This document shows positions 1 to 64,000 of a stretch of DNA of 64,000 nucleotides, piece by piece; the stretch's first letter is position 1; the number at the start of each line of letters is the position of its first letter. Under the pieces are notes generated by a model. The model made no database searches and was not told where the DNA came from. It saw only the letters and a list, made by a program, of their open reading frames with translations. The translations under genes and the position numbers were made by a program. Where the stretch lies: NCBI RefSeq assembly GCF_030028105.1, contig NC_092381.1, forward strand, positions 34,761,550 through 34,825,549. The letters run 5' to 3'. Source of the DNA: Mobula birostris. Its lineage: Eukaryota.

Positions 1-90
1 GCAAATAAATTTATGATTGGTTGATTACTCTGTGTTCAAAGACAAAACAAGAACTCTGATTGATCTTTCAAAACCATGAAAAATGCCCAC

Positions 91-142
91 CTCACCATAA
101 AATATTCGGTCAATGATCAGTGAAATCCCAAGTGATAAGCAT
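91..142 (-). CDS. PIGB: PIGB exon 7; remaining exons lie outside the window
   Basis: CLSLGISLIIDRIFYGE resembles PIGB SLMIDRIFFGQ; TTTGCAG / GTGGGC boundaries; in frame with exon 6. Confidence 0.88.
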
Positions 143-1503
143 CTGCAAAATGAACACATTTACAATGGGAAAAAAAATCACATTCTGGGGTAGGGGAAGG
201 GAAACATTCATTACACTATTCTTAAAACTAATAGACACATCAACCCAAAGCAAGGCATACATTTCTACCTTACAAATTCACAACCCAGATGTGATGCCAT
301 TAACAGAACATGTTATGTTAGCTCATTCTAACCAGTTGCTGAGATACGTGCAGAATAATATTTCCGGATGATTGGTGACAGGTGTCCACCAATAAAATGC
401 ATATAATGTGTAATAACATGTTTTTGTTTTATTGGACCCATTCCTTTCTCAAGATGTTTAAAAGTGAGAAAATTCCACAGAGCAATCTGAAGTACTATTA
501 CTATTTCTGTTACCACTGGTGAAATGCAATTTTCTACCCCAGGTAACCAGCCTTCCAGACTCATGACCAGGAGGATGAAAGACCTTAGACCTGTGTTGAG
601 AATTTTCTGTTCTGTGTGTGTAAAACAACAGACATGTCCAGGTCAAGCTCTATTTCTAATGATTTCTGAGATTATAAGAGCTCTTAGGATGAGCCTAATG
701 CACAGCTGGGCACAACTCTAGCCAAGTGTAATTTGGATAAACCACATAGGTGGTGAGGGATGAAGCCAAAAAAAATGTCAGTGGAGTGAATAATTTCCAT
801 GAAACCAACAATTAAATCCTCATACAAGTCATGATTATATGGAATCAAGTCCCCAAGTATTCAAGCTGAGGGTAATATTCTCCCACACAAGTGTGAAAAA
901 GACACAATCTGAAATAGTGAAGAGTTGCTTGGGAAGTTATTGTCAAGCGTCCTTCCTTCTTCCTCCATTATCACTGACACTTTTTATCCAGCAACACCAC
1001 AGGAGCACCAGAAAGAATTCAGCAGTCCAGCAGGTGGCTCACCACCTTCAAGGATAATTGGTACTGGGCAACAAATTATAGCCTGTGCCACCCATTTCCA
1101 ATAAATAAGAAAAAAAAAACTTTCTATCAACACATTGAAAAGTTATTCTGTTTTTCCAAGTTATACCAAGTTAGTGTGGAAATGAGACAGGCAAACAATT
1201 GGTGTGTCACAATGGGTTTTACTGGGGACAAGTCACAACTTCCAGATAATCCTTAAATTGGTGCCAAGCTTCTGTTGATTTAAGATTTTACTGTAATAGT
1301 TTATCAATGACATAGTTTTAATTTTTGCATTTTTCTGTTCCAGAATAAAAACATTTATCTTTTTATGAATGAACATATACAGTCTCAGCAGTCAAATAAT
1401 TTAGTTGTTCTATAATATTTAAAAGCAAAAATTAAAGCATTGGCTTTTTAAATGGATGTGCCTGAAATTGTCCAGGCAGATATGAAGCACATTCTTTACT
1501 TAC

Positions 1504-1644
1504 CCAACTGGTAGACATTTGTGTAAGAGAAGATCCAGTTTCTTCATTTCTTGCCAGAAATGAGTAAATACCAGTGGCAGCCAAAGAATAATAGCAGTGG
1601 GACGCACAGTAAATGCAAATGCAGTCAAAGCGAGATATTTTGAA
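1504..1644 (-). CDS. PIGB: PIGB exon 6
   Basis: [47 protein letters not shown]; CAG / GTAAGT boundaries. Confidence 0.93.
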
Positions 1645-1693
1645 CTGTGAATAGAACATACAAAATCAGCCACAGGAGATTCAGCCACAGCAA

Positions 1694-1983
1694 CTCAATT
1701 GGGTTTAGGTCCGGACTCTGATTTGGCCATTCCAAAACACGAATTTTCTTCCTTTTAAACTATTCTTATGCTGATTTACTTTCGTGTTTCAGATCATTGT
1801 CTTATTGCATCATCCAACTTCTATTAAGCTTCAGGTGACGGACCACTACCCTGACATTCTCCTGTAAAATGTCTTAATACAATTTTGAATTCATTGTTTC
1901 CTCAACGATTGCCAGCTGTCCAGAACCTGAGACAGCAAAGCAGCCCCAAACCATTATGCTCCTTCCACTATGCTTCACAGTTG
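1694..1983 (-). mobile_element. Tc1-like transposase fragment
   Basis: Minus strand reads TVKHSGRSIMVWGCF ... [14 protein letters not shown], i.e. the Tc1 catalytic region, decayed. Confidence 0.8.
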
Positions 1984-2169
1984 CCCCCATAACTATAAAA
2001 AGTACTATATTAACCTTATCCCATCTTTTCCATCAGATGTTACTTCCATATTAAAGTGATAATTTCTACAGGTCCTGTCCTGTCCTCATTCCATGGTTTC
2101 CACTTCCAGATAATCTTGTCATTTTATTTCCCTAATTTCCCACTGCCTTCCTATTTACATTAGTCGCTA

Positions 2170-2552
2170 CAGATGGGCAGAAATGAGGAGGTACAGGAGC
2201 CTGAAGACACACACTCAATGTTTTTAGATTAGATTAGATTCAACTTTATTGTCATTGTGCCGAGTACAGATACAAAGCCAATGAAACGCATTTAGCACCT
2301 GACCAGAAATGCAAAGAATAGTGTTGTTTACAAAATAACTGCGAATAACAGCTTCTACCCCTCTGCCATCAGATTTCTGAATGGACAATACCTCAGTACT
2401 TTTCCCTCTCTTTTTGCACTACTTACTTCATTTTCTTTTTTTATATATACTTATCGTTATTTACAGTTTTTATTAGGTATTGCAATGTAATGCGGCCACA
2501 AAATAACAAATTTCATGACATATGCCAGTGATATTAAACTTGATTCTGATTA
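2170..2552. mobile_element. Nested LINE 3' ends: minus-strand tail (about 2224-2347) inside an older plus-strand Rex1/L2-type tail
   Basis: 2224-2347 is the reverse complement of about 52983-53100; the flanks join into one continuous LINE 3' remnant. Confidence 0.7.
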
Positions 2553-4453
2553 CAGACTATATTAATGTTTCTCCTTTTTACTTCTTCCATTTTCCAATCG
2601 TTATGCATGTAGAGATTTTTATAGAAAAGACTAAAAACTGTCAGGAAATCCCCACCAGCATTATCAAGTAACAAGTCAATAATAAACCTCTTTTCAAGAA
2701 AATACAAATAATGTTAATCTCTTATCCCAAAGACATAACAGTCAGAAGTTCTGTTCACATGAATACAACAACAATAATATGTGGCTTTGCTACATATTGT
2801 GCAGTTTCAAAAGAAATGCATGGATCAAAATACAACAAAAATTGTCAATAAAGTTATTCTTTTCAGGACAGAATTATCAGAGTAAAATCCATTTAGAGGT
2901 GGGGTAGTTCATTAAGTTACTTGCCTAATATTCTCTGATTTGTGTACATAAATTTAAAGGATACCATTGGCAGCTGAGGAACTGAAATTCATGTAGTCAA
3001 TAAATCTAGATTTAAAGAGCTGGTGTAAGTAATGGTAACCATGAAACTGCAGAGAGTGCAAAAAATCAACTGGCTCACTTCACATTTCAAGAAAGAAAAT
3101 TAAATCCTTATCTAGATGTAAAAACAAATCTAAGTCTTTAATTTCACCTGCTCTAGGAGTCTCAACCCAAAATGTCAGAGTCATACCATCCCTGTACCAT
3201 TTACCCACATCCTTTCTGCATCACCTTCCTCATTCCCACACCCCCACCCCCCCACCCCCCATATTCTGCCATCCACCACCAATCATCTATGGTTCACCCT
3301 GCGGCTCATTACTACTGTGCATTGCTTGATCATTTGCCCCTTCATTATCTAACCTGCTCCTGACTCACCCTATGTGGTCCACTAGGACATCTCCCTGTCA
3401 GGTCCAGTTAGGCTCCATTCAACCCACTAGGTTCAGGCTCAGTTTGCCAGATCGACTGCAGATCATCCTGCTGCCTCTGCCATTCTCTTTACCCCTGTGC
3501 CTCGCATGGTCCTCTCTGCCTTCTCAGCTTGTTCATGGCCCCCTACCCAGTGCGTTGCACATCTTCACACTGCCCAGTCCACCTTCAACATCCTCTTTTC
3601 CCTGGTTCATCTAGCAGCCAATTACTGTTTTGTATTTCTTGGTTAGTCACCCCTTCGCTCCATCCATTCCTGTTCCTGGTTCATCCTACACAGTCTGCTT
3701 GGACATGAGCACCAGCTTTTCAGATTCATGTAAACAGTCCACTTCCCTCCACATTTATTGCTTAATGCACTGAGCCTGTCCAGTAGTTGCCTTTTGCTCT
3801 GGATTCCACTATCTGTAGTCCCTTATGTCTATAAATCCTTCCCTACTCTGTGTTAAATGCAACTTCCAGAACCAGTGGCTTCTGGGTTCAAGGAGTTAAT
3901 GAGTAAGTGGCAGCTGCATTGGGAACATCACATAAATGAATGCATTAAAATATCTCAATGCCATCACCTCTGATTCAAAAATGATAAATTAAGTATTTTT
4001 CTACATAGAACAACCTACTTTGCTAGTGATACTCTTTTATACAAAGCCAAATTCAACACCAGATCTGCAGCTTTTAGTTACTGCACAGAAAGTAACTACA
4101 TGTTTCTGCTTGGGGAGAAAAAGATGGAAACAGGGTGGAATGGGACTGCCTAAATTGTCCAGGCTACATTCCTTTCTTTCCAAAACCTTTATAAATTTCT
4201 TACATTCCTGTGCACAAAACATGCTTTTTTGAGGACTGAAACTCCATGTGGTGTTTTCAATGGCTTTGAGCAATAACATCCTTCTATTTAAAAAGAAAGT
4301 TAGGAAGTGAACTTGGCTAAGAGTAAAGCTACAAGCAGGATACTCTCTGGGAAGTTCAAAGTACAAATCTTTCATTTTGTCACATCAACATAATGTGCTA
4401 AGTTACACAATGGCATTTTTAAAAGGTTTAGAATAATCAAACATTTTCCTGAC

Positions 4454-4584
4454 CTGCTTCCAGTCTTTGTTCCCTGAAGAGGGTAGTAATAAAGTATAAA
4501 GCTGGTTAGAACAGCTTCCATGCTGTTGGTAATAGTTCGGGTACTACAATACCATGTGAACCAGGAGCACAACTGAGAGAAGTA
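4454..4584 (-). CDS. PIGB: PIGB exon 5
   Basis: [38 protein letters not shown]; TTTCAG / GTCAGG boundaries. Confidence 0.93.
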
Positions 4585-4774
4585 CTGAAAGAAATAAAAC
4601 AAAACAAATATCTCAAATTTAATTTGTATGAATATTCATCGATATTACTTTCAACAGCCTAAAAATCCCATGAACCTCTCTATTTCCTCAGGGGGTTAAA
4701 GAAATTTGAAATGTCTCCATTGACCCTTAACAATTTTCATCGATGTACCCTAAAAGCATCCTATCTGGATGTCA

Positions 4775-4985
4775 AACAACAGGAATTCTGCAGATGCTGG
4801 AAATTCAAGCACACACATCAAAGTTGCTGGTGAACGCAGCAGGCCAAGCAGCATCTGTAGGAAGAGGTGCAGTCAACGCTTCAGGCCAAGTCCTGACGAA
4901 GGGTCTCGGCCTGAAACGTTGACTGCACCTCTTCCTACAGATGCTGCTTGGCCTGCTGCATTCACCAGCAACTTTGATGTGTGTG
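4775..4985. mobile_element. Penelope-like pLTR-only inverted insertion with 14-bp TSD, inside an old Rex1-type remnant (about 4720-5480)
   Basis: About 80-bp inverted arms (4808-4887 / 4908-4987); CTATCTGGATGTCA at 4761-4774 and 4986-4999; same sequence as the ends of the element at 43449-46874. Confidence 0.85.
4889..4924 (+). ncRNA. Minimal type I hammerhead ribozyme motif (Penelope-associated)
   Basis: AGTC-CTGACGA-A-GGGT(CTCG)GCCT-GAAA-CGTT-GACT: complete core, stems I and II, palindromic ACGT in place of stem III, NUH triplet GUU. Confidence 0.75.
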
Positions 4986-6139
4986 CTATCTGGATGTCAG
5001 CAACTTGATATGGGAACTGCTCTGCACATGCCCACAAGAAACTGAAGACAGTTGTAGACACAGCTCAGCACATTACAGCAAACCAGCCTACCCTCTATGG
5101 ACTCTGTCGAGACTTATCACTGCATTGGTTAAGCAGCCAGCAAAATCAAAGACCCCCCCCTCCCCGCCCCATCCTTGACTTTCTCTAATCTCCCCTCTTC
5201 CAACGGACAGAAGATACAGAAGCCTGAAAGCACGTACCATCAGGTTCAAGGACAGCTTCTATCCCACTGTTATAAAGCTATTAAATAGTTCCCTGACACA
5301 ATACATTGGACTCTTAACTTCATAATTCTACTCTATTTTGGTCTTGCATCTTACTGTTTACCTGCACTGCACTTTGCTGTAGCAGTTACGCTTTATCTAA
5401 TCTGTAAGAACATTATGCAAGGCAAGTTTTTTCCGCTGTATCTCAGTACATGTGACAATAATAATAAACTAATTCCAAACCAAAACCAATACAGGCACAC
5501 ACAAATAATTTGGTTTCATTTGAGGTTAAGTCCCCTCGTGTCAGCTTTAGAACTTAAGAATGCACACATTATAAACTGCCAGCCATTCATCTGGGACTTA
5601 CACCTGACTGTTGTTAAACAGGGTGAATTATTTAATGACAGCTGAAACTAGGAAATTTGATATCATATCTGTTCCTTCCTCCCTCCCACCTTTGATTTCA
5701 TAGTCCATTGTAAAATGTTGATTCATTAGTAGTTACCTTAATGCAGAATTTTTCATTATTTTTACATTGCAATCAACTTCTAGAATAAATATTGTTCATT
5801 TGTAAATGCAACTTTGTTCTTATTTATAGGCTAATCATAAGGCGGACTAACAGCTGGCATAGATTATGAGATAGCGCAGAAAAAGTTGATAGGAACAGCA
5901 CTAACAAGTGCATCTAAAAATGCGCTCTTCTTACATAATTCATTTAACATGAATTCAAACTTCTTTGTCCAACTTTTGGCTTGATAATGGCACCATACAA
6001 TCAGTTAGAATTAAAATTAGCTTCTCTTTTCTTATATGTGGTTCAATAGGTTGGTCACTTTGCCCAGAGGAATGAGTCCCCTCACATTATGGATCTATTG
6101 ATGTGTTATAATGTACAGATACTGTTCCATCAGGCGATA

Positions 6140-6340
6140 CTGGTGCATTTTTCCAGCCACCCTGGTTCAATTCTGAACTTACATACTGTCCATGTGCAGT
6201 TTGCATGTACTCCCACTGACCATGTGAGTTTCCCCCAAGTGCTGCAGGTTAATTGATAACTCGAAATTAGTTTAGATGGATGACAGGTGGATGTGGGGCA
6301 GGGTATACTTGAAAAGGTCACAGAGAAATAAATGGCACCA
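6140..6340 (+). mobile_element. Decayed V-SINE-like tRNA-derived SINE
   Basis: B-box-like GGTTCAATTC followed by TGTGCAGTTTGCATGTACTCCC...GTGAGTTTCCCCCAAGTGCT, resembling the V-domain. Confidence 0.55.
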
Positions 6341-6569
6341 CTGAGAGCCAGAATGCGAAAGGTCCCTTTATATGTCACAGGCAAATACTGTGCCTTTAAA
6401 TGCTTGTTCCATGAAATGTCTGCCTAGTGCGTCACTTTTAAATTTCATTTTCAAGCTGGAATGGTCATACATCAGCAAGTTTCATACACGTGGAAGATGC
6501 AGCAAGTCAAGGGTTAAAATAGTGTACTGACAAGATACAGTGTACAGACATTGTACTGTCACCCTAGCT

Positions 6570-7780
6570 CAGCGGTCCCCAACCACCGGGCCGCAAAGCA
6601 TGTGCTACCGGGCTGCAAGGAAACGATATGATTTGGCGATATGAGTCAGCTGCATCTTTCCTCATTCCCTGTCACGCCCACTGTTGAGCTTGAACGCACG
6701 CGAGGTCATGACCTGCGCGTCCTCCATGTCAGCGCGGGAAGGAGATCAACACCTCGAGCTTGCAAATGACGGCGGGCTGAAATACATGTTTGACATAACA
6801 TCTCTGCCGGCATTCTGGATCAAAGTCAAGGCTAAATATTCTGAGATAGCCACGAAAGCACTGAAAACGTTGCTTCCATTTCCAACATATCTCTGCAATG
6901 AATGCAACGAAAACTAAATTGCAGAATAGACTGGACATAAGGAAGCCCCTTCGAGTATCGCTGTCTCCCATCACCCTTCGATAGCACCGTCTTGTTGCAG
7001 GGAAACAAGCCCAGGGCTCCCACTGATTCAGTGATATTGGTGTGTTGCAATGATTTTATATGTTCATACAGGGAAAATATGTGCTGTGTGTTTAATATCC
7101 AAATGTTACTTAAAATGTTATGATGCTATTGACTTATAAGTGACATATATAACATATAACAATTACAGCATGGAAACAGGCCATCTCTGCCCTTCTAGTC
7201 CGTGCCGAACACTACTCTCACCTAGTCCCACCTACCTGCACTCAGCCCATAACCCTTCATTCCTTTCCTGTCCATATACCTATCCAATTCTTCTATAAGC
7301 GATAATATCGAACCTGACTCTCCCACTTCTACTGGAAGTTCGTTCAACACTTACTTCAAGCTCCTCTGTCCTCCCCGATAATTGACATCACTATACTCAT
7401 GTGAGGAAAATATGCGCTGTGTTTAATATTAAATTTGTTAGATAAACCCTTTCAGAAATGAAATTGGGTGTATTAGCCACTTATCACCTATATTCCGGTT
7501 GTGATTAATACCTCCCCCCCCCCCCAGAACAGAATCGTCAAAAATGATTTGTAGAAAAAAAAAATCGGCACGTACACGCATGCACAAGTCACGCATGCGC
7601 ACCCAGGTGCCCGCAAAAAGCTTCATGGTCATGGTAGTCTTTTCCGGATAAACACGACATATTTGACTGCTACTCTTGTCTGCTGGCAACCCCTACCTCC
7701 CCAACCCCAGGTCGGCCGGTCCGCAAGAATATTGTCAATCATAAACCGGTCCGTGATGCAAAAAAGGTTGGGGACCCCTG
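6570..7780 (+). mobile_element. Non-autonomous hAT (Charlie/Buster-like) DNA transposon
   Basis: TIRs CAGCGGTCCCCAACC / GGTTGGGGACCCCTG; imperfect 8-bp TSD CCCTAGCT / TGCTAGCT; internal transposase C-terminal remnant FWIKVKAKYSEIATKALKTLLPFPTYLC. Confidence 0.85.
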
Positions 7781-8220
7781 TGCTAGCTGACAAGACTGCC
7801 ATGCAAAACTCAAATACTGAGAACCTAGCTGCTCTTCACACAATTCTTTGTTCAAATACTGGGAACCAAGGCCACTAGACATACCCAAACAAGATAAGGA
7901 TGCTAACAAAAGCTTATTAACTATTGGTCAATTATTTTACTATTTCTTAAGTATTATTGGCTCCTAACACGTACATTTAATTGTTTGTTAACACCCGATG
8001 TGTATCATACATAATAATTATGATTGGTAGTTATATTTGCAAATGATGGAATTAATTGTTTCATAAAGGTTAACTATAAAAATAGACAATTCTGCACTAA
8101 CTTCAGAGCAGTTCAGTTCAGGATTGAGGAATGAATGTGATTTTTCAGAGCTCAATTAATGGGCAACAATATACACCCAAAGGAAAATAAATGCGAAAAG
8201 ACAAAAGATAAGCAGCTTAC

Positions 8221-8325
8221 CACCCACTTTGCAATCTCTGCATTGGCCTGTTTCTTCACAATGGAATATAGTTTTACATCTGCCAGTGCTGCCAAAAAGG
8301 ACTGGACCAGTCGAGGAATCCAAAT
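8221..8325 (-). CDS. PIGB: PIGB exon 4
   Basis: IWIPRLVQSFLAALADVKLYSIVKKQANAEIAKWV; CAG / GTAAGC boundaries; 105 nt, phase 0-0. Confidence 0.93.
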
Positions 8326-9716
8326 CTGTAAAACAGAACAAAAACAACTGCAGCAGGTTAACAGACAGTAAAACAGTTTACACTGGAGGGCAAACTTCTG
8401 TCTGAATCATTGCTCAGAAAGTGTGAGCACACCATGTTCTTCCCCCTCCTGCTCTGTTACACCATTACTACTAACAACTGCATAGGAGGATGCATTGCTG
8501 GTAAGTGTATAGAGATGCAACGGGAATAGTTTGCGTAAAACTCTGAATTGACTGTCTCCAGTATCTTGCAGAATGTGGTCCATTTCATGGCTTGAGGAAT
8601 ACATTCATTATGTTACGTTCTAATTCTTAATGTATCAAGCCACAGTGTCAGACTCAAGACTTAAAAATAGTCTGAAATCAAAGAGTACCCTGACTATGGC
8701 ACATGCTTAAACTATGAAGTAAAGCAAGAAGAGAGAAGTCAACAGCAGAATATAAAATCTTCAGTATGGCTAGAAGGTAGTGCAAGGTAGAAATAAGTGG
8801 GGCTGTAGATAGCAGTTGCCTCCCATCCTCACGCTCCACTCTCACCTTTTTGCTCCATTTTCTGGTTTTTAAAATCTTTTCTCTTCTCCCTCTTTGCCTG
8901 CCTCCATCACTCACCTGTTATACCCTTCGGACTTCACCCCGCCACCTGCTTGTTATCTTATGCTCCTCTGTCCGCCAATTGCCTCAGAATTCTTACACGC
9001 CAGTCCCCTGTGCCGGCCATGCTGGCTCTGCATTCCCAGCCCTGACGCAACACAAAACATCAACAATTTCTTTCCTCCCACAGATGCTGCTCAAGCACTG
9101 ACTTCCTCCAGCAGATTGTTCGTTCCTCCAATTTCCAACATCTACAATCTCGTGTCTCCATTTGGAATTTACTATCCAAGAGGGCAGTGGAGACTCCTAT
9201 CGAGATTGACAGAATTTTTAGATGTAAAAAGAATCATGAGCTAAGGGGGTTGGTGCAGAAAAACTGGCACTAAGGTAGAGGATCACCAATAACATTACTG
9301 AACGGCAAAGCGGGCACAAGGGGCAAGTCCCCAAACTTGCTTCCAATACCTGCTTCTACTTTTTTTTAAACATTTCCACAAAATCCTGCCAGGATTAGCG
9401 ATCCAATATTAGCACCTCTCCCAAACTGAGGCCCTAATTATATTCCATCAGCCGACTAGATTTAAAGAGGATGTCACCTTGCTTGCATGCCCACCACTAG
9501 TCCCAAAACAGATTCTCCTTCTTAGAAGAGGGATTAAAGAAAACAAAGCTTAATCACTTTAATATACAGGAGCTTAACAAACAATTGTCAATCATTGCAT
9601 TTTATATGACAGCTTTCCAGGATTCATTCAAACATACAATTGCAGGAAAAAGTTTGTCAGTTCTTTGCAGTTGCCTGGTTTTCTGCATTCATTACTCATA
9701 GAATGTGGTCTGATCT

Positions 9717-12700
9717 TAGAACATAGAATAGTACAGCACAGTACAGGCCTCTCGGCCCACAATGTTGTGCCGAGCCTCAAACCCTGCCTCCCATATAAGC
9801 CTCCACCTTAGATTCCTCTGTATACCTGTCTAGTAGTCTCTTAAACTTCACTAGCCTATCTGCCTCCACCACTGACTCAGGCAGTGCATTCCACACACCA
9901 ACCACTCTCTGAGTAAAAACCCTTCCTCTAATGTCCCCCTTGAACTTCCCACCCCTTACCTTAAAGCCATGTCCTCTTGTATTGAGCAGTGGTGCCCTGG
10001 GGAAGAGGCGCTGGCTATCGACTCTATCTATTCCTCTTATTATCTTGTACACCTCTATCATGTCTCCTCTCATCCTCCTTCTCTCCAAACAGTAAAGCCC
10101 TAGCTCCTTTAATCTCTGATCATAATGCATACTTTCTAAACCAGGCAGCATCCTGGTAAATCTCCACTGTACCCTTTCCAATTTCCAATGCTTCCACATC
10201 CTTCCTATAGTGAGGTGACCAGAACTGGACACAGTACTCCAAGTATGGCCTAACCAGAGTTTTATAGAGCTGCATCATTACATCGCGACTCTTAAACTCT
10301 ATCCCTTGACTTATGAAAGCTAACACCCCATAAGCTTTCTTAACTACCCTATCCATCTGTGAGGCAACTTTCAGGGATCTGTGGACATGTACCTAGAGAT
10401 CCCTCTGCTCCTCCACACTACCAAGTATCCTGCCATTTACTTTGTACTCTGCCTTGGAGTTTGTCCTTCCAAAGTGTACCACCTCACACTTCTCCGGGTT
10501 GAACTCCATCTGCCACTTCTCAACCCACTTCTGCATCCTATCAATGTCTCTCTGCAATCTTTGACAATCCTCTACACTATCTACAACACCACCAACCTTT
10601 GTGTCGTCTACAAACTTCCCAACCCATCCTTCTACCCCCACATCCAGGTCGTTAATAAAAATCATGAAAAGTAGAGGTCACAGAACACATCCTTGTGGGA
10701 CACCACTAGTCATAATCCTCCAATCTGAATGTACTCCCTCCACCACCACCCTCTGCCTTCTGCAGGCAAGCCAATTCTGAATCCACCTGGCCAAACTTCC
10801 CTGGATCCCATGCCTTCCAACTTTCTGAATAAGCCTACCGTGTGGAACCTTGTCAAATGCCTTACTAAAATCCATGTAGATCACATCCACTGCACTACCC
10901 TCATCTATATGCCTGGTCACCTCCTCAAAGAACTCTATCAGGCTTGTTAGACACGATCTGCTCTTCACAAAGCCATGCTGACTGTCCCTGATCAGACCAT
11001 GATTCTCTAAATGCCTATAGATCCTATCTCTAAGAATCTTTTCCAACAGCTTTCCCACCACAGACGTAAGACTCACTGGTCTATAATTACCCGGGCTATC
11101 TCTACTACCTTTTTTGAACAAAGGAACAACATTCGCCTCCCTCCAATCCTCCAGTACCATTCCCGTGGACGAGTACATAAAGATCCTAGCCAGAGGCTCA
11201 GCAATCTCTTCCCTCGCCTCGTGGAGCATCCTGGGGAATATTCCGTCAGGGCCCGGGGACTTATCTGTCCTAATGTATTTTAACAACTCCAACACCTCCT
11301 CTCCCTTAATATCAACATGCTCCAGAACATCAACCTCACTCATATTGTCCTCACCATCATCAAGTTCCCTCTCATTGGTGAATACCGTAGAGAAGTATTC
11401 ATTGAGGACCTCGCTCACTTCCACAGCCTCCAGGCACATCTTCCCACCTTTATCTCTAATCGGTCCTACCTTCACTCCTGTCATCCTTTTTTTCTTCACA
11501 TAATTGAAGAATGCCTTGGGGTTTTCCTTTACCCGACTCACCAAGGCCTTCTCATGCCCCCTTCTTGCTCTTCTCAGCCCCTTCTTAAGCTCCTTTCTTG
11601 CTTCCCTATATTCCTCAATAGACCCATCTGATCCTTGCTTCCTAAACCTCATGTATGCTGCCTTCTTCCACCTGACTAGATTTTCCACCTCACTTGTGGA
11701 ATTTCCACCTCACCCTACCATTCTTTATCTTCCTCACCGGGACAAATTTATCCCTAACATCCCGCAAGAGATCTCTAAACATGGTTCCTTCACCCTACCA
11801 TTCTTTATCTTCCTCACCGGGACAAATTTATCCCTAACATCCCGCAAGAGATCTCTAAACATCGACCACATGTCCATAGTACATTTCCCTGCAAAAACAT
11901 CATCCCAATTCACACCCGCAAGTTCTAGCCTTATAGCCTCATAATTTGCCTTTCCCCAATTAAAAATTTTCCTGTCTTCTTTGATTCTATCCTTTTCCAT
12001 GATAATTATAAAGGCCAGGGAGCAGTGGTCACTGTCCCCCAGATGCTCACCCACTGAGAGATCTGTGACCTGACCCGGTTCATTACCTAGAACTAAATCT
12101 AGTATGGCATTCCCCCTGGTCGGCCTGTCCACATACTGTGACATGAATCCATCCTGGACACACTTGACAAATTCTGCCCCATATAAACCCTTGGAACTAA
12201 TCAGGTGCCAATCAATATTAGGGAAGTTAAAGTCACCCATGATAACAACCCTGTTATTTTTGCACCTTTCCAAAATCTGCCTCCCAATCTGCTCCTCTGT
12301 ATCTCTGCTGCTACCAGGGGGCCTATAGAATACCCCCAGTACGGTAACTGCTCCCTTCCTGTTCCTGACTTCCACCCATATTGACTCAAAAGAGGATCCT
12401 GCTACATTACCCACCCTTTCTGTAGCTGTAATAGTATCCCTGACCAGTAACGCCACCCCTCCTCCCCTTTTTCCGCCCTCTCTATCCCTTTTAAAGCACT
12501 GAAATCTAGGAATATTGAGAATCCATTCCTGCCCTGGTGCCAGCCAAGTCTCTGTAATGGCCACTACATCATAATTCCATGTATGTATCCAAGCTCTCAG
12601 TTCATCACCTTTGTTCCTGATGCTTCTTGCATTGAGGTACACACATTTTAGCCCTTCTACCTCACTGTCTTTACACCGTTTATTCTGCTTCTCTTTCCTC

Positions 12701-13578
12701 AAAGCCTCTCTGTATGTTAGATCTGGCTTTACTCCATGCACTTCTTTCACTGCTCTATCACTCTGGGTCCCATCCCCCTTGCAAATTAGTTTAAACCCTC
12801 CCAAACTATGCTAGCAAACCTACCTGCAAGGATATTTCTCACCCTCGAGTTCAGGTGCAACCCATCCAATCTGTACAGGTCCCACCTTCCCCAGAAGAGA
12901 TTCCAGTGATCTAAAAATCTAAAACCCTGCTCCCTGCACCAACTCCTCAGCCACGCATTCAACTGCCATCTCCTCCAATTCTTACCATCTCTGTCACGTA
13001 GCACTGGCAGCAATCCTGAGAACGTCACCCTTGAGGTCCTGTACTTCAGCCTTCTGCCTAATTCCCAAAACTCACACTTCAGGACCTCATCCCTCTTCCT
13101 GCCTATGTCGTTGGTCCCAACATGTATCACGACTTCTGGTTGCTTTCCCTCTCATACCAGGATGTCGTGCACACGGTCAGAGACATCCCGGACCCTGGCA
13201 CCTGGGAGGCAACAAACCATGTGGGTGTCCTTCTCACATCCACAAAATCTCCTGTCTGCTCCCCTGACTATAGAGTCTCCAATGACGACAGCTCTCCTCT
13301 TCTGCGTCCCACCCTTCTGTACCACAGGGTCAGACTCAGTGCCGGAGGCCCTGCCACCGTGGTTCTCACCTGGTCGATCGTCCCCGCCAACAGTATCCAG
13401 GACGGTAAACTTATTATTCAGGGGAATGGCTACAGGGGTGCTCTGCACTACCTGTCTGCTCACCTTTGCTTTCCCCCCTCTGACTGTCACCCAACGACCT
13501 ACTTCCAACAGCCTAGATGTGACTACCTCCCTGTAGCTCTCATCTATGACTACCTCATTCTCCCTTATGAGTCGAAGA
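9717..13578 (-). mobile_element. CR1 LINE, 5'-truncated within ORF1; ORF1 esterase plus ORF2 (APE endonuclease + RT), frameshifted
   Basis: ORF1 VVIGDSIVRG / IHVGTNDIG; ORF2 YLNARSI, GDFNFP, NYRPVSLTS, DFSKAFDKVPH, GVPQG, KFVDD; microsatellite-like 3' tail at 9717. Confidence 0.95.
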
Positions 13579-13664
13579 TCTAAGTCACAATAACAGACAA
13601 ACACAATCTGCCAAAACTAAGTACAAACAATTGTACTTTTCATATCTTTAGTAAATACAAAGGA

Positions 13665-13795
13665 CTGACGAAGGGTCTCGGCCTGAAATGTCGACTGTAC
13701 CTCTTCCTAGAGATGCTGCCTGGCCTGCTGCGCTCACCAGCAACTTTGATGTGTGTTGCTTGAATTTCCAGCATCTGCAGAATTCCTGTTGTTTG
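13665..13795 (+). mobile_element. Isolated Penelope-like pLTR with hammerhead core (GUC triplet, 5' strand of stem I missing)
   Basis: CTGACGA-A-GGGTCTCGGCCT-GAAA-TGTC-GACTG then the same tail as 4775-4985 and 46747-46874. Confidence 0.8.
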
Positions 13796-13799
13796 CTTT

Positions 13800-14138
13800 C
13801 TTTAGAAGAGCAGGCTCTGTCAGTAACCTGACATTGTGTGCCTTTTTTATAGGGCAGGGCACCTCTACAACCCACACCTCCAATCTCATCTCATTGATTG
13901 GAACACGCAACTCCAAATAGCTTTTGTTGAAGGCATTATGCCAGAGGTTCACATACATTTTTGAACCTAGACTGTGGTTGTTTAAATGCTGTACTCAGTT
14001 TTGACAAGAAGGAGTACAATTGTCTGTGTGTTGGGTTTGTCTATTATTGTGATTTAGAAGAAAATCAAACCACCTTTGAGTAATTAATGCAGAAAACCAG
14101 GTAATTGCAAATGGTTCACAAACTTTTTCTTGTAACTG
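13800..14138 (-). mobile_element. Tc1-like terminal fragment
   Basis: Ends ...GGTTCACAAACTTTTTCTTGTAACTG-TA with an internal repeat GGTTCACATACATTTT (IR/DR-like layout). Confidence 0.55.
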
Positions 14139-14595
14139 TATATGTGAATAACATAACAAGAATGGTTAGGATGCAAGTTTCATAATATTATCAGATACAA
14201 GCAGAATATGATTCTGATATAGGAATAGAAAGTAACACAAAAGAAAACTCCAAAATCTAGAAATCACACAAAAGAATTGCCTTTCCAAACTAATCCTATT
14301 AAGTTGAATAGATAGTGGAAGATAACTAAACATCAATGACTGGATAAATACTTTCAAGAAGAGAAAGAATCAGCAGCAATGAGTAAGAGTGGGTTGAATT
14401 GCATAGTTCTACAAAAGTGATGGGGCAAATGGCCTTCTCTCATGCTATATCACTCCAAGCATCCAATAATATTGATACTCTTGGTTTGAATGGAAAAGCA
14501 ATCCAAAAGATTAATAACTTTTCTTGTATTTCAATAATAAAAATGTCAATTGAGACAAGTTTGATCAATAATTAATGATTTTCTTTTATTCTTAC

Positions 14596-14713
14596 CAGCA
14601 GTTGTACTGTGTCCTTCTTGAATATTTGCAACAATTTATAGAAGATTGCAAAAATCAAAGGGTAGGTGTAGCCTCGTAGCCTTTCTTTCCATTCCCATGT
14701 TAAATAACCATAC
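14596..14713 (-). CDS. PIGB: PIGB exon 3
   Basis: [39 protein letters not shown]; U12-like branch site upstream; GTAAGA donor. Confidence 0.93.
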
Positions 14714-17371
14714 TTGAGAAAGTTAAGAATATCTCTCAAAACAATAATAATCACCACAATGTGAGTTATACAAAATTAATTCGGGGCAGCACAGGCCACT
14801 CAACCCTTCAAGCCTGGACTGCCATTAATAAGGTTTGATTGTTAACACAAATCCACATTCCCATCAGCCCATGTTAACCTTTCACCTCTGTTTTTGAAGG
14901 TAGCTATCTACATTTGATTTAAAATGTTCTAATATTCTGTTTCTCCCTTATCTTTTTTATGAAGATGGTTTCTAAAATTCATGACTCTCAGACAGAAAAT
15001 GTTGTCTCATCTCTCTTAAATGGGTGACCCCTTATTTTCAAGAAGTTTGGTTTTGCAGAAGGGAAATCAAGTTTGACCAACTTAACAGAGAACAGTACAT
15101 TTTTTATGGTTGGTAAGATAGAAATGAGCAGTACACCACAGCAGCCTCAACTTTTCACCATTCCTTTAAATTTCTTTGAAGGCACTGAAATTATGATTAC
15201 TAAATCTGCATGCATTACAAAAGCTAGATATGAAAGACAAAGAGGACGTAATGATTTAGATAGGACAGATGACTAGCAAAGATCTGGCTAAGAACATGTG
15301 AAATGTCCATTTTGACAGGAAAAACAAAGAACGTCATTTCAATAGTGAATGACTGCAGGGCAAAAAGGCAGAGAGGGAACTGGTGCACAATTTACAAAAG
15401 ACTACAATGCACATACAAGGAGTAGTTGGGAGTGCTAACAAGCATTATTTATTACAAGAGGAAATTATGCAAAAGTATGGAGGTTATTTGGGTTTTGGAA
15501 ACACCACATCCTAAGTAGCTAGCAGAGTTTTGAAATCTTTATTCACAGAAGAATGTTAATATTTTGGAGGCAATTTAAAGAATATTTACTGAAAGAAAAT
15601 ATGACCATAAAACATAGGAGCAGAATTCAATCCATCATGACTTATTTATTATCCATCTCGACCTCACTGTCCTGCCTTCTCCCCATAACCTCTGATGCCC
15701 TTAACAATCAAGAACCTATCAACCTCCACTTTAATTATACACAATGACTTGGCCTCCACAGCTGCCTGTGACAATGAACTCAAAATTCACCAGCCTCTGG
15801 CTAAAGAAATTCCTCCTCATTTCTGTTCTGACAGGATGAATTTCTATTCTGACACTGTGCCCTCTGCTCCTAGACTCCCCCACTATAGAAACATCCCGTC
15901 CACATCCACCCTATAATCATCTTAGGAAAGATTGGGCAGTCTAAGCTTCTATCCATTGAGTATGGAAGAGCAAAAGAGAGCCCAAATAAAACCTTTAAGA
16001 TTCTATGGGATTTTGATGGTAACATTTCAGGATTAAAGGACGTCCATTTAGAACAGAGATGCGGAGAAATTACTTTAGTCAGAGGGTGGTAAATCTGTGG
16101 AATTTGTTGCCACTAGTGGCTGTGGAGGCCAAGTTATTGGGTGCATTTAAGGCTGAGATAGATAGGTTCTTGATTGACATGGGGAGAAGGCAGGGGAGTG
16201 GGGATGACTGGAAGAATTGGATCAGCCCATGATTGAATGGTGGGCAGATTCGATGGATCAAATGGCTTACTTCTGCTCCTATATCTTATGGTCTTATGGT
16301 TTAAATGTAGAGAGAAAATAAAGAAAATATTTTCTCTTGTGGGAAACTCCTAGAATTAGGTGGTTACTGAATAAAAATAAATGATTGCTGATTAAGACAG
16401 AGAGAAAAAATAACCTCATCTCTGAGATTCATGAATTTGGAACTACTTTCCTCAGAGGGCTATGGAGAGCCTTTAAGGCAGAGTCTTTACTTGTACTTAC
16501 GGCAGTGACAGATAGATACTTGACAAACAAGAGGGTGAAAAGCTAGTGTAGCTAGGTGTAAACAAGAACTTGAGGTTACTTTCATATCAGTATTCATATT
16601 TTAAATGGCCAGGCATGTTTGAGAAGCCAAATACCCAATTCCCACTTCTAATTTATATGTTTAAATTGACAGAAAGAAACTACATCCAACAAAATAGTGT
16701 GCATGGTGTAGTTTTGAATCTTATAAAACAAGCATGGATGGACAAAACACAGCCTAACCAGACCAAAAAATTGGAATATTGTATTAATTTCTGGTCACAT
16801 CATTATAGAAAGGATGAGAAAGTTTTAGAAAGGGCACAAAGGAGATTTACCAGGATGCTGCTGAGACTACAGGACATGTCTTACAACGATAGATTGAGCA
16901 AACTAGAGCTTTTCTCTTTGGAGCAAGAGGATGAGAAGTAACTTGATAGAAGTGATGAGAGGCATACTGTAGACTGAGTGGATAACCAGAGAGTTCGTCC
17001 CAGGGCAGAAATGGCTAACACAAGGGGGCATAATTTTAGATGATTAGAGGAAACTGCAGGGAGATTGGCATAAGTTCTTTACATAGTGGTGGGTACATGG
17101 AACACTCTGCCAGGGGTAGTTGTAGAGGCAAGTGTATTTGCGGCATTTAAGAAATTCTCAGATACGCACATGGATAATAGAAAAATGGAGGGCTATGTAG
17201 GAGGGAGGGGTCAAGAGTAGGTTAAAAGGTCAACATATCATGGGCTGAAGGGCCTGTACTGTGCTGAAACGTTATACCAAATATCTTGTATCCGAAAGAA
17301 CAGTGAGAACAAAACATAAAAAGTTACTTTTTTTACATTATGTATTTATAGTTTGTAAATACAAAGGATAT
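14714..17371 (-). other. U12-type (minor spliceosome) intron, PIGB intron 2, apparent AT-AA termini
   Basis: 5' end ATATCCTTTG (17371-17362); branch site TTCTTAAC (14729-14722) about 10 nt from the 3' end; frame is kept only if the intron ends ...CTCAA at 14714. Confidence 0.85.
15600..17270. mobile_element. Cluster of CR1 3' fragments in both orientations
   Basis: LEYCINFWS...LERAQRRFTRML-type remnants and ATCTTATGGTCTTATGG tails. Confidence 0.75.
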
Positions 17372-17507
17372 TTGAAGACCATATTGTGAGCAACTTCGAG
17401 TGACTGCCAATACTCATCAGCAACAAAGCTAGTCTGGACCAGAAGGCAGTTCACAGATCTCAAAGCTATAGACAACATCATTAAATAAGTGTTTGGACCC
17501 AATAATC
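17372..17507 (-). CDS. PIGB: PIGB exon 2
   Basis: [45 protein letters not shown] matches the [12 protein letters not shown] motif; CAG acceptor; U12-type ATATCCTTT donor. Confidence 0.93.
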
Positions 17508-17640
17508 CTGTGCGGGAAATAAAATAACAATTACACAACATTATAAAATAGCAAAATAATTAAGTCAATCCAAGTCCAGATGCAGTTTTCCAAGGAAGAC
17601 ATTTAAAGAGGATCTGGAAGGGCAGGGGACCTTTTCATCC

Positions 17641-19620
17641 AGAGAATCAGAATCAGGTTAATTATCACCAACATGTGAAGTGAAATTTGTTAACTTAGCA
17701 GCAGCAGTTCGATGCAACACATAATCTAGCAGAGAGAAAAAAAATAAAAACAAAACATAACAATAAACAAGTAAATCAATTATATATATTGAATAGATTT
17801 TTTAAAAGTGCAAAAACAGAAATACTGTATATTAAAAAAAGTGAAGAAGTATCCAAAGCTTCAATGTCCATTTAGGAACCAAATGGCAGAGGGGAAGAAG
17901 CTGTTCCTGAATCGCTGAGTGTGTGCCTTCAGGCTTCTGTACCTCCTACCTGATGGTCACAGTGAGAAAAGGGCATGCCCTGGGTGCTGGAGGTCCTTAA
18001 TAATGGACACTGACTTTCTGAGACACCGCTCCCTAAAGATGTCCTGGGTACTTTGTAGGCTAGTGCCCAAGATGGAGCTGACTAGATTTACAACCTTCTG
18101 CAGCTTCTTTCGATCCTGTGCAGTAGCCTCTCCATACCAGACAGTGATGCAGCCTGTCAGAATGCTCTCCACGGTACAACTATAGAAGTTTTTGATGTAT
18201 TTGTTGACATGCCAAATCTCTTCAAACTCCTAATATAGTATAGTCACTGTCTTGCCTTCTTTATAACTACATTGATATGTTGGGACCAGGTTAGATACTC
18301 AGAGATCGTGACATCCAGGGACTTGAAGCTGCTCACTCTCTCCACTTCTGATCCCTCTATGAGGATTGGTATGTGTTCCTTCATCTTGCCCTTCCTGAAG
18401 TCCACAATCAGCTCTTTTGTCTTACTGACATTGAGTGCCAGGTTGTTGCTGCAGCACCATTCCACTAGTTGGCATATCTCACTCCTGTATGCCCTCTCAT
18501 CACCACTTGAGATTCTACCAACAATGGTTGTATTGTCAGCAAATTTATAGATGGTATTTGAGCTATGCCTAGCCCCACAGTCATGGGTATGTAGAGAGTA
18601 GAGCGGTGGGCTAAGCACACACCCCTGAGGTGTGCCAGTGTTGATCATCAGCGAGGAGGAGATGTTATCACCAATCTGCACAGATTGTGGTCTTCTGGTT
18701 AGGAAGTCAAGGATCCAGTTGTAGAAGGAGGTACAGAGGCCCAGGTTCTGTAACTTTTCAATCAGGATTGTGGGAATGATGGTGTTAAATGCAGAGCTAA
18801 AGTTGATGAGCAGCATCCTGATGTAGGTGTCTGTGTCATCCAGGTGGTCTAAAGCCGTGTGGAGAGCCATTGAGATTGCGTCTGCAGCTGACCTACTGTA
18901 GCCATAGGTAAATTGCAATGGGTCCAGGTCCTTACTGAGGCAGGAGTTCAGTCTAGTCATGATCGACCTCTCAAAGCATTTCAACACTGTCGATGTGAGT
19001 GCTACTGGGCGATAGTCATTAAGGCAGCCCACATTATTCTTCTTAGGCACTGGTATAATTGTTGCCTTTTTGGAGCAAGTGGGAACTTCTGCCCGTAGCA
19101 GTGAGAGGTTGAAAATGTCCTTGAATACTCCTGCTAGTTGGTTGGCACAGGTATTCAGAGCCTTACCAGGTACTCCATCGGGACCTTCCGCCTTACAAGG
19201 GTTCACTCTGTTTAAAGACAGCCTAACATAGGTCTCTGAGACGGAGATCACAGGGTCATCAGGTGCAGCAGGGATCTTCACAGCTGTAGTTGTGTTCTCC
19301 CTTTCAAAGTGTGCACAGAAAGTGTCGAGTTCATCTGGTAGTGAAGCATCGCTGCCATTCATGCTATTGGGTTTCGCTTTGTAGCAAGTAATGTCTTGCA
19401 CACCCTGCCAGAGTTGCCGTACATCTGATGTCACCTCCAACCTCGTTCGAAATTGTCTCTTCGCCCTTGAAATAGCCCTCCGCAAATCATATTGGGTGTT
19501 CTGGTACAGGGTTGGGTCGCCAGACTTAAATACTACAGATCTAGCCTTCAGCAGACAATATACCTCCTGGTTCATCCACGGCCTTTGGTTTGGGACTATA
19601 CAGTTTTAAGACTTGTAGGC
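17641..19620 (-). mobile_element. Rex1/Babar-type LINE, 5'-truncated, RT domain
   Basis: 443-aa ORF with LNDYRPVALTS, DPLQF, FSSAFNTIIP, PQGCVLSP, KFAD; short tandem tail (plus strand AGAATC repeats) at 17641. Confidence 0.92.
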
Positions 19621-19699
19621 ACACACATTCCACACAGGTACTGTGTACCCTGAATGCACTTCATGAGAATGAGTCACTGACAACACCAGGTGAGCAGAT

Positions 19700-19975
19700 G
19701 AATTGCCTACAGAAAGCTATGAACCCAGTGATGGAAAATGCCAGAAGGTGGGGAATTTGTGAAATTTATTACCAAAGACAGCTGTGGAGGCCAGGTCAAT
19801 GGGTGTAATTAACGCAGAACTTGATCAGTTCTTGATTGGACAGGGCATCAAAGGTTACAGGGAGAAGACTGAGGAGCGGGGCTGAAGAAGAGGGGGAGAA
19901 GGATCAGCCATGATTGAATGGCGGAGCAGACTCGATGGGCCAAATGGCCTAATTCCCCTCCTATGTCTTATGGAT
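19700..19975 (+). mobile_element. CR1 3' fragment
   Basis: Same 3' UTR and tail as the CR1 copies ending at about 29311 and 50370. Confidence 0.75.
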
Positions 19976-20959
19976 TAATAACAAAGGATGTCCACTGGTC
20001 AGTGTGGAACTGGTGGGCCATTTTCATGGTGTATAACTCTAATGTCCTACTGATCAGCAAAAGTATTCCCCTTTAAACAAAAAAAAGGGACAAAAAGAAA
20101 ATGTTAAAAAAAACTGCTGATGCAGAAAACACTGAAAGTGCTCATATGGGGAAGAGAAACAGAGTTACCAGTTCCAGCAGAAATTCCTTCATCAGAAGAT
20201 GGAAAAAGAATGTGGTAGGAAGGATAGATTGAGCAAAGGGAATTACTGACCGGAAATGAGGCAGAAAATAAGGATCAGCAAAACAAAAGAAAAAGAATCC
20301 TATCCAAGACCTTCTTCAAAAGAAGCAACAGTATTAAAGCTGCTGAGTGTTTCCAGCAATATTTTGTTTTATTTCAGATTTCTAGCATCTGCAAATTTTT
20401 GATTATGGTTTACTCTTGAGTTAACTGCGCTTTCTTCTAGGAATGTCAACCTTGGAGTTCTCCCGCATTCTCCAGAAAGATTTCCTACACCTTCTTCACC
20501 CCTGGTGCTTTCTATTTTCAAGTAACTCTTTCTTTTCCTGATGAGACGAAGAACCTGGACTGACTTTGATCACTTTGCACTATTTAAAGAACGTTTTCGG
20601 TTTAGTGTAAAAATGTGCAGGATTTATATTTCTGTTTGTCTTCTGCTTATCTGATGCATTGTGTGGTGATGCTGCTACAAATAAGTTTTTCCATTGCATA
20701 GCAGTATGAACATTGTACTTGTTCATATGACAATAAACTTGATTTTTTACTTTGCTTGTTTCCAGATCTGCTGCGTTTTTCCAGCACTTGTGTGTTTTCG
20801 TTCATAAAAGTAGAACAATACAACTATATTTGAAACAGCATCGCACAACGAATCTATGAACAATCTGTGCACAACAATCGATCTCCATTTTATCAACAGG
20901 AACGAATTGCAAAGAGATATGCGAGGCGAATAGCTCTGAACTGGCTGCACAGCCTGTAC

Positions 20960-21083
20960 CTGTTCCCCGCTCCACGTTAGGGCATTCTTTACTATAGAGC
21001 ACCGATTTCCTTTTTCTCAACTTGACCGGCTCCGAAGCAGCGGACCGCCGGGCCCGGAAGAAACTGTTCCGGAGTCTCTCCAT
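20960..21083 (-). CDS. PIGB: PIGB (GPI mannosyltransferase 3) coding exon 1; gene runs 21083 to beyond position 1
   Basis: ATG at 21083 gives MERLRNSFFRARRSAASEPVKLRKRKSVLYS..., with the LRKRKS motif of PIGB N-termini; GTACAG donor at 20959; phase 1 joins exon 2 in frame; CpG-rich. Confidence 0.8.
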
Positions 21084-21600
21084 GCCGACTCTCACTGCCC
21101 CTCAGCACTCCATTCCCCAGTGACCACCTCGTCCTTCAACTTCCGGGCCCACGGCGCAGGTGCAAGGGCTGACAGAGCCGCAGGCTCCGCCCATTGTTTG
21201 ATTGACGTGTCCATGAAGCGCGCGCCCGACGACGAGCTGGGCCCGTTCCGAGTTCGATACTCGATCAGTGTATAACCACAAGGTCCCATTGTAACCCATT
21301 TAGCGATTATAATTTACTGCACACTTGTGCTCTTTAGTCTTTAAAATAAAACTGCCAACGCGATTCCTGACGTAATTGCCACAGGAGGCTACGTCCAAAG
21401 ATGCTGCTTGTCAGGTCGCGAGCTCAGATTCTAAATCGGGTTAAACTCCGTTTGACAGCACTTGGCTCCGCCTTGGGGGACGTCATTAATCTCGCCGATG
21501 TTTTGGACCAATCAGCGGCGTTGTACAGAATGGCACTATAAGGGTGTTTGACTGTAGCGGGGGGTTCGCTGCTGGGGACGGGAGAATTCAGTGGGTAAGT
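21084..21600. promoter_or_regulatory. CpG-rich bidirectional promoter of PIGB and the TMEM205-like gene
   Basis: High CpG density; CCAAT (21508-21512) and TATAAG (~21537) on +; CRE/ATF-like TGACGT(G/A) and GACGTCA motifs (~21204, 21369, 21479); strong + strand donor GG|GTAAGT at 21595 marks a probable non-coding first exon. Confidence 0.65.
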
Positions 21601-23435
21601 AAGTTGCTTTATTTTGCATTCTCAGAAGCTTCACTAAACGCTTGAAGATTATGGGCAAATGCAACTTTAAAAACTTGATTAATTTAAATTAATGAGTGTG
21701 GTTTAGGAATTCCCCAAAATCATTTTCCTTAAATGAGAACAATTTTTCCATGCATTCTTCGTCTTAAAATTCTGATTTATGAATTCTGGCAGAAAACTAT
21801 ATTTAATCTGAAACTATATTTCAACTGTTTGCCTATTAGGGTGGCCTTGGAAATGTCTGCTTTGCTTTGTATGTAAACAGACCCATAGCAAACGTATTAG
21901 TTTTGTTAAAGTTTACACTTTTGTTAACGGGGCCTGTGAGTATCAATCTTTATGCTTCAACAACTACCACGAAAAATTGATTCTCTCTGTCTCCTCCACA
22001 CGTATTCTGACTTGTGCTCTGCAGTGCTCGCCAACTTTACCAGAGTTTCGAACTTGTTTAATGTGTGGTTTTGAGTGTCCTGGTCAAAGCTCTGCACGCG
22101 GTAATTCCTTGGCTAGTAGATACCTAAGGACGATTATAAGAATAAATTCATAACTGCTTACCATAATGGCACCAAAACACACTTTTCTCTTAAGGGACAA
22201 AGTTAGCCCTCTGATCAGTGCCACGTCACGTGGTTAACTGTAGCAGTATCAGGCAAAACCGGAGTGTGGAAGCTGTGCAATTCGATCTTTGCGCAATGTA
22301 GTCAACATTAAAGTATTTAAGAAAATTGCAATCACTTGTCAAACAACATGGCTCCAGCTGTATTTGTGACCACGAATCTCATTCCGAATTATTGTTGTTG
22401 TCTACTGGTTTATCCCGAAACCATTAAGTCCACAGTATTCATATATAACTTTAAACAGCTGTTCATTATTTGCAAGGAGAAGAACAGACTCACTTACTAA
22501 ACAATCGTTCAGTCACGCTTGCACATTTCGCATCTGTGCCCAGCCAGCCAGCCAGTCAATCATCATAGTAGCAATAACCAGCATCATCCAAACATTGCAC
22601 CACACTTGGCAGGTCAGATGTGGGATGTTATCGAATGGGGAATTGTGATAGCTGTTACTAATATCACACTTGAATGACTCCTTTGTGAGAGAAAGCTTTT
22701 CTAGTTTGCATTTCCTCCATTACGTCGCTGTGACTCTACCGCAGGTAGTAAGATCTATGCCTGTATCATGGCAGGTTGTGAAGCCATCTACCAAAATCTG
22801 GTCATCCATTCGAGTGATTACTTTGGGTCTCTTTCAGAACAGTACGGGGAAAGAAGTGTTTCAGCATGCTAATAGTCTGCACTTTCATATTTATGTGGTA
22901 GTGAGATTTTTATTGTATGCAGTTGAGTATGAACTGTGGACCAGTGTTAGTAGCCATGTTATGGGCCAGGTGCCATGGTGCTCACATTACAGCTTGCACT
23001 GTGCAGTGACTGCAGTGCTGCATCTGCATGCAGAGACCCTCTGCTCCATAGCAAAGCCTGCAATCCCTGCAAAATCATGAGCCCTCTCCACCCCCAAACT
23101 CTTAAATAACAGTGAATGAAATGTCATTCCAATGAATCCCTGTTGGAGGCCTCTGCACTCCAGTGATCTCTCTGTGGCATGTCGAAGTGCTGGGTTATGG
23201 ACTGTAGTTTTTGTTGGATTATAGTTCACGGTCCTTGGTGGTGGAGGGAGTTCTGATACTTTCTGGTGGAGCAAGAGGGGGCAGGGAGGGTTGATGCTTT
23301 GCTGCTGCTTGTTGTGGGGCCTTGAGTTTCTAACATTTTTCTGTCATTCATTCTCTGGTGTTTTCTTCTGTTTTCATGGATGTCTGTGAAGAGTAAGAAT
23401 TTCAGGTTGTATACCGTACACATTCTCTGGTTTTA

Positions 23436-25040
23436 CAGTGGTATGCAAAGGTTTGGGCACCCTGGTCAAAATTTCTGTTACTGTGAATAGTTAAGTGAGT
23501 AGAAGATGAACTGATCTCCAAAAGTCATAAAGTTAAAGATAAAACATTCTTTTCAACATTTTAAGCAAGATTAGCATATTATGAAAAAAGAAAAGGAGCA
23601 CTGTGCAAAAGTTTGGGCACCCCAAGAGATTTGAGCTCTCAGATAACTTTTACCAAGGTCTCAGACCTTAATTAGCTTGTTAGGGCTATGGCTTATTCAC
23701 AATCATCGTTAGGAAAGGCCAGGTGATGCAAATTTCAAAGCTTTATAAATACCCTGACTCCTCAAACCTTGTCCCAACAATCAGCAACATGGGCTCCTCT
23801 GAGCAGCTGCCTAGCACTCTGAGAATTAAAATAATTGGTGTCCACAAAGCAGGAGAAGGCTATAAGAAGATAGCAAAGTGTTTTCAGGTAGCCGTTTCCT
23901 CAGTTCGTAATGTAATTAAGAAATGGCAGTTAACAGGAACGGTGGGGGTCAAGTTGAGTTCTGGAAGACCAAAAAAACTTTCCCAGAGAACTGCTCGTAG
24001 GATTGCTAGAAAGGCAAATCAAAACCCCCGTTTGACTGCGAAAGACTTTCAGGAAGACTTAGCAGACTCTGGAGTGGTGGTGCACTGTTCTACTGTGCAG
24101 TGACACCTGCACAAATATGACCTTCGTGGAAGAGTCATCAGAAGAAAATGTTTCCTGCGTCCTCACCACAAAATTCAGCATCAGAAGTTTGCAAAGGAAC
24201 ACCTAAACAAGCCTGATGCATTTTGGACACAAGACCTGTGGACTGATGAAGTTAAAATTGAACTTTTGGGCCGTAATGAGCAAAGGTATGTTTGGAGAAA
24301 AAAGGTGCAGAACTTCATGAAAAGAACCCCTCTCCAACTGTTAAGCACGGGGGTGGATCAATCATGCTTTGGGCTTGTGTTGCAGCCAGTGGCACAGGGA
24401 ATATTTTACAGGTAGAGGGAAGAATTAATTCAATTAAGTACCAGCAAATTCTGGAAGCAAACATCACACCGTCTGTATATATTAAAAAAAAAGCTGAAGA
24501 TGAAAAGAGGATGGCTTCTACAAAAGGATAATGATCCTAAACACACCTCAAAATCCACAATGGACTACCTCAAGAGGCGCAAGCTGAAGGTTTTGCCATG
24601 GCCCTCACAGTCCCCCGACCGAAACATCATTGAAAATCTGTGGACAGACCTCAAAAGAGCAGAGCATGCAAGACGGCTCAAGAATCTCACAGAACCAGAA
24701 GGCTTTTGCAAGGAAGAATGGGCGAAAATCCCCCAAACAAGAATTGAAAGACTCTTAGCTGGCTACAAAAAGCGTTTACAAGCTGTGATACCTGCCAAAG
24801 GGGGTGTTACTAAGTACTGACCATGCAGGGTGCCCAAACTTTTGCTTCGGGTCCTTTTCCTTTTTTTGTTATTTTGAAACTGTAAAAGATGGAAATAAAA
24901 AAGTAATCTTGCTTAAAATGTTAAAGAAATGTGTCATCTTTAACTTTATGCCTTTTGGAAATCAGTTCATCTTTTACTCATTTAGCTATTCACAGTAACA
25001 GAAATTTTGACCGATGTGCCCAAACCTTTGCAAGCCACTG
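23436..25040 (+). mobile_element. Full-length Tc1 (IR/DR type) transposon with decayed DD34E transposase (23789-24820)
   Basis: TA TSD on both sides; long TIRs starting CAGTGG(T/C)...TTTGGGCAC with inner direct repeats (23604, 24828); WTDE, KHGGGSIMLW, QKDNDPKH, WPSQSPD..IENLW motifs; one stop and frameshifts. Confidence 0.95.
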
Positions 25041-26232
25041 TAAATGGAACCATTGAACCATTGACCAATGAACCTTTCGTAAAAGAATAGCAAACTAGCA
25101 AATATTGCAATTGCCTCTCTCCTGTTGACCTTTGCATTGTTGGAAAACACTAAACACATGTATAATTACACTAATAGCTGAAAGAAATGTAATAGCAACT
25201 AACCAGTATGTAGTTACTTATCACTTTGTTTGATTCCAAATTGCTATGGTCACCTCACTAAAGTCACATTGAGTGAACAATGATGGCAATGGCATCAATT
25301 CAACTTGTTTTGTGTACTGTGCTGTTCACTACATATAAACACTTATTAATATGGTAGGTATGCACTGTGATTTTCCACACAAATGTGTCTGGGTGCCATA
25401 TATCTATTTTGAAACACAACAGCTTCTATTACATAGAAGCTGAACATCTTTAGGTTTCACCCATGTAGATTTAACAGAATCTGAAAAACTAAAATGGGTG
25501 TATTTGGCTATCCTGATTTCAAAATTGAAAGATTACTGAGCTGGATTGAATAAAAAGGCTTAATACAAATATGAAGAAAGCATAATGCAGCAATGTTTAA
25601 TACTCTTGCAAATAAACTGTTAAAAGGAATCAAAGTTTAAAGCCAGGAAACAACTGGCAATATTTAAATTGGGCACTGTCTGAGGAAAGGAGAGTTTTAG
25701 ATCTGGCTTCTCAGCAAGTTTTTTTTTAAGGGCAGAATGTAGTCAATTGGAATTTGTGGTATGGAGTTTTGGACATTATTGTCCTTGGTGCATACTAAGT
25801 GTGGAAGGAAGTTTCATGAATCCTGGGTGGAAGTAGGACAGAGATAGCTATGTCACGCTGCAGTGAATTCAGACTGTCAAGATTGGGATAGTGTGAAAAG
25901 TTTGTAACTGAGTTTAGGGTGAAAAAAAATGCCATAGTTGTGAACTGCCTTGGACTTGGAGACCAGTCTTGCTTTGTGAAACCAAACTATTTGTCCTCAA
26001 TTGAAATGGAACTGGGGTCAATCCCACTGCTATAGTTCAGGGCAGTTGCCAATGCCTGAATGACTCCCCTAGCAAATGTGTATTCTGCCTTCTGCTAAAC
26101 ATAGTTTACTGGAGATCATTATCTTGCGCACAATTTGATTTTCTTTCTACGAGGCTTTTCCAGATATTTCTTTTGGAACTCGATGTAGATTTCGGTCAGC
26201 TCTGCCTTTTGATATCAACTGTGCCAATTGCC

Positions 26233-26332
26233 ATGGCTACCAATGGAGAGGTTACAACACTTGCAAAACTTCTGCACCTGATCTTCCTGGCCACGTTCTG
26301 GGGGATGCAGATTTGGGTGACATTTGTATCTG
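26233..26332 (+). CDS. TMEM205: TMEM205-family protein, first coding exon (exon probably starts at 26164 after TTTTCCAG)
   Basis: GCCATGG Kozak; MATNGEVTTLAKLLHLIFLATFWGMQIWVTFVSG matches the TMEM205 WGMQxWVTFVSG motif; GTAGGT donor. Confidence 0.9.
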
Positions 26333-26749
26333 GTAGGTGTCTTTCCTCTTTGCCATGCTAACTCTTTTCTAGAACTGTTGCCATTAACAGGCAGATTTCC
26401 AGCAACAGGAAAGGTTTAGATGAGACGAGACCTATCATCAATAATACTGTGTGAGAACCTTCACTAGAGAGGGTCCAAGTATAAAACAGTTCACCATCAT
26501 CTTCTCAGGAACTTTTTTCCATTCACTTTTCAGGATCAGGGTTCTACTAGCTCTATTTCCATTAACTACCCATACCTAGCTACTTCTTGAAGATGGTGGT
26601 GAACTTCTCTGTTATTGTTCAGGTGTAGACATTCCTACTATGCTGGTGTATTTTGGTTCAGCGAAGAAGGAACAGCAAAATAACTTTAGGACAGTGTGCA
26701 ACCTGATGGAAGGTGCAAAGATGATGAGTTCTTGGGTCATTGCACAGCA

Positions 26750-29311
26750 CTCAGTGTTATATCTCAATGCACGGAGTATAAGAAATAAAGTGAATTGTTG
26801 CACTATTACAGATTGTCAGGTATGATGTTGTAGCCATCACTGAATCATGGCTGAAGGATGTTTGTAGTTAGGAGCTGAATGTCCTAGATTACACATTGTA
26901 TGGGAGGGATAGGAAGCTAGGCAGAGGGGGTTTGTTGAATGCCTATGAGATGGCTTTTTAGAGCAGTTTGTTGTTGAGCCTACTCGGGGATCGACTATAC
27001 TGGATTGGGTGTTATGTAATGAACCAGGGGTGATCAGGGAGCTTAAGGTAAAAGAACCCTTAGGAGGCACTGATTACAATATGATTGAGTTCAACTTGAA
27101 ATTTGATGGGGAGAAAGTAAAGTCTGACAAGGCAGTATTTCAGTGGAATAAAGGAAAATACAGTGGTATGAGAGGGGAGTTGGCCGAAGTAAATTGGAAG
27201 GAGATGCTGACAGGGATGACAGCAGAGCAGTATTGGTGTGAGTTTCTGAGAAAAATGATGAAGGTGCAGGATAGATGTATTCCAAAAATGAAAAAATATT
27301 CAAGTAACAAAATAGTACAACTGCGGCTGACAAGGAAAGTCAACATTAATGTAAAAGCAAAAGAGAGGGCATACAACAAAGCAAAAATTAGCAGGAAGAT
27401 GGAGCATTGTGAAGCCTTTAAAAACCTGCAGAAAGCAACTAAAAGAATTATTAGGAGGGAAAAGATGAAATATGAAAGCAAACTGGCAAACAATAGCAAA
27501 TTGGATCATAAAAGATTTTTTCAAGAATGTAAAAACTAAAAGAGATGAGAGTAGATATAAGACCACAGAAAATGAGACTGGAGAAATAATAACGGGGGAC
27601 AAGTAGATGGCAGATGAACTAAATGAGTGTTTTGCATCAGTCTTTACTATGCTAGCAGTGTGCCAGATGATGAAGGGTGTGAGGGAAGAGAAGTGCAGTT
27701 ACTATTACAAGGGAGAAGTTGCTCAAAAAGCTGAAAGACCCAAAGGTACATAAGTCACCCAGACCAGATGAACTGCACCCTAGGATTCTGAAAGAGGTAG
27801 CGGTAGAGATTGTAGAGGCATTCGTAATGATCTTTCAAAAATCATTAGACTCTGATATGATGCCAGAGGACTGGAAAATTGCAAATGTCACACCACTCTA
27901 ACAAAGGAGGAAGGCAGCACAAAGGAAATTATAGACCAGTTAGCCTGACTTAAGTGGTTGGCAAGATGTTGGAGTCAATTGTTAAGAATGAGGTTGTGGA
28001 GTACTTGGTGACTGAAAACAAGATAGGACAAAGTCAGCATGGTTTTCTAAAGGGAAAATCTTGCCTGACAACCTGATGGAATTCTTTGAGGAGATTACAG
28101 GTAGGATAGATAAAGGAGATGCAGTGGATGTTGTATATTTATTCCAAAGGCCTTTGACAAGGTGCCACATGTGGAGCTGCTTGCCAAGTTAAGAGCCCAT
28201 GGTATTACAGGAAAATCACTGGCATGGTTAGATCATTGGCTGATTGGTAGGAGGCAGTGAGTGGGAATAAAAAATTCCTTTTCTGGTCGGCTGCCAGTGA
28301 CTAGTGGTGTTCCCCAGGGGTCAGTGTTGGGACAGCTTTTTATGCTGTATATCAATGATTTAGATGATGGAATAGATGGCTTTGTTGCCAAGTTTGCAGA
28401 TGATATGAAGATTGGTGGAGGGGCAGGTAGTGTTGAGGAAACATAGGCCACAGAAGGACTTGAACAGATTTGGAGAATGGGCAAGAAAATGGCAAATGAA
28501 ATACGATGTTGGAAAATGCATGGTCATGCACTTTGGTAGAAGAAATAAATGTGCAGACTTTTTTCTTAACAGGGAGAAAATCTAAAATCTGAGATGTAAA
28601 GGGACTTGGGAGTCTTTGTGTAGAACACCCTAAAGGTTAACTTGCAGGAAGTGTTGGTGGTGAGGAAGGCAAATGCAATTTTATCATTCATTTCAAGAGG
28701 TCTAGAATACAAGAGCAGGGATGTGATGCTGAGGCTTTACAAGGAAATGGTGAGGCCTCAGCTTGAGTACTGGGAACAGTTTTGGGCTCCTCATCTATGA
28801 AAAGATGTGCTGGCATTGGAGAGGGTTCAGAGGAGGTTCACAAGGGTGATTTCGGGAATGAAAGGGTTATCATGAGGAACGTTTGATGGCTTTAGGCCTT
28901 TACTCACTGGAATTTAGAAGGATGGGGGGGGGGAGAATCTCATTGAAAACTCTCGAATGTTGAAAGGCCTAGACAGGGTAGATGTGGAAAGCATGTTTCC
29001 CCTGGTGGGGGAGTCTAGGATGAGAGGGCACAGCCTCAGGATAGAGGGGCATCCATTTAAGACAGAGATGTGGACAAATTTCTTTCGTCAGAGGGTGGTG
29101 GATTTGTTGAATTTGTTGCCACAGCTGTGGAGGTGGGTGTATTTAAGGCAGAGATTGATAGGTTCTTGATTGGACACGGCATAAAAGGTTGTGGTGAGAA
29201 GGCCTGGGAGTGGAGCTGAGGAGGAGATAAAAGGATCAGCTATGATTAAACTGCAGAGCAGATTCGATGGACCAAATGGCCTAATTCTGCTCCTATGTCT
29301 TATGGTCTTAT
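26750..29311 (+). mobile_element. CR1 LINE ORF2 relic with internal deletion
   Basis: LYLNARSIRNK, PEDWKIANVTPL, GVPQGSVLG, AKFADD motifs; many stops; CR1 tail. Confidence 0.92.
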
Positions 29312-31563
29312 CTTTCTTTGTAGAAGCAGTCAGGTTTGGAAAATGCTGTCAGAATCGCCAATGTGAGATACTGCAGTGTATTTTGTAGACAGTGTACACT
29401 ACATCCACTATGTTCCAATCAAAGCTTGAGTTTTTAATGGGATACCAATCAAGTGGGCTGTTTTGTCTTGAATGGTGCTGAATTTATTAAGTTCTGTGGA
29501 ACTGTACTTATCCAGACAAGGGGAAGGTGTCAGAATCAAAATGATGAAGAGTCTTTGACCTAAAATGGTAATTCTGTTCCTCTTTCCACAATGCTGCCTG
29601 ACCTGCTGAATGTTTCTAGTATTTTCTGTTTGTATTTGAGAGGATGTACTGTTTAAATGACAAAAAAGTACTTTCAAAAGTATATGCTGGAAGAAATCAG
29701 ACTTCTGGAAATTACCAAACCTGCACAAAGTCTAAATGGTGAAATAAAAAACAAGTTTCTGCTCACCTTGGACATGTTGGTGTCCAACATGAGTACTTAA
29801 GACTGAACAGAAACCTGACCAAAGGAATTTTTTTGAAAACAACTGTGACCACTATGGCAAGACCTGCAAGTCTGACATTGGTGTCTAAAGCCTCATATTC
29901 ATTGCCATTTGATCAGAATAGCTTCAATATCTACTGTAACTTGGTAATCACTGGATGCTTAAGGTAATTATCTGATGCACTTTGATATAAAGCTTTGCCT
30001 TACTACTAACTCCTGTGGAAACAATTATTCTATATAAATCAGATTTAAACAGAAATGGATATAAAGAAATGGAATTTAAATGCAGACATTAAGAAAATTG
30101 CCCTTGTATATACTTGTTCACTTGATGTTAATAATGAGGTTCTTTTTATTGAAAATTATTTGTTGCCTTTTTACTAGTTCTGACAAAGGATCAGTGATCT
30201 CTTTCCATAGATGCTGCCTGACAGTCTTTTTTTCTCTAGCATCTTTTCTTGGTTTAGTTGCACATTTTCAGCATCTGCATTTTGTTTTAATTTTTATTCA
30301 AATAAGTTTACCAGATTAGAGGAAACCATTCACAAGTTAACCACAACTATAATGTAAAATCCCCTCCCTTTCAGTAGAACATTCAACAACTGCTTCTCAG
30401 AGGGGGAAAAAAACAACTCTGTTTGAAAACAGCATATCTGTTCTTTAATCTCAAAGGTCCAGGAATATGCTTCTTTTCCCCAAATCTGGATCTAGCTGCC
30501 ACACCATCACAATTACATGTTATACTCCTGCCACAGCAGTAAATCAATCATATAACATTTTAACTGTATTGAGGTATCACCTTTGACTTACTTAGAGTTC
30601 CTTATGGCCCAGCAAAGTTTCATTTGCCTGCAATTTGTGGTCCTCCATATCTGGCCGAAATTTCTAATCATTAACATATCTTCCTGTCTGGAATTCCCTC
30701 CAGTCTCCAGCACCCCCTCAAGTGCGTAGCCCTATAATTTACATTTTAATTATTACTAAGAGCCCCTGAGTTCTCATGTAATTTGTTCTTATCGTCTTTT
30801 GTTGATTCCAGGCCAAAATACTTCTCATGCACTTGTAACTGATTTTAAAATGGGGAGGGGGGAAATCTGTCTTTTGTGTGGGGGGGGAAAAAGCCCAGGT
30901 CAGCTCACTGCATTGCATGTGCAACCAAGCCGACATATCAAACCAGCTAACTCAGTGTTTCCCATTATTACTATGTTAATAGTAGCAGGGCAGGTTGGGC
31001 CATGGGTAAGCTTTTGAAATGGGGAAGAAATGATTCAGGAATCTACCAGAATTCATTCAATATTGGTTATTGTGTGTTTTAAGGCCAGCAGAAAGAGGGG
31101 TTTGTGCTGGCTCTGTTGCAAAGACTATCCTTTCTCCAAACTAAATGAGTTTGCATCTGCTGACTTGATTGCACACCATATTAAAATGGCTACACTCTGT
31201 TTAGAATTCAACTCGAGGAATGTGGTGCCTTGATGTGGTTATTTCCCATCTAGAAATAACTACCCCACAACCAGTTTAATATTGACATCAAAACAAACCC
31301 ATGGTGCTAAGCTAAATTAGTTTTTGGTTGTTATTGCAAAGCTGTCCTAGTTGACATGCATAATTGAATTTTTGTTAGTTCATTAGTATTGAAGGTGGAG
31401 GGTATTTGTGCTTTATGGGTGTAATGTATTCTGTTTGCATTTGCAATAGATTTTTACTTTTTTTCTCTTTAGAGGAGGGAATGGGGACTCCCCTTCCTCT
31501 ATAAGCAATAGTTTATTTTGTAAAATTCTCCTCAACATCAGTATCATTGTTTTTGTTTTGCAG

Positions 31564-31727
31564 GTTTTATCATGGGCAGCAATCTCACCAGACACACATT
31601 TGGCTTCATCCAGAGCAAACTCTTTCCATCCTACTTTCACCTCGGATCTGCCTGTGCTTTCTTTAACTTAATGATCTTTGCAATCCATCATCCCAGTGAG
31701 CAGTTAAATCAAGAGGAGACATTTCAG
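31564..31727 (+). CDS. TMEM205: TMEM205-family protein, second coding exon
   Basis: FIMGSNLTRHTFGFIQSKLFPSYFHLGSACAFFNL... matches RHTFGLVQSKLFP; TTTGCAG / GTACC boundaries. Confidence 0.92.
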
Positions 31728-32656
31728 GTACCATGCACAGTGTTAATCATTGCATAAGAAATTTGGAATGAACTGAAGTAAAGACAGCTAGTAATAGGGA
31801 AAGTGTCGACAGGGACACCTTCTGATCTTGTAGAGATGGTGCTTGCATTCTGTCCTTTTTTCTGAGTTTGAATTGTACATAAAGGCATATAACATCTTTT
31901 ATACAGGCTGTGTAACATTGAACCATATGTGGGTGTTAAAGGATTGAAGCTCATTTTCTTGCACATATGGAAATGATCCTCCCCTGTATGCATTTAACTG
32001 AGATGACCTCGGTCACAGGCAATTGTTTTAACACAACTTGCTGTAGTTACAAAGCTCTCCTGTATCTAATTGTATCACAAAGTCGAGTTGGGATGTTCAA
32101 GTTCAAATTGGAAGATTTCTGTTGAATTTCTTGACCAGAGGTCAGCACGTCATTTATAACTTTTTTTCCCTAGATCTTCTGCAGCATCCTTTTCTGCAGT
32201 TGACTTGAGAGGACTAGGAAAGGATGTACAGGCTGTCATTCTAGCCTAGGTTTTGAGACATTGTCCTTCCTTAAACAATAAGTGGATGGTTTGTTTTTAT
32301 GTTAACTGCAATAATCATAATATGAATTGTTAACTATAATGGCTGTTCACTTGCACAGGTGCTTGTTATATGAACTCAAGCTATGCAGATGCCTGGCACG
32401 TTCTTGGTCTATTTTGAAAAAGATGTAATAACCTAAAAAGTGGATATTAGCTGGCATAGTTAGTTGGAGGTGCTATTTAATTCACCATCCTTGCTAATGT
32501 AACTTTAAGTGAGATGTCTTTGCTAATTTCATGAATTTGTAATGACCATTAACCCACAGTAGAAAATGCCCTTCACTAAATTGACAGCAGTGTAGGAACA
32601 ATCTTGAGTGAGATTTTCAGCAGTGCTGATTCAAAACATTTATGTATTTTTTGCAG

Positions 32657-32959
32657 ATTATAATTTTATTCATTTGTGTTACTTTTGCTGCACTCAATGC
32701 TCAATGGTTTGGGCAGATAACTTCTGAAATCATGACTGACATGCATCTGATTGAAAGGAGCTGTGGACTCGGACAGGATATTGGATTGTCTACCAACAGA
32801 GAGGCCTATAACCAGTTGAAAGAGAGTAAACCCAAATACAAGGAACTTGCAAAGCAACTTGCAATGTATCACAATGCCTCCTCTTTATGTAACCTGTGCT
32901 GTCTCATTTGTAATGGGATAAGTTTGTACTACATAGCAACCAATTTATCCACATTATAA
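32657..32959 (+). CDS. TMEM205: TMEM205-family protein, last coding exon (188 aa total)
   Basis: ...LNAQWF...ERSCGLGQDIG...YNQLKESKPKYK...YHNASSLCNL matches the TMEM205 C-terminus; TAA stop; AATAAA at 32970 and 33675. Confidence 0.92.
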   Translation: MIILFICVTFAALNAQWFGQITSEIMTDMHLIERSCGLGQDIGLSTNREAYNQLKESKPKYKELAKQLAMYHNASSLCNLCCLICNGISLYYIATNLSTL

Positions 32960-35078
32960 AGATGGTAAGAATAAAATAATTGAAATGATGTCATATAAAG
33001 GTTATTTTTGAACCAGAATGTGAGGTGTAAGACACTTCGTATTGTTGCTTGGTGAGCAGTAAACCAAATGCACCTTTTGCACACTTATGGAGTAAGTGTC
33101 AACAGCACCACCTAGAGTAGGTAATCACACAAATTAAAGAAATCGACATTTTTTTATCTCCATATATCTTACTGGTTATAGGACAGTTAGGATTATTTGA
33201 GGTGGTGGAACTTCTGTCCATCTTTATCCTTGCTTGGCTAATACATATTGACTTAATTCTTCCTACTTTCAATTTAATGGGACTAGGCAAGCAGTGATAA
33301 ACCCACTTGGGCCATGCTAGAGAATCCCTTCACTATATGTTAGAACTTTCTCATGAACTGTTATAAGTGTCTATGTACACTGGTGACCAATATATAAAGC
33401 TGGAAACTTTCAAATAGAAAGTTAGACTATTTGATTAGAATAGTTCATATGTAATATGGTACTGGAAGAAACTACAGTGGTCCATCTGGTTAGGCCTTAA
33501 TAAAACATTGTTGGCTATTGACATTGGCATCAGCACTATGTGGTAGCTACAATTTGAAAAGTGTACTGTACAATTATCTATTCCACATGTTCTGCATAGG
33601 TCAACTTGTACAGTTTTTAAATCATTTAAAATTATGTATAATGAATACAATTTACCTGTTTTTCTGTTTATTTGAATAAAAATTCAGTTATAAGGTGTGG
33701 TGCATGGAAAGATTTACTGTTGTACATATTTTACATTGTTTACCCACATGATATAATTTTGATATTGTTTCAGTTACACAAGTGTGGCAGAATGATTATA
33801 CAGCAGGTCTATGAATGAGGTTTATCTTTTTTGGTAACACTGCAAAGGTAGGAGTCAGATTTGGAGGATGGTGCAGCACAAAAATAGGCTTTTCATCCCA
33901 TTTTTGAAGATAAATTCTGCTAGTTGCCTCCTTGCAATTTAAATATTCATCAAACTCACTATTCAATGTCCAGCCAGGTAACCTTACATTAGAACTGTTA
34001 TGACACAATATACTATTATCAAACTTAATGTTAGCATTGCTTTTTTTTTTCTCTCCAGAGGTAATATCTCACCTGAAGCCTATTTCCAGCACCTGCAGTA
34101 AATCACTTTTGTAATAGAACAATGGTAATTACTTTCAATTTATTCCAGGAACTGTATAAAGGGCCCAGATTGAGAAAATACGAAGGATACATTTCCCTTG
34201 ACAGAGGGTTCAAAAGAATAGGAAACAGTTATATGGGATGGGGGAGGAAATGAGGATTTATTTTCCCCACAATTAGAGGAGAGAGTATTTGAAACACTGC
34301 AAAAGATGTTAGAAATAGAAAGCACCCATATTTAATTAATATGTGCAAGGATACTTGCAGGACTACATCCTTGGTGAATAGTTGTCTCCCGAGTCAAATT
34401 CCATAGATACCTGTGTGCAGTAATGAGCACTTAATGAAAAGAAAACTGCAGATACTGAAAATTGCAGCAAACACTCAGCAGGTCAGGTAGTATCTGTGGA
34501 AAGATAAACAATGAGACAATAAACAGAGGGAAGAGGGGAATGAATAGGGCAGAGGGAATATCTCTCATAGGCTAAGGCTACAATTGGCATAGGGAGGAGA
34601 CACTAGTTAATTGGACAGTTAGTGAGAATACACACAACTAAATCTGAAATGCAGAGTTCTAAGTGCTAATGGAGAGTAAAATAAAATTGACCCCTGTCGC
34701 CAAAGATGACATACAGAAGTAGCCAGTTTTGGAACAGACAGAGCAAATTACCTGAAAGTTGTAGAATTTGATTTTGAGTCCTTTTGGCAATAATGTACCC
34801 AGATAAAGAGGTACTGTTCCAGAGGTGTATAGCAGCATCCTATAAATGCAGACCAGACAGTTCAGTGTGGGAATGGGAGATAAATTAAACCAGTTTTTGG
34901 GTGTCCTTGCAGGTGCTCCACACAGTAAACACCCAGTCTGCATTTAATCTCTCCACTGTACAAGAGGACACAGTGAATCACTGCTTCAGCATGAAGGACT
35001 GGTTTAGGACCATTTCTTTATTTTCTGCAAGTAGTCAGTTCCCGTTGCAGACTTGATTTAAATACAAATTTACACAAT

Positions 35079-35175
35079 TTAATTTTGAAGATTTTTCCCT
35101 GATAGAAAGTCTTCACAGAACGATGAACCTCGAGCCAGAATGATAATTTGTGGATTACCAGCCTTCACAACATAT
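35079..35175 (-). CDS. TTC4: TTC4 exon 10 (last coding exon; 391 aa total)
   Basis: YVVKAGNPQIIILARGSSFCEDFLSGKNLQN then TAA; minus-strand AATAAA at 35017-35022. Confidence 0.9.
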
Positions 35176-35664
35176 CTAGAGACAACGGTAGAAGTATGGA
35201 TTAATGCCAAAACCACCATCTTTATCAACATTTTAAATACAGTAAGTCTCAATAGATATTTACGTCTGTCGTATTTAAGAGCCAAGATGCCTGGTGAACT
35301 TTCTTTATACGTGAGGCACAGAAGTAGGATTGGGCCATTTTTGGCCCATCAAGTCTGCTCTACCATTCAATTGTGGCTGATTTATTATCTCTCTCAGACC
35401 CATTTTCCTACCATGAACTTAGCTCGAATAAGCCCTTTTGGCAATAATGTTTGAAGTTTTAAAGCAAAATTCAAAGGGGCCTAAGTCCAACAGACAATGA
35501 TCTAATGCATTACACTACTACCTAGCTCTTTCAGATTTGAAATACACATTTCACAGAATATGCAAATGCTTTAAAGCCGGTAAAAACTATTTCATACAAA
35601 ATTATTTAAGGCAAAAGTGTCAGCAAAGCAGTATATGTGGTTGGAAGATCATCGTTCTACTCAC

Positions 35665-35747
35665 CTGGGATGACTTAACACCTGGCGCAGGGTGCACACT
35701 GAGTCCACCAGGAAAAGATCTCCAGACTGCTCATCTTCAAAATACAG
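35665..35747 (-). CDS. TTC4: TTC4 exon 9
   Basis: LYFEDEQSGDLFLVDSVCTLRQVLSHPR; TAG / GTGAG. Confidence 0.92.
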
Positions 35748-36764
35748 CTATAGCCACAAATATTCCAAGCACATTAAATTAATAACATAACTTCAATTAT
35801 ACATTAATATTATCCCTTCCTTGATTTTACAGTACTGTAAGGAATTAGGTTACAGAACTTACAAACAAGCATTCCTTTCTACAGCCTACAGGTCACTACA
35901 AGCTCATGCATGCCCTGCAGTCTTGGTTCGTGGGAACTTGTGACAGAATTTGAACTCATTTATGTGTAAACATGCATTACCAAAATGGATCATTATTGAC
36001 TCAAAGAACATCCCGAAGTACAAAGACTATTGTGTGCTACCTTTTTCAGAATGTGGTTAGCCTCCAAAAATTGAAATAAAACTGTTTCATTAAAAATGTA
36101 TTACAAGTTTCGTCCTTTAGTTCTGTCAAGTAGCAAAGGATATGAATCTTTTACATTATTTCACTCCAAAATAATTGTATATGAGAATGATACCATCTAC
36201 CTGATATTTTGCTGAAGACATGCATGCCTTATGTACCAATTCATTTCAAAGACAGACAAATATTATGTGATTTTAGCCAAGCAGCATGTATGTATCTACA
36301 AGCTCACATGGTACAGTGGTTTCCTTGGCAGCAAGGATTATGAGAGCCAGTGTTAAAACATAGTTTAGACTTGCAGTTCTTTACTAAATGCATGTTCTGA
36401 GGCTACATTTACAGATATGCAAATCATTTTTGCCCCTTCAACTTGAATTTTTCTTTACTTTCTATCCCACACTGCCTGTTTTAAGACATTTCCTGCTTCA
36501 AACATAATATGGCAACACTGGGAGCTCTGTAGGGGTCTAGAATTCCTGTTATTAAAATTTGCTGATGAAGTGGATTGCAGTTTAATCAGAAGTAAAAGTT
36601 TTCCTTTCTAATTCAGCAATTAAAAGCAAAAATAAATTGATTGCAAGCCACCTAGTGCAAGAAAGTCAAAAGTCCAGACTGGCAATTTTATACAGTCCTA
36701 CTCCAATTAGATCCAGTACTACTCTCTTATCTGGACAAATTACTAAACACTATTTAAGTCATAC

Positions 36765-36849
36765 CTCCAAATTATTTGGCTCATATTTTTTTTCAGTATC
36801 CCAAGGTGGCAAGTTCTCACCAAACATTACCGATAAATGATCAATAAAC
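36765..36849 (-). CDS. TTC4: TTC4 exon 8
   Basis: FIDHLSVMFGENLPPWDTEKKYEPNNLE; TTTTCAG / GTATG. Confidence 0.93.
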
Positions 36850-36875
36850 CTGAAAAGGAATAACTAATGTTAATA

Positions 36876-37680
36876 CAGGTCCACAATCCCTTATCCGAAA
36901 TCCTTGGGGCCAGTTGCATTTCGGAATTCAGAATTTTTTTGGATTTCAGACCACCCCACGCCCGATACCAAAAATCACGTATGCTCAAGTCCCTTATTTA
37001 ACCTGTCTCAGTGCGGTGGACTCTAAAGACNNNNNNNNNNNNNNNNNNNNNNNNNNNNNNNNNNNNNNNNNNNNNNNNNNNNNNNNNNNNNNNNNNNNNN
37101 NNNNNNNNNNNNNNNNNNNNNNNNNNNNNNNNNNNNNNNNNNNNNNNNNNNNNNNNNNNNNNNNNNNNNNNNNNNNNNNAAAAACATTCAATAAAACATA
37201 AAAATATACAGCTTCAAACAAACCGAATCAAACACATGGTAAATGACCTATTGGAATAAATGTAGAACGTCACTATCAAACTTCAGAAACTTGTCTTTGT
37301 TTATTTAAATCACATATAGTGGTAGTTCCGACACTATTTTCTTCAGTAAGACGCCGCACAGACACACCATGATCAAGCTTCTGCAATAACTCCACTTTCT
37401 GCATTATTGATAGAGAAGATTCCTTCTCTTTTTCTCATTGTTACCCATGGGGTAACTGCAGCTTTTTTTGACATTTTCACAGTGAAATTAAACACGAAGT
37501 CAACAGTGAACACAAAATGTCAGCGAACAGCAAATGCACGTGTAACCAGTACGAGCGCTGAGCCACAACTGACGTCTGGTGGCCTCTGCTAGCGCTGCCA
37601 CGTCACACCTGAGTGATGTCAGCTGTTGGCGAGAAAAACTTAGGTTTTCCGAGCTTTTTGGATAAAGGAATGTGCACCTG
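36876..37680. mobile_element. Tigger/pogo-like (MER46-like) non-autonomous DNA transposon spanning the assembly gap
   Basis: TIRs CAGGTCCACAATCCCTTATCC / GGATAAAGGAATGTGCACCTG flanked by TA on both sides. Confidence 0.75.
37031..37179. other. Assembly gap (149 N)
   Basis: Run of N. Confidence 1.
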
Positions 37681-37929
37681 TAATACATTAAGGCATAAAA
37701 ATTCACCCTCAAACTTCACAAAAAGATAATTGTGTGAAGGGTGCCAAATGACATGATCACTCAGTATTCACTGTTGATCCATCTCTTGTGGTCTCAGTTC
37801 ACATTATTTCAAAAATATTTAATGGTTATCAACAACTGCCAGGGATATACTACTTCTAATGTAGCAACACAACCCAAGTCATTCCAATAGAGACAATAAC
37901 CAAGATAAATTGATGTTATGACACAGGAA

Positions 37930-39870
37930 AGACCACATATGCTAGACATCTGCAGCAATGCACAAAGGGGCTGGTATCATCTGTGGAAGGGGATGGACAG
38001 TCAATGCTTTGGGTCAGGACAGTCAATGCTTTGGGTCAAGACACTCCAACTGGACTGGAAAGAAAGAGCAAAGACAGCTAGTATAAAAAGGTGCAGCAAA
38101 AACTCAGGTGATAGGTGGATCCGGATCTGGGGGTGGGGGTGGGGGTGGGGTTGGGGGAGGTAGGGAAAGGCAGATTAGGGAGTGAGGAGAGTGGGAATGG
38201 TGTCAAGCTAGGAGATGACAAGTGAACAAAGATGGAATCTGACAAGAGAGGTCAGTTGAGCGTGGAACAAAGGGATAGAGGTGGGGAGGGAGAACCAACG
38301 AGAGGAGTGAGTGGTGGGATGGGCGGAGGGAGTGGAAAGACAATGACGGGTCAGGTGGATTGGGAGAAAGAAAAGCAAAAGGCAGCAGTTAACAGAAATT
38401 TGAGAATTGGATGTTGTTAAAATGCTCAAGGAGATCCGTTTTTTTTTGAGAATGATGTAATGGTCTTTTGGAAGTCACCTGATGTGATTTTCCCGCCGAT
38501 GTGAGGTCACGTGATGCCATGTGCCCCGTGACTATATAAGGGTCGACCCAGGTGACGCAGTTAGTTTTTGAGTTTGTAGATTTCCAGGTAGAATGTGTTG
38601 TGCCTCCGTTTCTGTTGCGTGTTTGCTTTTGTGAGGCAGTTTCATTTTTAAAACGGAAGGTGTTCTCTTACAAGCTATTGTATTATTGGACTGGGAATTT
38701 GTGGCTGGAAGTGCCAATATACTCAATTCCGACAGTTTTGAAGGGAGAGTGAAGAATTCATCGAAGTGAAGGGTTGAGAGAAGTCGGCATCGTTTGGCAG
38801 TTTAATAAAGAATCGACCTTATTGAGTCTTCGTTGGAGAGAACCTGCATCGAGATAACTCTTGCAAAAGGGCAATGAGTTCATGCAAAAAGGTGCTCTCT
38901 CTCTCTAAAGGAATTTAAGGTCAGTCGATTTAAACTGTTTATTTTCAGCATCGGGAATCCTGTGGACAGAACTAGCAGTAAAAGTGCATCCGTGAAGAAA
39001 TCCTTCTCCAGAGAAGTCTCTCCCAATTGAATGTGTAAAACTGTTGGATTTTCGAAGTTATCGCTTTAAGAACTATATCTGATTGTATCGCTTTAAGAAC
39101 TGTTTTCGCATTTAACGCTTTAAGAACCAGGGCCGAGTGGAGTTGGTGAACAGCTGCGTACCTGTTAACCTCCGGTTAAAGTTTTCCTTTTTTTTTCCTT
39201 TATCGTTTATACGTGTTTAGTAAATGTTTGGTTGTTTTATCTAACCTGTCTCGATTGATATTCATTGTTGCTGGTTACGTAACAATGTTCATGCAGGTTG
39301 GAAATTACCTAGAAGGTAGGAGGTGCTGCTCCTTTAATTTGCATTTAGCCTTGGCTTGCAGTGGAGAAGGCCATGGCCACGGACACACACATAGTTGTGG
39401 GCGTGGGAAGTAGAATGAAAATGCTGGCCATCAGAGCGTGGCTGGCAAAGCAGATGGTGCAAATGTGCTCAATGAAGAGGTTCCCCATATCTGTATCCAG
39501 TCTCCCTAATATAAATGGACTGAGGGGATTCACACGTAAGAAACTGCCTCACCTGGAAGGGCTATTTAAAACCCTGGATAATGGCGAGGGAGGAAGTATA
39601 AGGGCACTTCCTACAACTACAGGGACGAGTGCCTTGGGAGAAACAACTGGACAAGGGAGTCACAGAGTGATCCCTGCAGAAAGCAAAGAGGGGAAGCTGT
39701 GCTTGGTGGTGGTATCCTGCCGGAGAAGGCCGAAGTTGCAAAGAATGTTAAATTGGATGCATACACTGGTGGGGTGACAGGAAAAAAACTAGGGGAACAC
39801 CATCCCTGTTATGCCTGAGGGAGGGCATGGGATGAGGGCAGAAGTGCAGGATTATAGAAGAGATCCAAGT
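37930..39870 (-). mobile_element. Old, decayed Penelope-like element interrupted by a solo LTR
   Basis: Collinear, diverged similarity to 43449-44500; sequence rejoins across the LTR (...TGGATGT|TCATGCAGGTTGG). Confidence 0.7.
38415..39284 (+). mobile_element. Solo LTR (probably Gypsy-type), 870 bp
   Basis: TGTTA...TAACA termini; 4-bp TSD ATGT (38411-38414, 39285-39288); TATATAA at about 38533; AGTAAA near the 3' end; internal CGCTTTAAGAAC repeats. Confidence 0.85.
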
Positions 39871-40170
39871 GAGAGCTCCCACAAAAGAAAACAAGGCTCC
39901 CTGTTGCCCCAACACACAAGAACTAACACAGCTGTGTGCACACAATATACTCAATAAGGAGGAAAATAATTTGCAAGTAGGTGTTGCTCATTCACACAAG
40001 AGTTGTCAGTGTGCAGTCCTTATAAAATGTGAATGAGTGACTACACACCAAATTAATTCCACACCCCCACCACCACTATCATACTTAAATCACAACAGAT
40101 AACTCTACTCTCAAAAGGTTAATGGCATCACTCCTTAAAAATGAAAAGGAAGCTTATCTTTAATACTTAC

Positions 40171-40403
40171 CGGGCATCTTCGTGAAAAGCTGAGATGAAA
40201 TCCATTTGTTCACACTCTGGATATAGGAACAGTACAGGCCAATGTAAGCTGCCATTTTCATCCAGGTGCACTACCTGGCCGCACTCAGCACTTACTCCAT
40301 TGTGCAGTGTCCTTAATATGCTGTCACCCTCCTTTTCATCACCTTCATCGTCAGAGTTTTGACTTAACAGTTCTGGAGGCTGAAATAATTTGATATTTCT
40401 TTC
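40171..40403 (-). CDS. TTC4: TTC4 exon 7
   Basis: ERNIKLF...LHWPVLFLYPECEQMDFISAFHEDAR matches the WPVLFLYPE...DFISAFHED motif; TAG / GTAAGT. Confidence 0.94.
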
Positions 40404-40569
40404 CTATAGGGCATTAAAAAGGCAATTAAAACAAAGCAAAGTATGGAAATGCATAATTACATCATTTATCAGGAAGTATATCAAAAGATCAGATACTTAA
40501 GACATGTACAATGTGAAACTTGCATTTAATTTTAAACATATTGCCTATTCATTTTTCCAAGTTTCCTAC

Positions 40570-40656
40570 CTGGATGGCTTTCAGTAAAGCCTCTGCTTGC
40601 ACTCGTTCCTTTTTCCCCTTCAACTTTGCCTTCCTTAGATTACGCTCTTCAACACG
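40570..40656 (-). CDS. TTC4: TTC4 exon 6
   Basis: RVEERNLRKAKLKGKKERVQAEALLKAIQ; TAG / GTAGG. Confidence 0.92.
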
Positions 40657-40947
40657 CTATCAAAATAAATTGCATCGGTAATTTAACACTAGATGGCATA
40701 ATCAGTCAGAAAATAACCTGACCTTTGGGTTTAACATCAATTAAAAAATGGTGGCTTAAATTCAACCGGCACCTACAATTTTTTTTTAGGATTTTTGCAT
40801 GTTAAGAATCTGCACGAGTTTCCTGCTGAGCAAAGTATTGCAGCACAAACCACTCTGATATTATAAAGTCATGCAAGAACTTCACAAATTTTATCAGCTA
40901 GCATGTTCCAAGTCAGCAAGGTCATTGCTGCCCTGCAGAACTACATA

Positions 40948-41484
40948 CATTTAGTAGCCACTTTATAAAGTACCTGCTGGCCACTGAGTATATATTGATG
41001 GTCTTCTGCTGCTTTAGCCCATCCACTTCAAGGATCAACATGTTGTGTTCTCAGAGATGCCATTTTGCACTGCTCCATTGTAACAGGTGGATATTTGAGT
41101 TACTGTCACCATACTGTCAACCAGTTTGGCCATTCTACTCTGACCTTTCTCATTAACAAGGCATTTGCTGCCCACAGAACTGCTGTTCACTGGATTTTTT
41201 TTTGATTTCACACCATTCTCTGTAAACTTTAAAGACTGTTATGTGTGAAAATCACAGGAGATCAGCAGTTTCTGAGATACTCAAACCACCCTGTCTGGCA
41301 CCAACAATCATTCCACAGTCAAAGTCAATTTCTTCTCCGTTCTGATGTTTGGTCTAAACAGCAACTGAACCCCTTGACCATGTTTGCATGGTTTTATGTA
41401 TTGACTTGCTACCACATGATTGGCTGATTAGATGTTTGCATTAATGAGCAGGTGTATAGTACCTAATAAAGTGGCCAGTGAGTG
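40948..41484. mobile_element. Tc1-derived internally deleted element
   Basis: TIRs CATTTAGTAGCCACTTTATAAAGT / ACCTAATAAAGTGGCCAGTGAGTG flanked by TA. Confidence 0.75.
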
Positions 41485-41585
41485 TACATTCTTGTTACCA
41501 GAGATAGTATGTTGAATTGACGATATCTCCTGCATTCAGAACCACCTAATAACAGTACTTCTTATAGTCAATGTCTAACACATAC

Positions 41586-41710
41586 CTTCTGTTTATCAGC
41601 TTTGGCCCTCAGTTCAATAAGTTGTTTTTCTTTTGGCTCAAGCTGGAGGCCTTCATCACACCAAGCTATTACACTACTGTAATTCTTAAGTTCAGCGTAG
41701 CAAAGAACTC
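41586..41710 (-). CDS. TTC4: TTC4 exon 5
   Basis: VLCYAELKNYSSVIAWCDEGLQLEPKEKQLIELRAKADKQK; AG/GT. Confidence 0.94.
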
Positions 41711-42029
41711 CTGTCAAAATAAGAATCAAAATTTAAGGCTTTAGAATAAATAACAAAATCATTGTGTAAAAGATTATTACCAATCAGAAAATCATTTTGA
41801 AACATTATGAAATCAAAACAAGTTGCACTACTTTTAATTATCAATGTGCAGTCACACAGATATTCACCAAAATAAATGGTTCTCGAACAAAAAGCAATTT
41901 TTAGTATTGTTCAGGTGAAACAATGAATGACAATTGAAAAGGGGAAGGAATGGGAATCAGCCAGCACAGTCCTGGTAGGTTTTGTGCGGCACCACTTTAT
42001 TCAAATATTTCTGATTGAAGCCTTGTTCA

Positions 42030-43130
42030 CTTTTTTTAAATTATAACATTTTGTAGAAACAAATAAGGAGGATACGATTAAACTAGAGCAGGTGCAGAGA
42101 AGATTAAAAGGGAGGTTGCTGAAATGGAGGGCTTGAGTTCCAAGGAGAGATTGGATACGCTGGGACTGTCTTTCCTAGAGCAAAGGCAGCTGAGAAGTGA
42201 CCGTATAGACTTCCATAAATTATGAGGATAGATAGTCATATTATTTTCCCAGGGTAGGTGAGTCTAAAGTAATAGGTGAGAGTGGACACATTTTTAAGGG
42301 ATTTGAATTATAGAGACAAACAGCATGGAAACAAGCCTTTCTGTCCAACTCATCCCTACTGCTTGTGTTGCCCAGTGAGCTTATCCCATCTGCCTGTTTG
42401 TCCTATAGCCCTCTAAATCTCTCCTAACTATACACCTAGCAGCATTTAAAAACTATCTGAATAAGGTGCCTGCCTCAAACACTATTTCAGACAGCCCATT
42501 CCAAATAAGCACCACCCATTGTGTGATAAAGCTGGCCCTTAAGTCCCTTTTAAATCTCTTGTGTCTGATCTAAAACCTATGCCTTCTTGTTTTTTACACC
42601 TTCTCCCTGGGGGAGAAAAAAAACTACATGCTTTCATCTTGTCTATGCACCTCATGATCTTACGTTCCTCTATGAAATCACATCCCAATCTCCTCCACTC
42701 TAGGGAACAAAATCCCAGTCTATACACAATCCTCCCTCCCCAAAAATTCAGGCAATATCCTGGTAAATATTTGCTGCACTCTTTTTTAGTTTAGTAACAC
42801 CTTTCCTATAACAGTGTAACCAAAACTATACACAATGTTCTAAGTGTGGCTTCACCAACATATTATGAAACTGCAACTCCTATACTGAATGCCCTGACTG
42901 AAAGAAGGGTGGTGGGTACATACAAATGTAGAATTAACCTCCATAGGAGGTGGCAGAGGCATGTACAGTTACAACACTTAAAAATCAATTCAACATGTTC
43001 ACAGATATGAAAGGTTTCGAAGCATATGGGTCAAACACAGGCAAGTGGGATTGGCTTTGATAGATCACTGTCACTGTGGATAACTTGGGCCAAAGAGCTT
43101 GTTTCGGTGCTGAATAACTCTCTGAATCTA
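42030..43130. mobile_element. Nested CR1 3' fragments: minus copy (about 42310-42900) inside a plus copy
   Basis: CR1 C-terminal remnants (YRLGFCSLEWRRL...) on opposite strands. Confidence 0.7.
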
Positions 43131-43509
43131 AAACAAACTGTGGAATAAAACACTGCTACACAAGTAATTACCAGTCAATATTTCAGGGCACTACAGATTT
43201 TTGGAGCTGTACTGTGCCATTGTGGAATTTGTGTTCACTCTTCTGGTTCACCACTTATGGAGTTCTCAATAATATTCCTGTTTTTACTAGAGTGGAAAAA
43301 GAAACTGTAAAAATGCTTCCAAGCAGTCATTGTGGACTTAAAGACTAAAGGGAAGGGACAAAAAGAACACAAAACCTGTTTTCGAAGCTTTTGCAGCTCC
43401 TAGCAGATAACCAAGACAATACTAGTAAAAAAAAACTAGGTTATAGGCGACACACATCAAAGTTGCTGGTGAACGCAGCAGGTCAGGCAGCATCTCTAGG
43501 AAGAGGTGC

Positions 43510-43545
43510 AGTCCACGTTTCAGGCCGAGACCCTTCGTCAGGACT
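43510..43545 (-). ncRNA. Minimal hammerhead ribozyme motif, GUG triplet (predicted inactive)
   Basis: Minus strand AGTC-CTGACGA-A-GGGTCTCGGCCT-GAAA-CGTG-GACT. Confidence 0.65.
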
Positions 43546-46500
43546 AACTGAAGGAAGAGTGAGTAAGAGATATAAAACTGGGAGGGGGAGGGGGAGATCC
43601 AAAATGATGGGAGGAGAGGGAGGGATGGAGCCAGGAGCTGGACAGGTGATTGGCAAAAGGGATATGAGAGGATCATGGGACAGGAGGTCCGGGGAGAAAG
43701 AAAAGGGGGGGGGGGACCCAGAGGATGGGCAAGGGGTATAGTGAGAGGGACAGAGGGAGAAAAAGGAGTGAGAGAAAGAATGTGTGTATATAAATAACAG
43801 ATGGGGTACCAGGGGGAGGTGGGTCATTAGCAGAAGTCAGATAAGTCAATGTTCATGCCATCAGGTTGGAGGCTACCCAGATGGAATATAAGGTGTTGTT
43901 CCTCCAACCTGAGTGTGGCTTCATCTTTACAGGCCGTGGATAGACCTATCAGAATGGGAACGGGGTGTGGAATTAAAATATGTGGCCACTGGGAGATCCT
44001 GCTTTCTCTGGCGGACAGAGCGTAGGTGTTCAGCAAAACGATCTCCCAGTATGCGTCGGATCTCGCCAGTATATAGAAGGCCACATCGGGAGCACTGGAC
44101 ACAGTATATCATCCCAGCCGACTCACAGGCGAAGTGTCGCCTCATCTGGAAGGACTGTCTGGGGCCCTGAATGGTGGTAAGGGAGGAAGTGTAAGGGAAT
44201 GTGTAGCACTTGTTCTGCTTACAAGGATAAGTGCCAAGAGGGAGATCAGTGGGGAGGGATGGGGGGGACGAATGGACAAAGGAGTCGCGTATGGAGCCAT
44301 CCTTGCAGAAAGCGGGTGGGGGGGGGAGGGAAAGATGTGCTTAGTGGTGGGATCCTGTTGGAGGTGGCGGAAGTTACGGAGAATAATATGTTGGACCCGG
44401 AGGCTGGTGAGGTGGTAGGTGAGGACCAGGGGAACCCTATTCCTAGTGGGGTGGCGGGAGGATGGAGTGAGAGCAGATGTGCATGAAATGGGGGAGATGC
44501 GTTTGAGAGCAGAGTTGATAGTGGAGGAAGGGAAGCCCCTTTCTTTAAAAAAAGGACATCTCCCTCGTCCTGGAATGAAAAGCCTCATCCTGAGCGCAGA
44601 TGCGGCGGAGACGGAGGAATTGCAAGAAGGGGATGGCATTTTCGCAAGAGACAGGGTGAGAAGAGGAATAGTCCAGATAGCTGTGAGCGTCAGTAGGCTT
44701 ATAACAGACATAACTAGATAAGCTGTCTCCAGAGATAGAGACAGAAAGATCTAGAAGGGGGAGGGAGGTGTCGGAAATGGACCAGGTAAACTTGAGGGCA
44801 GGGTGAAAGTTGGAGGCAAAGTTAATAAAGTCAACGAGCTCAGCATGCGTGCAGGAAGCAGTGCCAATGCAGTCATCGATGTAGTGAAGGAAAAGTGGGG
44901 GACAGATATCAGAATAGGTACGGAACATAGATTGTTCCACAAAGCCAACAAAAAGGCAGGCATAGCTCGGACCCATGTGGGTGCCCATAGCTACACCTTT
45001 AGTTTGGAGGAAGTGGGAGGAGCCAAAGGAGAAATTATTAAGAGTAAGGACTAATTCCGCTAGACAGAGCAGAGTGGTGGTAGAGGGGAACTGATTAGGT
45101 CTGGAATCCAAAAAGAAGTGGAGAGCTTTGAGACCTTCCTGATGGGGGATGGAAGTATATAGGGACTGGACATCCATGGTGAAAATAAAGCGGTGGGGGC
45201 CAGGGAACTTAAAATCATTGAGAAGTTTAAGAGCGTGAGAAGTGTCATGAACATAGGTAGGAAGGGATTGAACAAGGGGGGATAAAACCGTGTCGAGGTA
45301 TGCAGAAACGAGTTCGGTGGGGCAGGAGCAAGCTGAGACAATAGGTCTGCCAGGACAGGCAGGTTTGTGAATCTTGGGTAGGAGGTAGAAACGGGAAGTG
45401 CAAGGTGTGGGAACTATAAGGTTGGTAGCAGTGGATGGGAGACTATAAGGTTGGTAGCAGTTGACATTATTAACTTTGCCTCCAACTTTCACCCTGCCCT
45501 CAAGTTTACCTGGTCCATTTCCGACACCTCCCTCCCCTTTCTAGATCTTTCTGTCTCTATCTCTGGAGACAGCTTATCTACTGATATCTACTATAAGCCT
45601 ACTGACTCTCACAGCTATCTGGACTAATCCTCTTCTCACCCTGTCTCTTGCAAAAATGCCATACCCTTCTCGCAATTCCTCCGTCTCCGCCGCATCTGCT
45701 CTCAGGATGAGGCTTTTCATTCCAGGACGAGGGAGATGTCCTCCTTTTTTAAAGAAAGGGGCTTCCCTTCCTCCACCATCAACTCTGCTCTCAAACGCAT
45801 CTCCCCCATTTCACGTACATCTGCTCTCACTCCATCCTCCCGCCACCCCACTAGGAATAGGGTTCCCCTGGTCCTCACCTACCACCCCACCAGCCTCTGG
45901 GTCCAACATATTATTCTCCGTAACTTCCGCCACCTCCAACGGGATCCCACCACCAAGCACATCTTCCTCCCCCCCCCAACTTTCTGCAAGGATCGCTCCC
46001 TACGCGACTCCCTTGTCCATTTGTCCCCCATCCCTCCCCACTGATCTCCCTCCTGGCACTTGTAAGCGGAACAAGTGCTACACATGCCCTTACACTTCCT
46101 CCCTTACCACCATTCAGGGCCCCACAGTCCTTCCAGGCGAGGCGACACTTCACCTGTGAGTCAGCTGGGGTGATATACTGCATCCTGTGCTCCCGATGTG
46201 GCCTTCTATATATTGGCAAGACCCGACGCAGACTGGGAGATCGTTTTGCTGAACACCTACGCTCTGTCCGCCAGAGAAAGCAGGATCTCCCAGTGGCCAC
46301 ACATTTTAATTCCACATCCCAATCCCATTCTGACATGTCTATCCACGGCCTCCTCTACTGTAAAGATGAAGCCACACTCAGGTTGGAGGAACAACACCTT
46401 ACATTCCGTCTGGGTAGCCTCCAACCTGATGGCATGAACATTGACTTCTCTAACTTCCGCTAATGCCCCACCTCCCCCTCATACCCCGTCCATTATTTAT

Positions 46501-46742
46501 ACATACACATTCTTTCTCTCACTCTCCTTTTTCTCCCTCTGTCCCTCTGACTATACCCCTTGCCCATCTTCTGGGTTCCCCCCACCCCTTTTCCTTCTCC
46601 CTGGGCCTCCTGTCCCATGATCCTCTCATATCCCACCTGTCGAGCTCTTGGCTCCATCCCTCCCCCTCCGGTCTTCTCCTATCATTTTGAATCTCCTCTC
46701 CCCCTCCCACTTTTAAATCTCTTACTAGCTCTTTCTTCAGTT

Positions 46743-46778
46743 AGTCCTGACGAATGGTCCCGGCCTGAAACGTGGACT
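46743..46778 (+). ncRNA. Minimal hammerhead ribozyme motif, GUG triplet and mutated stem II (predicted inactive)
   Basis: AGTC-CTGACGA-A-TGGTCCCGGCCT-GAAA-CGTG-GACT. Confidence 0.6.
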
Positions 46779-46947
46779 GTACCTCTTCCTAGAGATGCTG
46801 CCTGACCTGCTGCGTTCACCAGCAACTTTGATGTGTGTTGCTTGAATTTCCAGCATCTTGAGAATTCCTCGTGTTAGGTTATAGGCCATACTTCTCCTTG
46901 GAAGGGATGGGAAGAAAAATAAAACAAAACGATTACTACAATCCTAC

Positions 46948-47025
46948 CTCTGATTATTGCTTTCAAATGATTTGGTTTCAGTTTCCGAGCTGCAATCACG
47001 TCATTTAATGCTGATCGATTATTAC
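46948..47025 (-). CDS. TTC4: TTC4 exon 4
   Basis: NNRSALNDVIAARKLKPNHLKAIIRG; CTCCAG / GTAGG. Confidence 0.94.
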
Positions 47026-47581
47026 CTGGAGACAGAATATCAAATCTAGTATTATTTTTCACTTTGTTTTCTCCTTACCAACTAGCAGCCAGTACTGAGT
47101 GAATTCTCTTGAAGAAAAAAAATACATAACCAGCTATCATCTTCTTAGCTGAGCCTTCTAATTTATGTCTTGTTATTATTTTGAGAGCTAATTTTGTAGT
47201 AGAGTAATGCTTAAAATGTATTGCCTCACCTTACTCAACTGCATTATAAAACAATTCTATTAAACACAAGTATTATTGCTTCTACTCCAAGTAAGATTAC
47301 TAGCTTTATGAACAGACTGTCAGGGATTTTAATGGTCTGTTTGTGTTGCAACTTCTTTCTCATTTTTATGGTTTTAATAACAAATCATTAATTTAGTCTG
47401 CAAACACTTGTTCATGAAGAAATAAAATTCAGCCCAAAACCCATCAACACTCAAAACTTGAATCACATTACTCTAATCCCAATCAATTCTAAATCTAAAT
47501 CCTCTGTGTTGAGCTTCTAAATAAATCATTCATCCTAGTCATGTTCCCTCCATGGACTTGCAAAGTACCAACAAGTCATAC

Positions 47582-47743
47582 CCAAGTAAAACTGTGCTGC
47601 GGCTCTGTTTGTATAAAGTATAACATTTAGCTCCATGTCAGAGCATTTCCTCTTCAGACCCTCTGTATAAGAGACGACTGCTTTTTTATAATTCTTTTCC
47701 TTGAAGTACTGGTTTCCTTCATTCTTGTATGTTTTTGCAAGTT
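47582..47743 (-). CDS. TTC4: TTC4 exon 3 (TPR1-2)
   Basis: LAKTYKNEGNQYFKEKNYKKAVVSYTEGLKRKCSDMELNVILYTNRAAAQFYLG; canonical AG/GT. Confidence 0.95.
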
Positions 47744-48675
47744 CTGTAAAACATCATTTAGGAACGCGTTACACTATGTAAATATAGTAAGATCATCATT
47801 CAGACCCATTATAGACAAATCTGATCAATTGATTAATTTTGCAAGGACAACAAACAGTTTCAAAGAACAGAGAACAGTACAGCACAGGAACGTGGCCCTT
47901 TGCCCTATGACATCTGCGCCACTCATGGTATCAATCCAAACTAATCTCATCTGCCTCTTAAACATTGCTATCTTATCTGCTGGTCCCACCAGGCAGTGCA
48001 TTTCAGACAACTACCACACTACGTAAAAAAAAAATCTTGCCCTGCAAATCTCCTTTCAATTTTCCTCCCTCTCATCTTAAACCTATGCCCTCTACTGTTT
48101 GATATTTCCAGCCTAGAACATTCTACCCCATCTATGAATCTTAAAAGGTTTTATATTTCTATCAGGTCACTCTCAGTTTCCAACTCTCCAGAGTAGACAG
48201 TCCAACTGTGTCCAACCTTTCTTTGTAGCCAATAATCTGCAATCCAGGCAACATCCTGTGAACATCTTCTGCCACCGTTCAAATGCACCCAAGTTCTTCT
48301 TATTGCAATGGTAACCAGAACTGTACAATGCCAGTTTTATACTCAATTCCTCAATGAAAGTGACTAGAATGCCAATATTTCTACCACCATCCCTGTTCCC
48401 ACTTTCAGTGGACATGTACCCCAAGATCCCATCATTCACAGTCCCAAGGGTCCTGCTGTTGTCTTTACTCTTATATCTGAATTCCCAAAATGCATTATCT
48501 CACACTTGCCGGTATTAAACCCTATCCACTATTTCTCTTACCACAATTGTAACCCGTCTATATCCAACTGAATCTTCTCAATATCCACAACTTTGCCAAC
48601 TCTTGTGTCATCTGTAAAGCTTTAATCAGCCGATCAGTACTTTTGAACAGATTATTTATATAACAGAAGTCCCTT

Positions 48676-50370
48676 ACTTCACAGTGGAAGATATCTGCAG
48701 TATACTGGACATTCAAGACTGTCAGGGAAGTGAAGTATGTGCAGTGAAAATTACGACTGAGAAGGTGCTCAGGAAGCTTAATGGTCTGAGGGTGGATAAA
48801 TCTCCTGGACCTGATGGAATGCACCCTCGGGTTCTGAAGGAAGTAGCTGGAGAGATTGAGGAGGCAATAACAATGATCTTTCAAGAATCGATAGATTCTG
48901 GCATTGTACTGGATGACTGGAAAATTGGAAATGTTACTCTGCTCTTTAAGAAGGGTGGGAGGCAGCAGAAAGGAAACTATAGACCTGTTAGCCTGACATT
49001 AGTGGTTGGGAAGTCGTTGGAATCGATTGTTAGGGATAAGATTACAGAGTACCTGGAGGCACATGACAAGATAGGTCAAAGCCAGCATGGTTTCCTGAAA
49101 GGAAAATCCTACCTCACTAACCTACTGCAATTTTTTGAGGAAATTACAAGCAGGGTAGACAAAGGAGATGCAGTAGGTGTGGTGTACTTGGATCTTCAGA
49201 AGGCCTTTGACAAGGTGCTGCACATGAGGCTGCTTAACAAGATAAGAGCCCATGGAATTACAGGGGAGTTACTAGCATGGGTGGAGCTTTGACTGATCGG
49301 CAGAAAACAGAGAGTGGGAATAAAGGGATCCTGTTCTGGCTGGCTGCCGGTTACCAATGGAGTTCCACAGGGGTCAGTGTTTGGACCACTGCTTTTTACA
49401 ATATATGTCAATGATTTGGACTATGGGACTAATGGATTTGCGGCTGAATTTGCCGATGATACAAAGATAGGTGGAGGAGCGGGTAGTGTTGAGGAAACAG
49501 AGAGCCTGCAGAGAAGTTTAGCGGAATGGGCAAAGAAGTAGCAAATGAAATACAATGTTGGAAAGTGTATGGTCATGCACTTTGGTGGAAGAAATAAACG
49601 GGCAGACTATTATTTAGATGGGGAGAGAATTCAAAATGCAGAGATGCAAAGGGACTTGGGAGTCCTTGTGCAGGATACCATAAAGGTTAACCTCCAGGTT
49701 TAGTCATTGGTGAAGAAGGCAAATGCAATGTTGGCATTCATTTCTAGAGGTATAAAATATAAGAGCAGGGATGTGATGTTGAGGGTCTATAAGGCACCCG
49801 TGAGACCACACTTAGGGTACTGTGTGCAGTTTTGGGCTCCTTATTTTAGAAAGGATATACTGACATTAGAGAGGGTTCAGAGAAGATTCACAAGAATGAT
49901 TCCAGGAATGAAAGGGTTACCGTATGAGGGACGTCTGGCAGCTCTTGGGCTGTATTCCCTGGAGCTCAGGAGAATGAGGCAGGATCTCATAGGAACATTC
50001 CGAATGTTAGAAGGCCTGAACAGATTAGATATGGCAAAGTTATTTCCCATGGTAGGGGAGTCCAAGACAAGAGGGCATGACTTCAGGATTAAAGAATGTC
50101 CATTTAGAACAGAGATGCAGAGAAATTCCTTTAGTCAGAGGGTGATAAATCTGTGGAATTTGTTGCCACGAGTGGCTGTGGAGGCTAAGCCATTGGGTGC
50201 AGTTAAGGCAGAGATAGATAGGTTCTTGATTAGCCAGGCCATCAAAGGGTATGGGGAGAAGGCAGGGGAGTGGGGATGACTGGAAGAATCAGATCAGCCC
50301 ATGATTGAATGGCAGTCAGACTTGACGGGCCGAATGGCCTGCCTCTGCCCCTATATCTTATGGTCTTATG
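48676..50370 (+). mobile_element. CR1 LINE RT and 3' UTR (5'-truncated), inserted into an older minus-strand CR1 (about 47865-48675 and 50400-50835)
   Basis: KSPGPDGMHPRVLKE, NYRPVSLT, LDLQKAFDKV, GVPQGSV, EFADDTK; ATCTTATGGTCTTATG tail. Confidence 0.93.
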
Positions 50371-51164
50371 ACCCCTGAATCACAAACACAGATCAGGGAT
50401 CCGTCACAAACCTCCTGAAAGAGAATCATCCCTCTGTTTTATAAGACTAAGTCACTAGGGATCTCATGTTACTTAATATTCTTGACCTTGACAAATGATT
50501 TAATGAAGTTCAGGTAAACAAGTCACTACCCTACCTCAATCAACTTTGACACTTCCTCAAACAAAACTCAATTAAGTTTGAAAGACAACAACTCCCCCGC
50601 GCAAAGCCATGCTGACTATCCCAAGTAAGTTTATGCTTTTCTAAATGCAACTAAATCCTCTTTCTCAGAATTTTCTTCAATAATTTCCCTCCCACTAGGC
50701 CTCTTATTTCCTGGACGGTCCCCATTGCCCTTCTTAAAGCAACAACATTGGCTATTCTCCAGTCTACTGGTACCTTGTCCATGATTAAAGAGAATACAAG
50801 GATCTCTGTTAAGACCCCAGCAATCTCGTTCATTTCAAGGGTTGGCCTGAGAGTCCTCTCAATATTTCTGCATGAGTTTTATGGTTCTAACATTATCGAC
50901 ATTAAAGAAATGTAATTAAATTGAAGCTAAGGTGATTACCTTCTTTCTATTATTTGGAAAAGATACATTGAATATAGTTGAAAGAGTACAGCTTAGAAAA
51001 TTTATCATTTTACTGGCTTTGTGTAGAATACAGAATAACTTGTCATTGATAGAAAAACTTTATTCAGGGTATAACATTTTCTATGAGGAAGTAATGAGTC
51101 ATTGTTCTTCACTGAGGAAATTTAGAATTTTGAATAAGTTTTATTTTGTATATTTTGCACGTAC

Positions 51165-51282
51165 CTTCTGGAGATTGATCCTCATCGTACAATATAGTTT
51201 GGATGCAGGCAAGTTCTGGATGCTCCATAGGATCAAGTTCTTCTGGTGCCTTTTTCATAAACATTGGAATTTTGTCAAACTC
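51165..51282 (-). CDS. TTC4: TTC4 exon 2
   Basis: EFDKIPMFMKKAPEELDPMEHPELACIQTILYDEDQSPE; AAG / GTACG boundaries. Confidence 0.92.
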
Positions 51283-52449
51283 CTTGATGGGAAAAATTAT
51301 ACGGATATGATTAAAACCAAGCCCTTAGTTTCCTGCTACTGATATTCTTTTCTTGATCCAGGTTGCTACGTGGAGAAATTGAGATGACAGGGGTCTCCTA
51401 TTTTTGATCACAATTTGCATATAATATGCAAAGTTAGCTCTATTCTCACGGCAAACGGAAACCTTTTCACTTTTATCAACAAGGTAAGATTTCCATACTT
51501 TATCGGAAGTAGTATAAAGATGGGTATTTTAACAATGAAGGAAGTGCAGTATTTTATTTTAAATTGAAATTTAATATGAAGACCGATTCTCTGGTTAAAA
51601 AAAAATTGGTGTTTGGCTCTCTCAATATCCCAAGGTGTCACTAATAAAGAATGGAAAGGATCATGAGGTGGTTGAAGGTTAGAACTACCAGTAATCCTAT
51701 GGAAGCTGTCAGCAGATAATTCATAGTGACAAAGATATTCCAGAGGCAATGGCTGGAGATCTTCTGGACTCAATTATACAGGCAAGAACTGAAGTAACAA
51801 AGTTAGTTCCAATGAACTCTATATTCAATAAAGAGTTTTCAACTGCTTTATAAAAGTAGGCAGAAATGTCATGGAGAAGTTTAAAAAATACAGTTAAGAT
51901 GGAGATGATCTAATTTGTGATTTTGATTAGGATTGTGCTGTTAAAGCAGTAGAAAACTGATTGGAGAAATTTGGATCTGGAGTGATGGGAAAGGTAGTGG
52001 CCATGGATTTTGATCTAAATAGTATGTTCAACAACCAATAGGGAAAGAAATTTGGAAACAGAATAATCAGTTGCAAGACCAGTGTTTTTTTTGTTTTGTA
52101 TTTGCCATTTGTTGTCTCTTGCACATCAGTTGCTGTCCATACTACTGGGGGCAGTCTTTCATTGATCCTACTGTATATCTTATGTTTACTGTGATTGTCC
52201 ACAAGAAAATGAATCTCAGGGTTGTATATGGTAACATCTATGTATTTTGATAATAAATTTACTTTAAACTGGATTCCTTCCAGGTGATTTTTCAGTTTCA
52301 CAACAGCCCATGTCATTCACTTGAATTTTGTTGCTATCGGAAGGTAAGCAATATTAAGTATTGTGTTGTTTTCATGTTAACTTATTTTCTACCAACTAAA
52401 TGTGCTCTTAAACATTACTATTCCTTTCTCTGATCATTTTTAAATTATT

Positions 52450-53105
52450 CAAGCTTCAAATTCCTTGGTGTCCATATTTCTGATAATCTCACCTGGTCCC
52501 TGAACTCCTCCATCCTGATCAAAAAGGTGCAACAGCGCCTTTATTTCCTGTGGAGCATCAAGAAAGCTCACCTCTGTCCCAGGATACTGACGGACTTTTA
52601 CCACTGTACCATTGAGAGCATACTCACCAACTACATCTCAGTATGGTATGGCATTGTCCCCTATCGGACCGCAAAGCTGAAAACTGCCCAGCGGATTATC
52701 GGCACCCAATTGCCCACCATTGAGAACATCTACCATAAACGCTGCCTGGGCAGGGTGAAAAGCATTATCAAGGATGCATCTCACCCTAACCATGGACTTT
52801 TTAACTCTCCTCCCATCCGGTAGGGGCTACAGGAACCTCCGCTCCCGCACCAGCAAGCTCAGGAAGAGCTTCTTCCTTGAGGCTGTGACCCTGCTGAACC
52901 TCACATCACAGCGCTAAGCAGTATTGCACCCATATTGTACTGTCTCAGTACTTTTATACTTGTGTGCTGTAGCACTTACTTTTTATTCGCAGTTATTTTG
53001 TAAATAACACTATTCTTTTGCACTTCTGGTCAGATGCTAATTGCATTTCATTGGCTTTGTATCCGTACTCGGCACAATGACAAATTAAGTTGAATCTAAT
53101 CAAGT
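52450..53105 (+). mobile_element. Rex1/L2-type LINE 3' end
   Basis: QQRLYFL..., TIESILT..ISVWYG, IIKDASHP motifs plus 3' UTR. Confidence 0.85.
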
Positions 53106-53705
53106 CAAATCATTCTCAACAGTCCATCAGGGTATCGTTGTATCGTTGCTGACGACTAATTATTCTCTGAAAATCACAGACAATGTGAAACAGTGAAGCT
53201 GGGTCACATCTTCCACCAGCTGAGATTTAGTTGCGTCTCGGAGGGGCAGCGGAAGAGTGACCTGAACACCCTATCAGGCTATGCGCAAGGATGCTGAGGC
53301 CGACACGGATCAAGTCTTATCCGGCTACAATCACCGGCATTTAGATACCTAAGCGGCTCTATGGCTTGGTTGTCAGGAAGTTTTGGACCTTGGTAACATT
53401 TCATCTCAAAGAATTCCGACAATACTGAAAATCAAAAACCGCCACTATTTGCAGAACATGCAATCACTGTAACTTGTTATAATCCTGAAGTCAGGCCATC
53501 TACAAAACGCTAACAAGTTACAAGCCATCGCCGATGATTTTACAGTAGTATTTCAAACCCTTTTGTACCAGTATTTCTAAACATGAAATTCTGCATTGTT
53601 TGAAACGCTATTCGGCCCCTCGTTTCTACCGCACCATTCAGTATGATGATCGTTGAAAAGAAAATCACATCCTCACATATTCCTGGCCAGTTCTCCAAAT
53701 CCCAC

Positions 53706-53813
53706 CTCTTCCCAATTATCCTCGTTGAAACCATCTTTGTACTTCTTCCCCTTGAACTGTTCGATGAACTCGTCCATGCCATCCTCCTCCTCCGGAACAG
53801 TCGCAGAAGCCAT
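53706..53813 (-). CDS. TTC4: TTC4 (tetratricopeptide repeat protein 4, Cns1-like Hsp70/Hsp90 co-chaperone) exon 1
   Basis: GCCGCGATGG Kozak; MASATVPEEEDGMDEFIEQFKGKKYKDGFNEDNWEE; GTGGGA donor. Confidence 0.9.
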
Positions 53814-54075
53814 CGCGGCCCAAGCAGGACGTCCACGGATAATACACTGGAGATTAGGCAGTTGGTCCCATTCAGGAAAGCGTGCTTCCGGTTGCACCGC
53901 CCCGTATCTCGTTCCCCGTGGCCCCGGACTCCAGTTCCGACCCGCAACGACGCTAATGATTAGTACCGTATCGATGGGCAAGTACAGTACGTGATGGTGT
54001 GAAATGTGTGACACTCCTTTAATAGAACCGACTACAGTGTGCAAATTAACACCGTAAACTCCGCGTAGCGCTAAA
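53814..54075 (-). promoter_or_regulatory. CpG-rich TTC4 5' UTR / proximal promoter
   Basis: CpG-rich stretch directly upstream of the ATG; ETS-type CCGGAAG on minus strand (53886-53892). Confidence 0.55.
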
Positions 54076-54264
54076 GAATAGTAATGACAATTTACGAACT
54101 GTTATAAAGTAAATAAGTTGAAATTGGTTTATCAGTATCGCATGTACCAATATACAGTTAAATGCGTGTCCTGCATAATGTTCATACAGATCAAATCATT
54201 ACATAATGTATGGGGTTAGAACAAGGTAAAACAATGCAGAATAAACTGTAACAACTACAGAGAA

Positions 54265-54291
54265 ACACACACACACACACACACACACACA
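54265..54291. repeat. (AC)n microsatellite
   Basis: About 13 AC units. Confidence 0.95.
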
Positions 54292-54717
54292 ATGCTGGAA
54301 GACCTTGGCAGGTCAGGCAGTATCTATGGAGGCAAATAAAACAGTCGACCTTTCCGAGACCCTTCATCCAATAAGTGTCTGGTGTTTCTCAGCTATAGAT
54401 AAAGTGCAGTACAGGTAAACAGTAAAATTCAAGATCATAATGAGGTAGATTGTGAGGTCTATAATCTACTTGATCACACTAGGGAACCACTTAAAAGTCT
54501 TATAACAATGCTGGGTGTGGTCTTAAGGCTGCTGTACCTCCTCGATGATGGTAGTACTGAGAAAACAGCGTGGCCCAGATGGTGAGAGTCTTTAGTGATG
54601 GATGCCGCCTAATTAAGGCACCACCTCTTGAAAATGTCCTTGACGGTGGGGAGAGTTATGCCTGTTATGGAGATGGCTGAGTCTATAACCCTCTTTTGAT
54701 CCTGTCTGTTGGAGCCT

Positions 54718-57252
54718 CCATATTATTTGCCAATGGAAATCTCGCATGCAATTGTGGTTGTTGTGTACATCCCTCCCTCTGTCAACCCTACGTCAGCGTG
54801 TAACATCATTTACACCGTCATAGCCAGATCACAAACCCAGCACCCGAGTGCCCTCATTACCATCTCGGGTGACTTCAACCATGTTACCATGGCTAGAACA
54901 CTGCCCAACTTCACGCAGTAGGTGAGCTGTACAACCAGAGGGGAGAGGACTCTGGATTTGATGTACGCTAACTTTAAGGGTGCATACAGCTCCTCTCCCC
55001 TCCCCCCATTGGGAAGGTCAGATCACAACCTGGTGCATCTAAAACCCTGCTACGTGCAGAGTAAGAGTAAACCTGCTACCTCGAGGACAGTGAGGAAATG
55101 GTCGGAGGAGGCTTATGAGGCGCTCCAGGGTTGTTTTGAGGTGACAGATTGGCAGGCACTCTGTGAGCCACATGGAGAGGATATTGATGGGCTCACAGAG
55201 TGCATCACTGATTACATCAACTTCTGTGTGGACTGTAATGTTCTGACAAGAACTGTCCTTTGTTATTCAAATAACAAGCCATTGGTAACAAAGGACATTA
55301 AGGACATCCTGAACGCTAAAAGGAGGGCGTTTAGAGATGGAAATAGGGAGGAGCTGAGGGCAATACGGAGGGACCTGAAAGCCAGGATCAGGGAGGCTAA
55401 AGACAGGTACAGGAGGAAGCTTGAGTGAAAGCTCCAGCAGAACAACATGAGAGAGGTCTGGAGTGGGATGAACACCATCACTGGGTTCCGGCAAACTAGC
55501 TACAGGGGAGATGAAGGCAGTGTGGACAGGGCCAACGAACTTAACCTGTTCTTTAACAGATTTGACATTGTGACCCCTGCCCATCCCCCACATGAGCCAT
55601 CTGTTGTCAGCCCCCAACCAACACATATTCCACTCTCCCCTCCTACCCCTCCTCACAGTCCCCCACCCTGCTCTCATGACTATACCCCTTCCCCACACAA
55701 AATCACCACGGTGGGCTTCACAGCTGAACAGGTGAGAAGACAGCTGAAACATCTCAACCCAAGCAGAGCTGCAGGCCCGGATGGTGTCAGTACCAGGGTG
55801 CTCAAAGCCTGTGCCTCTCAGCTATGTGGAGTACTTCGCCATGTCTTCAACCTGAGCCTGAGGCTCCAGAGGGTTCCTGTGCTGTGGAAGATGTCCTGCC
55901 TCGTCCCTGTGCCGAAGATGCCACGCCCCAGCGGCCCCAATGACTACATACCAGTGGCATTCACCTCCCACATCATGAAGACCCTGGAGAGACTTGTTCT
56001 GGAGCTGCTCCGGCCTATGGTCAGGCCGCACTTAGATCCCCTCCAGTTCGCCTATCAGCCCCGACTAGGAATTGAGGATGCCATCGTCTACCTGCTGAAC
56101 CGTGTCTACGCCCAGCGAGCACTGTGAAGGTCATGTTTTTTGACTTCACCAGTGCGTTCAACACCATCCGCCCTGCTCTGCTGGGGGAGAAGCTGACAGC
56201 GATGCAGGTGGATGCTCCCCTGGTGTCATGGATTCTTGATTACCTGACTGGCAGACCACAGTACGTGTGCTTGCAACATTGTGTGTCCGACAGAGCGATC
56301 AGCAGCACTGGGGCTCCACAGGGGACTGTCTTGTCTCCCTTTCTCTTCACCATTTACACCTCGGACTTCAACTACTGCACAAAGTCTTATCATCTTCAGA
56401 AGTTTTCTGATGATTCTGCCATAGTTGGATGTATCAGCAAGGGAGATGAGGCTGAGTACAGGGCTACAGTAGGAAACTTTGTCACATGGTGTGAGCAGAA
56501 TTATCTGCAGCTTAATGTGAAAAAGACTAAGGAGCTGGTGTAGACCTGAGGAGAGCTAAGGTACCGGTGACCCCTGTTTCCATCCAGGGGGTCAGTGTGA
56601 ACATGGTGGAGGATTACAAATACCTGGGGATACGAATTGACAATAAACTGGACTGGTCAAAGAACACTGAGACTGTCTACAAGAAGGGTCAGAGCCGTCT
56701 CTATTTCCTGTGGAGACTGAGGTCCTTTAACATCTGCCGGATGATGCTGAGGATGTTCTACGAGTCTGTTGCGTCCAGTGCGATCATGTTTGCTGTTGTG
56801 TGCTGGGGCAGCAGGCTGAGGGTAGCAGACACCAACAGAATCAACAAACTCATTCGTAAGGCCAGTGATGTGGGGATGGAACTGGACTCTCTGACGGTGG
56901 TGTCTGAAAAGAGGACGCTGTCCAAGTTGCATGCCATCTTGGACAATGTCTCCCATCCACTACATAATGTACTGGTTGAGCACAGGAGTACATTTAGCCA
57001 GAGACTCATTCCACCGAGATGCAACACAGAGCGTCATAGGAAGTCATTCCTGCCTGTGGCCATCAAACTTTACAACTCCTCCCTTGGAGGGTCAGACACC
57101 CTGAGCCAATAGGCTGGTCCTGGACTTACTTCTTGGCATAATTTACTATTACTATTTAACTATTTATGGTTTTATTACTATTTAATTATTTATGGTGCAA
57201 CTGTAACGAAAACTAATTTCCCCCGGGATCAATAAAGTATGACTATGACTAT
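54718..57252 (+). mobile_element. Rex1/Babar LINE (partial endonuclease + RT), 5'-truncated, inserted into an older minus-strand Rex1-type remnant
   Basis: YYLP..VVVVYIPP, GDFNH, GRSDHNLV, Pro-rich linker, DPLQFAYQ, DFTSAFNTI, GAPQGTVLSP, KFSDD; AATAAA then (TATGAC)n tail; flanks 54500-54720 and 57251-57325 rejoin. Confidence 0.93.
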
Positions 57253-57349
57253 ATCAGGCAGTGATGCAACCAGTCAGAATGTTCTTCACCATAAATCTAT
57301 AGAAATTTGCAAGGGTTTTGGTGGGCTACAACAATCGTGAGCAACGTCT

Positions 57350-58830
57350 TGTTTGGCTGAGGCAGTGCGAGGTTTAAAAAGAGCTTGGAGCTATTCGAGA
57401 TGTTTGGCGGTCTGCAATCATAACAATTTTTAGGTATTCAGCAAAGGCCAGCATAAAGAAGTGAGGCGTAAGTGGACCGGCCATTGTTGGGAGTGGTTAG
57501 GCATTGGCTCAACAGGAAGAGGCTCCAAGCAAGTTTCTATTACATTTTCTTTCTGTCTTTGTCTATTAATGCATAACTAGTTTGTAATAATAGGTTAGTG
57601 GTATGTTCATGCGAGACGTGGAAACTCTGGGAGACCTCCAGTCTTCCTGATAACTACATCTGTATGAAGTGCACCGAGCAGTAGCTCCTTGCAGATTGTG
57701 TTAAGGAACTGCAACTATACCTGGGTGACCTTTACCTGATATGGGAGAATGAGGAGGGAATAGATAGAAGCTACCGGAAGATAGTCACCCCTAAGTCGCA
57801 GGAGACAGGTACCCGGGTGACTATCAGGAGAGGGAAAGGGAACAGGTAGCCAGTGCAGAGTGCTCCTGTGGTCATTCCCCTTAATAATAAGGACACCACT
57901 TTGGATACTGTTGGAGGGGAAGAGCTGCCAGGGGGAAGCCCCAGTGGCCAGATCTCTGGCACTGAGCTTGGCTCTGTGGCTCAAAAGGAAAGGGTGAAGA
58001 GGAGTGCAGTAATGGTAATGGATTCCATCGTTAGAGGAACAGACAAGCTCCGAAAGAAGCACATGGATGGTGTATTGCCTCCCAGCTGTCGGGATCAGGG
58101 ATGTCTCATACTGGGTCTACAGCACTGTAAAAGGGCAGAGTGAGCAGCCAGAAGTCATGGTACATATTGTTACCAAGGACATAGGTAGCAAAAGGGAGGA
58201 GGTCCTAAAGAGAGAATATAGGGAGATAGGGAGAAAGCTGAAAAGCAGGACCTCCAGGGTAGTAATCTCTGGATTGCCGCCTGTGCCATGCACCAGTGAT
58301 GGTGAGAAAAGAATGATTTGGCAGATGAATGCATGTCTGAGGAATTGGTGCAGGGGGCAGTGTTTCAATTTTCTGGATCATTGGGATCTCTTCTGGCTTG
58401 TACAAAAAGAACGGATTACATCTGAACCCAAGGGGGACGAATATCCTTCCGGGCATATTTGCTAGAGCTGTTGGGAAAGGTTTAAACTAATTTGGCAGAG
58501 GGATGGGAAACTGAGGGACAGGGCTGAGGATGGGGCAATTGGTATACAAGTCAATGCAATGTGTAGTGAGACTGAGAGGATGGACAAGTAGGTGGTAGAG
58601 CAAAATTGCAGTCAGTGGGATGAGCTGAAGTGTAATGTGGGAGCAAAATCAAAGAGGGTGATGAATACAAGACTGAAGGTGTCATATCTGAATGCAGTCA
58701 GTGTACAGAATAGGGTAGGTGATCTCATAGTGCAGTTAGAGATTGGCAGGTATGATGTGGATATCATTGAGTCGTGGCTGAAAGATCATAGTTGGGAGCT
58801 TAACATCTAAGGATACACCTTGTATCTCCA
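57350..58830 (+). mobile_element. CR1 5' part (ORF1 zinc finger and esterase, start of ORF2), decayed
   Basis: PDNYICMKC, VVIPLNNK, DSIVRGTD, VHIVTKDIG, YLNAVSV; homologous to 12600-13578. Confidence 0.88.
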
Positions 58831-59039
58831 GGGCCTGATCAGATATATGCAAGAACACTATGGGAGGCTAGATAAGCTATCACCGGAGCCACAGCTGAGA
58901 TATTTGCTTCCTCATTATCTTCACGTGAGATGCCAGAGGAATTGAGAGTGGTTAATGTTGTGCTTTTACTTTAGAAGGGATGCGTCAGGCCCTGGTGATT
59001 TACCTACCCTCGTACACTACATTTAAATTCATCCAGCAC

Positions 59040-60255
59040 CTCTACTGTAATGTGGATCATCCCCCTCAACTCTCATGAGTTTTACTGTCTTCATGTCTTT
59101 CTCCATGGAGAAAACAGAGAAGAAATATTCATTCTGGACCTCCCCATTTCCAGCAGTTTCACATACAGACCTCCACTGTGATGGAGCATCTCCATTGTCT
59201 ATGACATCACTTATTTTCATGTTAGCTATGAACATGCCTTGTACATTCTCATTCACACCACTGATACAGATGACAAATAACAACTATATATCCATTACAG
59301 AGGGATCATGATCTGCTGGGCAAGTGGGCTAAGGCAAATGGACTTTAATTCAGGAAAGCGTAAGGTGTTGCATTTTGGCAAGACAATCAGGGTAGGACTT
59401 TCACAGTTAATGGAAGGGCAAAGAAAGCTTTTGGCATGCTGGCCTTCATTAGCCAGGACATCTACTGAACTCCTGGTTTAAGGTTTGATAATTCTATGTG
59501 TTGTTCGCCTGCTTTTTGCCGTTTGTGCAATTTTTTTCACGCGTTGGGTGTCTGATGTTTTCTTGTACAGGTTCCATGGTGTTTCTTTGTTTTGTGGCTT
59601 TCTGTGGGAGGACAAATCTCAGAGTTGTACTCTGTATACATACTTCGATAATAAATGTATTTTCAATGTTATGTCACAGTTGTACAAGAAGCTGCTGAAG
59701 CCACATTTGGAATATTGTTTTCAGTTCTGCTCATTTTCCTATAGGAAAGATACAATTAAGCAGGAAAGATTTATGTGGATGTTGCCAGCACTCAAAGGAC
59801 TGAGCTATAGAGGTTGAAGGCTATGATTTTATTCCTTGGAGCATAGAATGAGTACTGATCTTGTAGTGATGTGTAAAATCATGAGCATAGATCACCTGAG
59901 TGTGCAGTTTTTCCCCTGGGTTCGGGAAACAAGACAGGAGGACGTAGAAGAGGGTGAGAAGACACAGATTTAATAGGAACCCAAGGGGCAACTTTTTCAC
60001 CCAGAGAGTAGTCTGCATATGAAATGAGCAAGAAAGGAAGTGGTTGTCGAAGGTACAGTACATTTACAACATTGAAAAGGCACTTGAACAGGTGCATGGA
60101 TAAGAAATGTTCAGAGGGATATGGGTCAAACTTGGGCAAATGGAACTAGCTTAGATGCACATCTTGATTGACATGGAGCAGATGTGCATCTACATTGACA
60201 TGGGCTAGCTATGCTGAAGGGCTGTTTCAGTGCTGACTCTGTGACTATGACTAAT
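59040..60255. mobile_element. Scrambled CR1 fragments with an inserted LINE tail (about 59470-59665)
   Basis: VMSQLYKKLLKPHLEYCFQF and CR1 3' remnants. Confidence 0.7.
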
Positions 60256-60741
60256 TAAAACATGTTGCTCTTTCTGTTGCAATGCCATGACAGCTGAAAA
60301 TTCCCGTCACCAAACCATTCCTGCAAACTCCCTGCATTTGTCATCAGCTCTCTGGTAATTTATGATGGTTGTGAGATTGTGATTGATCGCAACAGATGAT
60401 CAAACATTTATATTTGCCTCGGATAAAGCACCAAAACTGAGAGAAGTAATGCCTCAGAATCTTTCACGGTTTGCAAGACCCGACCACAATGGAGCAGACC
60501 TCCCGGCCAGCGCTCAGTGCTGTTTGCGTAAAACTGCGTTTTGTAAAGTCGCATGCGCTGCATCATGAAGAAAGCAGCTGCATTAGCCACATATTGTCTG
60601 CTGACTCTAGTTCCCTCGTCGCTAGTGCAGGCATACGAAGTCTATGCAATTGAATACGTTGTTTTACTGGATTGACGCATATAAAGTTTTGGTTGATTTT
60701 TCAGCACATTGTCCAAGATTCTATATTATCATTTTCAATAG

Positions 60742-61499
60742 ATTCAAAGTACATTTATTATAAATTATACAACCTTGAGATTTGTTTGCTCACAGGTAGC
60801 CACAAAAAGAATAAAAAATAAAAGACCAGCACCTGATGCGCAAGAAAAAGAAAAAACAACAAAACCATGCAAACAATTGAAGCGAACTACAACATTCTGA
60901 ACCGTCAGATCCGAACCCTGAAGTAAGCCCAAAGCCTCATTTATTAGTTCATCTTATTAGCAGGCATGGAGCACAGCAGCCAGGGCAGTCTTCATAGCCT
61001 CAACGCCATGGAGAGAGGAGTGATCAACTTGGAGAACGAGCAAAATCGGCTCTCGCCTTGGATCCCGACACTCCGTCTTTTCAGTCTTTCTGGGCTGGCG
61101 TTTAAAAGAACTGAACAGCGAAAGGCTTTGGCGCCTTGAAGAGAGTAGCGAACATTGCGGACAGAGAGACAGAGAGAAACATTGGATCTCACCTCCGATC
61201 TGGGCCGGTATTTAAACTGTCTAAACAGCGGTCTGTACCTCACACTAGGACCCGGCTACTGTGAAGGACTCAGGGCCTGAAACACGCTGCCCAGGTTTCA
61301 CCGCCCAGCCCAAAGCCGCTCTCACGCTCTTCAAGTCAGCTCGGCGCCCAGAGTGATCCAACCTCACACCCAGGCCCGTTGTACGGGCATTGGAACTCCA
61401 TCTGCAACAATTCTGCAGACGTTTTTAGTCTAATTTCTTAACTTTTTAACGACCAGCGAGCCACCGCATGCGTTTGGTACTGCCATCTTAACCAGAAGT
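60742..61499 (-). mobile_element. ORF-less LINE-derived (SINE-like) retroelement with 8-bp TSD
   Basis: TTCAATAG at 60734-60741 and 61500-61507; 5' end ACTTCTGGTTAAGATGGC; 3' end AATCTCAAGGTTGTAT...AATAAATGTACTTTGAAT, similar to LINE tails at about 52210-52270 and 59614-59665. Confidence 0.7.
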
Positions 61500-61731
61500 T
61501 TCAATAGCTGTACTGGAATTCCCAGCATAATACATTGATTCTCAGTGAGAGGGATGTAATCAAATGAAAACATTTTGTTTATTCTCTATCTACATCTAAT
61601 TCTACCTGATATATTGGTGTATTTTATATGATTGTTTTCTGCATATTACAAAAAGACAGGGTTACAAGGATTCAGTGTAGAAAATCAGGACCTTTTCACC
61701 TGTATATTTGACTTAAGATTAATTTAAAACA

Positions 61732-63141
61732 TTAAGCCACTTGCACATTTTTCAGAAAATCCAACACACCTTCTTGTGTGAGAAACACTGTCCTTCCATT
61801 ATTTTGGCAGTTAACCTCAAAAACAGCAGGGTCTTCCAAAATCCTCTTCCCTGCAATGACAACATATGGATAACCCAGGCGGCTGGCATCTTTCAATCTC
61901 CTGCCAATGGTCAAGTGACTGCGGTCATCCAACAGTACCTCTCCACGAAGTTGGGGGACAACGTCCATCAGATTATCATAAAGCGACTCTAACTGGTGCA
62001 AATTCAGCTCCTCCTTGCTGCCTTTCTTAGGGGAAATGAGACAAACCTGATAAGGGGCCAGGAGATCGGGCCACCGAATGTCATTTTCAGTGGACAAAAC
62101 CTCTATTGCTGCAGCCAGTATGCGTGTGATCCCAAGACCAAAGCAGCCCATCTCTGACAGGATGGGCTTGTTCTCAGTGTTAGAATATGAAGCACCAAAC
62201 ACCTGTGAATACTTGGTCCCAAGATAAAAGGTGTGTCCCACTTCAATGCCTCTGCTTTCTATCAGTTTACCATCGCACTGTGGGCACTTTGATTCTACCA
62301 TCTTCATTGTTTCCACATTCGCCGCAAAATGGCAGTCTGAGCACATCAGAAGGCGATCTTCCCCAATCTCTGCTGGCAGCTGAAACTCGTGTGACAGCTT
62401 ACCACCAATATTGCCAGTGTCTGCCTGTACCTTCACGAACTGCAAACCCAACCGATCAAATATGCACCCATAAGCACCAGACACAAGTTCGTAAGTTTCC
62501 TTGGCCGCTCCCTCTGAGACGTCAAACGTGTACATGTCTTTCATATAGAACTCCCTTCCTCGGAGCAAACCAAAACGCGGCTTAGGCTCGTCTCGGAACT
62601 TCCTTGTCACTTGGTATAGCAGCAGTGGCAGTTGTTTGTATGAGAGGTTCCCCTGCGTGGCCACAAGCTCAGTCACAGCTTCCTCATGTGTCGGACTTAA
62701 GCAATAGTCCATGTTGTGCCTGTCCTTTAGTCTGAATAGTTCCTTCCCCAGGAGGTCCCAGCGTCCACTGGCCTTCCACAGGTTCGCAGAGGTGAGGCTG
62801 GGTATGTTCACTTTCTGGCCCCCAATGGACTGCATTTCCTCATCGATCAGGCTGATAAGTTTCTCCATGGCACGGACTGTATACGGCAGATAGTGAAAGC
62901 AGCCCGGGTTGGCTGGCTGGATGAGGCCCGCCTGAAGCATCAGTCGCTGGCTCTTGCAAGTGAGCTCACCCGACCGACCAACTCCAACCATTCTGTCCTC
63001 TTGCAGGTTCAAAGGCTGAAAGAGGCGAGATAACAGTAGGCGTTTTGACCTGCATTGGTGAAAATGCGACCTCTGCGAATACAGGAAACCACGGGCGAGG
63101 TTCTTGAACAATCCCACTGAAGAATATATTGCCACCTCCAT
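61732..63141 (-). CDS. PARS2: Mitochondrial prolyl-tRNA synthetase, single coding exon, 469 aa
   Basis: Class II ProRS motifs (SPTHEE, FRDEPKPRFGLLRGREFYMKDMYTF, GIEVGHTF, MGCFGLGITR) and C-terminal anticodon-binding domain; basic N-terminal presequence; acceptor TTTTTAG at 63162-63163 just upstream of the ATG; AATAAA at 61578-61583. Confidence 0.95.
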   Translation of the reverse strand: MEVAIYSSVGLFKNLARGFLYSQRSHFHQCRSKRLLLSRLFQPLNLQEDRMVGVGRSGELTCKSQRLMLQAGLIQPANPGCFHYLPYTVRAMEKLISLIDEEMQSIGGQKVNIPSLTSANLWKASGRWDLLGKELFRLKDRHNMDYCLSPTHEEAVTELVATQGNLSYKQLPLLLYQVTRKFRDEPKPRFGLLRGREFYMKDMYTFDVSEGAAKETYELVSGAYGCIFDRLGLQFVKVQADTGNIGGKLSHEFQLPAEIGEDRLLMCSDCHFAANVETMKMVESKCPQCDGKLIESRGIEVGHTFYLGTKYSQVFGASYSNTENKPILSEMGCFGLGITRILAAAIEVLSTENDIRWPDLLAPYQVCLISPKKGSKEELNLHQLESLYDNLMDVVPQLRGEVLLDDRSHLTIGRRLKDASRLGYPYVVIAGKRILEDPAVFEVNCQNNGRTVFLTQEGVLDFLKNVQVA

Positions 63142-63412
63142 TAGAAATCTGATAGATAATTCTAAAAAGAATAACAAAATCAGTGGAAGTCTTAAAAAAT
63201 TAACATGCTTTCAAAATCTATACACTGATTGATGAGGGACGAAAACATTGTGTGCTGTGTACATTGAAGGACAATCTTCCCCAAATCTCTGCTGGCAGCA
63301 GAACAGATCTTTCAAATGATACAGATGAACTCTTATTTATTTATTGACACACTGGATAGAATAAGCCTTTCCGGCCCTTCAAGCCAGGCTACCCAGCAAT
63401 CCCCCAATTTAT

Positions 63413-64000
63413 GTCGTCATCTTCAGAAGTTTTCTGATGACTCTGCCATAGTTGGATGCATCAGCAAGGGAGATGAGGCTGAGTACAGGGCTATGGTAGG
63501 AAACTTTGTCACATGGTGTGAGCAGAATTATCTGCAGCTTAATGTGAAAAAGACTAAGGAGCTGGTGGTAGATCTGAGGAGAGCTAAGGCACCGGCGACC
63601 CCTGTTTCCATTCGGGGGTCAGTGTGGACATAGTGGAGGATTACAAATACCTGGGGATACGAATTGACAATAAACTGGACTGGTCAAAGAACACTGAGGC
63701 TGTCTACAAGAAGGGTCAGAGCCGTCTCTATTTCCTGAGGAGACTGAGGTCCTTTAACATCTGCCCGACGATGCTGAGGATGTTCTACGAGTCTCTGGTG
63801 GCCAGTGCTATCATGTTTGCTGTTGTGTGCTGGGGCAGCAGACACCAACAGAATCAACAAACTCATTTGTAAGGCCAGTGATGTTGTGGGGATGGAACTG
63901 GACCCTCTAATGGTGGTGTCTGAAAAGAGGATGCTGTCCAAGTTGCATGCCATCTTGGACAATGTCTCCCATCCACTACATAATGTACTGGTTGGGCACA
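63413..64000 (+). mobile_element. Second Rex1/Babar copy (5'-truncated, runs off the window), upstream of the PARS2 coding exon in its presumed first intron
   Basis: Near-identical to about 56388-56985 (HLQKFSDDSAIVGCISKGDEAEYR...). Confidence 0.92.

Follow-up and report, generated by a model that had tools for sequence, protein, structure and literature searches.

The hairpin at positions 4761-4999 of the 64,000-nucleotide stretch of Mobula birostris DNA analysed here (the window) raises the question of whether a ribozyme-bearing pair of inverted Penelope arms is an extreme truncation product or a member of a non-autonomous family, which an earlier note on this DNA had offered as alternatives. 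Our results show that the hairpin is an ordinary inverted insertion, in its shortest form, of an abundant, apparently Neptune-like Penelope element, and hairpins of this kind are likely built anew at each landing, not spreading as a ribozyme element of their own. Of the two alternatives, extreme truncation stands, as a recurrent and not a random one-off event, while the family is not supported, given varied junctions, a tail on either arm and variants shared with long copies. The unit itself is an ordinary stub of a known class, and it is the population-level patterns that carry the weight; the hairpin population bears on the role of the hammerhead and on how inverted, one-tailed insertions form.

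The unit lies between two perfect copies of a 14-bp target site duplication (TSD), CTATCTGGATGTCA, at 4761-4774 and 4986-4999, which enclose 211 bp; the first two nucleotides (CT) of the right copy also match the element. It interrupts a decayed, older reverse transcriptase (RT) remnant (4640-5400), which we take from its translation to be LINE-like and which has relatives elsewhere in the genome. Among 28 matches to the right flank, four extend to the insertion site, and since this site is single in these uninterrupted relatives of the host repeat, the 14-bp repeat is a true target duplication, as the earlier note had proposed. On the scale used below, the C of CUGA is position 0, the predicted ribozyme cut falls at +27/+28 and the tail ends near +128. 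The Penelope tail, a 3' extension of about 35 nt, is confined to the left arm (4775-4809, minus strand). It is followed by the left pLTR arm (4810-4890, minus strand), which by sequence comparison lacks CUGACGA and has its 5' end inside stem II at +12 (or +9 allowing one mismatch), by the inversion junction (4889-4893), where AG is common to both arms (AG-n-CC, 4/5), and by the tail-less right pLTR arm (4889-4985, plus strand), which runs from -4 to about +93. The inverted arms, first put at roughly 80 bp, are 86 nt each (4808-4893 and 4902-4987) and 95% complementary, and the unit folds at -167.9 kcal/mol (z -20), with none of 200 shuffles equally good. Both arms read GATGTGTGTGCT, apparently sharing a 1-nt deletion seen in none of 162 other tailed arms, the support from the right arm being one base.

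A minimal type I hammerhead motif spans 4889-4924 on the plus strand. Its stem I is AGUC/GACU (4889-4892/4921-4924), and the core CUGACGA (4893-4899) is followed by a bulged A, stem II GGGU/GCCU and GAA, with the palindrome ACGU at 4916-4919 and the predicted cut after 4920. It carries the features of minimal PLE hammerheads, namely CUGANGA, GAAA, NUH, a helix I of 4-5 bp, the bulge and palindromic positions 15.2-16.2, and this palindrome would suit the dimer type that had been suggested for it. The complete motif and its predicted cut site are therefore as first described, with one correction: the cut triplet is GUU, whereas 158 of 173 young copies have GUC. The closing pair of helix II is G-U in 136 of 173 young-family copies. 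An Rfam scan of the window gave no hammerhead match with E≤1, and shuffled versions of the monomer motif are just as stable (z 0.22). A plus transcript makes the antisense arm first, and because this arm pairs with the motif the hammerhead would be sequestered; forcing its fold inside the hairpin costs a predicted +32.4 kcal/mol. The motif is thus predicted to be buried in the arm duplex and is not expected to fold within the unit; any activity of the unit would be that of a long double-stranded hairpin. The window copy is a single, likely dead insertion.

Besides the hairpin, the window contains three young arms of the family. One is a solo tailed stub (13665-13795, plus strand) that starts at CUGA; the other two, at 43450 and 46875, belong to a long head-to-head copy of the parent element (43437-46886; 3.4 kb) with decayed RT and GIY-YIG frames. 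This copy is flanked by a 12-bp TSD, TAGGTTATAGGC, at 43437-43448 and 46875-46886, and consists of a minus arm without tail and a tailed plus arm, the same plan as in the hairpin. Its junction near 45460 occurs once genome-wide and has no near sibling. A fragment of an older pLTR subfamily, 75% identical, lies at 29542-29608. The parent RT matches Pfam RVT_1 at E 3.5e-5, under the curated cut-off, and the GIY-YIG match C-terminal to it, at E 1e-5, is above its curated cut-off. Parent translations contain the CX4CXXC linker CKRNKCYTC and a nuclease CCHH motif, YCVRCSRCGLLYIG...EH...THF; a CX2-5CXXC linker and a CCHH nuclease motif are given as defining traits of the Neptune/Nematis type (PMC8557442). 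The parent is accordingly classed, from its translated sequence, as an EN+ Penelope-like element, putatively Neptune- or Nematis-like, the clade label depending on the linker motif. The hallmarks of EN+ PLEs are present, namely partial tandems forming pLTRs, an inverted copy, a one-sided tail and a TSD, and together with the RT and GIY-YIG parent and its linker they bear out the Penelope origin first proposed. An upstream pLTR was found at 13 of 29 loci picked for an ORF start, with the tail running straight into the next ORF. A 23-nt pLTR motif has 80,491 exact matches in the 4.0-Gb genome, and a 33-nt hammerhead has 23,789.

Inverted copies with a one-sided tail and a TSD have been described for PLEs (PMC3846280, PMC8557442, PMC2377424). 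The EN+ insertions with inverted pLTRs in these accounts resemble the hairpin in having a 5'-truncated copy with an adjacent inverted one, a 30-40-bp tail at one end, a TSD and a palindromic junction; here, in contrast, both arms are cut to about 100-120 bp, copies number in the thousands and 5' ends are concentrated at one site. With the metazoan PLE hammerheads described in PMC4209133 the motif shares the short helix I, the bulged base before helix II and the palindromic dimer positions, and it differs from them in the G-U closing pair of helix II in the young family and in the buried GUU triplet of the window copy. The same source already noted hammerhead pairs on opposite strands, spaced 100-700 bp, and solitary motifs derived from truncated PLEs.

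The sampled head-to-head pairs have one tail each: 55 of 57 carry it on exactly one arm, at every size. A TSD of at least 9 bp together with both arms was found at 42 of 69 loci, 14 bp being the commonest length (15/42), and of 56 pairs scored, 48 had a longest shared match of 9-17 bp at their ends. Of 27 tail-less ends, 25 lie at +90 to +96 and 17 overlap the target by at least 2 nt; the same overlap was seen for 7 of 30 tail ends. In 55 pairs compared for their 5' reach, the tailed arm was longer in 24, the tail-less arm in 29, and two were equal. One tail per pair, with either arm reaching further 5', argues for two RNA-templated syntheses and not for one fold-back. A fold-back from the tailed arm was rejected, as the tail-less arm reaches further 5' in the window copy and in those 29 pairs.

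We conclude that the hairpin probably arose when the enzyme of the element reverse-transcribed a short RNA at both strands of a single staggered cut, the two short copies then being joined head to head. The GIY-YIG nuclease would nick the strands about 14 bp apart; priming would take place at the tail end (+128) from one nick and internally, near +93, from the other, aided by 1-5 nt of microhomology. Both cDNAs would then run off a template with an uncut ribozyme and a 5' end just before stem I (about -4 to -8), and their ends would be trimmed and joined via the AG microhomology. Short arms tend to occur together (20 of 27 tailed short arms have a short partner, p 4e-5), which, together with the private 1-nt deletion apparently shared by the two arms of the window copy, points to one short template; pairing between cDNAs via the self-complementary hammerhead stems could also shorten both arms. 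Against this explanation stands the tail polarity of 39:11 at the window junction, which is unexplained. In L1 twin priming the second target strand likewise primes a second cDNA, and the two pieces are not known to overlap, whereas both arms here copy the same stretch. For the Poseidon element of the anole, assayed in vitro, both strands were reported to be cut and extended from two start sites bounding the tail, with uncut RNA as the main template and ribozyme cleavage dispensable (PMC11167929). Priming occurred there without homology, unlike the short microhomology at genomic ends in this genome, and the Poseidon ORF starts in stem II, whereas the first long ORF of the parent element starts about 40 nt past the tail.

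The 5' ends of arms were mapped by BLAST against two natural long arms, and 218 of 285 arms were kept as young (≥86% identity); this sample comes mostly from the first 11 Mb of one contig. A census took in every arm with an exact match to the 23-mer in the first 4.5 Mb of contig C1, 100 in total. In the census, 5' ends run continuously past -1,900, and 21 of 100 fall at 0 to -15, a rate ratio of 10.6 against background; among 60 further arms 20 end there (ratio 13.8). This interval was picked after viewing the data and its p-values are accordingly post hoc. The modal ends are -4 (13 arms) and -7 (9 arms). Among the 23,789 exact hammerheads, 19,720 retain four upstream bases and 13,498 retain 16, while 54 of 68 sampled arms reaching -16 retain the 16 bases exactly, the share expected under point mutation alone. 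From these two proportions it follows that about 29% of copies stop in the 16 bases before the hammerhead, compared with about 3% at background, which provides an independent genome-wide check. Within 6 nt of the predicted cut site, no significant enrichment was observed (3 of 100 census arms, ratio 1.3, p 0.40; 8 of 218 young arms, ratio 1.6, p 0.13). Unpaired arms show the same edge (19 of 104 end there), and in older subfamilies, whose upstream sequence differs, 24 of 50 core-bearing arms stop near it, in a rough test in which 37 of 87 arms had no scorable core. Truncation is thus non-random, with 5' ends concentrated about tenfold in the 16 bases before the hammerhead core and not at the cut site. 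The suggestion that arms begin at the 5' boundary of the ribozyme, made for two copies, holds genome-wide as a hot spot; of the two, the right arm of the hairpin starts 4 nt before CUGA, whereas in the copy at 13665 the C of CUGA is the first base, the 5' strand of stem I being absent. A concentration of 5' ends at one PLE site was not found described in our literature search, and supplements could hold truncation maps.

The pile-up likely arises as many template RNAs begin there. The profile, with a sharp drop upstream and a shoulder downstream, would fit run-off from an RNA end followed by trimming. As to what sets this end, our first, tentative choice is transcription start at the initiator-like YCAGT and our second, also tentative, is 5' decay halted at a protein-bound hammerhead; a block to the enzyme appears unlikely as the cause, and a splice-acceptor-like signal more doubtful still. 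The edge sequence can be read as an initiator (YCAGT) or as a branch point, pyrimidine tract and AG. In the window (46720-46746) and in most long arms, a branch-point-like TACTAAC/TACTCAC and a pyrimidine tract are followed by CAG or TAG directly before stem I, and older subfamilies retain the pyrimidines and CAG. In D. virilis an intron is reported to end at helix I (PMC4209133), and in R2 templates a 5' ribozyme fold is reported to possibly limit 5' decay (PMC11331408). In the 40-nt flanks of hot-spot arms, inspected by eye, neither a spliced copy nor a common upstream exon was found. A cap-derived extra G was seen in one of about 13 unpaired hot-spot copies with clear duplication. A lariat stop at the branch-point-like A (-19) was rejected, as the four ends at -19 to -22 among 218 arms are too few. 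In contigs of four runs guessed to be RNA, the hammerhead edge coincided with neither a start nor an end nor a GT-AG joint in the 15 joints shown, out of 151. The idea of one fixed start conflicts with the partial tandems, 9 of 13 of which continue through a second hot spot; only part of the RNA can therefore begin there.

If the hairpin is otherwise made as described, the pile-up might instead reflect an enzyme block, or pairing between cDNAs, at the hammerhead on a long RNA. In tandems, 4 of 13 copies end at the second pLTR (+14 to -16), a similar share, as a block acting on each pass predicts, and microhomologies in the stems are used at many junctions. However, the fold should stall copying at its 3' foot (+28 to +33) and not past it, the same edge appears in unpaired copies, and the sharp upstream drop with its downstream shoulder speaks against a block, which leaves this account rather improbable. 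Under the preferred reading of run-off from short RNAs, the tens of thousands of young copies amount to a testable map, with template ends immediately upstream of stem I, priming sites at +90 to +96 and near +128, and nicks staggered by 14 bp.

Not every hairpin is independent. Among 19 sampled long hairpins, seven share their junction with another insertion 0.16-0.64 Mb away, while the TSDs differ and the tails are swapped once. Such pairs are L128:3039/L060:1210, L169:3017/L175:2990, L058/L140, L170/L176 and L118/L124. For two shared junctions (a long one and a short one with a 6-nt insert), a genome-wide count gave exactly two occurrences each in 4 Gb. L118:2966-5726 has its own TSD, yet its arms combine features of two neighbours: the 5' junction of L055 (91 kb distant) with roughly 70 nt of its flank, and the inversion junction of L124 (373 kb distant). 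Sibling insertions are about 3-6% divergent, as are the arms within one locus, and variant patterns are mixed, which shows that they are not assembly duplicates. Since neighbours with different TSDs share junctions, centres were copied between neighbouring insertions; this may have happened during insertion or afterwards, through gene conversion of a broken palindrome, either of which fits. A two-step reading, in which synthesis as above is followed by fresh cDNA ends often finishing by copying a genomic neighbour within about 1 Mb, is possible, its two steps taken jointly being on the doubtful side. If true, its second step would mean that a new insertion with its own TSD inherits the junction or flank of a neighbour, a hybrid of retrotransposition and local DNA-templated repair. 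For R2, the 'snap-back' and 'extra template' junctions described in PMC11331408 are alike in that a cDNA end can continue on nearby DNA. Neighbour-shared junctions in PLEs were not found described in our literature search, with subscription papers and supplements mostly outside its scope.

Junction sharing being common among long hairpins, the centre of the window hairpin might itself have been copied from a neighbour, or a longer palindrome might have been shortened by a later central deletion. Yet no near sibling of the window hairpin was found, the nearest matches to its junction and haplotype lying 26 and 29 Mb away on the contig. A neighbour with other variants would be missed in this comparison, and we consider this origin very unlikely. 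Mild clustering is seen in the first 100 of the 182 places with this junction: 13 of 90 gaps measure ≤1.3 Mb, compared with 6.6 expected (p 0.011, with the threshold set post hoc).

These 182 genome-wide matches to a 25-nt pattern of the window junction, together with the copying of junctions in some cases, would be expected if the hairpin belonged to a non-autonomous family whose copies stem from a single master hairpin locus or a few such loci. A unique junction had been considered in the earlier note; the junction is not unique, and it occurs in several haplotypes and with the tail on either arm. A tight pattern search gave at least 4,996 short hairpins genome-wide, with varied centres among the 50 listed, and the same-junction copies represent a few percent of these, a rough share as the two patterns differ. 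Among the 29 best other matches to the unit, ten share its junction and 19 do not, and the flanks show different target duplications. Thirty same-junction places and the window copy, among them older subfamilies, divide into 16 with a left tail, nine with a right tail, five without a tail and one tailed on both arms. Of 54 copies that combine this junction with one shared variant, 50 were scored for tail position: 39 have the tail on the left, as a master would predict, and 11 on the right, as a master would not. Seen by reach, this same skew at the -4/+9 junction (L265-L304 and related loci) places the tail, in those 39 of 50, on the arm with the shorter reach.

Six-site haplotypes mostly agree between the two arms of a copy and differ between copies (13 CGCGGT, 12 CCCGGG, others), and variant frequencies are alike in 76 short and 103 long arms at 10 testable variable sites (p≥0.115). 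Varied junctions and shared variant frequencies indicate that hairpins derive from the same sources as long copies, and the window junction recurs because AG-n-CC is common to both ends. We found no fixed internal structure and no diagnostic variants of their own inherited from a master, as a SINE- or MITE-like family would have, and the two shared junctions counted genome-wide have two copies each, not many. Copying from master loci is thus largely refuted and retains a very small probability, below that of a copied centre. Given the sharing between neighbours, a repeated internal seam alone is no proof of a master element. An arm asymmetry at +67, considered as a master signature, is absent from the unselected sample and was put down to query bias of the best matches.

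That self-cleavage of the hammerhead, giving a retrozyme-like monomer or circle, sets the ends of the unit is the least credible account and hardly tenable: young and old subfamilies alike retain the motif, their stem changes being one-sided (C-G to U-G, G-C to G-U), and read-through into tandem copies fits multimeric or circular RNA, yet ends cluster about 32 nt upstream of the cut, sampled arms bear no significant trace of cleavage within 6 nt of it, the unit is inverted and not tandem with its motif buried in duplex, and the nearest second motif on the same strand is at 13665. The hairpin resembles non-LTR retrozymes (bioRxiv 10.64898/2026.07.22.740005) in being non-coding, pLTR-derived and equipped with a type I hammerhead; those are described as tandem repeats with a motif per unit, whereas the hairpin is a single inverted pair with one motif and falls outside the class as described there.

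A weak histone stem-loop match at 40551-40596 of the window (E 0.21, under the gathering score) is likely due to chance. L295 and L296, 4.7 Mb apart on one contig, share an identical insertion and duplication and represent a segmental duplicate, while L204 and L226 show short tandem stutters of the hammerhead region within single insertions.
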